A stretch of 64,000 nt of DNA, from assembly GCF_004010195.1 (NCBI RefSeq), contig NC_057718.1, forward strand, positions 50,050,450 to 50,114,449, given 5' to 3'. The notes below the pieces were generated by a model, which ran no database searches, was not told where the DNA came from, and was given only the letters and a program-made list of their open reading frames with translations. Positions 1 to 64,000 of the stretch are shown piece by piece. Made by a program: the position numbers and the translations under genes. The number at the start of each line of letters is the position of its first letter. The stretch's first letter is position 1. This stretch comes from Chiloscyllium plagiosum. Taxonomy: Eukaryota.

Positions 1-320
1 CCTCATTTCCCCTCCACCCACCTTACCCCAGTTCCAACTTTCCAGCTCAGCACTGCCCTCATGACCTGTCCTACCTGCCAATCTCCCTTCCCACCTATCT
101 GCTCCACCCTTCCCTCTGACCTATCACCTCCATCCCCACCCCCATTCACCTATTGTACTCTTTGCTACCTTCTCCCCAGCCCCACCTCCCCATTTATCTC
201 TCCACCCTGGAGGCTTCCTGCCTCTATTCCTGATGAAGAGCTTTTGCCCGAAACGTCAATTTTCCTGCTCCTCGGATGCTGCCTGACCTGCTGTGCTTTT
301 CCAGTACAACTCTGATCTAA
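1..320 (+). mobile_element. Penelope-like element (PLE) terminal fragment with minimal hammerhead core
   Basis: C-rich tract, then CTGATGA(230-236)-AGAGCTTTTGCCC-GAAA(250-253)-CGTC and 'ggatgctgcctgacctgctgtgcttttccag'. The same motif recurs at 16853 and, on the minus strand, near 15480 and 48650. Confidence 0.75.
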
Positions 321-559
321 ACTTTAAGCTCAGCAGTCTCTTTCAGGTAGTTACATTTTCCCAGCTCTTATTTTAGTTTTAATGTTTCCAAGATCAATAT
401 GATGCTCAACTCTCAGATCTTCCAAGTCATAGAGTCATAGAGTCAGTCTGCTTTAATTCCAGCAAAGAGATACTTCTTTGCTGAATTGTCTAATCAGAGT
501 CAATCTGTTTGGTTTAAACTTTCAACAAAGCCTGATAGTTAATTGTCAATCATAATGAA

Positions 560-720
560 CTTGTGCCGTACCAATCAGTGTCCACTTGCCAACAAATCAG
601 CACAATCATTTATGACAGTATAAATGTTCATTCTCCCCTTAAATCAGAATTCTTGTGAATTGTCCTGATGAGTACATGATGAAAGGATTTGCTAAAATCT
701 GTCTCTTTCAGCAATAAACT
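560..720 (+). mobile_element. Degenerate PLE/pLTR-like fragment
   Basis: CCAAT and TATAAA-like motifs, then CTGATGA(665-671)...GAAA(681-684) and AATAAA; decayed. Confidence 0.4.
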
Positions 721-1029
721 AGTTTGTTGCATAGTAAAAAACTTTAATAGTTTTACAGAAATATGTCTAACTTTACCAAAACCATGATTAAACTCCTGCC
801 AAGTCCCTCAGTCTTCTTCTCCCAGATCATAATTATTAACAAGGTTCCCAATTTTAAAATTTATAATCCTAACACTGCAGGTGGGAGTGACACTGTCTTT
901 CTATTGTGACTGTTGTCTTACTGGTACACTAACAGCTCGCAAATTAATAAACTGGATTGAGTTGGAGTCTGTGATCTCCCCAAGTTACACAGTCTTTTTC
1001 AGCCGTAAAAGCTCAGTCTACTTGGTGAA

Positions 1030-1430
1030 TTACAAAGTATTTGGGGCTTCTTTAGCCTGTTGTAATAGAGCTTCTTCCAACACTTCGACAATGATGTGGT
1101 CCCATAGTAAACCATCTTTCAAAGGTGCATACTGGCAATTATCAAAGTGATCGCAGAAATCATGTATAAAAGAGTCATTATTTGCCTTTGACTTCTGGTA
1201 CTGTCTATTGAATGTTGCTCAGTCACTAATGAGTTTTTTCTAAGCTAAAAAATAAATCAGAAACCTGTGCTGTATCTTTATATTTTGCAGTCTTTTTTTT
1301 AATCTTGATCTGAGGAGAGTGACATCGGCGTTACTGCTAATCATGTACAACAATCCACAGACTTCATCTTTGCCTCAATTCCTTCAAGGCCTGAGGCAGT
1401 CAGTACCTGCTAAACTATCAGTGCCAATTT
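1030..1430 (-). pseudogene. gag: Degenerate Ty3/Gypsy gag fragment
   Basis: Minus-strand translation ATFNRQYQKSKANNDSFIHDFCDHFDNCQYAPLKDGLLWDHIIVEVLEEALL resembles the Gypsy gag pattern 'FNRRxQ..ESVDxFITDL..LAxxCxY..LxxxxIRDRIVVG'. Upstream frameshifted pieces (ASGLE, LLYMI) fit the same protein. Confidence 0.6.
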
Positions 1431-1532
1431 ATCAAATACATAATCTGCTCAGTGCCCTCCATGTGTTCTACAAGTTATCTTAAAGTCAAAGCTTTTTCCA
1501 TAATTAGGTGTATTTGATATGTGGGTTATATT

Positions 1533-1740
1533 CAGCACAGTCTCCCAGCCTCAGCCCAGTCTCCCATCCTCAGCACAGACTCCCAGCCTCAGCACAGACC
1601 CCCGGCCTCAGCACAGACTCCTGGCCTCAGAACTCCCAGCCTCAGCACAGACTCCTGACCTCAATGCGATGTCCAGCCTCAGCGTGATCTCCGACTTCAG
1701 TGTGATCTCTGGCCTCAGTGTGGACTTCGACCTCAACTTG
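1533..1740 (+). repeat. Degenerate ~18-bp tandem repeat (CAGCCTCAGCACAGACTC-like)
   Basis: About ten recognisable units of cctcagcacagact/cctcagtgtgatct. They lie within an insert that ends near 2115 in a Rex1-like 3' end (gtacatgtggcaataaatctaattc). Confidence 0.7.
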
Positions 1741-2299
1741 CACCCTCTGCCTCGAGGTGAATCCAGATGCCCTTCTGGCATTTCAGGCCTTGAGAGCATG
1801 AAAGTGAATTTTGGCACAGACTGAAGGTGACGTCCAGTGCAGTCTGGAAGCTAGGCTTCAGTGTAGACTGGGATGGAAGGACTGTTCTTCAGAAGTTGTT
1901 TTTTTTTATTTTTCTCATTTATTCCAATGATTTTGTGCTTTTGTACCTAAGATGCATGAAAGTCTGCTGGATATTTTACTTTGTTATTTTTCTAAATGAT
2001 TTGCCTTAACATTTGTATTTAAGACTCTTACATTTGTACCTAAGATGGCATCATAAATGGCGGCTTGAAAACTGTTCACTGTTCTGATGAGAGTACATGT
2101 GGCAATAAATCTAATTCTCATTGAAATCCCAGTTCTAATCTTGATCTTGAATTCCTCCACCCATAGTACTATACTGCAGCTGAGTCACTCCCACTTAGGT
2201 TGAAATGTTAGCTGGCTTTGTTTTGTACTCGTAACACCATACTACTGCTGGATTTTACATCTGGTACTCCTGCCATTTTCTTCTGGTTCTGCAGGTCTC

Positions 2300-2480
2300 A
2301 TCACAGTTGCCACCGTGCAATAAAATCAGGCATACAGTCTAGAAAGTGAACATTAATATGCTTTATTAAATGTAACTTTACACACGGGATGATAAAGCAG
2401 GACATCTCTTGAACCATATAGATACAATCCATGTGATCAGACATTGCTATGACATATTTCCATATGCACATACACTGTAA
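2300..2480 (-). mobile_element. Possible LTR + PBS of the Gypsy remnant
   Basis: On the minus strand an AATAAA-containing segment is followed by GGTGGCAACTG (degenerate PBS-like) and an ATG, upstream of the gag remnant. Confidence 0.3.
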
Positions 2481-3149
2481 GTATCATAGAATCCCTACAG
2501 TATGGAAACAGGTCCTTCGGCCCAGCAGGACTTAGAGGAAAGATATAGTTAACCCTTTAATTACAACTTCCTCCAAGTTGACCATCTTGATCCTGTAACC
2601 TTCTCCAGCTCTCCACCCTCCTCTGATGTCTGTACTCCTCTAATTCTCGCCTTGGCTGAATATCCTTTGGACCCTCCATTGACATACATATTTCTAGTGT
2701 CCTGGACACAAAGCTTTTTGATTCCCTCACTAAATCTTTTCACTATGCTCCCTCTATGCTATCTTGTATGGTTTGCTCTAAAATCTATTTGTGCGATCAA
2801 GCTTCTTACTCCCTTCAAGATCTTTTCCTGCAGCTCAAACATTTTGTTTCTGATGATGTTGTTATGAAAGATCTTGTTATATTTTACTGCATTAAAAGAA
2901 CTTTATAAGCGCATGTTCTAATTTTAAGAAGAGAGTTCAATCCAGGTGGACCAGAGCACATGCCAAGATTAATTCTCACACTCTTCATTTAAGTGCACTG
3001 AGAAGCAAGCCTACTAAGCTGACCTATGGCAAAAGATAATGTCAAACCATTATTTCCACAATGCCAGGATAGTTTTCTACATTAATAACCAATTGTATTA
3101 TGTGAAAGACCATTACTAGGTTATCCCCACATTCTTTCCTTCTGACACT

Positions 3150-3610
3150 GTTCACTTTACTGATAGTTATAACTTTTCAGTTTTTCAACCCTGTGAAGGC
3201 TTTGCACCTTTACCAATATTTGTATATCCTTTTATATGGAATCCAGAATTGTGCACATAATATTAGGTGTGCTCTGAACAAAGCTCTTTGCAATTTTAAT
3301 ATAATTACTCTGCTTTTCAATGCTTTGTATTCAGAAATGAATCCCTATGTTTGATTATTTTTAATAGTCTTGATGACCTGTTTGCAATTTTAAGTGGTTT
3401 ATTTACTTGTACTCATGATCATTTTCCCCATTTAAATGATTATTAATTAATTGTTATGTAGCTTCTTTCTTTTTCCTACCAAAATGGAAATGTCAAATAT
3501 AGGAGCAGGAATAGACCATTCAGCCCTTTGAGCCTGCTCTACCATTCAATATGATTATGGATGATCACCCAACTCAGCACCCTGTTCCCACGTTCTCCCC
3601 AGACCCTTTG
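3150..3610 (-). mobile_element. Old CR1 fragments, including a 3' end (3498-3610)
   Basis: 'ccagaattgtgcacataata' and 'ataggagcaggaatagaccattcagccctttgagcctgctc' match CR1 segments seen elsewhere in the window (e.g. 26713). Confidence 0.55.
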
Positions 3611-4339
3611 AGGAGGAGTGCAGAAGTGAACACCTCTTTAAAAATACATCATTTTACAGAGTTTTTTTAAACTTCTTCATGTTGCATTTGTTATAACTCT
3701 TTGAAAGATTGTACAACAATATACAATATTCTTCACAGACAACAAATATGGAAGATGCTGTCTTCAAAATGATGTTTCTTTTTATTACATCATCTAGCAT
3801 ATGTTATTCCACCTGATACACTGCAAGTTTTTTTATGTTCTAAATGTTAGATTTTGTTAATCAGCAAGTAGCTATAATGGCGTAGAGTTTTGGATTTGCT
3901 TACAATTATTTATTTGGACACAAAGCGTGCTCATAGTTATGCTGATTTTGTGGAGATATTAAAATTGTACATATGGGTCCTTTTTTTCCCCAAATAATTA
4001 AGAACAGCAGTCACAGGGTAGATCCTCACGGAATCCCATTTTCCATCTCGAGTCATTACCTTTAACCCCCGATTATATTGTTAGGGTATTAATTATTCTG
4101 CTAACTGTCCTGTGACTCCACATGTTAATCATAAGCTTACCACATGGTGCTTTTGAAAATCCAAATATACAACATACACCACATCTTCTTGTGCTCAAAT
4201 ACATAAAGTGCAGTTATGCATTTTGTATGAGGTGCAACATGTGGACTGCAGATTTCAAGAAAACAGTAAAAAGAAATGAACAAACGTAATTGTTTCTTAC
4301 ACCAAGGCTACATTTGACTGAGTGTAGCCAAGCTGTAGT

Positions 4340-5400
4340 TAATAGGAATCAGGAGAAAGAAACCTGTGCTGTTTAGAATCATAGCTGGCATATAGGAAGA
4401 TGATTACAGCTGTTAGAAGTTGGTCATCTCAGCTCCAGAACTCTGCAAGATTGCTCAGGGTAGTGAACTAGAACCAACCATCTTCAGCTGTTTCATCAAT
4501 GACCTTCCCTCCATCAAAGGTTAGAATTATGGATGTTTGCTGAAGATTGCACAATGTTCAGCACAATTTGCAACTCCTCGGGAAATGAAGTTGTCCAAGT
4601 CCAATGCATCAAGGCTTGGACAATATCCAAAATTGGATTGAAAAGTGGCAAGTAACATTTGCACCCCACAAATGCCAGGCAATGACCATTTCCAACAAGA
4701 GGCAATTTAACTATCACCCCTTGACATTCAATGGCATTACCATCACTCAGTCCCTCATTATCATCATCCTGGGGGTTACCATTGACCAGAAACTGAACTG
4801 GGCTCCCCATATAAATACAGTGGCTACAAGAGTAACTCAGAGGCTAAGAATACCTCCTAACTCCCCAAAGCCTGTCCAGCATGGCACAAGGCACATATCA
4901 GGACTGAAATGGAATACTCCCCAATTGACAAGATGAATTCAACTTTGAGAACATTCAGGACACTATCCAGGACAATGCAGCCTACTTGATTGTCAGCACA
5001 TCTAAAAACATCCATGTCGTCCATTACCAATGCTTAGTGGCAGCAGTGTGTTTTATCTGTAAAATGCAGTTATCTAGAAATTCAGCAAAGATCCTTAGAT
5101 AGCACCTTTCAAATCCATGACCACTGCCAGCTAAACTGTCAAGAACAGCAGATACATGAGAACAATACTACCTTCAAGCCACTTACCATCCTGACTTGGA
5201 AATCTATCGCAATTCTTCTGTGTCATTGATAGTATCTGCAACCCCCTTGCTATGGCATTGTGGGTCTAACTACAGCACATGGACTAGAGCAGTTCAAGAA
5301 GATAGTTCACCACCATATTCTCTTGGACACCTCAGGACGGGTAGTAACTACTGGTCCAGACAGCTACACACATGTCTCACAAGTGAATTAAAAAAATTAA
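4340..5400 (+). mobile_element. 3' part of a degenerate non-LTR retrotransposon (CR1/Jockey-superclade RT)
   Basis: RT motifs FINDLPS, MFAEDCTMF and LDNIQNWIEKWQVTFAPHKCQAM (ORF 4604-4936). Same family as 49160-49650, 50240-50740 and 52070-54920. Confidence 0.8.
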
Positions 5401-6071
5401 AAGTGTAATTGTCCACTTTTAAAATTGTTTTCTTAAATGAAATCACAGTTTTAAAACTTGTAATCATAATGAGTAAGACAGATTCCTCACCTATATATAT
5501 GCAACTGTAAAATTTCTTTGAAATAACCGGTATCCATCAACATCATGTCACAATTTAAAAACCTGTTCGGTTATCTTGAAAAAGAACTGATAAAAAGAGA
5601 GCACAAGCTTCCCATGCATTAATGCATGCATGAGAAAGCTTTCCATTCTTATTGTTTCTTTCTTAAGTTTGAAACTGATGTTGAGTTTCCTCTTTGTTCT
5701 GTCTGCAATATTCAGGGTTTTGAAAGCCAAAACTCTGTGTAGACAAGATCTGATTATCTGTAAGATTAGATATTAATAAACAGCATTCTTAGCAGACAAT
5801 AAATACAGCAAAATACTGTGTTCAAAGTGTTGCTTCTTTTTATCATGTCGTCAGTCATTTATTAAGCCTGCCTTGTTATAACATTGAAATCTTGTTAGGT
5901 TTTAAATACTGAATCTGTCTCACTCAGCAAATGGGTGAAGTTGTATTCAGGTAGAGTTTCAGCTTTGGTTGCAATTATAAATCTGAATCCAAACTGTGCT
6001 CAACACAATGTTAACCAGTTGAATTAATGTTTTTCCTCAAATTTGCCTTCAATGTCATCTGCCATCACAAT

Positions 6072-6960
6072 TAGAGTCATAGAGATGTACAACATGGAAA
6101 CAGACCCTTCGGTCCAACTCGTCCATGCCAACCAGATATCCCAACCCAATCTAGTCCCACCTGCCAGTACTCTGCTTATATCCCCCCAAACCCCTCTTAT
6201 TCATAGACCTTTTAAATTTTGCAATTGTACTAGCTTCCGCCACTTCCTCTGGCAGCCCGTTCCACACGTGCACCACCCTCTACATGAAAAGTTGCCCCTT
6301 AGGTCTCTTTTATATCTTTGCCCTCTCACCCTAAGTCTATGCCCTCTAGTTCTGGACTTCCCCACCCCAGGGAAAGACCTTGTCTATTTACCCTATCCAT
6401 GCCCCTCATGACTCTGTAAACCTCTATAATGTTACCCCTCAGCCTCTGACACCCCAGGAAAAACAGCCCTAGCCTTTTCAACCTCTCCCTATAGCTCAAA
6501 TCCTCCAACCCTGGCAACATCCTTGTAAATCTTATCTGTACCCTTTCAAGTTTCACAACATCTTTCCGATAGGAAGGAGACCAGAATTGCACGCAACATT
6601 CCAACAGTGGCCTAACCAATGTCCTGTACAGCCACAACATGACCTCCCAACTCCTGTACTCAATACTCTGACCAATAAAGGAAAGCATACCAAATGCCTT
6701 CTTCACTATCCTACCTACCTGTGACTCTACTTTCAAGAAACTATGAACCTGCACTTCAAGGTCTCTTTGTTCAGCAACACTCCCTAGGACCTTACCATTA
6801 AGTGTAAAGGTCCTGCTAAGATTTGCTTTCACAAAATGCAGCACCTTGCATTTATCTAAATTAAACTCCATCTGCCACTCCTCAGCCCATTGGATCAAGA
6901 TCCCATTGTAATCTGAGGTAACTTTCTTCGCTGTCCACTACACCTCCAATTTTGGTGTCC
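6072..6960 (-). mobile_element. CR1 LINE (HER1-like) 3' fragment
   Basis: ORF 6326-6898 WAEEWQMEFNLDKCKVLHF...YRTLVRPLLECCVQFWSP; (CTATGACT)n-type tail. Confidence 0.95.
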
Positions 6961-7095
6961 AAAGTTAAAAATCACGCAACGCCAGGTTATAGTCCAACAG
7001 GTTTAATTGGAAGCACTAGCTTTCGGAGCACTGCTCCTTTATCAGGTGGTTGTGGAGGACATAATTGTAAGACACAGAATTTATAGCAAATTCTA
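6961..7095 (-). mobile_element. Short PLE-derived element (aaagttaaaaatcacacaacacc family)
   Basis: Matches the copies at 18551, 37520, 45330 and 59940; hammerhead core slightly mutated (CTGATAA). Confidence 0.8.
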
Positions 7096-7164
7096 TAAAT
7101 GCCCTGGTCACACCATGTGCACTAATCTTCTGAAGGTGGCATAGCAGCTGAGTGACCTCTGGTC

Positions 7165-7410
7165 TTAGACTCTGTCATGTTGGGAAAGTCCTCTCAGCAT
7201 TTACCCTGTCAAGCCCTTCAGAATACTTTATGTTTCAATGGGATCACCTCTCATTCTTCTAACTTCCAATGAGTACAATCCCAATTAGTTTAACCATTGC
7301 TCATTACAATAATCTATCTGTATTGGGATCATCCTGGTGAACCTTATATGAACTGCCTCTAATGAAATGATATCTTTCTTGAAATAAGGGGACCAACTTT
7401 GCTTACAGTC
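7165..7410 (-). mobile_element. Old CR1 fragment
   Basis: 'tttaccctgtcaagccccttcag...atcacctctcattcttctaac...ggggaccaac' is a CR1 ORF2 C-terminal segment. Confidence 0.65.
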
Positions 7411-8176
7411 CATATTATACTTATATGACAGGTGATGAAGCAAAGTTCCCCTCATCCCACAGCATCATTGATAGATTCACAAGTTATGGGATGCTTTTCG
7501 CCAGCATTCACCTCCTTTTATGTTTTCTCACCTAACATCTGCATTACTGACATGCCATGTTAGATTCGCAAACACCTTTAGCATACCGCAATTCATCTTT
7601 GATCAGTATTTGAATCCTAAACATGCTTACTCTGCACGCATTGCAAAGAAGCAAAGACATGACTGCAATTCAAGTCAGAGAGTTGCACAGCACGGAAACA
7701 AATGTTGCTGGAGTTTGCAAGCCCATGTTTCATGTACTTGTCCCTTCAATATCCTAGCATCAGCAGACATGGCTCCCACACTTTTGCTCATCCAACTGAC
7801 ACTGATCCCTCTCACCCTGGGCATTGTCTCAATCTTTTTCCAGATGCATTTCATATCTAGAGAACAGCAAGTGATGGCCAGACCCACAAGCCATGAAGGA
7901 TTATGTCGGGACCAAGCTCCATCAATTACCAACCTCCCACAATCACCCCCCCACACACACACACACAAAAGCCTTGATGTCCCTTTTTTATCCCACATTT
8001 CCCTGAATGCCCATTTCTACCCATCACAACCCATGTGGAGACACATTGCATTGATCTTCGCTTCCCTTGCCCTTCTTATCCCATGAATCTTGAGATTGCA
8101 CCTTAATGGTGCCCACCCTGCCCCTTTATGAGTGCCCTGGAGAGACCAATGTTGTAAAGTGAAAGGTGAACTCTGA

Positions 8177-8954
8177 GTTATAGAGTCATAGAATCATAGA
8201 GATGTACAGCATGGAAACAGACCCTTCGGTCCAACCCGTCCATGCTGACCAGATATCCCAACCCAATCTAGTCCCACCTACCAGCACCCGGCCCATATCC
8301 CTCCAAACCCTTCCTATTCATATACCCATCCAAATGCCTCTTAAATGTTGCAATTGTACCAGCCTCCACCACATCCTCTGGCAGCTCATTCCATACACGT
8401 ACCACCATCTGTGTGAAAACGTTGCCTCTTATGTCTCTTTTATATCTTTCCCCTCTCACCCTAAACCTATGCCCTCTAGTTCTGGACTCCCCAACCCCAG
8501 CGAAAAGACTTTGCCTATTTATCCTATCCATGCCCCTCATAATTTTGTAAACCTCTATAAGGTTACCCCTCAGCCTCCGATGCTCCAGGGAAAACAGCCC
8601 CAGCCTGTTCAGCCTCTCCCTGTAGCTCAGATCCTCCAACCCTGGCAACATCCTTGTAAATCTTTTCTGAACCCTTTCAAGTTTCACAACATCTTTCCGA
8701 TAGGAAGGAGACCAGAATTGCATGCAATATTCCAACAGTGGCCTAACCAATGTCCTGTACAGACGCAACATGACCTCCCAATTCCTATACTCAATACTCT
8801 GACCAATAAAGAAAGCATACCAAATGCCTTCTTCACTATCCTATCTACCTGTGACTCCACTTTCAAGGAGCTATGAACCTGCACTCCAAGGTCTCTTTGA
8901 TCAGCAACACTCCCTAGGACCTTACCATTAAGTGTATAAGTCCTGCTAAGATTT
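8177..8954 (-). mobile_element. CR1 LINE (HER1-like) 3' fragment, relatively young
   Basis: ORF 8268-8771 LYRTLVRPLLEYCMQFWSP...WNELPEDVVEAGTIATFKRHLD; 8-bp repeat tail. Confidence 0.95.
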
Positions 8955-9327
8955 GGATGTTAACTCTGATTTTGCTCTGCAGATGCCACTAGACTGCCCC
9001 AGGAATGACAGCTGACCCTAAGGGAAGCAGATATTGTGGAAGCCCAACGGAGCCGACTTCAATACCCCCTGACGAACCCACAGTCATGACCGGGCCCAGG
9101 ACCCCAGTGGGAGCATTCACTTACCTTCCGGAGTAGGAGACTTCCATCACCAACACCTGGGATTGACTAGAAGCAAGCTCCTAACCAGGGAATGTGGGAG
9201 ACACACAGGCCTGCAGGTGAGAGTGAAACAACGTGGTTTCAATATACGCCCTGTCCAACATTCTGCTGGCAAATGTCCAAGCCGCTGAGAACAAAATGCA
9301 TAAACTTAAAGTTAGAGTTGGGGGATC

Positions 9328-9338
9328 CAAGATGGCGG
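9328..9338 (+). promoter_or_regulatory. YY1-type motif at the L1 5' end
   Basis: CAAGATGGCGG a few nt from the element start, as in the 5'UTR of mammalian L1. Confidence 0.6.
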
Positions 9339-9490
9339 CGATCCAGCAAGTCTGAGTCTACAGTGCTCCTCCCAAGACTTGGGCAAAGTGGGCCACCCAC
9401 CCCCACCACACTCACCAAATCATTTAAAATAGCTGTTTAATTTAATTAGTTGCTTAGTATTAAATTTAAACAATCTAATCTTTAGTAAAA

Positions 9491-10355
9491 ATGACTAAAG
9501 GGAAGGGAGCCCACAGCTCTCAGCAAGCAGGGACCCACCCCCCCCCCACCCCCCCCACCCTCTCCAGCTGCAGCAGAGGCGTCCGCAGCCGCTTCGGGGG
9601 ACTTACCTACAGTGGCGAGCCTCGTGGAAATCATCTCCAAACTGGATGCGAAGATTGCACTTTCATTGAAGAATCCCGAAGTCGATGGGACTCACTCTCG
9701 GCCGTGCTGCAAAAGCACGACCAAGACATTAAAGAAATCGAGCGCCGAGTTGGCGGAGCTAAAAGCCGCGACCTCTGAAACTTCAGCGCAATCGGCCGTC
9801 GATCAGGTCCGGACTCTCGAACAGCGAGTCGGGACCTTAGAGAATCATATTGATGACCTCGATAATCGAGGTCGCCGACAAAATATTCGTTTGCTGGGCC
9901 TTCCCGAACGGGAAGAGGAAGGCCAGCTTACAGTGTTTCTTGAGCAGTGGCTGCCACAGCTTTTAAATCTGGAGGCTGGATCAGGCCAGGTAAGGGTAGA
10001 ATGGGCCTACCGGGTCGCAATACGTGGCCCCGGCTCAAACCAGTGGCCCCGCCCGGTCCTGTTCCGGCTGCAGAGCTATAGGGAGAGGCAGATACTCCTC
10101 GAAGCCTCTAGAAATCTTGGAAAAATTTCCCAAGCCATGATCTATAAAGGATCCAAGATCATGTTATTCCAGGACTTTTCCCCGGCTCTGGTCTGAAAGA
10201 GGAAGACATTCGATGAGGCGAAGAATTGTTTAAGGGACTTAAATATTCAGTACTCCTTACGCTACCCAGCGATGCTACGCTTTAACCATGAAGGATCCAT
10301 GTATAACTTTGGATCGCCAGAAAAGGCTAAGGAATGTTTTGACTCTCTAAGATAA
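9491..10355 (+). pseudogene. L1 ORF1p (coiled coil + RRM + CTD), frameshifted, with internal stop
   Basis: LENHIDDLDNRGRRQNIRLLGLPE...PRPVLFRL...IMLFQDFS. Continues past the TGA at 10194-10196 (KRKTFDEAK...YSLRYPAMLRF) to TAA at 10355. Confidence 0.9.
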
Positions 10356-10535
10356 ATTGTAAGAGACAATGGATGTTGGTTTGTCTTTCCCCGACTCCGG
10401 TTTATATCCCCCCCCCTTTTTCTTTTTTCTTACCTTACTGTTTAATATTATCTTGGGGGGTGGGGAGAGGGATTTATTTATTTGTTCTCTATTTAACGAT
10501 TTTCTCCCCCCCTTGGAGTTTTTTTTTATTATTCT

Positions 10536-10594
10536 ATGTATGTGTGTATGTATATATATGTGTGTGTGTATATATATATATATGTATATATATA
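10536..10594. repeat. (TA)n/(TG)n microsatellite in the L1 inter-ORF spacer
   Basis: tgtatgtgtgtatgtatatatatgtgtgtgtgtatatatatata... Confidence 0.9.
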
Positions 10595-11121
10595 AGCCGG
10601 GGGGGTTTAGTTAATGTTGGTGGGGGGAGGTGGTTACCTTATTCTATTTTACCTCTGTCTCTAGGAGCGGGGTTGTTTTCCCTTGCTATTTTGTATCATT
10701 ATATTTAATTATTATTTGTTGAGGTTGTAATTTTATAGTTTCATAGTTATATATGTTTATACATGGTATTAATATTACCAAATACATCCAGGTGTGGGTG
10801 GGGATTGGGGTAGGGGTAGGGTGCTCATTGTTAACTCTAGCTTTGTATTATATCTGAATTCTCCTCATCCTTTGAGGATCGCCTGGGTCAAGGGTGGGGC
10901 ATTGGTTGGGAGCGAATAGGATGGACCTTTGGAAAGGAAGTGATACCCCCTGGGAACAAGGGGGAAAATGTCCATTTAAATACGTTTTATATTTTTTTTA
11001 TTATTTAGAAATAGTTTTTTATTATACTCTTGTGAATGTATTAGAGAGCCTTTTATACTCTATGTTCGGGATGTTTTGGATAGGGTTTCCCCTCCCGAGG
11101 GGTCTTGGATTTTGGATGATT

Positions 11122-14100
11122 ATGGTTGATCAGTCGGTTAAGTGGTGCACCTGGAATGTCAAGGGGAGTAATTCGCCAGTCAAAAGGAAGAAAATATTAT
11201 CAAATCTTAAGAAAGAAAGAGTTGATATAGCTCTCCTACAGGAGACACATCTGTTGGATAAAGAACACTTGAAATTACGACAGGGTGGATTTGATCAGGC
11301 CTTTTTTTCTTCTTTTAGCTCAAAAAGTAGGATAGTTGTTATTCTTGTTCGGAAGAATTTCCCTTTCAAAATCCTAAATCAGACAAAAGACGAATCTGGA
11401 CGAGATATTCTGATTAAAGCCCTTATAAATGGAGAGGAATATGGGATTTTAAATTTGTACTGCACCCCGGCACACCCCTTTAAATTTATAATGGAAGCCT
11501 TCTCAAAATTGATGGCTCTTGGTGCCCGTCATACAATTATAAGGGGCGACTTTAATAGTATTATGGATCTGGAAATAGATAGGATTCCCAAGATTACTGC
11601 AGGAGTATCTCCCAGATCGAGACAATTGGTGGATCTGAACAAAGAATTAGGATTAGTAGATATATGGCAATGTCTTCATCCACAGGGCAGAGATTTTTCT
11701 TTTTACTCCAATCCACATAAATGTCATACCAGAATTGATATGTTTTTGCCCACTCGATTTTTAAAAATTCCATATCATCCTGTAAAATAGGCAGTATAGC
11801 AATTTTCGACCACGTGCTGTATATATGGAAATAAAGGCGAGGAACAATGGGACATCCCCTCGGCATTGGCGTATGGACCCCTTCCTAGTAAATTTGTAAA
11901 GTACTTCTCTCAAAAATTTAAAACTTTTTTAGAAATTAATTTAGGTACGGCTAGCAACCCATCAATGATGTGGGAGACCATCAAAGCTTACGCGTGAGGT
12001 TTGATCATCTCCTACTCAGGGACCCAGAAAAAATGAAAGGGAGAACAATAGCGTCTGCTCGAAGCTCTCTTAAAAGCACCTGAAACAGCAGACGCTGATA
12101 GACCTTCTATTATCAAATTGCAAAGGATTACGGCCCTTAGGACAGCTCTAAACACTACGCTTACCCAAACGGCTAAGAGGGAAATATTATTTGCAAAACA
12201 AAGGTTAAATGAATTTGGCGACAAACCGGGTAGATACTTAGCATTTCTTGCAAAGAATAAAAAGGCCCCTCAAACTATCATGTCTATCAAGGAAAGTACG
12301 GGTATTTTGACTCATGATCATAAAAAGATTAATACAATCTTTAGAAAATTTTATTCTGATTTATATAAATCGCAAGATTGTGAAGACAGGACTAGGAGGA
12401 TGCAATCATTTTTTAAAAATTTGACCTTTCCGGGCCTAACTCCAGAACAGGTATCGGTCTTAAATACTCCCCTAACAGTCCAAGAAATACTTGATGCAAT
12501 CAGGCAACTTCAGAGCGGTAAGGATCCTGGCCCAAATGGTTTTCAAGTGGAAATCTATAAAGAATTTACAGAAATATTGGCTGGTCCACTTATGGGCATG
12601 TATAACTATGCATATAATCAGGGCTGTCTCCCGTCTTCGCTGAAAGAGGCAAATATCTCTCTTATCCTTAAAAAAGAAAAGGATCCAGAAGATTGTACGT
12701 CATACAGACCAATATCCTTGCTAAATGTAGATTTTAAAATCCTTTCTAAAACGTTAGCATTGAGACTAGAAAGGGTACTGCCACATATCATAAAGGAGGA
12801 TCAGACGGGGTTTATTAAGGGCCGTAGATCATCCAATAATATAAGAAGGGTTTTGAATATGATTCAAGCCTGCCATCAGGGAAAGATATCAGGAGTAGTA
12901 GTTTCATTAGACATGGAAAAGGCATTTGATAGGGTTGAATGGTCATATTTGTTTTACACATTGGAAAGATTTGGCATTGGAAAGGTGTTTACCAAATGGG
13001 TCTCAACATTGTATAGTGATCCCAAAGCAGTTGTGGTTACCAATGGATTAGGTTCGGATAGCTTCAGTGTGGGTAGGGGCTACCATCAGGGATGTCCTCT
13101 CTCGCCATTGTTATTTACGCTAATAATTGAACCACTAGCAGAAGCTATACAGGCTGATCCTAATATAACGGCCCCGAGGATTGGTACAGGTAAACATAAA
13201 ATCACTCTGTATGCAGATGATGTTCTTGTATTCCTCAGTAATCCTCTGATGTCCGTGCCTCGCTTAATCCAAGTTATTAATACATTTAGTGCATTCTCAG
13301 GCTATAAAATTAATTTTCCAAATCGGAGGCTATGCCAATGGGTGGCCTTGCTATGATACCCCATTTAGTGGACAGATCCCATTTTCCCTTTCGTTGGTCC
13401 CTGGAGGGTTTCTTATATTTAGGTATTTTTATTACCCCAGTATTTGGTCAGTTATACAAGGCTAACTTTGTGCATTTACTGGAAAGGATAAGGCAGGACC
13501 TCCAGCGATGGGGAGACCTTCCAATTTCCTGGCTGGGTAGAATAGCACTCATTAAAATGAATTTCCTGCCCCGTCTCCTATACCCTATGAGAATGCTTCC
13601 AGTGATGCTGCCGAGGCTGGCATTACGTAAATTATATGGCTGGTTGGGTTCCTTTATCTGGAATCATAGACGGCCCCTCATTAAGCTGAAGAAGCTACAG
13701 CTTCCACAGGCAAGGGGAGGATTGGACTTCCCAGATTTTAGGAAATATCAGTTAAGTTCCTTATTAAGTTACATAGCTGATTGGGTCCTGTTTGATCCAC
13801 AATCAATCTGGCTGGACATCGAAGCTTCTCAAGTAAAATGCCCACTTATTAACCTTTTATTTTCAGACAAGAGGAAAATCATTACGGATCACTGTAAAAA
13901 CCCTATAATACTAAATACAATTAAAGCTTGGAATATAATGCGGCAAAATGAGGGCAACTCACATAAAACATCCCCCTACGCGCCGATAGTGGGAGCATGG
14001 GGATTCCAACCGAGGTTTACAGATGCCACTTTTAAACTCTGGTGATCCAGGGGTATCTCATGTCTCGGGGACGTATTTGAAGATGGGGTCCTGATGTCTT

Positions 14101-14914
14101 TTGAACAGCTGTGTCAGAAATTCGGATTACCCAATGGAGACCTCTATCGATACTTCCAAATTTGAGATTATATACAGAAGAAGACTACGTTATTAGATAG
14201 TCTTTATAAATCAGATAGACAATGTAGAGTACTACGACCAATGGGGGTATCTTCCATTAGTACTATTTATCATTTACTACATGATGAAGTATCGGGAGAT
14301 ATGGACAATCTGCTTAAAACATGGGATCAGGAACTGGGACTAGAAATCCCTATAGAAACGTGGAATGACATTTGAGAAAACACTAGAAGAATCACCATCT
14401 GTAACAGAACTCAGGCTATCCAGCTGAAGATAGTTCATAGGGCCCATATAGCACCGGATCGATTGGGAAAATTTAAGGCAGGGGCATCCCCAATGTGTTC
14501 CAAATGTAAAATAGAGGTGGAACTCTTGTACATTGTCTATGGACCTGTCATAAGATCCGTAGATACTGGACTAAAGTAGCAAGTGCCCTGACAGAAATTT
14601 TAGGAATGGAAATTAAAGTGGACCCCGTAACTCTCCTTTTGGGCTTTTCGAACTTATCCTCCCTGGACATGCATGGGAAGAGACTATTTTCTATTCTCTC
14701 TTTCTGTGCAAGGAAAAATATTTTGGTAAACTGGGTGGCTGAAGGCCCCCCTGGCCTTTTAAATTGACACAGATTAATTATGGAATGTATTCCCCTTGAC
14801 TTCCTTACAAATATGGTACATCGAAAGACCGAATTATTTTATAAAATATGGCAGCCCTTCTTGAATTATATGAATACAGATATTTCGGCTATCATAACAA
14901 GGGCTTTTATTTAA
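11122..14914 (+). pseudogene. L1 ORF2p (APE endonuclease, RT, Cys-rich domain), multiple stops and frameshifts
   Basis: TWNVKG, DIALLQETHL, GDFN, YRPISLLNVDFKIL, SLDMEKAFDRVEW, QGCPLSPLLF, LYADD; C-terminal CSKC...HCLWTC near 14494-14550. Confidence 0.95.
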
Positions 14915-15448
14915 TTGAGATTACGAACCTGGCTGGTCCAGGGCCCCTTGGGAGAGGAATCCCGCACGAATACGGGTTTTGTTACATTTGATGTTAACAC
15001 ATTCCGAGCATGTATCTCACTACCCAATTTCTGTGTTATCCGCTGTTTTTTTTCTCTCTTTCTCTTATTTGAATAATGTAAGAGACTTAAATATACACAC
15101 TGGTTAGTTGTAGGTTAGATTAGTAGTTAATTGAGTTTTGTTTTTTTTCTCAGTATTTTTCTTTTGTTAAATTTTGTTAGAGTTTATTGTATATCAATGT
15201 TTGTACTTGAGAGTTTTGTTTATTTTTGTAATCTTGTAAAAATGTTAAATTTCTAATAAAAATATCTATATAAAAAAAAGATTGCCTAACTATGTCTGAG
15301 TTTTAGAAGATTTGTTTGATTTAATTATATAAAATGTTAAAATCTTTAAATTTTCATTTTGCTAAAAGTTGTAATTTGTTCTTATTTATCATTGCAATAA
15401 TTTTTAATAATAGAAAATAAAAATAAAAAGAAACCAGCAGTCAAAAAA

Positions 15449-15685
15449 AAAGTTAGAGTTGATAAAGCGTGGTGCTGTATCTGAGGAGCAAGAGAGTTGA
15501 TGTTTTGGGCAGGGCTCTTCTTCAGGACTGGGAGGGAGAAAGTGGCTGAGAAATAAATAGGAAGGGGTTGTGGTGCTGGGGAAAGGTGATGGGATGGCAA
15601 GAGGTGGTAAAAGGTAGAAAGTGATGATGATAGGTCAGTGGGAAGTGTGGAGCAGATAGATGGGAAGGAAGATGAATAGGTAGGT
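15449..15685 (-). mobile_element. PLE fragment (host of the L1 insertion, itself inside Rex1/Babar)
   Basis: 'gaggagcaagagagttgatgttttgggcagggctcttcttcagg' plus a purine-rich tract is the reverse complement of the 1-320 family. Confidence 0.7.
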
Positions 15686-16469
15686 AGATTTACCTTCCAG
15701 AGGGAGCTGAGAGACTGCTGTGTGTTCTGTTTTACAGCAACATGGCTCACATCTTATATGCCTGACTATGCCTTACAACCTGAGGGTTTCTCCATACATT
15801 GCATGGACTGCATGGCATCCTCGGGTAAGGCCAAGGATGGTGGAGTTCGCCTCTTGATCAACACTTCCTGGCGCTCAGACATGGCGGCCCTAATGAGTTA
15901 CTGCTCTCTGGACTGGGAAATGCCTTCCCATTACCTGCCATGTGAGCTTGCTTCTGCTATCCTGACAGCAGTCTACATATACCACCCCAGGCGAAAGTGA
16001 AGAATGGTCTGGATGAAAGATACACCATTACAAATGCACTTGAGACAGAATACCTTGAGACCTTATTCATCACAGCTGGTGATTTCATTCAGACCAACCT
16101 CAAGAGGAGACTGCAAAAATACCATCAACATGTCTCCTGTCTCACCAGCGAGCTGGACATCCTTGACCATTGTACACAACCATCAAAGATGTTTACTTCT
16201 CCATATCCTGTTCGCACCTTTGAAAATCAGATCACAACGTTGTGTTCTTCCTCCCGGCTTACAAGCAGAAGTTGAAATGTATGGACCCAATACAGGAAGG
16301 AGCACAGCGCTCGTCTGAGGCAGTGAAAGAGCTTTTGCGGTCTGCTCAGAATCATTGGACTGGTCCATATTCAAGAATTCAGCGGCCAATCGAGATGAGT
16401 ATGCCATCACCGTCATGGACTTCATTAGCAAGTGTGTAGAGGGTTTTGTGCCAAAGAAGTCAATCCATA

Positions 16470-16778
16470 TTAGATTACATTACAGTGTGGAAACAGGCCC
16501 TTCGGCCCAACAAGTCCACACCGACCCGCCGAAGCGCAACCCACCCATACCCCTACATTTACCTCTTACCTAACATTATGGGCAATTTAGCATGGCCAAT
16601 TCACCTGACCTGCACATCTTTGGACTGTGGGAGGAAACCGGAGCACCCGGAGGAAACCCACACAGACACGGGGAGAACGTGCAAACTCCACACAGTCAGT
16701 CACCTGAGGCCGGGAATTGAATCCGGATCTCCAGCGCTGTGAGGCAGCAGTGCTAACCACTGTGCCACCGTGCCGCCC
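16470..16778 (-). mobile_element. HE1-like tRNA-derived SINE, young
   Basis: Head GGGCGGCACGGTGGCACAGTGGTTAGCAC with A/B boxes, CpGs retained, CR1-like 3' tail. Confidence 0.95.
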
Positions 16779-16848
16779 ACCAATATGTTCCCCAATCGGA
16801 AACCGTGGATGAACCGGGAAATCCACTGCCTACTGAAGGCCAGGTGTA

Positions 16849-16960
16849 GGTTTCCTGATGAAGGGCTTTTGCTCCTCGGATGCTGCCTGACCGGCTGTGC
16901 TGTTCCAGCACCACTACAATGTAGAATCTGATTTCCAGCAACTGCAGTCCTCACTTTTGC
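16849..16960 (+). mobile_element. PLE fragment inserted in Rex1/Babar
   Basis: cctgatgaagggcttttgc...ggatgctgcctgaccggctgtgctgttccagca. Confidence 0.75.
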
Positions 16961-18550
16961 TGAGCATTCAAGTCAGACGACCCTGACCTATACAGGAAAT
17001 CCAGATATGACCTCCATAAGACTATTAGAGACTCTAAGAAGCAAGACTGGGCTAAATTAGAGACCCAAATTAACCCCACAGACACTGGTCATCCATGGGG
17101 CTACAAAATGACAGAACAGAATAGTGGACAAAAACACATCGCTCCCTGATGCGCTCAATATATTTTGTTCTTGAACAGGAGGCCAGTGAAATAATGTCAC
17201 CTGCCTCACCAGACTCAGATGTACTTGTTCCCGCAGTCACTGCGGCATATGTCAGATTGACCTTATTGAGAGTGAACCCTCTGAAAGTCACTGGCCCAGA
17301 GGGAGTCCCCAGCCATGCAGGACCTGTGTGGACCAGCTAGCTGGTGTATTCACTGACATCTTTTAACCTCTTCTTGTTACAATCTGAAGGCCCCACCTGC
17401 TTCATGAAGACCACCATCATCCTGGTTCTAAAAAACACATGCAACGTGTCTCAGTGACTACCACCTGGTGGCTCTAACCTCCACAATTATGAAATGCTTC
17501 CAGAGGTCAGTCATGGCTCACATCAACTCCAGCCTCCCAACCTGCTCCGATCCCTTGCAATTTGCTGACAGGCATAACAGGTCCACGGCAGACACCATCT
17601 CCCTAACCCGATACTCATCCCTGGAACATCTGGATCATAAGGATCCCTTTGTCAGGCTTCCAGTTATTGACTACAGCTCCACCTTCAATACTATAATCCC
17701 AAACAAACTAATCTCTAAACTCCAAGAGCTAAGTTTCCGCCCTGCCGTCTACAACTGGTTCCTCGAAATTCCTGACCTACAGACTGCAATCAGTGAAGAT
17801 AGATAACAGTATCTCCTCCACAATAATCCTCGACATTGGCACCCCACAAGGCTGTGTATTCATCCCCGTACTGTACTCCCTGTACACTCACAACTGTGTG
17901 GCCAAATTCCGTCTGAACTCTATCTACAAGTTTACTGACAACACCACTGTTGCAGGCCTGATCTCAAACAATGACAATCAAACAACATCAACAATACAGG
18001 AAACAGATAGAGTGCTTGGTGACATCATGTAAACAAAACAACCTCTCTCTCAATGTCAGCAAAACTAAAGAACTGAGGAAGCAAGGAGGAGGGAAAGTCC
18101 CTATCGACATCAGTGGAGCTGAGGTGGAGATGGGCGTGAGTGTCAAGTTCCGAGGAATGACGATAACCAATAATCTATCCTGGACCACCCACATTGATGT
18201 CAAGAAGGCACAACAATGCCTCTTCATCCTCAGGAGGCTAAGGAAATTCAGCATGTCCATAAGGATCTTGATCAACCTTTATAGATGCACCATACAAATT
18301 CTGTGTGGGCACACCATGGCTTGGTACGCCAACTGCTCCACCCAGGACCTTCAGAAACTACAGAAAGTTGTGAACACAGCCCAGATCATCACGTAAGCCA
18401 ATCTTCTATCCACTGACTCTATCTCTACTTCTCAATGCCTCAGAAAGGCAGCCAACATCATCAAAGACCCTTCCAACAAATTCTTCTCCACTGTTAGTAG
18501 ACTTCTGAATGGACCTCTCATTTCAAATCTAATGTTGATCTTGCTTTTTT

Positions 18551-18707
18551 TGATTTGGAGGTGCCGGTGTTGGACTGAGGTTTACAAAGTTAAAAATCAC
18601 ACAACACCAGGTTATAGTCACCTGATGAAGGAGCGTCGCTCCGAAAGCTAGTGTGCTTCCAATTAAACCTGTTGGACTATAACCTGGTGTTGTGTGATTT
18701 TAACTTT
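18551..18707 (+). mobile_element. Short hairpin-shaped PLE-derived element
   Basis: Arms 18586-18619 and about 18675-18707 are reverse complements and enclose a hammerhead core. Confidence 0.85.
18619..18653 (+). ncRNA. Putative minimal type I hammerhead ribozyme
   Basis: CAC-CTGATGA-A-GGAGC-GTC-GCTCC-GAAA-GC-TA-GTG: intact core, 5-bp stem II, palindromic AGCT stem III, 3-bp stem I. Confidence 0.65.
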
Positions 18708-18871
18708 TCTTTTTTTACACCTTCTTTGCAGCCATAATTTTGTATTCCTCGCTCTGTTCAATCACCTTATGATCGCTGTATTTTATGATCTGCCTGTACT
18801 GCACGCAAAACAAAACTTTGCACCTTACCTAGGTACATGTGACAACAATAAATCAAATCAAATCAAATCAG

Positions 18872-19592
18872 ATGAGCTCGAGCTTGAGTGTGAATGGGGT
18901 TTAGCTGGAAACAGTGGCACTCTGGCCTTTGGAGTGGTGATCGATTGTCAATGGCAAAGGAGGTCTACCTGACAACGACTATGTGATTGGCTCCCAGGGA
19001 TCTGAACAGCTTGTTGGTGTGATTAATTAGTCAGAAGACATTGGACCTTCAGAAGAAAGAAACTGTCCTTTTCTCTGTAGTAAAAAGCCTGAAGGAAGCT
19101 GTTTTATGTTCCTCCACCAGCTGCTATAAACTATGGCTCCGAACCAATAATTTAGAGACTTTAAAAGTCTGAATAAATTACCCTGCACAAGTGAAATACC
19201 TAGAGAAGAAGGAAGATCAAGGAGCAACAAGTCTTGATAGCCGGAAGAATTATCTCAGCAAACCTTATGGACAGGAATCACTGAACAATCATTTCATTCG
19301 TGAATAACTTTGATCCATTTTCTGTGTTTGCCTGCACTTATGAGTTAGGGTTAGTTTGATAAGGGTGTTAGAATATTAATTAGTAGAGGTATATGTTGAT
19401 GGTTCATAATTGTTTACTTGGATCTGGAATCTATTTAATTTTAATAAGTGGTACAGAAACTCTGGTCCTTGATTTCTGACCCTCTTTGTCCAAAAAAAAT
19501 TTTGTGTACTTTTATAAAATGTTTAATTTACGTGATCACACTGGGGATAGTGAGACTTAATTTTCAGCACACTATGTCAGTGGGGTGCAACA
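18872..19592 (+). mobile_element. Possible degenerate LTR-like sequence
   Basis: Ends in ...GGGGTGCAACA; AT-rich U5-like 3' half; no TSD found. Confidence 0.3.
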
Positions 19593-20423
19593 AGATGTGG
19601 TTCTCACCAGGGAACAGGAGATGCTTGTTTACAGGATTAATACTTATTTTCACTCCTCATAAACTGCAAATCTCCCTCATTAATATGCAGCTTTCTATCA
19701 CCCACAATATGGTCAGCAATTTCCAACATTGAAGTCAGAGCCGGTATCTCATGATTTCAGCTCTCCATTCTCTTCTCTGGATCTCCATTGAGTAATAACA
19801 TCTCAGGGCATGTTCCAGAGTGCCTACTGCACTCCATCACTGATGTTGGCGTCCAATATCTGCCAATCTCTCAGGACCGACATAGCTCCTTTCCAATCCT
19901 CTTCCAGGATGCCTCTGCATTTTAGACCAGCACTTTGGAATGCACAACAATTAACTCTGAAATGCTGCTTCAGGATACTTTGCACGCAAAGACAGCTACC
20001 CAGCTCATGGACTTTATCAGGCTACTTGCTTGTTCTCTCGCACTTACATAACTTAGGCCTACCTTGGTGCTCAAAGTATCACTGCTTGCCTTGTATACCT
20101 TGCATACAAAATATCTTGCATTTTTGCACTCTGTGCCCTGCCGCCGGCCAGACCTACCAGGCTCTCATTACTTCCTTCTTGCCTTGCCATTTAACACAGT
20201 CCTAGGATATATTTCATGGCTGTCAGCCATCTTCAGTCAAGTCAAAGTAATAGCCTTTAGTCAGGGGGTCACAGTAGAGTAGACCAAGGACAGTGTCCAA
20301 CACGTGTCCAGAGGCTTGGGCATGGGCAATCAACAGCTGGATTCCTCATTGTGGGTGAGAAGCTAAATACCTGGCAGTCAGCACTCATCTTGGCTCTTTC
20401 TGCCATATTGTAGGCTGTTTTTA

Positions 20424-20702
20424 CAGAATTATCGAATCCCTCTAGTGTAAAGGGAGGGCATTTAGTCCATGGGGTCTGCACCAACACACCAAAAAGCATC
20501 TCAACCAGACCCCACCCTATCCACATAACCCCCACTTAGCAATGCCAATCCATCTAACTTGTATGTCTTTAGACTGTGGGAGGAAACTGGAGGAAACCCA
20601 TGTTGTTGCAGGGAGAATGTGCAGACAGTCACAGACAGTCACCTGAGGCTGGAAGCGAACCCAGGTGTCTGGCACTGTGAAGCAGCAATGCTAACTACTG
20701 TG
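20424..20702 (-). mobile_element. HE1-like SINE
   Basis: Similarity to the 16470-16778 copy. Confidence 0.9.
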
Positions 20703-21052
20703 GGCAGGACGGTAGCTCAGTGGTTAGCACTACTGCCTCACAGTGCCAGAAATTCAGGTTCGATTTCAGCCTTGGGCGACTGTCTGTGTGGAGTTTGCAC
20801 ATTCTCCCCATGTCTGTGTGTGTTTCCTCCAGATATTCCGGTTTCCGCCCACAGTCCAAAGATGTGCAGGTTAGGTGAATTGGCCGTGGTAAATTGCCCC
20901 ATTGTGTCAGGGATGTGTAGATTAGGAGCTTTGGTCAGGGAAAGGTAGAGTAATAGGGAATGGGTGCAGGTCTGGGTGGGATACTCTTTGGAGGGTCAGT
21001 GTGGATTTGTAGGGCTGAATCGCTTGTTTCCACATTGTAGGGATTCAATGAC
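20702..21052 (+). mobile_element. HE1-like SINE
   Basis: gggcaggacggtagctcagtggttagcac...gtttccacattgtagggattc. Confidence 0.9.
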
Positions 21053-22084
21053 ACTGAGACAACATGCCGACCATTTTCACTTGGACTGAGCAAAAGGGGA
21101 AACATTGAGTGAGATGAAAGTGGGTGGCATAACTGTTAGTGTTGGTCCAGGTCGGTGAAAGATGGTGAGCTGTCCTGAGTGAGTAAGTAGGCAGTGGCAC
21201 GCAGAGTTAATGGTGTCAAGTGATGCTGTGGAGGACAGCAATTGAAGAAAGATGTTCCATGCAATGGGTGAGAGTGGTAGAGCATGAGCCTCGGTGGGAG
21301 CTGTAACAGAGATAGACTGAGCATGAGCTAGCAGAGAGAGGATAATAGCTCATATCCCGCCAGAGGGGGAAGTGCATTGACCCTCTTCCCACACTGCTGG
21401 GCATTCCTCCAGTTGGATGAAAGCACACTGAACCTGACTGGCAGGGTCTGGTGTCATGGCCTCCATTGCCAGTCCTTGGGGAAGATGATGGTGCTCCTCT
21501 GCTAAACCCTGTCCACCTGGATCTCTAGTCCTCGTCCACAAAATAGGAAATCAATTTCCTCTTCTCTGTTATGTCCAGTCCACTATCAGTCACCATGATG
21601 GGCAACGCTGGACCGATAGTGCTAGATCGATTGTGCAATGATTTTTTAAAGATGGGACCATTCCAGAGATGATCGTCCATTCCAGGGATGATCATCCAAT
21701 CCAGAACATCCCAGCGCTGGCAAGTTCTTTTGGGTACAGTGAGTGAGAGAATCATGCAAACATTGGTCAACAGTGTCAGGCATGATCGATAGCTCGGGAA
21801 AATATGGCCAGAAATCCCTTTGGGCCTCAGAGAGAGAAACCCTCTGTGAAACTTGACAAAAATGCCACTTAACCAAAACATGACAAGATTCAACCCACTC
21901 TTACTAAAACTGTTGGGAGATCTATGATAGGATATGTGTCCTCTGAGATCCAGATCTGCACTGTCTATTCCCATCCAAGTGGAAGTGATATCATCATACT
22001 GAGTGGTGCTTAATGTGATAACAATAACATTATCCCTTTCAGAAACACTGAGTTATACAAATGCTGAAATTTAGCATAGCACCA

Positions 22085-22180
22085 CCCTACTGCTGCACTG
22101 TCTGAGGCATTGACTTTCAGATGAGATGTTAATGAGGACTTCCTGCTCTCAAAGGTGGAGACAAATGTACGGCATATAGT
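22085..22180 (+). mobile_element. Ancient DeuSINE-like fragment
   Basis: 'tgctgcactgtctgaggcattgactttcagatgagatgttaa' resembles the conserved Deu-domain SINE core. Confidence 0.5.
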
Positions 22181-22632
22181 TATTTGTCTTTTGTCCATGT
22201 TTCTACATGATACTCCATTTATCCATTTCCAAATTCCCAATGTATGTTTTTTTGAATAGTTTACATCATTCCAAAGCTTAACAATGTTTTCATTCAAAAC
22301 TCTGAATGCAGACAATAATGGGTTAACTGTCTTTTCTGAAATTGCAGAGTTATTGTGCTTTTTGTTTGCTCACTTTGTGTGTCTTTGTTTCATTTGTGTG
22401 AATTCTTTATGAGATATTCTCCATTTATTAATATGGTGGTTTTGTGTTACCAATGAAAAATCACACGATGTTCAATTTACTCATGACCCATCAAATTATG
22501 TATTTATCTTTCTTTTTTTTTGAAAGCTTGCCTATTTCTTTAGCTCTCATTATTAATTTTTACTCTCAATAACATTTGTCTGACGTCATCTGAAGCCTGT
22601 GACATTGCAATTGTTTTCTGTTCAACACCTAG

Positions 22633-22966
22633 ATTTTGTTCTCCTGTTGAGTCTATATGTGATACCCTCTCACCAGTATTAGTCCTCACTGCATGCTGTC
22701 TGTCTGCTCAGTGGTACATGGTTTGTGTGAGTTCTTTCATTCTGTCATAGTTTAGACTGCTGTGTTCCTGCTGTGATCCATTCACTTTCTGTGCTAAGAA
22801 CCATCCTCTATCTCTAGTTTACCTTTGTTGTGCAGGCTTTCCAGTTGCATTTGTATTTATCATGTAACTTGATTTTTTTTTCTCTCTCTGCTTTTATCTA
22901 CACTTTGCCAGATTGGTTGATGAGGACAGGACTATCTCATGGGAATTCAGAGTAGCTCTGGTTTCA
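22633..22966 (+). other. Candidate small alternative exons of an unidentified host gene (22633-22726 and 22912-22966)
   Basis: Pyrimidine tracts with AG acceptors (22631-32, 22910-11), donor-like GTGAGT (22727) and GTCAGT (22967), TGCATG at 22690 and 22975; no recognisable repeat. Confidence 0.35.
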
Positions 22967-23552
22967 GTCAGTGCTGCATGTTACATTTTTGCAGAAAATA
23001 CTCTTTGAATTGATAATTGTTGAAAACTTCATGGTTTTCTTCACAAAGAAAATATAATGTAAACATACTTAGTTGCGTCAGCATCCATCAAATGTAATAT
23101 GCACACAGTATATATAAATGTACAATTGAAATTCCCATGCTATATCAATTGCATTCACCGGCACTTTCACAACAAAGATCCTAATTAAATATGTTTGAAC
23201 TTGAATAAATAAGTTGAAAAGTTTGTCAAATTGTAATTTGCACAGTCCATTTTTACTTTCACTCCAGACTACGAATAAACACTTAATATGCAATATAATT
23301 TAAACAGTACTGACGCTTTATGTTATGTGACATACCATGAGATAATTTCTGATAGGAAAACAATTTATCAGTAAGTTTGCTCACAATAATAATTTTACTG
23401 TTGAATAAACACAATGTGAACCTATATGGGATACATTTGCAAAAATAAGGATGGAATCAATTTTTTTTCACAATCCCACCAAAAATGATGAGGAAATTCA
23501 ACAGGGAAAGAAAGGCTTCTTGGACTGTGAGGCATGCCATTAACTGACCTAC

Positions 23553-24735
23553 AGTTACAGAGCCATACAACATGGAAACAGACCTTTTAGTCCAACTCGT
23601 CCTCACTGACCAGACATCCTAATCTGACCTAGTCCCATTTGCCAACACTTGGCCCATATCCCTCTAAACCCTTCCTAATCATATACTCATCCAGATGCCT
23701 TTTAATTGTTATAATTGCACCCACCTTCACCACTTCCTATGGCAGTTCATTCTATATATGCACCACCCTCTGCATGATAATGTTACCCCTCAGGTCCTTT
23801 TTAAATCTTTCCCCTCTCATCTTAGACCTAAGTTCTCTAGTTCTGGACTCCCCCACCCCAGGGAAAAGACCTTGTCTATTTATCCTATCCATAAGGTCAC
23901 CCCTCAGACTCCGATGCTCCAAGGAAAGAAACCCCTGCCTATTCAGCCTCTCCCGATTGCTCAAACTTTCCACTGCTGGCAACATCCTTGCAAATCTTTT
24001 CTGCACCCTCTCAAGTTTAACAACATCCTTCCTACAGAAGAGTGACCACAATTATTCGCAGTAATCTAAAAGTGGCCTCACTAATGTCTTGTACAGCCGC
24101 AACATGACATCCCAACTCCTTTACGCAATGCTTTAACCAATGAAGACAAGTTTACCAAACACCTTTTTCACCACCCTATCTACCTGCGACTCCACTTTCA
24201 AGGAAGTATGCACCTGCACCCTGAGATCTCTTTGTTCAGCACCCCTAGATCTCTTTGTTTTCTTTGGCCTTCCCATTAATTCTCTAAATCTTGCCCTGGT
24301 TTGCCTTACCAAAATGCAGCACTTTACATTTATCTAAATCAAACTCTGCCCATAGGTCGATTTGATCAAAATCTTGTTGTACTCTGAGATACTTTTCTTC
24401 ACTGTCCACAACACCACCTATTTTGGTCTCATCTGCAAACTTACTAATCATACCTCTTATAATCACATCTAAATCATCTACATAAATGCTGAAAAGCATT
24501 TTCTCCTTGAACCCAGCACTGATCCTATTGGCACATCACTTTTTACAGGCCTACAGTCTGAAAAGGAAACCTCTACCATCAAACTTTGTCTCCTACCTTC
24601 AAGCCAATTTTGTATCCAATAGCCTAGCTCCCCCTGCATCCAATGCGATCTAACCTTTCTGACTAGTCCATCATGTGAAACCTTGTCAAATGCTTTAGTT
24701 AAGTCCATATAGACAATGTCTACTGCTCTGCCTTG
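23553..24735 (-). mobile_element. CR1 LINE fragment (RT to 3' end)
   Basis: VDIVYMDLTKAFDKVSH, KFADETKIGG, KLERVQKRFARMLP. Confidence 0.95.
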
Positions 24736-26197
24736 AAGATATCTCTCCTTCTGCATCTACCAGCCACATTCCTACTGTTCCTTTCTCATTTCCTATTGAT
24801 TCCTGGGATGATCATTTGGAAAGTGGCAGCAAACACTGGAAAATGATGTCACGGCCAAACCCCGTAAGTGGGCTGCTGGGTCCCTGCCCCTTTCAATTCC
24901 AGCTTACCCTTTTCTTGTTGAAGGTTTTGGTTTGGCTGAGGCTTTCAGTGGAAGCCTTAATATGGCCTTTGCAGCTCTTCTTCACCCTAAAGGCCACTTG
25001 TGTTGCCTCTTCTAGTGTGGTAGCAGTTTTGCTACTGTATTTCTGTCTGGATTTCAATGTTAGTTGGAATGAGGCTTAATTTGAATTGTTAAATTGTTTA
25101 TACGAACAAACAGTTTTGATCAAATTTACTGAATTGATTCAATAAGACTTCACTTCTCAATATATAATGTTACATCCCCATTTCAGTGGGTTTTCTCATT
25201 TGAAATAAAAAGTTGAAATCCTTTGCACTTTTCCCTACAACCAGGAAAGAACAGGCTCTGTTTTTTGGTCCAGCTCAATTTTCTGATTTTAATTTGATTA
25301 TCTGAATGTTGATAACCCTCAAGGCAGAAGCTACTAGCCTGAGATTATGTTGTCTGTACTGTTTATACGAAGGACCAACATCTGAAATGTTAACTCCTCA
25401 ATTTTCTGGACAGCTGCTACCTGACTTGTAAATTTCCTGTTTTTTTGGCAATGACTCCTGCTGAGTTTGGTTTTCTGTGAGCGCACAGCCAAATTCGGAT
25501 ACCCTCTCCCTTTTTAGAACAGGATGAGGAGGATTGGGTGAGGCAGTAGCTTGGCAATCTCAGAGATTGAGTTCAAATTGATTCAATGTGTCCTTTGCTC
25601 ACATCAAGAGTCCTAAATGAAATAAGTGCGAATATGGATCCACAATGTAAATGCCTCTTTGATATTAGGCACAGTCACCAAAACAAATCTAAAGAGTCCA
25701 TGGTGTCTAAAATGAGAATAAACAATACATTGGCATTTATTAGTGTTAAATCACATTGTTGAGGCAAAGTAGATAAAACTTTATTCTATATCTAGCAACA
25801 GTGTACTTTAGCTGGGCATTCTTGAATTGTAAAATAGAAACAATTAAAGTCTTCAGCAGCAATGTTCTGATTTTAATTAGCAAATAACTAAATAAATCCA
25901 AATTTGCATTGCGATGGCCGGGAGTAAGCATAAATAATTATGAAATGATAACTATCTTAGGAAAATAAAATAGATAGATTTGAATAATCTACTTCTTAAA
26001 GCAGTTGCAACAGCATGGACTATGCTTTAAGAATTGTCAATACTCATGTAAATAATGATGCTGGCTGCTGTTAGTTCCAAAATAAGTAATAGAATGGTGC
26101 AGCATTTTGTGCTTACTATGTAACTTCTATGCAGTTCATAGGAAACTAAGTGATAAGTTAGATATGCAAGCCTAATTCAAGTAATCAGATTTGTTTT

Positions 26198-26512
26198 GCA
26201 CAGTGGCTCCATGGTTAGCACAGTGATAGGGACCTGGGTTCAATTCCTGCCTCAGGCAACTCTCTGTGTGGAGTTTGTACATTCTCCCTGTGTCTGCATG
26301 GGTTTCCTCTGGGTGCTCCGGTTTCCTCCCACAGTCCAAAGATGTGCAGGTTAGGTGAATTGGCCATGCTAAATTGCCCATTGTGTTAGGTGCATTAGTC
26401 AGGGGCAAATGTAGGGGAATGGGTGTGGGTGGGTTGCTCTTTGGAGGGTTGGTGTGGGCTTTTTGGGCTGCAGGGCCTGTTTCCACACTGTAGGTAATCT
26501 AATCTAATCTAA
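26198..26512 (+). mobile_element. HE1-like SINE with (AATCT)n tail
   Basis: tRNA-like head, internal deletion, tail gtttccacactgtaggtaatctaatctaatct. Confidence 0.9.
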
Positions 26513-26699
26513 TTCAAAATGTTGATGATGCAATTAACACTAAAATTGGTTAAAGTTATTTCTGAGATTCGTTATGAACTTGTTCTGCAGAGAAATGATA
26601 ACCATTTAAATTTCAATTTTTGCAGATCTGACAAAACAAATTCAGTAAATGCCATGAGAGCAAATTTTTCTGGTTGTTTTATATTAACAACATCATAAA

Positions 26700-27045
26700 C
26701 AAAACATAAAAGATAGGAGCTGCAATAGGCCAATCAACCCCTCGAACCTGCTCCACCATTCAATATGATCATTCAGCTCAATACCCTAATCCAACCATCC
26801 CCCCACAACTCTTAATCTCTTTTAGCCACAACAGCTATATTCACCACTTTGTTGAAAACACATAATATTTGGCCTTAATCACTTTCTGTGGTAGTGGTTT
26901 CCACAGACTCACCACTGTCATAGAAAGACTGGAAGAACGACGGGTGCTGGAAATCAGAAAGAAATTGGCAGAATATCTCAGTGGGTCAGGCAGCATCTGT
27001 AGAGAGAGATCAAAGTTAATGTCTTGGCTCCAGTGACCCTTCTTG
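26700..27045 (-). mobile_element. CR1 3' end fragment followed by a PLE fragment
   Basis: 26700-26920 is a CR1 tail variant. 26925-27045 reads 'gtgctggaaatcag...ggtcaggcagcatctgtagagagag'. Confidence 0.65.
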
Positions 27046-27692
27046 AGAATTGTCATAGAAAGCACGCTTATTGCAAAATTTAAAAGCTTGAAGCCTTGGC
27101 AGTCTAAATCATGGCTGCCAATTGTGGAGGGATGATAATTGGAATGTTTACAAAAAAAAAGTACAAAGAAAATTACAGCACAGGAACAGGTCCTTCGGCC
27201 CACCAAGCCTGCACCAATCCAGATCCTCTATCTAAACCTGCCACCTATTTTCTAAGGACCTGTATAACCCTCTGCTCCCTGCCCATTCATGTATCTGTTT
27301 AGATACATTTTAAATGATGCTACTGTGCCCGCCTCTACCACTTCCCTGGGCAATGCATTCCAGATACCCACCACCCACTGTGTAAAGAACTTGTCACGCA
27401 TATCTCCCTTGAAACTTTCCCCTCTCACTGTGAACTCGTGACTCCAAGTAATTGAATTCCCCCCTTTGGGAAAAAGCTTCTTGCTGCCCACCCTGCCTAT
27501 ACCTCTCATGATTTTGTAGACCTCATTCAAGTCCCCCTCAACCTCTGTCTTTCTAATGCATGTAATCCTCAACTACTCAACCTCTCTTCATAGCTAGCAC
27601 CCTCCAGGCAACATCCTGGTAAACCTCCTCTGCACCGTCTCCAAAGCATTAGCATCCTTTTGGTAATGTGGTGACCAGAACTGTATGCAGTT

Positions 27693-27866
27693 CAGAGGAA
27701 GCTCAATTATTTGACATTCAATTATCTGAATATCGGATTATCTGGCAAGATCACAAAGTCCCGATGCTTGGTTAACCTACGTTATCGGGCGTTTGATTAT
27801 CTGGAATTCGATTAACGGATCAAAATATTCCCCACTCTTGTCCTTCAGATAATCAATGTTCCTCTG
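27693..27866. mobile_element. Tc1/mariner-pogo (Tigger-like) MITE
   Basis: Imperfect TIRs CAGAGGAAGCTCAATTAT...ATAATCAATGTTCCTCTG; TA on the right and TT on the left. Interrupts the CR1 at 'ctgtatgcagt|attccaaa'. Confidence 0.8.
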
Positions 27867-28225
27867 TATTCCAAATGTGGCCGAACCAAAGTCTTACACA
27901 ACTGTAATATGACCTTGTGCTCAATACCCCATTGGATGAAGGAAAGCATCCCATATGCCTTCTTGACCAGTCTATTGACCTGAATTGCACCTTTAATACA
28001 CAATGGAGCTGAACACCCAGATCTCTCTGCACATTAATTTTCCCCTAGACTTTTCCATTTACTGTTTAGTTCACTCTTGAGTTGGATCTTCCAAATTGCA
28101 TCACTTTGCATTTGGATTGAACTCCAAATGCCATTTCTTTGCCCAACTCTCCAATCTATTCTGTTGTATTCTCTGACAGTCCCCTTCACTATCCGCTACT
28201 CCACCAATCTTAGTATCATCTGAAA

Positions 28226-28454
28226 ACTTGCTGATCAGACCACCTATGCCTTCCTCCAGATCATTTATGTATATCACAATCAACAGTCGTCCTAATATGG
28301 ATCCCTGTGGAACACCACTGGTCACAGTTCTCCATTTTGAGACTTGCTGATCAGACCACCTATGCCTTCCTCCAGATCATTTATGTATATCACAATCAAC
28401 AGTCGTCCTAATATGGATCCCTGTGGATCCCTGGTCACAGTTCTCCATTTTGAG
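28226..28454. repeat. Tandem duplication (116 + 113 bp) within the CR1
   Basis: acttgctgatcagacc...ttctccattttgag occurs twice back to back. Confidence 0.95.
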
Positions 28455-29492
28455 AAACTCACTTCCACTACAACTCACTGTCTCCTGTGGCCCAGCTAGT
28501 TCTTTAGCCAATCAGCTAGTACACCCTGGACATCATGCGAATTCACTTTCTCCATCAGCCTACCATGGGGAAACTTATCAAATGCCTTACTGAAGTCCAT
28601 GTATGTGACATCTACAACCCTCCCCCCTTCAATCAACTTTGTCACTTCCTCAAAGAATTCTATTAAGTTGGCAAGACATCACCTTCCGTGCACAAAACCT
28701 TGTTGCCTATCACTGATAAGCCCATTTTCTTCCAAATAGGAATAGATCCTATCTCTCACTATCTCCTCCAGTAGCTTCCCTACCACTAACTTCAGGTTCA
28801 CCGGTCTATAATAATCTGGATTATCCCTGCTACCCTTCTTAAACACGGGGACAATATTAGCAATTCTCCGGTCCTCCGAGACCTCACCCATGTTTAAAGA
28901 TGCTGCAAAGGTATCTGTTAAAGCCCCAGCTATTTCCTCTCTCACTTCCCTCAGTAACCTGGGATAGATCCCAAGCGGACCTGGGGACTTGTCCACCTTG
29001 ATGCCTTTTAGAATACACAACATTTCCTCCCTCCTTATGCCAACTTGACCTAGAGTAATCAAACATCTATCCCTCATCTCAACATCCGTCATGTCCATCT
29101 CCTCGATGAATACTGATGCAAAGTACTCATTAAGAATCTCACCCATTTCTCTAACACCATGCATAACTTTTCTCCTTTGTCCTTGAGTGGCCAATCCTTT
29201 CTCTCGTTACCCTCTAGCTCCTTATATCTGAATAAAAAGCTTTGGGATTTTCCTTAACCCTGTTGACTAAAGGATTCTGGGTAACCCAAGATGGAGGATG
29301 GGAAAATATTCTGGCTGTAACAGCTGCTCCTTTATTGAGGTATTTTAGGTGTAGGAAGTGAATTCCAGGAGCAGTAATTACTGTTTTATATGCTATTGCA
29401 TTGTTTTGGAACTTTGGGAAAAAAATTCAAAACAACAGCAGTTTTAAAAGGGAGAAGATCAGACAAAGGAAGCACATGGTGAGGTCAGTGCA

Positions 29493-29527
29493 GGAGAGAG
29501 AGAGAAAGAAAGAAAGAAAGAAAGAAA
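29493..29527. repeat. (GA)n/(GAAA)n microsatellite in the CR1 5'UTR
   Basis: gagagagagagaaagaaagaaagaaagaaagaaa. Confidence 0.9.
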
Positions 29528-30457
29528 CTGACACTGCCTTTGCTGTTTGAATTCATTTATCGCTGGACATCGGAGTGCATCTAGGAAAATTAACAGTGAA
29601 TTTCACGACTAATCTTGGAGGAACAGTTTGGGAGAAGTTCACAGCACAGAATCAGATAATTTAATTGTTTTAAGTTGCTTACAGAAAGTCTCAGTAGTGA
29701 GTAGAGTGGGTTCTTTCTTGATTATATGTTTTTTGAGATATGTCTCTTGTTTAAACTTAAAATATAAGCCATAATTATTAATCTAACCCAGGGCAGTGTT
29801 TTGTAAAGGAAAAAGACGGTGTTATTTTCTGGGTCTGTAGATTGTGAAGGAGCAAAAATGGCCTTCAGCAGAGTGAAATGTGCTTCTTGTCAGATGTGGG
29901 AGTTCAAAGAGAGTTTAAGGGTTACTGTGGATTATATCTGCCATAAATGCTGTTGGCTGCGAATCTTATCAGATTGAATGGATCGGTTGGAGAGACAGTT
30001 AGAAGTAATGAGGAATTTTCAACAGCAACAGTATGTGATGGATGGCAGTTATAGGAAGGGGGTAAAGTCTCAGATACAGTCACATAGATGGGTTAACTCC
30101 AGGAAATGTAAGAGAGGTAGGCACCTTGTGCAGGTGTGTTCTGTGGCTATCCCCATATCAAACAAGTATGCTGCTTTGGAAAATGTAGGGGGTGATGGAT
30201 TCTCAGGGGAACGTATAATGAACAACCAAGTTTCTGGCTCTCATGCAATGAGGTGTAAATTGGGTTCCAAGAGATCAGTTGTGTTAGGGGATTCTCTAGT
30301 CTGAGGTACAGACAGACATTTCTGTGGCCAGCAGCAAAAAAGCAGAATGGTGTGTTGCTTCCCTGGTGCCAGGATCAAGGATGTCTCAGAGAGGGTGCAG
30401 AATGTTCTCAAGGGGGAGAGGGGCCAACAAGAAGTCATTGTCCACATTGGAACCAAC

Positions 30458-30600
30458 NNNNNNNNNNNNNNNNNNNNNNNNNNNNNNNNNNNNNNNNNNN
30501 NNNNNNNNNNNNNNNNNNNNNNNNNNNNNNNNNNNNNNNNNNNNNNNNNNNNNNNNNNNNNNNNNNNNNNNNNNNNNNNNNNNNNNNNNNNNNNNNNNNN
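30458..30600. other. Assembly gap (143 N)
   Basis: Run of N inside CR1 ORF1. Confidence 1.
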
Positions 30601-33521
30601 CCAGGGAGACAGTGAGGAAAGAGATCAATCTGAGACTGGTACAGTTGAGAACAGAAGTGAGTCAAATAGTCAGGGCAGGCAGGGACAGAGTAGGACTAAT
30701 AAATTAAACTGCATTTATTTCAATGCAAGGGGCCTAACGGGGAAGGCAGATGAACTCAGGGCATGGTTAGGAACATGGGACTGGGATATCATAGCAATTA
30801 CAGAAACATGGCTCAGGGATGGGCAGGACTGGCAGCTTAATTTTCCAGGGTACAAATGCTACATGAAGGATAGAAAAGGAGGCAAGAGAGGAGGGGGAGT
30901 GGCGTTTATGATAAGGGATAGCATTACAGCTATGCTGAGGGAGGATATTCCTGGAAATACATCCAGGGAAATTATTTGGGTGAAACTAAGAAATAAGAAA
31001 GGGATGATCGCCTTATTGGGATTGTATTATAGACCCCCGAATAGTCAGAGGGAAATTGAGAAACAAACTTGTAAGGAGATCTCAGCTATCTGTAAGAATA
31101 ATAGGGTAGTTATGCCAGCGGCTTTTAACTTTCCAAACATAGACTGGGACGGCCATAGTGTTAAGGGTTTAGATGGAGAGGAATTTGTTAAGTGTGTGCA
31201 AGAAAATTTTCTAACTCAGTATGTGGATGTACCTACTAAAGAAGGTGCAAAATTCTACCTATTCTTGGGAAATAAGGCAGGGCAGGTGACTGAGGTGTCA
31301 GTGGGGGAGTGGTGATGGAAAAGGATAGACCAGGTCTAAAAGTTGAAGTTCTAAATTGGAGAAAGGCTTATTTTGACGTTATTAGGCAAGAACTTTCGAA
31401 AGCTGATTGGGGACAGATGTTCACAGTAAAGTGACGACTGGAAAATGGGAAGCCTTCAGGAATGAGATAACGAGAATACAGAGAAAGTATATTCCTGTTA
31501 GGGTGAAAGGAAAGGCTGGTAGGTGTAGGGAATGCTGGATGACTAAAGAAATTGAGGGTTTGTTTAAAAAAAAGAAGGAATCATGTGTAAGGTATAGACA
31601 GGATAGATGAAGTGAACCCTTAGAAGAGTATAAAGGCAGTAGGAGTATACTTAAGAGGGAAATGAGGAGGGCAAAAAGGGGCCATGAGATAGCTTTGGCA
31701 AATAGAATTAAGGAGAATCCAAAGTTTTTTTCACAAATACTTTAAGGACAAAAGGGTAACTAGGGAGAGAATAGGGCCCCTCAAAAATCAACAAGGCAGC
31801 CTTTGTATGGAGCCGCAGAAAATGGGTGAGATACTAAACGAGTGTTTTGCATCAGTATTTACTGTGGAAAAGGATATGGAGGGTATAGAATGTATGGAAA
31901 TAGATGGTAACACCTTGCAAAATGTCCGTATTACAGAGGAGGAAGTGCTGGATGTCTTGAAACACATAAAGGTGGATGAATCCCCAGGACCTGATCAGGT
32001 GTACCCTAGAACTCAGTGGGAAGCTAGAGAAATGATTGTTGGGCCTCTTGCTGAGATATTTGTATCATCGATAGTCACAGGTGAGGTGCTGGAAGACTGG
32101 AGGTTGGCTAATGTAGTGCCACTGTTTAAGAAGGGCGGTAAAGACAAGCCAGGGAACTATAGACCAGTGAGCCAGATGTCGGTGGTGGGCAAGTTGTTGG
32201 AGGGAATCCTGAGGGACAGGATGTACATGTATTTGGAAAGGCAAGGACTGATTAGAGAAATGTGCGTGGTAAATCATGTCTCACAAACTTGATTGACTTT
32301 TTTGAGGAAGTAATAAAGAGGATTGATGAGGGCAGCGCAGTAGATGTGATCTATATGGACTTCAGGAAAGGGTTCAACTGGTTAGCAAAGTTAGATCTCA
32401 TGGAATACAGGGAGAACTAGCCATTTGGATACGGAACTGGCTCAAAGGTAGAAGCCAGAAGGTGGTGTGGAGGGTTGTTTTTCAGTCTGGAGGCCTGTGA
32501 CCAATGGAATGCCACAAGCATCGGTGCTGGGTCCTCTACCTTTTTGTCATTTGCATAAATGATTTGGATGCGAGCATAAAAGGTACAGTTAGTAAGTTTG
32601 CAGGTGACACCAAAATTGGAGGTTTAGAGGACAGCAAAGAGGGTTACCTCAGATTACAACAAGATCTTGACCAGATGGGCCAATGGGCTTAGAAGTGGCG
32701 GATGGAGTTCAATTTAGATAAATGCGAGGTGCTGCATTTTGGGAAAGCAAATCTTAGCAGGACTTATACACTTAATGGTAAGGTCCTATGGAGTTTTGCT
32801 AAACAAAGAGACCTTGGAGTGCAGGTTCATAGCTCCTTGAAAGTGGAATTGCAGGTAGATAGTATAGTGAAGAAGGCGTTTGATATGCTTTCCTTTATTG
32901 GTCAGAGTATTGAGTACAGGAGTTGGGAGGTCATGTTGCGGCTGTACAGGACATTGGTTCGGCCAGTGTTAGATTATTGTGTGCAATTCTGGTCTCCTTC
33001 CTATCGGAAAGATGTTGTGAGACTTGAAAGGGTTCAGAAAAGATTTACAAGGATGTTGCCAGGGTTGGAGGATTTGAGCTACAGGGAGAGGTTGAACAAG
33101 CTGGGGCTTTGTTCGCTGGAGCGTTGGAGGTTGAGGGGTGACCTTATAGAGGTTTACAAAATTATTGAGGGGCATGGATAGGATAAATAGACAAAGTCCT
33201 TTTCCTGGGGTCAGGGAGTCCAGAATTAGAGGGCATAGGTTTAGGGTGAGAGGGGAAAAATATAAGATAGATCTCAGGGGCAACTTTTTCACGCAGAGGG
33301 TGGTACGTGTATGGAATAAGCTGCCAGAGGAAGTGGTGGAGGCTGGTTCAATTGCAACATTTAAGAGACATTTGGATGGGTATATGAATAAGAAGGGTTT
33401 GGAGAGATATGGGCCAGGTGCTGGCAGGTGGGACTAGATTGGATTGGGATATCTGGTTGGTACGGATGGGTTGGACTGAAGGGTCTGTTTCCATGCTGTA
33501 CATCTCTATGATTCTATGACT

Positions 33522-33905
33522 CTATGACCCCATTTAACCTTCTTAATTCATCATTTCAGATTGGTCCTACATTCCCAATGTTCTTCCAAAACTTCATCTG
33601 TCTTCAGTCATTTCGACCTTAAGTATGCTTCCTTTCTCCTCTTCGTTCATCACACAATTTCACTTGTCATCCTTGCTTCCTTATCTTGCCATTTCTATTC
33701 CTCATTTTCACAGGATCATGTCTCTCCTGAACTCTATCAATGTTTCTTTAAAAGTCTCCAACATATCAAATGTGGATTTATCTTCAAACAGCTGCTCCCA
33801 ATCTACACTCCCCGGGTCTTGCCGAAATTTGGTATAATTGGCCTTCCCCCAACTTAGCACTCCTCCTTTAGGACCACTCTCACCTTTTGTCGATGAGTAT
33901 TCTAA
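33522..33905 (-). mobile_element. Upstream continuation of the 27160-29271 CR1
   Basis: 'gacccatttaaccttcttaattcatcatttcagattggtcctac' continues the EN-RT linker broken at 29271. Confidence 0.75.
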
Positions 33906-34004
33906 TTCTTACAAAAATGTGACCACTATACAAAGCTGAAATTGGAGGAGCACAGATTTCTTGGAGACCATGCGGCTAGAGGAAATTACAGCTATAGAAC
34001 ATCA

Positions 34005-34640
34005 GTCATCATCATCATTGACAGTTTCTGACAGGCAAAAATGACTCTCTTCCACTCTCAGGTGAGTCTAAAGGTGGCTGTATGGACTGATGAAGTTTCT
34101 GCAGATCCAGTCATACTTGGAGGCCAGAAGGTGGTTGTGGGAAGGGATAATAATAAGAGAGATCTTATTATTATTTCCTATTAAAACCTCTGGCCAAATT
34201 TTCTCTGATAACTTACACGTTCAACATTTGACTGGCTTCACACAAGACTATGCCAGGCACTGATTTTGAAGCTACAGCTTTTCTGCAGCAGTCCTCCTTG
34301 TAAAACAGCAGATTTTGACATTAAAAGTAAATTAATATCAATATTTCATTGTCCTGATCCATCCTCATTGTAATTAATGTCATAAGTTATTCGTTTCTGT
34401 ATAATAGTCCTTCAATCCTTATCAGTAACCGATGATCCTTGTTCATAATCCCTCTATCGTCTCACTGTTATTCAACCCTAATCCAAACCAAGGTGGTTGA
34501 TGCCTCCCTGGATGCTCCTCTGCTACTTTGGACAGGCTTGGACCAGTGATTCACAGGTGTCGTTGTGGGAATGCCGCACCTCACCAAGGAGGCTTTGACG
34601 GTATCCATGAAGCATTTCTTCCATTCATACGGGATTCCCC
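34005..34640 (-). mobile_element. RTE-clade LINE 3' fragment interrupted by the inverted duplication
   Basis: Spacer encodes KKCFMDTVKASLVRCGIPT/DTCESLVQACPK*QRSIQGGINHL. Left flank encodes KYDWICRNFISPYSHL*TH (decayed C2H2 finger) followed by an (ATG)n tail. Confidence 0.75.
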
Positions 34641-34984
34641 TGCTGTTTCAGTTTGGATTAGGGTTGAATAACAGTGAGACGATAGAGGGATTATGAACAA
34701 GGATCATCGGTTACTGATAAGGATTGAAGGACTATTATACAGAAACGAATAACTTATGACATTAATTACAATGAGGATGGATCAGGACAATGAAATATTG
34801 ATATTAATTTACTTTTAATGTCAAAATCTGCTGTTTTACAAGGAGGACTGCTGCAGAAAAGCTGTAGCTTCAAAATCAGTGCCTGGCATAGTCTTGTGTG
34901 AAGCCAGTCAAATGTTGAACGTGTAAGTTATCAGAGAAAATTTGGCCAGAGGTTTTAATAGGAAATAATAATAAGATCTCTCTT
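34155..34984. repeat. Inverted repeat: 334-bp arms (34155-34488, 34651-34984), 162-bp spacer
   Basis: Base-by-base reverse-complement comparison showed no mismatch. Confidence 0.95.
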
Positions 34985-36539
34985 TTTAGGTAGAAAATCT
35001 CTTGCAGACATGTCTGTTTTACAATCCAGCAATACATAAGGTCAGGATTTTTAAAAAAGTTTCAACTTTTCAAATGGCATTGAATACTTTGGTGCATACC
35101 AGGCTCGGTTTGAGCATTAGTGCAGTTGAAGAACTATCTCCTAGTTACCCCTGTGTTGCAGGTAAATACTCTCTCTCACTCTGAGTGCTGCCAACCAGAA
35201 CCACTTAACATAAAGCAGGACTTGTTCACACCCTGGATATAGGAATTCGATCAGAACTGAATGGCATCAGAAGTAAAAAATCTCAACCAAATACAAAACA
35301 ATCATGAAGCCAACTGTTCACCTACCAACATCAACCATTAATCTTCAATGCAAAGCCTGAAGCGTTCAACTATCTGGCTGTTTTTTGAACTTTTAGTTTT
35401 TTGAACTTACCTCTTAGACCTGACCTGCATGCACATATGTTGCATTACTATTTCTATGCATGTTTATGTAAATAAATGTACACTTTATGTTAATACAAGG
35501 AAGTCTGATTAAATTTGCTCCTTTTAAAACATCGATACATTTGGGTCTAGGAGAAAGCTATCCATAAGGGAGAGCATCCTTTATGAAATAACATTATTGC
35601 AACTGTAAAAGGAAAGGGTGACAAAAGAAAGGAAACCAGTTCATTCCTCTTCACCTGTGAACTAGATATTTTTGGGATATCCCATCTTGAATCGTAAGGA
35701 GTTGTGGAACCTTGTCAGGGATCTGATTGTAACTTACTTGAATAGCAATCAAATTATTATGAAATGCCAGTAATCTAATGAATTAATAGAGCATTAGCCA
35801 TTAGCAAGTCAATATATTAATAGAACTGCAAGTCCAGCAAATTAATAAGTTAATACAGAAGTGGGCTAACCATGACAAATCAATTAATAGAGCAATAGCA
35901 ACGGGCAAATAAAGAATAGTGAGAATATTAGCAAATGTATAAATTACTACAATATAAATTAATGTAGCATACCCAAAATAAATGTATTAATAGATTTGGT
36001 TCTGTTCATAAATTAATAAAATAATAGAACATTTAACACAAGCGTATCAAAAAGTTAATAAATTAATAGAATATTTAGCACAAGCAAATCAAAAAATTAA
36101 TAAAATGGGCACTAGCAAATTAAAAAGAAATATAGCAGTGAACATAATGCATAACAGCAATTTAATAAATTAGTGGAAAACGAGGAACACAACTGTTATG
36201 AATGTATCTCATTTTGGAGGGCAGAAAACTGGAATTGGACAAGCAATGTTTATCAAAGCAGTTGCAAATTGGTAATAATACTTCACAGGGTTCTACACTG
36301 TGGATATGTAATGGCTATTTTCTTACGGTCTTGTACCAGTACTGGCTTGGAGGTAAAACTGTGATGGGAATGAGGAAGAGAATGGAAATGGGGAGAGGTC
36401 TAATACATGGCACACCAAGTCCAGCCAAGAGACCATATAGACTATACAGAAAGAAACAGTCAGTAGGTATGATCTGCATACGAGGGCACTCCTAATAAAT
36501 CCTTCATGATTGCATATCTGAATTGGATGATGCAAAAGG

Positions 36540-36830
36540 AGATGGTGGTGTGATGGTAATATTGTTAGATTAATAAGGGAGAAAGCTAGGTTAATGAGCA
36601 GGACATAGATTTAAATGCCACCACATCAGCTGGTGGAGTTCAAATTCAATTAATAAAATCTGCAGGTGCAAACCAATCAGAGGGATGCAGGCTGTGAAAC
36701 TATTATCGATTGTCATAAAAACCAATCTGGTTCATTAAGGTTCCTAAGGGAAGGAAATCTGTTGTCCTTGTCTGATGTTGCCTACATGTGACACCAAACG
36801 CACAGCAACATATATGATCCTTAGAACTGA
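36540..36830 (+). mobile_element. Degenerate SINE-like element with tRNA-like head
   Basis: 'aattcaattaataaaatctg...aaaaccaatctggttcattaag...agggaaggaaatctg...cctacatgtgac' is also found at 52070-52330. Confidence 0.6.
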
Positions 36831-36954
36831 TTGTCACTAAGAAAAGGTTGGTATAATCTGCTTTGGAGCAGAGAGGTGTGGCCAATACTTGATAGGTGAA
36901 AATGAAACCCAGGGCCAGAAACCCAACAGCAGTTGGGCAGACAATGGCATGGAG

Positions 36955-37400
36955 ATAGTGAGGACTTCAGATGCTGGAAAATCAGATTTGATAAAGTGTG
37001 GAGCTGGAAAAAGTACAGAAGGTCAAGCAGCATCAGAGGAGCAGGATAAACGATGTTTCAAGTCAGAATCTTTCATCAGGACAAAGGAATGGATAATGAT
37101 CAGCCTGAAAGAATCAATAGCTGCTAATGGGAACCATGAGTGGCTGACAATGGCTGACAATGGGTGCATGGTAGCAGCCAATGTGAGGACATGTCTTGGG
37201 GTTGGAGAAAGGGCATGGAAGAAGGTGCTCAGGTTCTAAAATTACTGAACTCGATACTGAGTACTGGTGACTGCAGGGTCCCTAAGATGTTGTTCTTTGA
37301 GCTTGTGCTGAGGTTTGGTGGAGCACTGCAGCAAGCCCGAGACAGAGATGTTGGCCAGGGAAACACGGTGGTGTGTTGAAGTGGCAGACAACCGGAAGCT
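36955..37400 (-). mobile_element. PLE fragment (GIY-YIG C-terminus + terminal repeat)
   Basis: HFNTPP..., LGTLQSPVLSIEFSNFRT*, then a cctgatgaaag...gaaacatc-like motif. Confidence 0.75.
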
Positions 37401-37519
37401 CCAGGGTGCCCACACATCGTGAAAGAGTAAAGAAGAAAAATAATGTGAACACCTTTGATTTCAGATGAACTATGAATTGAATGCAAGTGGCTAGTATTAG
37501 TCAATATCTTGAATAATGA

Positions 37520-37745
37520 TCATGATTTGGAGATGCCGGTGTTGGACTGAGGTGTACAAAGTTAAAAATCACACAACACCAGGTTGTAGTCCAACAGGTG
37601 TAATTGGAAGCACACTAGCTTTCGGAGCGTCACTCCTTCATCAGGTGGTAGTGGAGGGCTCAATCCTAACACACAGAATTTATAGCAAAAATTTACAGTG
37701 TGATGTAACTGAAATTATACATTGAAAAATTAATTGTCTGTTAAG
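37520..37745 (-). mobile_element. Short PLE-derived element with hammerhead core
   Basis: Minus strand: accac-CTGATGA-AGGAGTGACGCTCC-GAAA-GCTAGTG. Confidence 0.85.
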
Positions 37746-38814
37746 CCTGGGTGGTGTGGTGGCTGTAAGAAAAAACGAGGCTGTTGTCCCTTAGAAGGTT
37801 TATGCTCCAGCACTACGTTCAACACTTTTTGAAAACAAAACAGTTCTTGCTGGTCCTACTTTGTAGTTAGTTTGTTCAGGCTTTAGTCTTTATTTTGCAG
37901 TTGATATGTGGAACAATATGGTGAAGCTCCAACTTTGCATTTGTGTAAGTGTTTATCTGGCCTCCCCTTGACCCATAATATTCCCCCCATTTCTTTGTGT
38001 CCCTTTTCCCCTTGCCATCCCACTTCCTGTGACACTATGATCCAATTGCAGTTGAGCTCCGTTAGATTAATGTGCCCTCTTTTCCCCTGGAATCCATGGC
38101 CCTCAGGATTCCTATGCTCTTGCAGGGTCTGACTCCTCCCTTTATTAAGACCATAAGACCCTGACTTTTCTTGGCCTCCATGCAGGGCCATGCAGTTCTC
38201 CAATACACTACCAGGTCCCACCTTGTTATCTGTAATTGTCCCCTGTTACCAGAACCATTTCCTCAGAGATCGAGTACAATGAAGTCAAGCTCCTGTCTCA
38301 AGCCTCAGCCTCAAGGGCTGACCCTTGAAAAGGCCACAAATTGTTTATAACCATCTGTCCACCAACTGATTATGGCTCATTTCCTGGAATAACTTGACAA
38401 GACAGTCCCGACGTTATGCTTCCCCTGGACTCACCTTGTAATAACACCCTGATAGATCAATAATAAAGACCTAGACAGTTTTTACTTAAATCTAGGACTG
38501 ACCATTGTCCCAATTCCTGGTCTGTGAATGTGCAGATTCCTGGATTTACATTGAGCTAACCATCTGACTGACCATAGCCACTTCCAAAACAGAAGTACTC
38601 CAGCCCCTATACTGATGATGGTGACACCCCTGACTGACTGCAGTCTACTGTCACCCAACTAAATACTTCATCCCCTTGACTTCCACACATCACCATTCTC
38701 CATAAATGCATGGAATGTGTTTTCCACATAAGCAGCAGCCAAATGTCGTTTTGGGCTGATACAACATCAACAAACTCTTTCCTGATCATTATCTTAATAA
38801 ATTCAATCTCAAAT

Positions 38815-39126
38815 GAGTGGCATAGTAGCTCAGTGATTAGCACGACTGCCTCACAGCACCAGAATCCTGGGTTTGATTCCACCCTCAGGCAACCACCAGG
38901 GCAGAGTTTGTACATTCTCGCTGTGTCTGCATGGGGTTCCTCCATGTGCTCTGGTTTCCTCCCACAGTTCAAAGACATGCAGGCTAGGTGGATTGGCCAT
39001 GGGAAGTGCAGGGTTACAGAGGTGGAGTAGGGGGTGGGTCTGGTTGGGATGACCTTCAGAGGCTCGGTGTGGAGTTAGTGGGCCAAATAGCCTGGTTCCA
39101 CACTGTGGGGCCCCTAGGATTCTATG
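38815..39126 (+). mobile_element. HE1-like SINE
   Basis: tRNA-like head and CR1-like tail. Confidence 0.85.
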
Positions 39127-39151
39127 AAATGTTGGATGGATTTCTCTTTTT

Positions 39152-39472
39152 ACAATCCCTACAGTGTGGAAACAGGCCATTCAGCCCAACAAGTCTACAC
39201 CTATTCTCAAAACAGCATCCCACTAAGACTCACCTCCCCCCCACCCCCGCCCTGTAACACAACATTTCCCATGGCTAACCCACAAAACCTTGGACACTAT
39301 GGGTGATTTAGCATGGCTAATCCCCCTAACCTGCATATCTTTGGACTGCATGAGGAAACCTACGCAGACACAGGAAGAATGTGAAAACTCCACACAGATG
39401 ATCACCCAAGGCTGGAATTGAACTCAGGTCCCTGGAACTGTGAGGCAGCTGTGCTAACCGCTGAGCCACCGT
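39152..39472 (-). mobile_element. HE1-like SINE
   Basis: Similarity to the 16470-16778 copy. Confidence 0.9.
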
Positions 39473-39653
39473 AACAGCTAATACACAGTTGGTCTTCCAA
39501 CAGTGTGCTCCCTATTACATGAGTTTTTTCTGCTTTAAAAAGGAGTTGTTTAAAATTATAAGGTGATAATGAACAACCTGCATTCCATCTGGTGTAAGAC
39601 ACTTCTCAGAAAGCACACGAGTAGTTCTACCAAGCATTTCATGAGGTGGTGGA

Positions 39654-39775
39654 GGGGCCTTTTGTGATGTAGAGGTAGTGTTCCTACTTCTGGGCCAGCA
39701 CACTCAGGTTCAAGTTCCATGTGCTCCAGAGGACTGTAATAACATGTCTGAACAGATTGATTAGAAATGCCTATG
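39654..39775 (+). mobile_element. Short tRNA-derived SINE of another family
   Basis: A-box-like 'gtagaggtag' and B-box-like 'ggttcaagttcc'. Confidence 0.45.
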
Positions 39776-40835
39776 GTGAGGAAATGTGCCATAGCCACTG
39801 GACTGAATGAGACCAGTCTATGTGGCAGTTGAGCTGCCATTACAGCTTCAGGTAATTAAAAATCTTAAGCAAGAAAGGGACAGTGCTTTGGACATTTATA
39901 GGTGTGTTAACATTTTGTGTGTTGCAATCTTACATAGAATTACTAAGGTATTCCAGGTTGTTTAATCAATTAGCTTGTATTAACATCTATGCGAAAAGCA
40001 GGCCATGACCTGGTGGTGGTGGAATGATTGCAGACATACAGCATAATTTTTTTTTGATTGCGTATGGTTAGTTGAACCACTTAAAAAAAAGCTGCAGCCT
40101 TGGCTGAAAGACTGAATAATTCTGCAGCTTGTCAAGTTGAAATAATGTGTTTGCGGGTGATATATTTCAATAAGTCATAGTACAGTGGCAAGTGTTCTCT
40201 GACTCTGAGGCTTTTCCCCATTTATCTTGATATTGGATAAGCAACGATACATGGAATCATAAGTAACATAGAGTTCTTTGACAGAACTGGTCAAAGCTGC
40301 TGGAGTGTGAAGACAACCGAACCTAACATTTTAACAGCTCCATTAGGGAAGTGAAAATGGGCAATTATATCAAATTGTTACTCAAACATTTATTTTTTAC
40401 AAAAGAAACAGGAAGACACTATCTTAATTCAGTGGTAAAAGTACTCTGAAAAATCTGACCTTCGTCCACTCAGCTGCAGAGGAATCTTTCCCATTTAGAG
40501 TTAAAGGGTTTCGCTGAATAAGATTCAGGGCATCCAAAACAGAGTATGACTTGGAATGACTCTTCTGAAAAGAAATCCTCTTCACCTCAGTGATTATGCA
40601 ACCAGGTCCTGGGGCACACCTTTTGTGGAATCATAAGGCAGGAAAAGTGCTGGGACCATTGGCTCACCATCTCTAGGACCTTCTGGAGTTCAAACTACTG
40701 GCGAAATATTTAAGGTCTGGTGCTTTAAAGTCTGGGCCACCCATTTCAGACACAGGAGCTGGTCCTCACATTGTAGTGCTTGACTATTATCACAGAAGAT
40801 AAGGTGGAGAAGAATGGAATGGAATGTTTACTATC

Positions 40836-41455
40836 AACTTTTCAGAAAGACACTTGGAGCTCCTGATGGATGGGATGGTGGGGTCTTTTTATCCTGGAGG
40901 ATACTTAATAAGGCCACACTACCAGGCCAAGCCAGCCTGGTCCCAAATTGCAGCCTTGGTCAATGTTGTGTCCTGGATAAGTGGGACACCTAGCAGTTAG
41001 GAAAATAGTCAAAGTTCTTCGGCGCAAAGATGTGTCACCATCTATTTTCTGTTACCTCACAGGAACACCACTCACTCTAACATTGCCACTGCACACTCTT
41101 GTCACTAAGGCTCATGGAATATTACTGTTATTATTGTATGCATCATGTCTATCAATGACTCTTATCCACATCATCCTCTTAAATTACAAACTGTTCCTGC
41201 CCTTCCTAATTGCTCAGTGCGGACACTTCATCATGTCTCCTGTTTGTACATTCTCACCATTAACTGCTCTTCCACTCACCTCCACTTTATTCAATTCCTC
41301 CCTTTGTCTCAATGCAGGGATCGTGTGGCTCAGACTAAAGCATGAGTTGAGGTGGAGGGGTGAAGGTTTACTGAGATCAGGTTCCTCACCCACTACTCGG
41401 AGAATGCACTGGATGTGGCTAGAGAAGACCACAAATCCTCATATGGTGGTGAGGT
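40836..41455 (+). pseudogene. Second Harbinger-type Myb/SANT remnant, two exon-like blocks
   Basis: NFSERHLELLMDGMV...RPHYQAKPAWSQIAALVNVVS../VRKIVKVL. After 'ctttgtctcaatgcAG' (41317): DRVAQTKA*...EIRFLTHYSENALDVARED. Confidence 0.55.
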
Positions 41456-42124
41456 GATCTCAGTTCTTAACTGACTCAATAGATTTCCATGTATGCTGTT
41501 ACTCTGTTCTCCCATTACCACCAATGCAAACTCATTCTTAATCTGCACAAATCTTTATCCCTCTTATACAACTAAATTTCTCTGTCTGTTATGCAGGCAC
41601 TAGTGTTAGCCAGTGAACTTTTGCAAAGAAGCCAGCACCAGAGATCTGCAGATCTATCTCCATCTCTGTGGAGGAAGCCACTGAATTCTCAGAGGACTTC
41701 ATTTGTACTATTCAGAGACTTTCACTTCAGTGGGAGGTCTGTCTAGAAATCTGATGAGTAGCTGAGGTAAATCACAAATCTTTTCCAGCAGATGACACAG
41801 TTTGTTGATAATAGCTCAGGACATCCTTAAACAGCACTGGCTCCGTCCTTCAGACAGTTGAAGAAAATGACAATACAGCCTGCAGATACGGAGTGTCAAC
41901 ATTCCCCTCTACCTCCTTGGTGGATCTTCTCTCTTTGAAAGTTGTGTGGCTGCCTCTGGAGATTGCAGTTCTTGCTGACACAGTCATCATTGCTGTCTCC
42001 TTCTAAGTCATCTTCATAGTTGTCAAGGTCACAAAGAATCCAAACTTGGCAATCTTTGTGTGCATATCAATAGTGGGGAATGTCAGAAAAATATGGAGAG
42101 ACTGTTAAGTGAGTTTTGAGAAGA

Positions 42125-42417
42125 TTTGTAGCTCAGTTTGAGGTTCTGGATGTAGGTTTGCTTACTGAGTTGGAAGGTTCACTTTCAGACATTTCATCAC
42201 CATACTGAGAAAAAGAACAGGAAATGACATCACCACAGGAAATGACGTTACCACAGGAAATGACATTACCAACCCAGGGAAACCTGAACACATAAATAGA
42301 AAACGAGCCATGCCACCAGTGCTTCATCCAGAGGCTCATTGATGATGTTACCTGGTATGATGATGGAACGTCTAAAAATAAATTTCCAGCTCAGCGAGCA
42401 AACCAACATCCAGAAAC
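42125..42417 (+). mobile_element. PLE-derived insert with inverted ends and an 18-bp tandem repeat
   Basis: ttctggatgtaggtttgcttactgagttggaa ... ttccagctcagcgagcaaaccaacatccagaa; (acaggaaatgacatcacc)x3; decayed hammerhead-like TGATGA...GAACGTC. Confidence 0.7.
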
Positions 42418-43447
42418 TTTTAAGCCTTCACATCTGTCACAATGAAACCTCATGTTATGCCCTTGCATAGTGTGGCATGAAGAAAGTCAAAACCATACCT
42501 TAATAAGCCATCTACTAGGCATGTTGCCTTATCCAAGTATACATTGTACAAACAATGTCTTTATGTTACTTTATAGGTGTAGGTTTATGGCAGTAAGCCA
42601 CCATGCTAGCTCCTTCCCATTTACACAAGCTAAAAGCTCCATCACATCACACACCAAATCTTTGCACACTTCAGTTCAGAGTACAAATATGCATGGAATG
42701 CTGCAAATTGTTATCTTCCAAAACAAGCTAGAGAATATGTTCGTGAAATGGAAACTTCAGGTCCTGTTCTAAAACACCTTGTAATGATTATTTTTGATTA
42801 GCTGAACATGATAAGGAGGAAATTAGTGCAAACGGTATAATTGTTAAGATTATTTGAGACCATAATTTTTAACATGCATTGTTGGATAAAGAATGATTGG
42901 ATCCAATGATTGTTCATTGGATTGATTCTTCTTTGGAAGAAGAGTCATATTGGATTGGAAACATTAACTCTGTTTCGCTGTCCTCAAATGCTGCCAGACC
43001 TGCTGAGATTCTCTAGACTCAAGTTATCCACTTTCCCAGAATTCCATGCTTTTCCCCTTGAAAGGTTCCCTGACCGTTACTGATCTGAGCCCCAGGACAG
43101 ACCCGGGGCAGAGGTCACGGGCCGTGGCACAGCTACGACTGTTTCTTGGTCCCATCCCTGGTCCCCAGCACAAGCACAACAGTCCAGACTTTGCCCTGAA
43201 CAGAGCGGGCCTCTTACAATCCCAGACTCTGATTATCAGGGCCAGGATACCCTTTCTTGGCCATTGACATACCATGCCCATATCACCTGGCCTGGCTTGG
43301 CAGGACAGTCCTGACTCATCACAGAGAGCTACCAGAGTGATGTCTCCTCAGCATCTTGACTGAACACCTATAGTCTTCAGACTGGTTGTATGACATCTGC
43401 AGAACTGCCTGTGCCTCTGTCTCCACATTGCAAGGACACATTTTCCT

Positions 43448-43558
43448 GGCATGGGCCAGGTGCTAACAGGTGGGACTAGATTGGATTGAAATATCTGGTC
43501 GGCATGGACGGGTTGGACTGAAGGTCTGTTTCCATGCTGTACATCACTATGACTCTAT
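43448..43558 (+). mobile_element. CR1 extreme 3' end
   Basis: gggccaggtgct...ggtctgtttccatgctgtacatcactatgactcta. Confidence 0.9.
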
Positions 43559-45324
43559 AACTGACAGTCCCCAACCCCCTGAAGTGTAGTTGGAAAAGAC
43601 TCTTGGCTGATTGTGACTATGCCTCCTAACTGACTGTAGTTCCCTTTCATTCTGCTCCCCTTAGACTTTCATGCACAACTATTTGGTTAAAGCACATACA
43701 ATATGTTTGCTGTGTTAACTGCTGGCACATGTTGTAGGTGTGATGTTGGCATTGATAAGGACTACTAAGCAACATGTGTGCCCCAATGATTGGTCAATGT
43801 TCCCATTATATCAGGCTACCTATTGCTACCTCTCTGCTAAAAAGCAATGCAGGTCACAAAAGCTGACATCCTGTAATTGAGCACGAAAGACCTTGTGCAC
43901 TAATAAAATCAATTTGAACTGCAGTGAGTCAATTTATGAGTCAGTGAGCATGTGCCAAGAAAGCAATGTCACGTAGACAGAGGTTGGCTGCTTCCAAGAA
44001 AACAAAGTGAGTGAGTGCTCAGAAAGAAGAGCCATAAGATATATCCTGCATATATGCATGAGATGCATTTGTGTCTCTGCAGTCAAAGGAAACTCTAACA
44101 GAACAGTGCAATTTATAGTTATCCCTGAGCTTACAAGGAGAGGGTTGAAGGGCTGAAATGCTGTGTGAGTTGGTCCAAGATGAGGGCTAACGATACGCTA
44201 AGACTGGTCGTTTGCTGATGCCAAAGGTTGAGGAGGATTGTGGCATGCATGGATGTTGTTGTGCGGAGGTATTTGTATAATGGCCAAGTCAAGCACTCAG
44301 TGAGCTGCAACCACAAGGTACATGCTCTTGTTTTATACATTAAGAGTTTGTGCCACTTAGTATTTCAGAGAGGGGAGGAGAATTAGATGTGGCATATAAA
44401 TAAGGCAAGGTGGGGCTTTAATGAGATACAAAGTTCTTCACCACTCAATGGCAAAATTTCATCATTTAAGGCTTGAGGGGAGATATCAAAACAATTTTTC
44501 AAATTTGAAATTCTGATTTTTTAAAATTGTTCAGTTTGTATTTTCACATCTTTCCCACTATTGATCACAACATGGGGGAGGGGAAAATTCTGAGTTGGTG
44601 GAGCAAAACCACTTAAAATGCAGAACCTTGAGGCTGTAATGGAACCAGCTGTGGAGAAAGGTCTGCAAGCCGAAAGATGGAAGAAATGCCATAAAAGCAC
44701 AACTCATCAGGATTGCAAAATGTACCCTTTTATTCTCTGTTAGCAGGCGGCTAATGTAAACAGCAATTACTTCCCGCTGGGTTAGTAAACAACATCATAA
44801 ACTGAATCTACTGCCCAATACACAATGCACTCTGATAATATCTGATTCCTCATTCATGTGACCCACCCTATGACTCTGTGAATTAACTGAATATCTGCAA
44901 TTTGCACTTTTTTTGTGAGATTTATGCTATCCATACCAATCTCTGTAAGCTTATCAAGGAATAAGGAAGGAATACTTGGTTTGGTTGGCATTTATGCACT
45001 GCAATTGTGCAAAACAGGGTCATCTGCTGCACAAGGAATGCCTATGCCTTATGTAAATCGGTTCCAGTTTATTGTTCCAGTGTTTTGTGTGCCTCAGGGT
45101 ATACTTTATTTCACACTTTCAGAATCAAAATCTGTCTCCATCTTCATATTTCTAGTTGCTATAATCAGAATGCAGATTTTATTTTATGGCAATATTTGTC
45201 ACTAAGCAATCAAAAACAAAGCTGTATTATCATTTAACATTAGAATAAAGACTGATAAAGATTTTTGTCTACTATTCTGCGATATTTGTAGCCTCAACAA
45301 ATTAATACCGTATGTGAGCTTGAA

Positions 45325-45450
45325 TGCAGAATTCTGTGTCTTATGATCCTGCACCAGAGCTACCTGATGAAGGTGCAGCGCTCTGAAAGCTAGTACTTCC
45401 AAATCAACCTGTTGGACTATAACCTGGTGCTGTGTGATTTTTAACTCTGT
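45325..45450 (+). mobile_element. Short PLE-derived element
   Basis: cctgatgaaggtgcagcgctctgaaagctag...ggactataacctggtgctgtgtgatttttaac. Confidence 0.8.
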
Positions 45451-45568
45451 TTACATGCCTGCAATATCACATTTTTATATGCATTGACTAAGCTCTGTGC
45501 TTACTGATATCACTGTACATTACAGACATACAATTGACTGACTGAAGACACAACACTGACTCAATTAC

Positions 45569-46259
45569 TGTTATAAAGATGTGGGTGTACTGTACCTTTA
45601 AAAGAGTTAGAAGCTAGCAGAACTACCTGACACAGTACCAGGTGTTCTCAATAAGGCAACAATGCAACACTTGGTCAAACAACTCGATTAGCTGGGTTGC
45701 CTGGAGACAAAAACAGAAGTGAATTAGGTCAATCAGTGTAAATTATACCCTGAAGAATACCAAATTCCAATCCAGTTTGAATTGAGTATATTGACAATCT
45801 TAAAATCCAATGACACAATCTGATGCTTTAGGGGTATAAGACCGGGAAAAATTGAACAGTTGGGAGGAGATCTGCCACACCACCAGCATGTAGAGACTGC
45901 CTGGAAAATAACTGTCTTAAGGGTACCTTTATCGATCTGTGACATGTGAAGCATAATCCTGATGAAGACAAGAAGACACAGGAAGATCCAAATAGAAGAT
46001 TTGACAGCTGGCCGGTTTTGGAAATTTGAATTTTTGGTAAATTTTAATCAGGAGTTTTATCTGATTAGTATTGTAGAAGGGGTAGGTAAAGATATGTTAG
46101 AGAAAGGAGTTGTAAATAGTTGCTAGTTAATTATTCCCTGTTATACTTTAAGAAATAATGTTGATTTTTATTTCAATAGTTCTTGGCCTCTTGAATATTG
46201 ACAGATTACTGCACAGGATAAATCTTTTCTGTGTTGCTAGTGTACCCCTTGGCATAACA
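45569..46259 (+). mobile_element. Solo LTR (691 bp)
   Basis: TGTTAT...ATAACA termini; flanks ATTAC / ATTAT (probable 5-bp TSD with one mismatch); internal TATAA. Confidence 0.75.
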
Positions 46260-46451
46260 ATTATACAAAAACAGTGACTGAACATGAAGTAGATCCCTTT
46301 ATACCTGAATGTCACACATCATGGTGTCATATAATTGCTGGAAATGTACACAATCTATCTGGTCTGGGAGCTTTGAAATAGTACAAGAAGGGTGCAGAGA
46401 GAGGGGCTTTGCAGGTAGATGGAGATCACATCCTAGTTGTTGCAGATGCAT

Positions 46452-47062
46452 CAGTCATAGAATCACAGAGTCATAGAGATGTACAGCACGGAAACAGACT
46501 TCAGTCCAACTCGTCCATGTCGACCAGATATCTCAATCTAATATTGTTCCATTTGCAAGCACTTGGCCCATATCCCTCTTAACCCTTCCTATTCATATAC
46601 CCATCCAGATGCCTTTTAAATTGTACCAGCCTCCACCACTTCCTCTGGCAGCTCATTCCATATAAGTACCACCCTCTGTGTGAAAAGGTTGCCCCTTAGG
46701 TCTCTTTTATATCTTTCCCCTCTCACCCTAAATCTATGCCCTCTAGTTCTGGACTCCCCGACCCCTAGGAAAAGACTTTGTCTATTTATCCTATCCATGT
46801 CCCTCATGATTTTATAAACCTCTATGAGGTCATCCCTCAGCCTTTGACACCCCAGGGAAAACAGCCTGTTCAGCCTCTTTCTATAGCCCAAATCCTCCAA
46901 TCCTGGCAACATCATTGTAAATCTTTTCTGAACCCTTTCAAGTTTCACAACATCTTTCCGATAAGAAGGAGACCAGAATTGCATGCAATATTCCAAAAGT
47001 GGCCTAACCAATGTCCTTTACAGCCGCAACATGACTTCCCAACTCCTATACTCAATGCTCTG
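46452..47062 (-). mobile_element. CR1 3' fragment
   Basis: ORF 46616-47011 VRPLLEYCMQFWSP...WNELPEEVVEAG. Confidence 0.95.
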
Positions 47063-47519
47063 CCATGACACTATTGGTAGGAATGACGACAAGACAGACC
47101 TTGCAGAGACAAAGTCAGATTTTCAGACAGAGGATACCTTACATTATCCTGCATGGAACTACCACTAGGTTTTGAATAAATCTAGCAGCTCAACTCCATG
47201 AGGTTCTGTGGGCCATCAGAAGTAGGAGAATTGTACTCAATTACAATCTGTGATCTCTTACCCTGCCACACATACCATTCTACTATTATCATCAAGATAA
47301 ATTATCAGCCAATCAGCTGAAGCTTGAATCGGCCCTTATTAGGCGATAAGTACAATTGAAGCCTCACTAGTGTGAGTCTTCTCAGCTCTATTTAAGGGAG
47401 GGCCTGTTGAATATGCACTATTAGTAGGTTGCACACAGTCAGGAAGGAGAAATCATATCCAGAGTAACATTTGGGTGTTGTGACTTGCCAGCATTTATTG
47501 CCCATCCCTAGTTTCCTTA

Positions 47520-49158
47520 GGAAACCAATTGAAGAAAATTCTCAAGGAACAATTTAATACCCACTTGGAAAGGCATAGCTTAATTAGGGATAGACAGCAT
47601 AGCTTTGCCATGCCTAACAAATTTGCTTGGGCTTTTTGAAAATGTTATCAAGTGTGTGGATGAAGAAAGTTCAGTTATTGTAGTTTATATAGATTTTAGC
47701 AAAACTTTTGACAAGGTACTACATGGAAAACTGATTGAGAAGGTTAAAGCACAAGGAATTAATGGAAACTTGGTGAGATGGATCAGAAACTGGCTTAGTA
47801 ATGGGACACAAAGTATACTAGTAGAAGGCCATTTGAGTGACTGGAGGCTGATGTCCAGTGGTATACCACAAGGATCAGTACTGGGGCCCTTACTGTTTGT
47901 TATATATATGAATGATATCGTTGAAAATGTGGGGGGAATGTTAAGCAAACTTGCAGATGACACCAAGATTGGTAGAGTGGTTAGAAGCAAAGAAGATATT
48001 TGTAGGCTACAGGGAGATGTAGATGGGTTGGTCAAATGGGCAGACATATGGTAGATGGTATTTAACTCTGATAATTGTGAGGTGATGCACTTTGGAAGAA
48101 GAAACAAGATCAGGAAATATTTAATGAATGATAAGACACTGGGTAACTGAGAGGAACAGAGGGATTGTGGGGTAATTATTCACAGATCCCTGAAGTTAGT
48201 AGAGTATGCGAATAGGATAGTTAAGAAGTCATCAGTATAACAGCAAGACGGTAATGTCAGGTTACAGTTCAGACTACTGTGGAAAGTTCTGATCACCTCA
48301 CTAAAAGAAGGATGTGCTAGCACTGGAGGGATTACAGAGGAGATTCACAAGGATGTTGCCTAGGATGGAGAAATTGCGCTGAGAATACTGAGGGAGGACA
48401 TGATTGAAGTATATCAGATTATGAGGGGTATGGACAGGATGGATAGAGAGCAGCTGGTCCCCTTGGTTGAGACGTCAATCATGAGAGGGCATAGTTTTAG
48501 GGTAAAAAAAGAGATTCAGAGGGGCTTTCAGAAAAGAACTTTTTCACTCAGTGGTTGGTGGGAATCTGGAATTCACTGCCTGGGAAGGTAATGGAGACAA
48601 AACAAAAAAAAACCTACAGATGCTGGAATCCAAGGTAGACAAGCAGCAGGCAGGAAGAACACATCAAGCCAGGCACAATCAGGATGTGGAGAAATCAATG
48701 CTTCTGGTGTAACACTTCTTCAGGACTGGGGGTGGTTATAATGGGAGGGTTTTGGGTGGGGAGAGGAGTGGGGTGGTGAGGTAGGGATAGGTGAACACAG
48801 GTAGAGGGTATGACCTGGTTGGTTGATGGGAGGAATGAATCAACTTGGTAGCTGGAAGGGAGGGTCAGTCAGAGGAATGGAAAGGAGGGGGAGGAGGAGG
48901 GGCTGGGAAAGGAGTCGAGGGATGTGAAGGGAGGTTAGTTGAAATTGAAGAACTCAACGTTAAGTCCTCCAGACTGAAGGTAATGGAAACAATGAACCTT
49001 TCAACCTTTTAAAAAAAAATTTGGATGACCACTTCAAATATCATAACATTCAAGGATATGAAACAAGTGTGGAAATTGGGATTAGTGTGCCTGTATTGGT
49101 AGCTATTGTCAGCACAGACTCAATGGGCTAAAGGACCTTTTCTGTGCTGTATGAATCT
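47520..49158 (+). mobile_element. Older CR1 fragment (RT to 3' end) with a nested PLE
   Basis: CLTNLL, IDFSKTFDKV, GIPQGSVLGPLLF, LADDTKIG. Confidence 0.9.
48601..48975 (-). mobile_element. PLE fragment with a 17-bp TSD
   Basis: GAAGGTAATGGAGACAA (48584-48600) / GAAGGTAATGGAAACAA (48976-48992). Confidence 0.75.
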
Positions 49159-49159
49159 A

Positions 49160-49650
49160 ATTGCCCTCAAAGATGGTGGTGATCTGCCTTCTTGAACCTC
49201 CACCGTTCACATGCTGTGGGTTGATCTACAATGCCCTTTGGAATGGAATTCCAGGATTTTGACCCAGCGATAGTGAAGGAATCACAATAAATTTCCAAGT
49301 CATGATGGTGTATGGTTTGGAGGGAAACTTGTAGGTGATGATGTTCCCATATATCTGTTGCCCTTGACCTTCTAAATGGGAGTGGTTGTGGTTTTGGAAG
49401 GTGCTGTCAAAGCATCTTTGGTGAATTCCTGCTGTGTAACTAGTAAATACTACGCATTGCTGCTACTGAGCATCACTGATAGAGGGATGGATGCTGTGGA
49501 TGCGGTGCCAATCAAGTTAGCTGCTTTGCCCTGAATGGTGACAAGTTCTTGAGTTTTGATCCACTTCTCAGGTAAGTGGCGAGTATTCTACCACACCCAA
49601 GACTTGTACCTTGTAGATGGTGGACAGGCTTTCGGGAGTCACGAGCTTAG
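49160..49650 (-). mobile_element. 3' fragment of the 4340-5400 LINE family
   Basis: Reverse complement of 'gttcaagaaggcag..caccaccatct' and 'ctttgacagcaccttccaaaacc'. Confidence 0.8.
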
Positions 49651-50239
49651 CTACTCTGTTTCTCTCCCTCGTATTTCTTCATACCTTTCTATCCTTCTAA
49701 CTTTTTTTTCTCTCTGACTCTCTCTCTCTCTCTATCTCTCCCTACCCTGTCTGCCTTTTTGTTTCTTTCCTGGGTTTTCTCTATCACTCTCTGTCCCAGT
49801 TGCTGAGACTCAGCATGGGAAAGTATTGTACTGGATGGATTTGCATGGTTTTTTAAACACCGTGGGTAGGTAATGCAGGAATTATACAGCTGGGCAGTTC
49901 AGGAGGATGGGGAGGGCAGGGAGAATGTGTGGGTGACTGAAAGAGGTGGAAAAAGAGAGAGAATACATGAGGGACAGAGAATGTGGGATAGGAAAGAGTA
50001 TCATGTAATGGGCATTCACATAGGAAGTGTAATAGATGAGGCTGTTTGGGGCATTAAGGGCTTTAGGATGGCTAGTTCAGGTAGGGATATAAATGAAACA
50101 GCTTTTGAGACATTTCCTCCTATGCTGACAGAACTGAAGCCTTCTTTATTCCTGCACCCAGTTTATCATTGAACCAATCAGTTTATGTATCTCCTCAGTC
50201 TAACAGCCAAAAGCATCACTTCACAGGTGTTACAGAGTG

Positions 50240-50740
50240 TTGGAATGTTGAATGTCAGGATTGTGATGGAATACTCTCCACTGACCTGGATGAGTGCAAC
50301 TCCAACAACATTATAAAAGCTTGACACCATGCCGATCAAGGCAGCCATTTGATTGGTATCTCATCCAAAATATCTTCAACATTCACTTTCCTTTAGACTG
50401 ATCCACAATGACTTTTGCACTGTATCAACTCACCAAGGTTCCTTTGACAGCACCTTCCAAACCCATGATTTCTACCAGGTAGAATGGCAACTGGTAGATG
50501 CACAGGAACACCACCCAAACTATACTGTCTGGAAGATCAAGGGCATAGGTGCATGGGGAAATCACCATCACCAAATTACTTTCCAAGCCACACTGCATCA
50601 AAATCATTAAACTCCCTTCCTAACATCACTCTGTGTAACCTCAACCTAACACTACATCCCAAAGACTGCAATATTTCAAGATTTTCAGGTGCAATTACAG
50701 ATTGCCAATAAATGGTTGCATAATCATCCTGTGAAAAACT
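50240..50740 (+). mobile_element. 3' fragment of the same LINE family
   Basis: tgtgatggaatactctccactgacctggatgagtgcaactccaacaaca... Confidence 0.75.
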
Positions 50741-52069
50741 TTAAAATTTTTGATTAATTCAATTCCAGGATCACAAAAGAAATCATTTAGACCATCTGGC
50801 TCAAAACAGTTTTTTGAGGTAATTTTTTAAAAACTTCAAATATTTTACTTTTTTTCCCATGTTGTGCTTGTGAACAGAGGATAAAAACTAAAAATAAAAT
50901 GCTTTTCTAATTGGGAATTATTTATTGGCAGAATTTGAATATTACTGTTCATCAACATTTAACTTGGCTCGCCCTATTTTAATAGATATTTTAAAGTTGG
51001 CCCTCCCATGCACTGTTAAAAAAAAATGAGTTAAAGATAGAAAGCGTACCTTATGGAAAATAATCCCTCAAGGGACATTAGGAAGCAGTAATTTAACAGC
51101 ACAAATTGGATTCCACTGCTCTGTGTTGAAATTTTATTCAGAGAAAACAAGCTTCCTTCTAATTCCAACTAAGTCTATTGGCATATTTTATACAATCTTA
51201 TGTTTATTTCTCTATCTTGTATTATAATTATGATAAAGAACATGCTGGCTAAAAAGGTTGTGGAAGCAATTTTAACAGTAAGCTTTAAAAGGCAATTAGA
51301 TAAACACTTGAATTAGAAAAGGAAAAAAATATACACTGCAGGGAAAGCACAGGGGAGTATGGCTAATTGGACAGCTCTTAGAAAGAGGGTATACAATTTG
51401 CAGAAAGCCTCCTTTTGTGTTCAATCAGTTTACTGTGTGTTGAGAGGCTGAATCCTACTTTGCCACCTACAGGGCTAATAGGTAGATTTTTTGAAAAGTT
51501 TCTTGAAAAGCATTTTCAGATGCAATAATATAGTTTTGCAAAGATTGCTCTATGTTTGAAACATAATAAGCTATTAATTTTGTTTATAAACCATGTCAAT
51601 CTATATTGATTCATGCTGGAAAAATAATGGCAATGGTTTTTATACCACCTCCCCATATTTTTAAAACTTTGTCTCCTGACTAATGAGGCTGTGGGGTTCA
51701 ATCTCGTATTATGTAGATTGGGAAAGGCAGGCATGGTGGGTGAATTACATCTAGAATGGGATTATAATACAAGCAGCAGAATTTTGGATGATTTGATGTT
51801 GGCAGAGGTTAAAAGATAGAGTCCAGCGAGGAAGAGAATTGATGTAGTTGACTGTGAACACTAAAATGTCATGGACAGAGGGTTTTCACAGCAGCTGGAA
51901 AGGTCAGTGGCACAGCTGGGTGATGATTTGACGATCGAAGGAATTGGTGGTGGAAGTATGTCATTTACAGCAGGTCTCAAGATCTATAGCTGTATTTTTC
52001 CTTATTTTTCCCAGCAGGAAATTGTGCAAACTCTACAATAGATGGGAGGTGGAAAGATCTTGGGGGGTT

Positions 52070-54920
52070 ACATCATCTGACTGTTCATCCAGACAACCAG
52101 GTTAATTATTCTGGGGAGTTGGGTTTGAATTGTGGGATGGTAGAAGGTAAAATCTGAATTCAATAAAAATCTGCGATTTAAATGTTATTTTACTGAAAAT
52201 CGTGTCACCATTGACAACTGTTGTCAAAACCTATCTAGCATATACAGGGAGGGAAATCTGTCTCCTTACATGGTCTCACCAACAAGTGGTTCCAGATGTG
52301 CAGCAATGCAGAGACTCCTAATGACATATCAAATGACGAAGAAGCCTAAACAAAGGAAGGTAACTGAATAACCAACCTGGCATTGACCTAGAGACCAGAA
52401 ATGGCAATGATGAACTCACCCTGTCAATCCTGCACAATCCTCACTACCCAGATCTGAGGATTGTGCCAAAATTCAGAGAGGTATCCCAAAGACTGGTCAA
52501 GCAACACCTGATGTGGTCATTCTCACAGAATCTTACCTAAAGACAATGTTCCAGACACCACCGTCACTATCTTTAGATTTGCCCTATTCCAACCACACTC
52601 ACGACAGACCCAACAAGAGGCACTGGGAGAGTGGTATACAGCTGGGGGGAGTTTCCTTGGGAGTTCTCAACATTGTCTCTGAACCACACAAAGTCTCACG
52701 GCATCAGGTCAAACATAGGCAAGGAAACTTCCTGCTGTTTCCCACATACTCCCAACTTGTCACTTAGCTGATGAATCAGATATCCTCCATGTTGAAAAGC
52801 ACATGGAGGCAGTGGCAAAGGCACAGAATTATCTCTAGGTAGGGGATTTCAAAGTCTTCTATTAAACATTGCTCAATAGCACCAGCACTGATAGAGCTAG
52901 GGAAGTCCTAATGGACAACCCTACTGGACTGGGTCTGCATCAGGTGGTCAAGGTTCCAACAAGAGAGAAACTATTACTTTTCCTCATCCTCAGTAATGTA
53001 TCTGGCACAGATATATCTGTCCATGACAATATTGGTGGAAATGCCCACTGCACAGTCATTGTAGAGGCAAAGCCCTGCCTTTTTTTGTAGATCTACCACT
53101 GTACTAACTAGAAAGGGCTTCAAACAGATCTAGAAACTAAAAGGTTGGCATCCATGAGGGACTGTGTATCATCATCAGCAGTAGAATTTTATTCAACCAC
53201 AATTTGTAACCTCATGGCCTGGTTTATCACAAATCTACCATTTTCATCAAGCCACAAGATCAACTCTAATTTATTGAAGAATGCAGGAGTGCATGCCAGA
53301 GAATTGTCGAACATTTTTAAAAGTGAGGTGTTAACTTGATGAAGCTAAAGCACAGCAGTCAAATGTCAACACAGCAAGAAAAGGAATCTCACAACTAATG
53401 AAGATCTAAGCTCTGCAGTCTTTCCACATCCAATTGTGAATGGTAGTGGACAATTAAACAATCAAAGATGGGGATCACCCAAAACCTCAAGCAATGGAGA
53501 AGGCTGAGTATTTGCATCCATCTGCTGCCAGAGGATGATTCATCTCAGCCTCTTCCTGAGATCCCCGACATTGTAGATGTCAGTCTTCAACCAAATTGAT
53601 TCACTCCATGTGATATCAAGAAACAGCTGAAAGCACTGGATACTGGAACGGTGGAGCCTGACAACATTTTGGCAATACTGCTTAAAATCATGCGCCCCAG
53701 AACTAACCACGTCCCCAACAAAGCTGTAGCAAGAGAATTACATCATTGGAATCTACCTAACATTGTGTGAAATTGCTGAGAAATGTCCTGCCCACAAATA
53801 AAAGTATTATAATACCTGCTGTATTAATCTCTATTATCAGCAAAGTAATGAAATGATTCATCACTGGTGCTATTACACAGGAGGCTTGGGTAATGTCAAG
53901 GCCACTCAACTTCTGACCCCTTGGTTCCAACATGGACAAAAGAACTAAATCAATTGGTGAGATGAGAATGATTGTCATTGTCATCAGGGCAGAATTTAAC
54001 TAAATGTGGCATCAAGGAGCCCGAACAAAATAGAAGTCAATCAAAATACAGGTTAAAAAAAAACTCTCCACTGGTTGGAGTCATACTGAGCGCAAAGGAA
54101 GATGGTTGTTGTTGTTGGATGTTAATCACCTCAGCCTTTAGATATCAAAGGAGGTCTTCTTCAGGTAACGTCCTAGGCCCAAACTACTTTCTTTCCAGCA
54201 TATAGTCAGAACTTGGGATGTTATTTATTGCTCTAATTGTTGAGCAAGCAGAGTTGAAAATATCTGAACAAATCCATACTGTCATTGCCTTGCAACAGGA
54301 TCTTGATTAAGGTCATGATCATTTTAACGAAAACAGACTGGACTGGAGAAACTCAACACATCTGGCAGCATCTGTGAAGATACAAAGTTAATGTTTCCAG
54401 TCCAGTAAAATTCTTATTAGTAACTCCTTCGTAGTTGACAAATTTCCAACACACTCCTCCTGCCAGAGTCACAACAGATTGTGGCTCCTACAACACTCAA
54501 GACTCTCAATACCATCCAGGACAAAGCAGCCTTCTTGACTAGCATCCGTCCACAACTCTCAATAATCACTCCCTTCACCACTAATGCACTGTAGCAGCAG
54601 TGCATATAATCTACAATCTAAACCACAATTTTCAAAACCTGTGATTTTATCACCAGGAAAGAGAAGGGCAGCAGATGGACAGGGACCACCAACACCTACA
54701 AGTTTCCTTTAGGCCACACATCATCAAGACCTGGAGGTTTTAGTGTCATTCCTTCACTGTTGCTGTGTCAAAATCTTGAAATCCATTCCCTAACAGCACT
54801 GTGGGTGCAAATTTATCCCAAGGACTGCAGCAATTCTTGAAGGTAGCTTGCCACCATCTTCTCAAGAGGATCTAACAGTGATCAATAAATGATGACCGAG
54901 CCAGGGATGTGATGGAATAA
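52070..54920 (+). mobile_element. Highly degenerate long copy of the same LINE family (5' head, EN, RT, 3' end)
   Basis: VKQHLMW/PDVVILTESYL and GDF endonuclease remnants; 3' end matches 4900-5390. A small PLE piece sits at about 54330-54420. Confidence 0.7.
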
Positions 54921-55485
54921 GAAGAGAGGGCTGGGATTAGGTGACTGGTAGTAAAATATAAGTTATTTGAGCATGACTTGACGCTACAATGCAGACCTCT
55001 GTGGCAACCTCACTAATGAGAGCTTAACACAAGCTAGTCATGCTTTACAGAAGCTTGCTAAAAATATTAAGTTCCGGCACTTGTCGCAGAAAAGCGACTC
55101 CTGTTTCACATATGCTTGGAGCTCTTGGACAGGATTGTGGATCTGTGCATTCCCTATATTTGTATAGGATCATGCTGGGGAAAGATTGTATGTTAAAGAG
55201 TGAATCTCAGTGACATGCAAGAAATAACTCTTTTGGAAAGTGGAGGGAGCACAGTGTATTCGGGATGAAAGATAATCTACCAAATCTGAAAGCTGGTAGG
55301 ATGGAAAGTGATGCTTGAGAGCTTCCAACATGGGTGTGAGAGATCAGGGAAAGTCATTATCGTTGAAGCATGGAAAATGGGATAGACTCAGTTGGGTTCT
55401 GGAGTGGATGTTTGCTTAAAAATGACTGTCAGCAAGTAAAGATTGTACACTGGAAATATGAAAATTTCATTCATTGATGACAACT

Positions 55486-55780
55486 CATAGAATCCCTTTA
55501 GCGTAGAAACAAGCCATTCAGCCCACTGAATCCACACTGACCCTCTGAAGAGCAACCCACCCAGACCCACCCCTCATACCCTAACAACCTGTATTTCTCA
55601 TGGCTAAGCCACCTAGCCTGCACATCATTGGACTGTAAGAAGAAACTGGAGTACCTGGAAGAAACCCACACAGACATAGGGAGAATGTGCAACTCCACAC
55701 AGACAGTTGCCCAAGTGTGTAATTGAACCTGGGTCCCTGGTGCTTGCAGCAGGGCTAACCACTCAGACACTGTGCCGCAC
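55486..55780 (-). mobile_element. HE1-like SINE
   Basis: Similarity to other copies. Confidence 0.85.
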
Positions 55781-55994
55781 CTACTATGCAAGGGTTGCTA
55801 TATATTTAAGTACTTAACAATTAAGGTTAAGGAAGAAAAAACACAAGTAAACTATTTAGAAAATTTTATAACTTGCTTTGTTTTGAACATTAGAAAATAG
55901 CATAGACTGAGAAGTAACATCTAAAGATCTAATATCAAAATTAGGAAATAAAAAGGCTATTAAATAAATGCTTACATAAATGCGTTCAGTATAC

Positions 55995-56556
55995 TTTCCT
56001 TTATTGGTCAGACCATTGAGTATTGGAGTTGAGAGGTCATTGGTTAGGCCACTTTTGGAATGTTGTGTTCAATTCTGACCTCCTTGCTATAGGAAAGCTG
56101 TTGTTAAACTTGAAAGGATTCAGAAAAGATTTACAAGGATACTGCCAGGGTTGGAGAGTTTGAGCGATATGGAAAGGCTGAATATGCTGGTATGTTATCC
56201 CTAGAGCATCAGAGGATGAGGGGCATGATAGGATAAATAGACAAGGTATTTTTCCTGGGTTGGGGGAGTCCAAAACTAGACAGCATAGACTTAGGGTGAG
56301 AGGGGAAAGATTTAAAAGGGACCTAAGGGGCAACGTTTTCATGCAAAGGGTGGTGTGTGTATGGAATGAGCTTCCAGAGGAAGTGATGGAGGCTGATACA
56401 ATTACAGGATTTACCCATGGATGAGTACATGAATAAGAAGGGCTTAGAGGGATATGGGCTAAATTCTGGCAAATGGGACTAGATTAATTTAGGATATCTG
56501 GTTGGCATGGGCAAGTTGGACCGTAGGGTCTGTTTCCATGCTGTACACCTCTATGA
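55995..56556 (+). mobile_element. CR1 3' fragment
   Basis: ttcctttattggtcaga...ggtctgtttccatgctgtacacctctatgac. Confidence 0.9.
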
Positions 56557-57744
56557 CAGTTGCATCAAAGTAGCTCAATTTCTCATAGTAGTTTCCAATG
56601 ATATTGCATCAATTGTCATCTTACCCAATATGCTTGCACTGAGTAATATGTAGCTTGTGACAAAATAAAACCAGTGATGTACCAATTCATCATCAAGTTT
56701 GACAGATGAGCAGAAATAGATCATAAAGCTCATGTCAATCAAAACAAAGATGTTGTCACATACATGTTGTTGATTGACAACATTAAAACTGGTTTTGATT
56801 ATGGTAGGAAGCTGAGCAAGTTGGTAATCATCCTCAATAAGTAATTTGGTGTAATGCATGTGCATGTCAAATTTTTTTGAACGAAATAATACTTCTTCAT
56901 GGAATATTCTATCTCCATTGACAAAAGAAAGATCTCTGAGAACAGTAGCACAGTACAATCTGTTGTCATGACAATCAAAGCTTTCTGATCAGACAGTCTC
57001 TATGTGTGGATCTTTAAATACCTTAGGAATTCATCAATCAGCTTCTTAATGCATTGCCTATCAAACGTCTATGAATCTCAGGATAACTGTCATACTGAAT
57101 ATTAGCAGTGAATGAATTAGAATGCTACTTTGGAACTGAAGACCCAGTTTAGGTGATGAAGAATTAAGACATGCATATTTGTTAACCTTGAAAGGAAAGC
57201 AATCTGCAACCTTTATCCAGGTCCCTTTCCCTCCTCAAACACACACACATACACACACATGTATATGTATTTAAGACTGGAATTTTGATTGCAACATGGC
57301 ATTTCAAAATATTGAATTTATTGCAATAGCATTCATTGAATACCAATCATTTGTTCAGCATTAGCAAAATGAGTTTCCGACATGCTGAATACCTTTCGTG
57401 TGATATATTTGCTATAGCACCAAAACCTTGGTTATCATAAAGCAGATGGCGTTACCAGCAGCTAATGGCAACTTGTGAATAGTCTTGATTCTTTCTATAC
57501 TTAGCCTGACAAAATGAGGTTTAACTTCTGATCTTCTTGAGTGCATAAATTACCTAATCAATTTTCCAGTGTTCTTAAAACAGATTTGTACCTTCTCACA
57601 ATTAAAGTTACGTATTCTGCAAAATAAATGTTAGGCAGAGGACCCTGCTGGCTTTGGCCCAACACAATTATCATCCAGTGATCTCCTTACTCAAAATTAA
57701 AATCAGAAACTTACAGCCATTACATTTTAACAGCTGCTATAAAA

Positions 57745-58650
57745 ATAAAACTGCTGGAGATACTCAATATGTCAGGCAGCATCCATGGAAGGCACTTCAA
57801 GTTCACACTTCAGGTCAGTGAACCTTTCAGCACTGAAATAACGTAGAAATGGAAGAGCTTTGAAACCCTTAGTAATACAGAGGAATAGAAGAGCTAAATA
57901 GAAGGTCAATGATAGACTGGGGGATCAGATAGATGAACAAAATGTCTCATGATGCAAAGGCCAAAGAAAGCAGTGATGGATCCAGTAAAAGAATGCTTCT
58001 GATCAGGTGAGGAGTGAATATCAATATGGCAGCCTTCTAATTGCAATGTGTAAGGATTAATAAAGAAACAAGCCAACAAAAATAATGTAAAGATAACACA
58101 TCGGATAAGATGGAGGCGAAGGCTAGAATGTAAAGTTGTTGAATACAATACTGAGTCCATAAAGTTGTGGAGTACCAAGACGAATGATGAGATGCTGTTC
58201 CCGAGTTTGCACTGAGATTTATTGGAACACTGAAGTAGGCCATGGACAGAAAGTTGAAGGAAGGTGGAAAAGTAACATGATAAATGTGGGCCATGATAAA
58301 TGTGGGATCATGCTTACAGAATATATGGAGATGCTTTGCGAAACTTGTGTGTCCATCCTTACCTGGTCTTCCAATTGTTGGGAAAGCCACATGTTCAAAA
58401 TCAAATGAAAAGTACCGAATTGTGTCACCAGTATAAGTAGATCAGTTTCTCATTTGGAATGAGCATTTGGGGCCTTCGAGAAAGAAGTGAAAGACAGACT
58501 TTATATGCCCTATGCTTGCATGGAAAGATGCAATAGGGAACTGGTGATTGAGGAGAGAACCACAGTCTCATGGAGGGAACAGTCTTTTCAGAAGGCCAAA
58601 AGTGGAGGGTGGGGAAAATGTTTTGTTTTACTGGCATGAACACAGACTGA
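57745..58650 (-). mobile_element. Old PLE fragment (GIY-YIG region + terminal repeat)
   Basis: 'ctgctggagatactcaatatgtcaggcagcatc'; 'aaagttgttgaatacaatactgagtcc' parallels 37240-37265. Confidence 0.6.
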
Positions 58651-58899
58651 TCGCTCTCTCTCTCTCTCTCTCTGTACAATTACAATTGGACCTTACAACA
58701 CGGAAAGGGAGGAACACAAAATTATGTGAAGTGGACTGAATATAGTGGAGGGAATTCTCAATTGAACAAAAATAGATGGGAATTCTCAATTGAACAAAAG
58801 CGAGGCACATCAGAAACACTCTAAATAGAACCAACAAAAACAAAAAGTAACAACATTTTAATTAATTTATGCAATACCTTATAAATAAGATTACTTTTT

Positions 58900-60236
58900 T
58901 TAAGTTTGTAAATTGGGATGGTGTAGTTGGCAAAGTCCCGAGTGTAACCTGCTAACAAAGGTAAAACCTTATGGCAAGTTAGATGCAAAATTGTCTCTGT
59001 GGCAGGGGGCAGAGGATGGCAGTAGAAAGTTGTTTGTGAGTTTAGAGGCCAGTGTCCAGTGACCATGGGGATTAGTGTTGGGTTTATTATTATTTGTGAA
59101 GCATATAAATAATGTAAGTAAGGATATGGAGGGGGTGGGGATGGGAAGGAGATGATAAATAAGTTTGTGGGTGACCCAAAGATTGGATCAATGGTTGACG
59201 ATGAGGATTTTAGGTTACAGTAGGATATAAACGGATTGGTCAGATGGGTAGATGAGTGGCAGATGGAATTTAGTTGTGATGGTGATGCACTTTGGAAGAA
59301 GAATCAAGACAAGGGCGTACTCAGTGAGTAGGTCATTCGGGAAAGTTGGAGTAAGAGAGGGATCTTGGAGTGCTTGTCCACAAACCCATGAGGGTGGCAT
59401 AACAGGTTAATAGGTAGTTAAGAATATATATGGGACATGTGCCTTTATGAATTAAGGCAAACATTATAAGAGCAGGGAAGTTATGTTGGAGCTGTACAGG
59501 ATCTTAGGCTGAGTACTGTGTACAGTTCTGGTCATTACACTATAGGAAGGATGAGATTGCACTGGAGAAATTATAGAGTAGATTCATCAGGATATTGCTT
59601 GTGATGGAACACTTAACCGATGAAGAGAGGCCGGATAAGCTTGGGTTGTTTTCTTTGGAGCAGAGAGTTTGAGAGGGGACTTGATAGAGCTCTTTATGAT
59701 AACATTAGAGGGGCATAGACAGGGTGGATAGAAAACATTTGTTCCCTTTGTTGAAGGGTCAATTATAAGGGTCATAATTTCAAGGTGGAAGGCAGCAAGT
59801 TTAAAGACGATTTAAGGAAAATCATTTTCACCCAGAGAATGGTGGGATTCTTGAACGTACAGTAATATTTGTGAGGATAGTTGAGGTGGATAACCTCACA
59901 GTCTTTAAAAGTACTTGGATGAGTATTTGAAATGTCATAGTTAAAAATCACACAACACTAGGTTATAGTCCAACAGGTTTATTTGGAGGCACTAGCTTTT
60001 GAAGTGCTGCTTCTTCATCAGGTGGTTGTCCAAATAAACCTGTTGGACTATAACCTGGTGTTGTGTGAAATTTAAATTTGTCCACTCCAATCGAACACCG
60101 GCTCCTCCGCATCTTGAAATGTCATAAAATGGAAGGCTACAGGCTCAGTGCTGGAAAGTGAAACCCATGTAGATTTAGTGTAGTTTTGGTGGTATAGACA
60201 CAATGGGCCGAATGGCCTCTTCTGTACTGTATGATT
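58900..60236 (+). mobile_element. Old CR1 fragment
   Basis: KFVGDPKIG, W..EWQMEF, cagttctggtc...; CR1 tail at about 60200-60236. Confidence 0.8.
59940..60113. mobile_element. Short hairpin-shaped PLE-derived insert with a 13-bp TSD
   Basis: TTGAAATGTCATA at 59927-59939 and 60114-60126; internal inverted arms around a minus-strand CTGATGA core. Confidence 0.85.
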
Positions 60237-60497
60237 CCCAAGCATTTGGTATTCAATGCTTTACTCAATCCGTTACAACTTTCTTTGGCCTTTGCATCAC
60301 GAGACATTCAATAACATTGACTCCCAACAAACTACATTCTGATTATTGAGAGGTCAGGAAACAGGGCTGCAACAATTGAAACTGTGAGGCTTTATTTTAA
60401 ACAAAGTTCATTTATAAAATGTTGTTGAAATATTAGTGGCTCCAAACCAGAGTACTTCTAATCTGGCATCATTCATTCTTGGCCCCTGGGCAAGAGA

Positions 60498-63400
60498 GAT
60501 TCTGGGTAATTCAAGATGGAAGACAGGAAAAACGTCTGGCTGTAAGAGCTGCTTCTTTTTTGAGGTATTTTAGGAATTGCAGGTGATTTCCTCAAATTCC
60601 AGGAGCAGTAATTACTGTTTTATATGTTGTTGCATTGTTTTGGAACTTTGAAGAAAAAAAATCAAAACAACTGCACTTAAAAAGGAGGAAGAGAACAAAG
60701 GTAGAGACCATGTGATCAGTGAGAGAGAGAGAAAAAAGGAATCCTACACTGCTGTCTGACACAGCAGTGAATCTGCACAGCTACTGTCTTTGCTGTTTGA
60801 GTTCAAGTATTCCTGGACATCAGAGTGCTTTTCAGAAAAAAAATAACAAACAGCGAAATTCACAGCTGACCTTGGAAGAACCTGTGTGAGAGAGCTCACA
60901 GCACAGGAACAGATAAGTGCATGGCTTTTAAGTGTAACCTTGGTGTCTCTTTTTAATAGTGAGTAGAGTGCATTCTTTTTGGTTATATGTTTTATTAAGG
61001 TCTGTCTTTTGCTTAAAATTTGAAAATATAAACAATATAGGTACTAAGTTAGCTTGGAACAGTGTTTTTTTAGAGCAGTAAGACAGTGCTATTTTCTGTA
61101 GGTTCTTGAGATGCAAAGATGGACTTTAGTAGAGTGATGTACTGTTCCTGCTGGATGTGGGAGGTTAGGGAGAGTTTCCATGTTAGTGATGATTATGTCT
61201 GCAGTAAGTGTGTTTGGTTACGAATCCTATCAGATCATATGGATCAGTTGGATTGGCAGTTAGAGACAACCAGGAATTTACAGGAGCTAGGGGTGTGATG
61301 AATGGCAGATATAGGTGGGAAGAAAAACCGCAGATACAGTCAGGTAGATGGGTTACTGCCAGGAAAGGTAGGAGAGGGAGGCCAGGAGTGTAGGAGTCTC
61401 CTGTGGCTATTCTCCTCTCAAACAAATACGCTGTTTTGGAAAACGTCAGGGGTGATGGACTCACAGGGGAATGTAGCATGAACTGCCAAGTTTCATTACC
61501 GAGTCTGGTTTGAATGTGACTTGTAGAAGAAGGACAGATTGCACCTAAATTGGAAGGGGACTAATATATTGGCAGGGAGATTTGCTAAAGCTGCTCAGGA
61601 GGACTTAAACTAGCAAGTTGGTGGGGGAGGGAGGGGGGGAGGGGTAGGATCCAGGGAAATAGTGAGGAAACTGATCAGCCTGAGACTGGTATAGTTGGGA
61701 AAAGGGGCAAGTCAAACTGTCAGGCCAGGCAGGAATGAAACTGAGAATGAGATAAACTGCATTTATTTCAATGCAAGAGGCCTAACATAGAAGGCAGAAG
61801 AACTCAGGGCATGGTCAGGAACATGGGACTGGAATATCATGGCAATTACAGAGACATAGCTCAGGGATGGACAGGACTGGCAGCTTAATGTTTCAGGATA
61901 CAAATGCTATAGGAAAGATGGAAAGGGGACAAGAGGTGAGGGGGTGTGGTATTTTTGATATGGGACAACATTACGACCATACTTAGGGAGGATATTCCTG
62001 GGAATACGTCCAGGGAAGTTATTTGGGTGGAACTGAGAAATAAGAAAGGATGATCACCTGACTGGGATTATATTATAGACCTCTCCAGTAGTCAGTGGAA
62101 AATTGAGAAACAAATTTGTAAGGATATCTCAGTTATCTATAAGATTAATACTGTGGTTATGATTGGGAAGGTGTCAGTGGGGGAGCACTTTGGGGGCCAG
62201 TGACCATAATTCTATTAGCTTTAAAATAGTGATGGAAAAGGTTAGACTAAAAGTTAAAGTTCTAAATTGGAGGAAGGCCAATTTTGACAAGATTAGGCAC
62301 AAACTTTCAAAAGTTAATTTGGTGCGGATGGTCACAGGTAAAGAGATGGCTGGAAAATGGGAAGACCTTAAAACTGAGATAACGATAGTCGAGAGACAGT
62401 ATCTACCTGTTACAGTGAAAGGCAAGTCTAGTAGGTGGAGGGAATGCTGGATGACCAGAGAAATTTAGGTGTTGGTCAAGGAGAGTAAGGAAGCAAATAT
62501 CAGGTACAGACAGCGAGATCGAGTGAATCCCTATAAGTGTATAAAGGCAGTAAGAGTATACTTGAGGGAAATTAGGAGGGCAAAAAGGGGACATGAGGTA
62601 GCTTTGGCAAATAGGGCTAAGGAGAATCTAAAGGGATTTTATAAACACATTAAGGACAAAGGGATAACTGGGGAGACAATAGGACCCCTCAAAGATCTAC
62701 GTGTGGAACTCCAGGAGATGAAGGAGATACTAAACAAGTATTTTGTATCAGTGTTTACACTAGAGAAGGACAAGAAAGATATAGAATGTGGGGAAGTAGA
62801 CAGTGACATCTTAAAATATCCATACTACAGAGGAGGAGGTGCTGGATGTCTTAAAATACATAAACGTAGATGAATACCCAGGACCTGATCAGGTGTACTT
62901 GAGAATTCTGTGGGAAGGTGGGGAAGTGATTGCTAGGCCCCATGCTGAGATATTTGTATCACTGGTAGTCACAGGTGAGGTGCCAGAAGACTGGAGGTTG
63001 GCTAACATGGTGCCACCATTTAAGGAAGGTGGTAAGGAAAAGCCAGGTAACTATAGACTGGTGAGCCTGACATCGGTGGTGGGCAAGTTGTTAGAGGGAA
63101 TCCTGAGGGACAGGATTTGCATGCATTTGGATAGGCAAGAACTGGTTGTGGATAGTCAACATGGCTTTGTGTGTGGGAAATCATGTTTCACAAAATTGAT
63201 TGGGTTTTTTGAAGAAGTAGCAAAGACGATTGATGAGGGCAGGGGAGTGAACGTGATCTATATGGACTTCAGTAAGACGTTCGACAAGGTTCCTCATGGC
63301 AGATTGGTTAGCAAGGTTAGATCTCATGGAATACAGGGAGAACTAGCCACTTAGATGCAGAACTGGCTCAAAGGTAGATAACAGTGGGTGGTGGTGGAGG

Positions 63401-64000
63401 GTTACGATTGGTACTGAGTCACTGCTTTTCATCATTTATATCAATGATTTGGATGTGAACATAGGAAATATGGTTAGTAAGTTTGCAGATGACACCAAAA
63501 TTGGAGTTGTAGTGGACAGCGAAGGAGGTTACCTCAGATTACACTGGATTCTTGATCAGATGGGCCAATGGGCTCAGGAGTGCCAGATGGAGTTTAATTT
63601 AGATAAATGCAAGGTGCTGCAATTTGGAAATGCAAATCAGAGCAGAACTTATACACTGAATGGTAAGGTCCTGGGTGTGTTGTTGAACAAAGAGACCTTG
63701 GAGTGCAGGTTCATAGTTTCTTGAAAGTGGAGTCGTGGGTAGATAGGATAATTAATTGAGTTTAGGAATTGGGAGGTCATGTTGCAGCTGTACAGGACAT
63801 CGGTTAGGCCACTGTTGGAATATTGTGTGCAATTCTGGTCTACCTTCTACAGGAAAGATGTTGTGAAACTTGAAAGGGTTCAGAAAAATTTACAAGGATT
63901 TTGCCAGGGTTGAGCTATAAGCTGGGGCTATTTTTCCTGGAGCGTCTGAGGCTAAGAAGTGACTTTAGCGAGGTTTATAAAATCATGAGGGGCATGGATA
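60498..64000 (+). mobile_element. Second near full-length CR1, with internal deletions, running off the window
   Basis: 5'UTR homologous to 29272; ORF1 ATG at about 61119; EN (YFNARG) and RT (YMDFSKTFDKVPHGRL, KFADDTKIG). Confidence 0.95.

Follow-up and report, generated by a model that had tools for sequence, protein, structure and literature searches.

An apparent 3' transduction by an L1 element in a shark

Structure of the locus

The window, i.e., the whole stretch of DNA that was analysed, comprised 64 kb of the Chiloscyllium plagiosum genome (contig NC_057718.1). It contained a full-length but decayed L1 of the fish type at 9321-15279 (5959 bp, 5.96 kb), which was followed by an AT-rich stretch, called the tag here, and by a second A-run. 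One pair of target-site duplications (TSDs) enclosed them. The features were as follows.

9094..9316, + strand: left part of the host element (older, decayed, endonuclease-like; P0121 residues 119-188, E 5e-6 and 0.01)
9308..9320, + strand: 5' TSD, 13 bp, an exact copy of 15449-15461; cut site TT|AAAG
9321..9490, + strand: L1 5'UTR, 170 bp, opening with a G-run; its end was set by the ATG at 9491, the putative start codon
9491..10355, + strand: L1-type ORF1, 865 bp, with a frameshift and a stop; its PDB matches were human LINE-1 ORF1p
10356..11115, + strand: inter-ORF spacer, 760 bp, T-rich, carrying a TA/TG microsatellite
11116..14914, + strand: ORF2 with endonuclease and reverse transcriptase, 3799 bp, dead (Pfam, PDB, tblastn)
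14915..15271, + strand: family 3'UTR, about 357 bp, T-rich, with its own AATAAA at 15255-15260; very high contig depth
15272..15279, + strand: first A-run (A8), where the family normally ends, with heterogeneous loose ends behind 15276-15279
15280..15442, + strand: tag, 163 bp, low-copy (depth drop; contigs X5 record 22 and X10 record 15)
15416..15427, + strand: two AATAAA (15416 and 15422), followed by the second A-run after 21 and 15 nt
15443..15448, + strand: second A-run (A6), continuing into the AAA of the TSD, as read in the sequence
15449..15461, + strand: 3' TSD, an exact copy of 9308-9320
15462..15688, + strand: older interspersed repeat fragment, 227 bp, with a 70% match to 70-277 and high run depth
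15689..16468, + strand: right part of the host element (P0121 on 15638-16265; P0122 on 15671-16468)

The four PDB matches of ORF1 were all human LINE-1 ORF1p (4/4, best E 7e-4), the type with a coiled coil, an RRM and a C-terminal domain. In Pfam, Tnp_22_dsRBD was reached at E 0.039, which fell short of the cut-off, and another Pfam search gave no match. ORF2 matched PF03372 (E 2e-12) and PF00078 (E 1.2e-35), with an APE-type endonuclease at the N-terminal side. Human L1 ORF2p (E 3.5e-81) was a far better match for it than R2 (E 1.9e-23). Of the 120 relatives listed, the best shared 55-58% identity with ORF2, and those of them that were named were mostly teleost proteins. Compared with the intact relative P0002, ORF2 carried 9 stops and 2 frameshifts (tblastn). 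With an ORF1, an ORF2 and an AATAAA plus poly(A) with TSDs, the element would be a vertebrate L1-clade LINE, as judged from its sequence. It was assigned to L1 rather than to Tx1 because of the type of ORF1 and its PDB matches. No second copy of the L1 or of the tag was found in the 64-kb window, where the best tag matches had E 0.012 or worse. Rfam gave 0 matches on 9000-16500, and an exact-pattern scan of metagenome contigs gave 0 for the tag start and 0 for the L1 3' end.

The insertion and its target site

The initial annotation had read 9308-9320 and 15449-15461 as the TSD of this insertion, and the match was exact. The 13-mer AAAGTTAGAGTTG occurred at 9308 and 15449 only, in an exact search of the 64-kb window. 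Identity was 13/13, and neither end could be extended. A match of at least 13 nt was found for 0/3000 random window anchors, and one of at least 10 nt for 19/3000, when the bases preceding each anchor were compared with a 600-nt stretch 6 kb downstream. The TSD pair bracketed the L1 and the tag together. The 5' target read TT|AAAG, as had been claimed. This endonuclease-like site is one letter away from the consensus site given in PMC5131818.

The two A-runs were compared at the 3' side. After A8, the longest TSD candidate matching the 5' flank had no more than 4 nt, which agreed with the claim that the TSD does not follow A8. The second A-run was A9 at 15443-15451, its last three A being the first three letters of the TSD, and the second tail proper was short (6-9 nt). 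It began at a CA, 15 nt past the last AATAAA, and this poly(A) geometry was canonical. Counting both strands, the window had 7 occurrences of the pattern AATAAA-N10-30-A6, of which 3/7 lay at the end of this L1. The second A-run would be the tail of the retrotransposed RNA, and A8 was probably a remnant of the tail of the donor. The AATAAA motifs (15255, 15416, 15422), A8 and the second A-run were all located where the initial annotation had placed them. The AT-rich tag that it had described between the two A-runs measured 163 bp with a GC content of 20%, and CpG was absent from it.

The DNA around the insertion was older. On the left, residues 119-188 of P0121 aligned to 9094-9319, with residues 165-188 on 9248-9319 (E 0.01). 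The following residues aligned to the right of the insertion, on 15638-16265, with E 1e-53 for the chain of matches. The host frame resumed at about 15689, at the residue next after the last one of the left part. The best named relative of the host element was a Hemiscyllium ocellatum protein with 61% identity. From 15449 onward, 24/29 letters matched another copy of the older repeat at 36978-37006, and the first codons of the TSD fitted the host frame. The TSD thus appears to lie across the boundary between the host element and the older repeat. This would make the L1 the latest to arrive, and the tag lies between its TSDs. On the same sequence evidence, an uninterrupted host element plus the older repeat would account for the whole pre-insertion site, which leaves no room for the tag. 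Had the tag already stood in the target, the reading of the initial annotation would have failed; the host frame continued across the site.

The tag and the 3' end of the L1 family

Public sequencing runs were used to determine where copies of this L1 family end. Four of the 24 listed runs (4/24) were aligned on 14624-15853 at 85% likeness, with a bin edge set at 15280. X1 and X5 were DNA contigs from separate samples of the same species (organism A), X10 was DNA contigs from a related species (organism B), and X21 was raw poly(A) RNA reads from organism A, of which about 2 in 100 of the run were read. Over the 16 L1 bins, the summed contig depth had medians of 140130 in X1, 104251 in X5 and 102085 in X10, with minima of 23933, 13278 and 15372, respectively. 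On the L1 it ranged from about 1e4 to 1e6, and in the tag bin 15362-15402 it was 24.1, 30.5 and 22.5. The lowest L1 bin exceeded the tag bin 435-993-fold in the three DNA runs, in units of summed depth, which does not equal copy number. The RNA read depth of X21 fell from 182 to 2.8 across the L1/tag boundary. Loose ends behind 15276-15279 in X5 and X21 agreed with each other at 0.38-0.46 only (24 of 960 rows listed). This low agreement indicated many L1 copies with differing flanks. The L1 family ends at the first A-run, not at 15442. In the L1 part, 15 of the 30 variant rows listed (with a further 83 rows of the table beyond this listing) had another letter in at least 85% of the depth in all three DNA runs, and these positions made up at least 2.3% of 656 bp.

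These results bear on the possibility that the tag is the ordinary 3'UTR of the family, or of a large subfamily, that ends at 15442 with A8 as an internal stretch. The composition fits such a UTR, as the T content of the tag was 0.47 compared with 0.44-0.53 in the UTR, and fish L1 3'UTRs are described as T-rich and variable in length in PMC5381506. However, in each of the three DNA runs, which cover two species, the depth at 85% likeness dropped exactly at 15280 by three orders of magnitude, and the copies ended heterogeneously at 15276-15279. The tag is not the family 3'UTR because of this depth drop and the mixed flanks, and an ordinary 3'UTR is refuted as the family norm. The initial annotation had named this outcome, with the 163 bp as the normal 3'UTR of most copies, as what would overturn its reading; it failed, with a depth drop of at least 435-fold. 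The tag was present in a handful of copies at most, which would itself be a transduction lineage. We consider an ordinary 3'UTR highly improbable.

An origin of the tag from within the element was also considered. The scores of the tag against the L1's own parts were reached by 54/300 shuffles for the 3'UTR, 87/300 for the spacer and 25/300 for the 5'UTR. A decayed duplication of any of the three was rejected as not above the shuffles. An estimate of the tag copy number from contig depth was dropped, as depth is not copy number (X1, 24.1 compared with 17.6-19.4 in the flank; X5, 30.5 compared with 6.6-8.6).

The tag at a second locus

The contigs that carried the tag were followed beyond it. 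Record 22 of X5, 612 nt long and on the minus strand, aligned to 15272-15403 with its positions 611-480 and showed 2 differences. Minus-strand records were numbered on their own strand, as is evident from records 8 and 24, both of which extend beyond the right end of the aligned stretch. Downstream of the aligned part, record 22 had 479 letters that were not placed on the flank of the window. These letters were not the window flank because the X5 depth at 15567-15607 was 8.1, below the 30.5 of record 22, and the window flank was covered by separate records. Upstream, record 22 aligned through the A8 position and stopped one letter further, 9 letters before the tag. In the related species, record 15 of X10 (287 nt) covered 15279-15403 with 1 difference in 125 and had 137 further letters downstream. 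Upstream of the tag it had one A only, followed by 25 letters that were not placed on the L1 tail.

The contig evidence came from the 24 of 12142 pieces listed, and for the unplaced letters of X5 record 22 and X10 record 15 it consisted of coordinates and depths. The stretch 15404-15439 was skipped as a repeat in the alignment, and the other locus was not traceable to the cleavage site. In X1 and X10, a second short piece ended near 15354.

The X1 contigs gave a related picture. Record 6 of X1 started exactly at 15280, was 150 nt long and ended near 15429 rather than at 15442. Its breakpoints would fit two loci that have just that stretch in common. The contigs of X5, X10 and X1 indicate a second locus in both species, where the tag runs on into other DNA. 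Judged indirectly, from the host frame and the contigs, the tag was absent from the pre-insertion site and present at another locus with other DNA beyond it. The claim that the tag had been copied from elsewhere was upheld in this respect by contig coordinates and bin depths. The second locus points to the source locus. An A-run followed by the contig end in X5 suggested that a donor L1 may lie directly upstream of the tag there, although no donor L1 was seen in the 24 of 12142 pieces listed. The single A before the tag in X10 may mean that the ancestral site was free of L1, that the tail has collapsed (which a gapped alignment would be needed to place) or that the source had at no time contained an L1.

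An error of the assembly, in which the end of the L1 was joined to unrelated AT-rich DNA, was weighed against these data. Among the 24 of 12142 pieces listed, no record spanned the junction of L1 tail and tag, and nothing was aligned at 15440-15443 in X5 and X10, so that no contig lay over these letters. However, a mis-join would not yield a perfect TSD 6.1 kb apart together with a continuous host frame. In addition, the X1 contigs of the tag and the flank among the pieces listed had 0 differences from the window, and X1 was the only run with additional depth in bin 15403-15443, amounting to 69 depth-letters, or about 17 per letter if the four letters 15440-15443 account for it. The extra depth of about 17 is consistent with a contig over the window's own tag/flank junction. 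An assembly artefact is very unlikely. No empty-site read was found among the 24 of 12142 pieces listed.

The RNA and the second locus also bear on a template-switch chimera, in which the reverse transcriptase would start on the poly(A) of an unrelated host transcript that ends in the 163 nt of the tag, and then switch to the tail of an L1 RNA of full length. It predicts the same shape, with two tails and one TSD, and a source locus without an L1. The X10 contig of the tag, which has no A-run upstream, fits this prediction. The RNA depth on the tag was 2-3.8, and the minus-strand position of the first mates corresponds to sense RNA in the usual library layout. At 15355, 3/3 reads carried the letter of X5, not that of the window, which would mean that the other locus is transcribed. 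Template switching is also known from non-mammalian LINEs, with U6 chimeras in the lizard (PMC4476161). However, record 22 of X5, from the same species as X1, aligned through A8 upstream of the tag and then ended, as the tail of a repeat would. The RNA reads on the tag were few and may have been primed on a genomic A-rich stretch, and no start or end peak was called in the part of X21 that was read (about 2 in 100 of the run). The order of the partners was also opposite, as the LINE is the 3' partner in the chimeras described in PMC4476161. We regard a template switch as unlikely, although it is the likeliest of the rival explanations.

A further rival involved two events or a repair filler. 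A-runs are targets of the L1 endonuclease. The tag could have entered the A-tail of the L1 during or after insertion, as a short independent retroposed fragment or as DNA captured in break repair, and both A-runs could then be one tail split into A8 and A6. In favour of this reading, the L1 body was clearly decayed, whereas only 1-2 letters in about 130 differed between the tag and its other copies. However, the tag was in sense orientation and its end lay at a CA 15 nt beyond an AATAAA of its own, which is unexpected for a filler. The source contig of the same species already had an A-run upstream of the tag. The tag had no CpG, and its lower divergence was not significant (1/125 compared with 15/351 in the flank, Fisher p 0.08). 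Two events or a repair filler are improbable, somewhat more so than a template switch.

Proposed mechanism

The best explanation of the locus is a partnered L1 3' transduction, to which we assign a probability of about 0.75. The sequence past the family end was not of the family, a second poly(A) signal and tail followed it, and one TSD pair enclosed the whole. The reading of the initial annotation was thus supported at the one locus studied, where the tag was low-copy, lay outside the target and was present at another locus. The tag would be the transduced 3' flank of the source element.

The steps would be as follows. A source L1 elsewhere would have been transcribed from its 5' end. Transcription would have passed the AATAAA and A-tail of the element, whose signal was presumably weak, and run on into 163 nt of unique AT-rich flank. 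The RNA would have been cleaved and polyadenylated 15 nt past the AATAAA of the flank, at the CA. ORF2p would then have nicked TT|AAAG within the older composite repeat. Reverse transcription would have been primed on the new terminal poly(A), and copying of the whole 6.1-kb RNA would have left the 13-bp TSD.

The age of the insertion was considered in addition. An old insertion is enough to account for the perfect TSD and the near-identical tag, because the tag has no CpG and the difference in divergence from the flank was not significant. A young insertion of an already decayed template might also have given this state. The source L1 may even have been dead when it was moved in trans, and the present copy would then be a recent insertion that is still polymorphic, as the body was decayed, the TSD was perfect and no junction contig was found in the second individual and the related species. 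The lack of such contigs is no proof of polymorphism.

Discussion

The mechanism is known; what would be new here is the animal group, with a single locus and a single dead copy. No function is evident for one dead copy and its non-coding tag of 163 bp. Priming 163 nt past the end of the element would be a trace, left in the genome of a cartilaginous fish, of priming directed by poly(A). This trace does not prove independence from the 3'UTR, since the RNA still contains the UTR. The Ohshima review (PMC3747384) proposes the fish lineage for testing whether the L1s of fish depend on their own 3' end or on a poly(A) tail alone. The bearing of the present locus on when poly(A)-only priming arose is modest. 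As this locus shows, two-tail L1s could be counted across whole shark assemblies, and its tag could serve as a barcode for the source element.

A broader reading is that shark L1s work in the mammalian 'relaxed' mode, in which any terminal poly(A) primes, far from the 3'UTR, and flanks are routinely transduced. We put this forward tentatively, as a possibility that is more doubtful than the transduction itself. If true, relaxed recognition would go back to the jawed-vertebrate ancestor instead of having begun in mammals. In the slowly evolving genomes of sharks, tags would then make it possible to trace L1 lineages and their source elements.

Comparison with known systems

Partnered 3' transduction was described for mammalian LINE-1 by Moran 1999, Goodier 2000 and Pickeral 2000 (via PMC8232201 and PMC5381506). 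About 20% of human L1s carry transduced flanks (PMC8232201), and 3' transduction is standard for the human L1 (also PMC13009371). No report of L1 transduction in sharks or fish was found in a search of titles and abstract starts, which covered few subscription papers and was without Repbase and supplements. PMC5381506 covers zebrafish, frog, lizard and mammals; 'shark' occurs in it 0 times, and transduction is treated for mammals only. PMC8455134 was the one paper found to combine the terms shark, LINE-1, transduction and chondrichthy-, and its 'transduction', in the relevant passages, refers to signalling. In the passages of PMC4494074 concerned, only 5' transduction appears, as a possibility.

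The element itself was closest in form to the L1s of teleosts and frogs. Fish and frog L1s have a short 5'UTR, a long spacer and a poly-T 3'UTR ending in AATAAA and poly(A), according to PMC5381506. The present element was like them in its length of about 6 kb, its short 5'UTR, its long T-rich spacer and its poly-T 3'UTR with AATAAA and poly(A). The copy here is dead, unlike those families.

Chimeras of U6 and LINE RNA have been reported in the lizard, the platypus and eutherians (PMC4476161). As in those chimeras, foreign RNA and LINE RNA stood within one TSD. However, the foreign piece here was 3' and had its own poly(A) signal, whereas it lies 5' of the LINE there.

The mammalian L1 was termed 'relaxed' by Ohshima (PMC3472496, PMC3747384), and the word 'transduction' occurs in neither of the two papers. 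Non-LTR retrocopies have been reported in zebrafish and chicken (PMC5131818). Relaxed behaviour outside mammals would not be unexpected, because of these retrocopies and the template-switch chimeras of the lizard.

There is also a close likeness to the transduction of mammalian LINE-1. It shares with the present locus an AATAAA and A-run followed by unique DNA, a second poly(A) signal and tail, one TSD and a TT|AAAA-like site. The host, in contrast, is a shark, and the element has a 170-bp 5'UTR, a 760-bp spacer and a T-rich 3'UTR.

Nested insertions around the L1

The window segment 9094-16468 was found to consist of three nested insertions, as follows.

Within 9094-16468, outermost: an old endonuclease-like element, whose protein relative P0121 was named from a shark
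Within 9094-16468, inside the endonuclease-like element: a 227-bp repeat fragment
At the junction of the endonuclease-like element and the 227-bp repeat fragment: the L1

The 3' end of the L1

A joint omitting 66 bases of the L1 3'UTR (15009-15076) was present in 4/4 runs, namely DNA contigs of the window's species (X1 and X5), DNA contigs of the related organism (X10) and poly(A) RNA reads of the window's species (X21). This meant that the L1 family has a shorter-UTR variant in both organisms. The X21 reads piled up at the L1 3' end (15198-15279) with the first mate mostly on the + strand, and a T-run loose end was observed before 15238. The pile was probably produced by oligo-dT priming on antisense L1 copies within other transcripts. 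In the tag that follows the L1, a second short piece ended near 15354 (15321-15354), with a depth of approximately 15.7 in X1 and 9.1 in X10. It was absent in X5, and it was possibly a chance AT-rich match.

Other repeats in the window

The following features were also identified.

34151-34488 and 34651-34988: inverted repeat with 338-bp arms, 99.7% identical, 162 bp between
30305-33528: long LINE copy, broken by the N-run of the window
60498-64000: long LINE copy
28226-28455: tandem duplication of approximately 115 bp, 96% identical, within a decayed LINE
713 and 36057, + strand: AATAAA followed by an A-run, outside the L1 end
1923 and 11023, - strand: AATAAA followed by an A-run, outside the L1 end

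The inverted repeat, whether a fold-back or a terminal-inverted-repeat element, is very young. The two long LINE copies, which we take to be CR1-like, were mutually related and carried endonuclease/RT frames, and many shorter 3' fragments lay elsewhere in the window. The four AATAAA sites, obtained from a pattern count in the window, were possibly the tails of other retroposed pieces.

The 5' end of the L1

The L1 started with a G-run, followed by the motif CAAGATGGC at 9328 (window 9321-9340). This motif appeared to resemble the YY1 site at the mammalian L1 5' end. PMC5381506 mentions the mammalian L1 YY1 site and gives the L1 5' termini of fish and frog as different.

What the first reader, a model, noticed from the sequence alone, without database searches (positions are those of the whole stretch)
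34147..34984. 334-bp inverted duplication with a template-switch junction, inserted into a decayed RTE
Seen: arms 34155-34488 and 34651-34984 match with no mismatch found. The spacer and the left flank are consecutive pieces of one old RTE 3' end, with an intervening part apparently missing. The left arm is therefore the new copy, templated from DNA only 162 bp away. At the left junction ATAATAATAAGA (34147-34158) is a forward copy of 34965-34976 that flips to the reverse strand through AAGA microhomology, creating a 12-bp mini-palindrome. Inference: a very recent replication/repair template switch (FoSTeS/MMBIR- or Pol theta-like). If transcribed it would give a long perfect hairpin (ADAR, Dicer or dsRNA-sensor substrate) and could extrude as a cruciform.
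Basis: partly seen in the sequence, partly recalled or inferred. Interest (0 to 1): 0.7.

Follow-up and report, generated by a model that had tools for sequence, protein, structure and literature searches.

The report
Polymorphic fold-back scar in shark DNA
A 334-base stretch in a shark-like genome has been copied backwards next to itself, replacing 74 bases of a dead jumping gene; the copy was seen in 3 of 5 samples and the uncopied form also exists, so it is likely an ordinary DNA-repair scar of a known kind, with no function shown.

Summary
The arms 34155-34488 and 34651-34984 match at 334 of 334 positions. Public contigs show the uncopied allele in one same-species sample and in a relative: left flank to 34150, 74 other letters, spacer, one arm. 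So 338 new bases replaced 74. The outer junction (J1) is in 3 of 5 same-species samples from two studies. The inner junction (J2, 34488|34489) is blunt and no contig spans it.

J1 reads as a snap-back: a 4-bp hairpin at the arm end, 8 nt of self-templated synthesis, then joining through ATAA, which is ancestral flank. An ancestral 5-bp hairpin sits at J2's right edge. My favoured route is fold-back into a ~500-bp palindrome, then one-sided deletion of its centre (0.45). One multi-switch replication event is nearly as likely (0.40).

It is not a foldback transposon: single copy, no target-site duplication. 'Very recent' is only bounded loosely, a cruciform is unlikely with a 162-nt spacer, and transcription is untested. 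This is a known class (human 'inverted dup'), and this scan noted similar cases in this and other genomes.

The parts
34006..34150 (-). 3' part of an old non-LTR retroelement remnant (RTE-like; clade name recalled), with a short (GAT)n run at 34006-34018 on the minus strand; left flank of the event
   Evidence: Sequence. Contiguous with the spacer through 74 letters in the uncopied allele; repeat-derived contigs join ~34062 to 34491-34564.
34147..34150 (+). ATAA: ancestral flank and 4-nt microhomology at outer junction J1
   Evidence: Uncopied-allele contigs of X3 and X12 match the window through 34150; equals 34965-34968.
34151..34154 (+). TAAT: extra bases from the short self-templated step; with the flank and arm start they form the 12-bp mini-palindrome 34147-34158 / 34163-34174
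   Evidence: spanned by contigs in X1, X3 and X5.
34155..34488 (-). Left arm: new inverted copy of 34651-34984, replacing 74 ancestral bases
   Evidence: 0 of 334 mismatches; absent from the uncopied allele.
34488..34489 (.). Inner junction J2: blunt, no microhomology on either side; not spanned by any contig
   Evidence: ancestral letters before 34489 from the loose end of X3; flat depth at 34436-34467 and zero depth at 34440-34475.
34489..34650 (-). 162-nt spacer in ancestral orientation; C-terminal coding piece of the retroelement. Its first four bases are part of the 3' arm of an ancestral 5-bp hairpin (CTTGA / 9-nt loop / TCAAG)
   Evidence: 49% identity over 51 aa to P0123, a whale-shark predicted protein with a weak RVT_1 hit. 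Hairpin read by eye from the loose end.
34651..34984 (+). Right arm: the donor, single-copy DNA, 35% GC, no sign of coding constraint
   Evidence: One contig per run covers 34212-34467 at 90% likeness; 15 of 338 differences to the relative; no other hit in the window.
34965..34984 (+). Snap-back unit at the donor end: stem AAGA (34973-34976), loop TCTC, stem TCTT (34981-34984), then template 34965-34972
   Evidence: This hairpin is the minimum-energy DNA fold of 34960-34984: -0.8 kcal/mol at 37 C, -2.5 at 15 C.

Best explanation
This is a real, polymorphic inverted duplication in which 338 bases replaced 74, likely a neutral scar made when a broken DNA end folded back and copied about 500 bases, was joined by snap-back microhomology, and likely lost one side of the palindrome's centre afterwards. 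Step 1 (inferred): a break fell in the 74-nt piece and the right-hand end was resected. Step 2 (inferred; the hairpin is seen in the ancestral allele): the bottom strand's 3' end paired at the 5-bp hairpin CTTGA/TCAAG (9-nt loop) beside 34489. A processive polymerase then copied the spacer and the donor up to 34984. Step 3 (sequence shown, order inferred): the new end folded TCTT onto its own AAGA and added 8 nt. The last four of these paired with ATAA at the left end, giving J1. Step 4 (inferred, intermediate not seen): the resulting ~500-bp palindrome with a 9-nt loop was unstable. A blunt, one-sided deletion from the loop removed the inverted spacer copy, leaving 334-bp arms around 162 nt (J2). 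The allele now segregates in the species.
For: Shown: uncopied allele in X3 and X12; J1 spanned in X1 (33833-34184), X3 (34094-34184, depth 6.5 beside 13.9) and X5 (33824-34191). The X1 arm-plus-spacer contig has depth 15.7 against 8.66 for the flank contig. J1 meets the three SD-MMEJ criteria of PMC5728401 (passage) with a 12-nt motif, 4-nt primer and 4-nt microhomology; the snap-back hairpin is the predicted fold. A direct fold-back with a 162-nt loop has no primer stem: 0 of the last 15 ancestral letters before 34489 match the arm end in register (by eye). A 5-bp stem starting within 1 nt of a given place occurs at 3% of window positions for loops of 3-12 nt, and 5-11% for loops up to 20 nt. 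Established: fold-back synthesis primed at a short inverted repeat and captured by the other end with 0-5 bp microhomology in yeast (PMC11724301, passages); secondary end-joining that widens palindrome spacers (PMC10766186, passages).
Against: The long-palindrome intermediate was not observed. The hairpin coincidence was found after the fact and its chance rises to 10-23% under looser definitions. Yeast fold-back insertions reach only about 150 bp, most under 14 bp (PMC11724301). Switch points in template switching need little identity (PMC5453318, passage), so a blunt J2 does not require two steps. J2 itself is not confirmed outside the window. Depth figures are single contig means and fit several models (X1: 14.3, 15.8 or 17.3 predicted, 15.7 seen; X3: 15.9 or 17.8 predicted, 18 seen). 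Junction sequence cannot tell which strand was being made.
Confidence: 0.45

Rival explanations
1. One replication-coupled event with three switches (FoSTeS/MMBIR; four-point type 1-4-3-2 plus one extra switch). The top strand stalled at 34150, re-primed through ATAA at 34965, copied 8 nt, flipped strands through AAGA/TCTT, copied 330 nt backwards and rejoined bluntly at 34489.
For: Both priming steps have 4-nt microhomology and only the last join is blunt. Type 1-4-3-2 with its mirror is 31% of high-confidence human-chimp events (PMC5453318, passage). Chained local switches with a short forward piece are described (10.1101/2021.11.26.470150, passage). No unseen intermediate is needed.
Against: It needs both parental strands exposed about 550 nt ahead of the stall and two intermolecular switches within 20 nt. 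Read on the bottom strand, the same letters are one simple intramolecular hairpin. It leaves the 5-bp hairpin at J2's edge to chance (3-11%). 330 nt exceeds the longest event (318 bp) in the human haplotype survey (passage).
Confidence: 0.4
2. The centre of the window is misassembled, or is a rare version. Carriers really hold a longer palindrome in which the spacer is doubled too.
For: No contig spans J2 in the 5 same-species DNA runs laid. X1's contig is exactly 34489-34984 (496 nt), the piece that a long-palindrome/ancestral heterozygote with a loop-less centre gives without simplification. Depths of 15.7 and 18 fit a doubled spacer at least as well.
Against: A window-type/ancestral heterozygote gives a 60-nt, single-copy J2 piece; Logan contigs are simplified and lossy (10.1101/2024.07.30.605881, passage), and dropping that piece plus the ancestral path also yields 496 nt. 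If the centre were the 9-nt loop, a palindrome/ancestral heterozygote would give 511 nt, not 496 (by reasoning). X6 and X7, which show no J1, also have holes at the spacer start, so holes alone say little.
Confidence: 0.1
3. A foldback/MITE transposon, a by-product of the retroelement's own insertion, or a pure assembly artefact.
For: Perfect arms. The retroelement's 5' end lies near the arm's inner end (match starts at 34641). Earlier notes on this genome describe insertion-linked inverted copies (unchecked).
Against: The arm is single-copy at 90% likeness in 4 of 4 runs. No adjacent target-site duplication of 2-15 nt. The retroelement is present without the duplication in X3 and in the relative, so it is older than the duplication. 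J1 is in three samples from two studies.
Confidence: 0.04

Closest known systems
'Inverted Dup' class of human structural variants (Sudmant et al. 2015, PMC4617611; passages read)
   Same: Polymorphic; duplicated stretch under 1 kb, inserted inverted within 5 kb of the other copy; not a retrotransposition product.
   Different: Found in a shark-like genome; donor only 162 nt away; nested 8-nt snap-back at one junction; not validated by long reads here.
Four-point template switch, type 1-4-3-2 / 3-2-1-4 (PMC5453318, part 1 of 6 and passages; 10.1101/2021.11.26.470150, passages)
   Same: Same order of points; creates an inverted repeat around an un-inverted spacer and replaces local sequence.
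   Different: Needs one more switch than the model allows; copied piece 330 nt against a human mean of about 12 bp and a maximum of 318 bp; net gain of 264 nt.
Snap-back SD-MMEJ (PMC5728401, passages)
   Same: J1 has an inverted primer repeat (4 nt), short synthesis and a new 4-nt microhomology, all within 30 nt of the join.
   Different: Here the snap-back sits at the end of a long copied tract rather than at a primary break; enzyme dependence is untestable; J2's 5-nt motif is at chance level.
Local fold-back inversions at breaks in yeast (PMC11724301, passages)
   Same: One end primes on itself, the new strand is captured by the other end with 0-5 nt microhomology, and an inverted repeat results.
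   Different: Yeast events are 2 to about 150 bp and have a primer repeat at the base of the loop; the 162-nt loop here has none.
Secondary revision of palindromes (PMC10766186, passages; the centre-break papers seen only as titles in its reference list)
   Same: A palindrome born at a short interrupted repeat is stabilised by a later end-joining deletion that widens the spacer, often with a blunt or microhomology junction.
   Different: Those cases are kilobase-to-megabase copy-number variants; the intermediate here is inferred.

Membership tests
Inverted Dup structural variant | Duplicated stretch under 1 kb, inverted, within 5 kb of the other copy | tested here: met
   334 nt, 162 nt apart
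Inverted Dup structural variant | An allele without the copy exists | tested here: met
   X3 record 19 and X12 record 13
Inverted Dup structural variant | Both new junctions supported by independent sequence | tested here: inconclusive
   J1 in 3 of 5 same-species samples; J2 in none
Four-point template switch 1-4-3-2 | Point order 1 < 4 < 3 < 2 with the spacer in its original orientation | tested here: met
   34150 < 34489 < 34651 < 34984; spacer on the same strand as the flank in the uncopied allele
Four-point template switch 1-4-3-2 | One switch and one return only | tested here: not met
   An extra short templated segment at 34151-34154 needs a third switch
Snap-back SD-MMEJ (J1) | Repeat motif of 4 bp or more, within 30 bp of the join, with primer and microhomology of 1 bp or more | tested here: met
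   12-nt motif, 4-nt primer, 4-nt microhomology; 7 of 3000 random joins reach 12
SD-MMEJ (J2) | Junction-spanning repeat motif above chance | tested here: inconclusive
   5-nt motif; 1029 and 1085 of 3000 random joins reach 5 or more
Pol theta templated insertion (whole event) | Insertion up to about 30 nt | tested here: not met
   338 nt inserted; size range from PMC11724301, passage
Pol theta templated insertion | Dependence on POLQ | not testable with these tools
   Historical germline event
One-step fold-back inversion with a 162-nt loop | Pre-existing inverted microhomology at the base of the loop | tested here: not met
   0 of 15 in register (by eye); 1 of 7 inward pairs
Foldback/MITE transposon | Dispersed copies | tested here: not met
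   One contig per run over 34212-34467 at 90% likeness in 4 of 4 runs; no other copy in the window
Foldback/MITE transposon | Target-site duplication | tested here: not met
   No adjacent direct repeat of 2-15 nt; 74 nt of target lost
RTE-clade retroelement (host of the event) | Homology to the region downstream of a non-LTR reverse transcriptase | tested here: met
   P0123, 49% over 51 aa, E 3.5e-11 in the region; its RVT_1 hit is weak, 17.3 bits against a cut-off of 29.6
RTE-clade retroelement (host of the event) | Placement in the RTE clade by reverse-transcriptase tree | not tested
   The remnant holds no RT domain; the clade name is recalled from motifs
ADAR/Dicer double-stranded RNA substrate | Transcription across both arms, with editing or small RNAs | tested here: inconclusive
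   Fold predicted; no usable RNA test was obtained (see Tried and rejected)

The most novel reading that the evidence does not exclude
The locus is a natural snapshot of palindrome birth and repair. The ancestral allele, a ~500-bp palindrome with a 9-nt loop, and one or more centre-deleted derivatives (the window's allele among them) all still segregate in one shark species, so each step of fold-back and centre revision could be read from living alleles.
Probability: 0.1. Interest if true: 0.55.

Novelty: new member of a known kind. Interest (0 to 1): 0.27.

Why it matters
As it stands it is a well-resolved example of a common class of small structural variant, with before and after alleles in hand and a clear snap-back junction in a cartilaginous fish. 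It shows how long perfect hairpin templates can arise in one or two steps from ordinary DNA. It would matter more if carriers differ at the centre, because that would test directly whether spaced inverted duplications descend from tighter palindromes, or if the region is transcribed, because carriers and non-carriers would form a natural comparison for a new 334-bp double-stranded RNA.

Tried and rejected
No whole genome was held, so genome-wide copy counts and a survey of similar events were not possible. No RNA holder was listed. One single-cell RNA run laid on 34440-35500 gave 0 of 12,955,460 records, about 2% of the run; this is no test of expression. Rfam: 0 matches in the window. Pfam on the 150 of 294 unmasked frames of 45 aa or more nearest the locus: 2 weak hits below cut-off, no host gene identified; short exons would be missed. 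An exon-like stretch inside the donor (34843-34922, followed by GTAAGT) was considered and dropped: the relative differs at 4 listed places inside it and at the donor +5 base (34927), no lower than the arm's 4.4%. The spacer peptide found nothing; of 3 hits, P0121 and P0122 are unrelated repetitive proteins and were set aside. Parts without contig cover (spacer start in X5, X6, X7) were not used as evidence. The search for primary papers on centre deletion of palindromes returned nothing relevant. I make no claim that this locus or class is absent from print in sharks; no search targeted that.

Full report
Observation. The arms 34155-34488 and 34651-34984 are exact reverse complements over 334 nt, with a 162-nt spacer that does not pair inward. 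It is the only pair at 100% among the 25 longest of 161 inverted pairs in the window. The 12-mer at 34147-34158 recurs forward at 34965 and reversed at 34163. The surroundings are rich in LINE remains. A neighbouring frame resembles a bamboo-shark predicted protein, and the spacer matches a whale-shark predicted protein with a weak reverse-transcriptase hit, 49% over 51 aa. The host is therefore likely a shark, and the spacer is the C-terminal coding part of a dead non-LTR element. The name RTE is recalled from motifs and was not tested by a tree.

Is it real? No genome was held, so I used public runs (24 listed; 7 different runs laid). In the relative (X12) one 2617-nt contig runs from the left flank to 34150, through 74 other letters, through the spacer and into a single arm. 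The same uncopied allele is in same-species sample S2 (X3, 627-nt contig). The new outer junction J1 is spanned in S1 (X1), S2 (X3; depth 6.5 beside 13.9, so likely heterozygous) and S3 (X5, a second study). In S4 and S5, contigs run unbroken past 34984 and no J1 piece is shown (7 of 7 and 8 of 11 records displayed); contigs show presence, not absence. J1 is thus seen in 3 of 5 same-species samples. One of S1 or S2 may be the source of the window; S3 is from another study. The event replaced 74 bases with 338 (34151-34488).

What is not confirmed. No contig spans the inner junction J2 (34488|34489) in the 5 same-species DNA runs. A model graph shows J2 would be a 60-nt single-copy piece in a heterozygote. 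Logan contigs are simplified and lossy (10.1101/2024.07.30.605881, passage), so its loss is plausible; bias against fold-back fragments in libraries is a further recalled cause. But X1's contig is exactly 34489-34984, which needs two different sequences before 34489 in that sample, and the depths fit a doubled spacer as well as the window's form. A different centre in some carriers is not excluded.

Junction J1. The uncopied allele matches through 34150, so ATAA is old flank. On the bottom strand the letters read as the donor copied forward to 34984, a fold of TCTT onto AAGA around a 4-nt loop, 8 nt of self-templated synthesis, and pairing of the last four with the flank. That hairpin is the minimum-energy DNA fold of the donor end, though weak (-0.8 kcal/mol at 37 C). 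The junction meets the three SD-MMEJ criteria (PMC5728401, passages). Random joins reach a 12-nt motif in 7 of 3000 trials. Read on the top strand, the same letters are two switches, each primed by 4 nt; sequence cannot choose between the two readings.

Junction J2. It is blunt. The last ancestral letters before 34489 (loose end of X3) match the arm end at 0 of 15 places in register, and the inverted copy would have continued with different letters from the spacer start. Its 5-nt repeat motif is at chance level (about a third of random joins). So a one-step fold-back with a 162-nt loop had no primer. However, the ancestral sequence has a 5-bp hairpin (CTTGA, 9-nt loop, TCAAG) whose 3' arm starts one base before 34489. 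Such a stem starts within one base of 3% of window positions (loops of 3-12 nt), 5-11% for loops up to 20 nt, and up to 23% under the loosest definitions tried. I noticed it after the fact.

Mechanism. I commit, at 0.45, to a break whose right end folded back at that hairpin, copied about 500 nt, snapped back and joined the left end through ATAA, followed by a blunt one-sided deletion of the palindrome's centre. Fold-back synthesis captured by the other end is shown in yeast, for events up to about 150 bp (PMC11724301, passages). Later widening of palindrome spacers by end joining is argued for human and yeast inverted variants (PMC10766186, passages). The close rival, at 0.40, is one replication event with three switches, an extended type 1-4-3-2 (PMC5453318, part 1 of 6 and passages; chained switches in 10.1101/2021.11.26.470150, passages). 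A wrong or rare centre gets 0.10. Transposon, insertion by-product or artefact gets 0.04: the arm is single-copy, there is no target-site duplication, and the retroelement predates the copy. Pol theta could have finished J1 but is unlikely to have copied 330 nt.

Age. Identity over 334 nt bounds arm divergence below 0.9% (95%), against 31 of 777 (4.0%) differences to the relative. At the epaulette shark rate of 7e-10 per generation (PMC10587355, passages), if it applies, that allows up to 6.4 million generations. The duplication is linked to C at 34124 in the window and S2, and to the ancestral T in S1 and S3, so it is older than at least one flanking change. Copying between the arms would loosen the bound further. 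It is younger than the split from the relative on the evidence of one contig.

Function. The region is predicted to fold into a 334-bp stem (-673.5 kcal/mol, z -58.5), which follows trivially from the repeat. Whether it is transcribed remains open. Longer spacers lower palindrome risk, and 52 bp already removed frequent stalling in eukaryotic cells (PMC7999016, passages), so a cruciform is unlikely at 162 nt. I read it as neutral.

Novelty. In human data 54% of the inversions resolved by sequencing were inverted duplications, nearly all under 1 kb and within 5 kb of the other copy (PMC4617611, passages). This is a new member of that class. Earlier notes of this scan describe similar cases in this and other genomes (unchecked). 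What stands out is having both alleles, a clean nested snap-back, and a testable hint of a two-step history. PMC10622511 and PMC11292364 were seen only in search listings and carry no claim here. No supplements were read.

Noticed in passing
window 35248 / 35441: Sample S4 (X6, record 14, 59 nt, depth 7.2) holds an opposite-strand join between 35219-35248 and 35413-35441: probably a second small inversion-type allele about 260 nt right of the donor arm; only one junction was seen.
   Followed up: no
window 34161 / 34978: In S3 (X5) the graph branches at 34162 instead of 34155, which implies a variant near 34978 on the right-hand path, inside the loop of the snap-back hairpin; in S3 either the two arms differ there or its other allele does.
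   Followed up: partly
window 34910-34912 (seen at 34227-34229 on the left arm): Three adjacent substitutions between the window and the relative; possibly one multi-base mutation.
   Followed up: no
window 34710, 34773, 34804, 34898, 34919: Five variable sites in the donor among same-species samples; X1 and X5 match the window at all five.
   Followed up: partly
window 35397: S5 (X7) has a contig with a 24-letter loose end that finishes in a T run just before 35397; an insertion or length variant in a T-rich stretch.
   Followed up: no
window 35123-35194: Short stretch shared with several unrelated contigs in 3 of 3 DNA runs; likely a fragment of a dispersed repeat.
   Followed up: no
window 35776-36140: AT-rich imperfect tandem array, period about 42 nt.
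   Followed up: no
window 30458-30600: 143-base N gap inside a long LINE copy whose 3' end lies near 33528.
   Followed up: no
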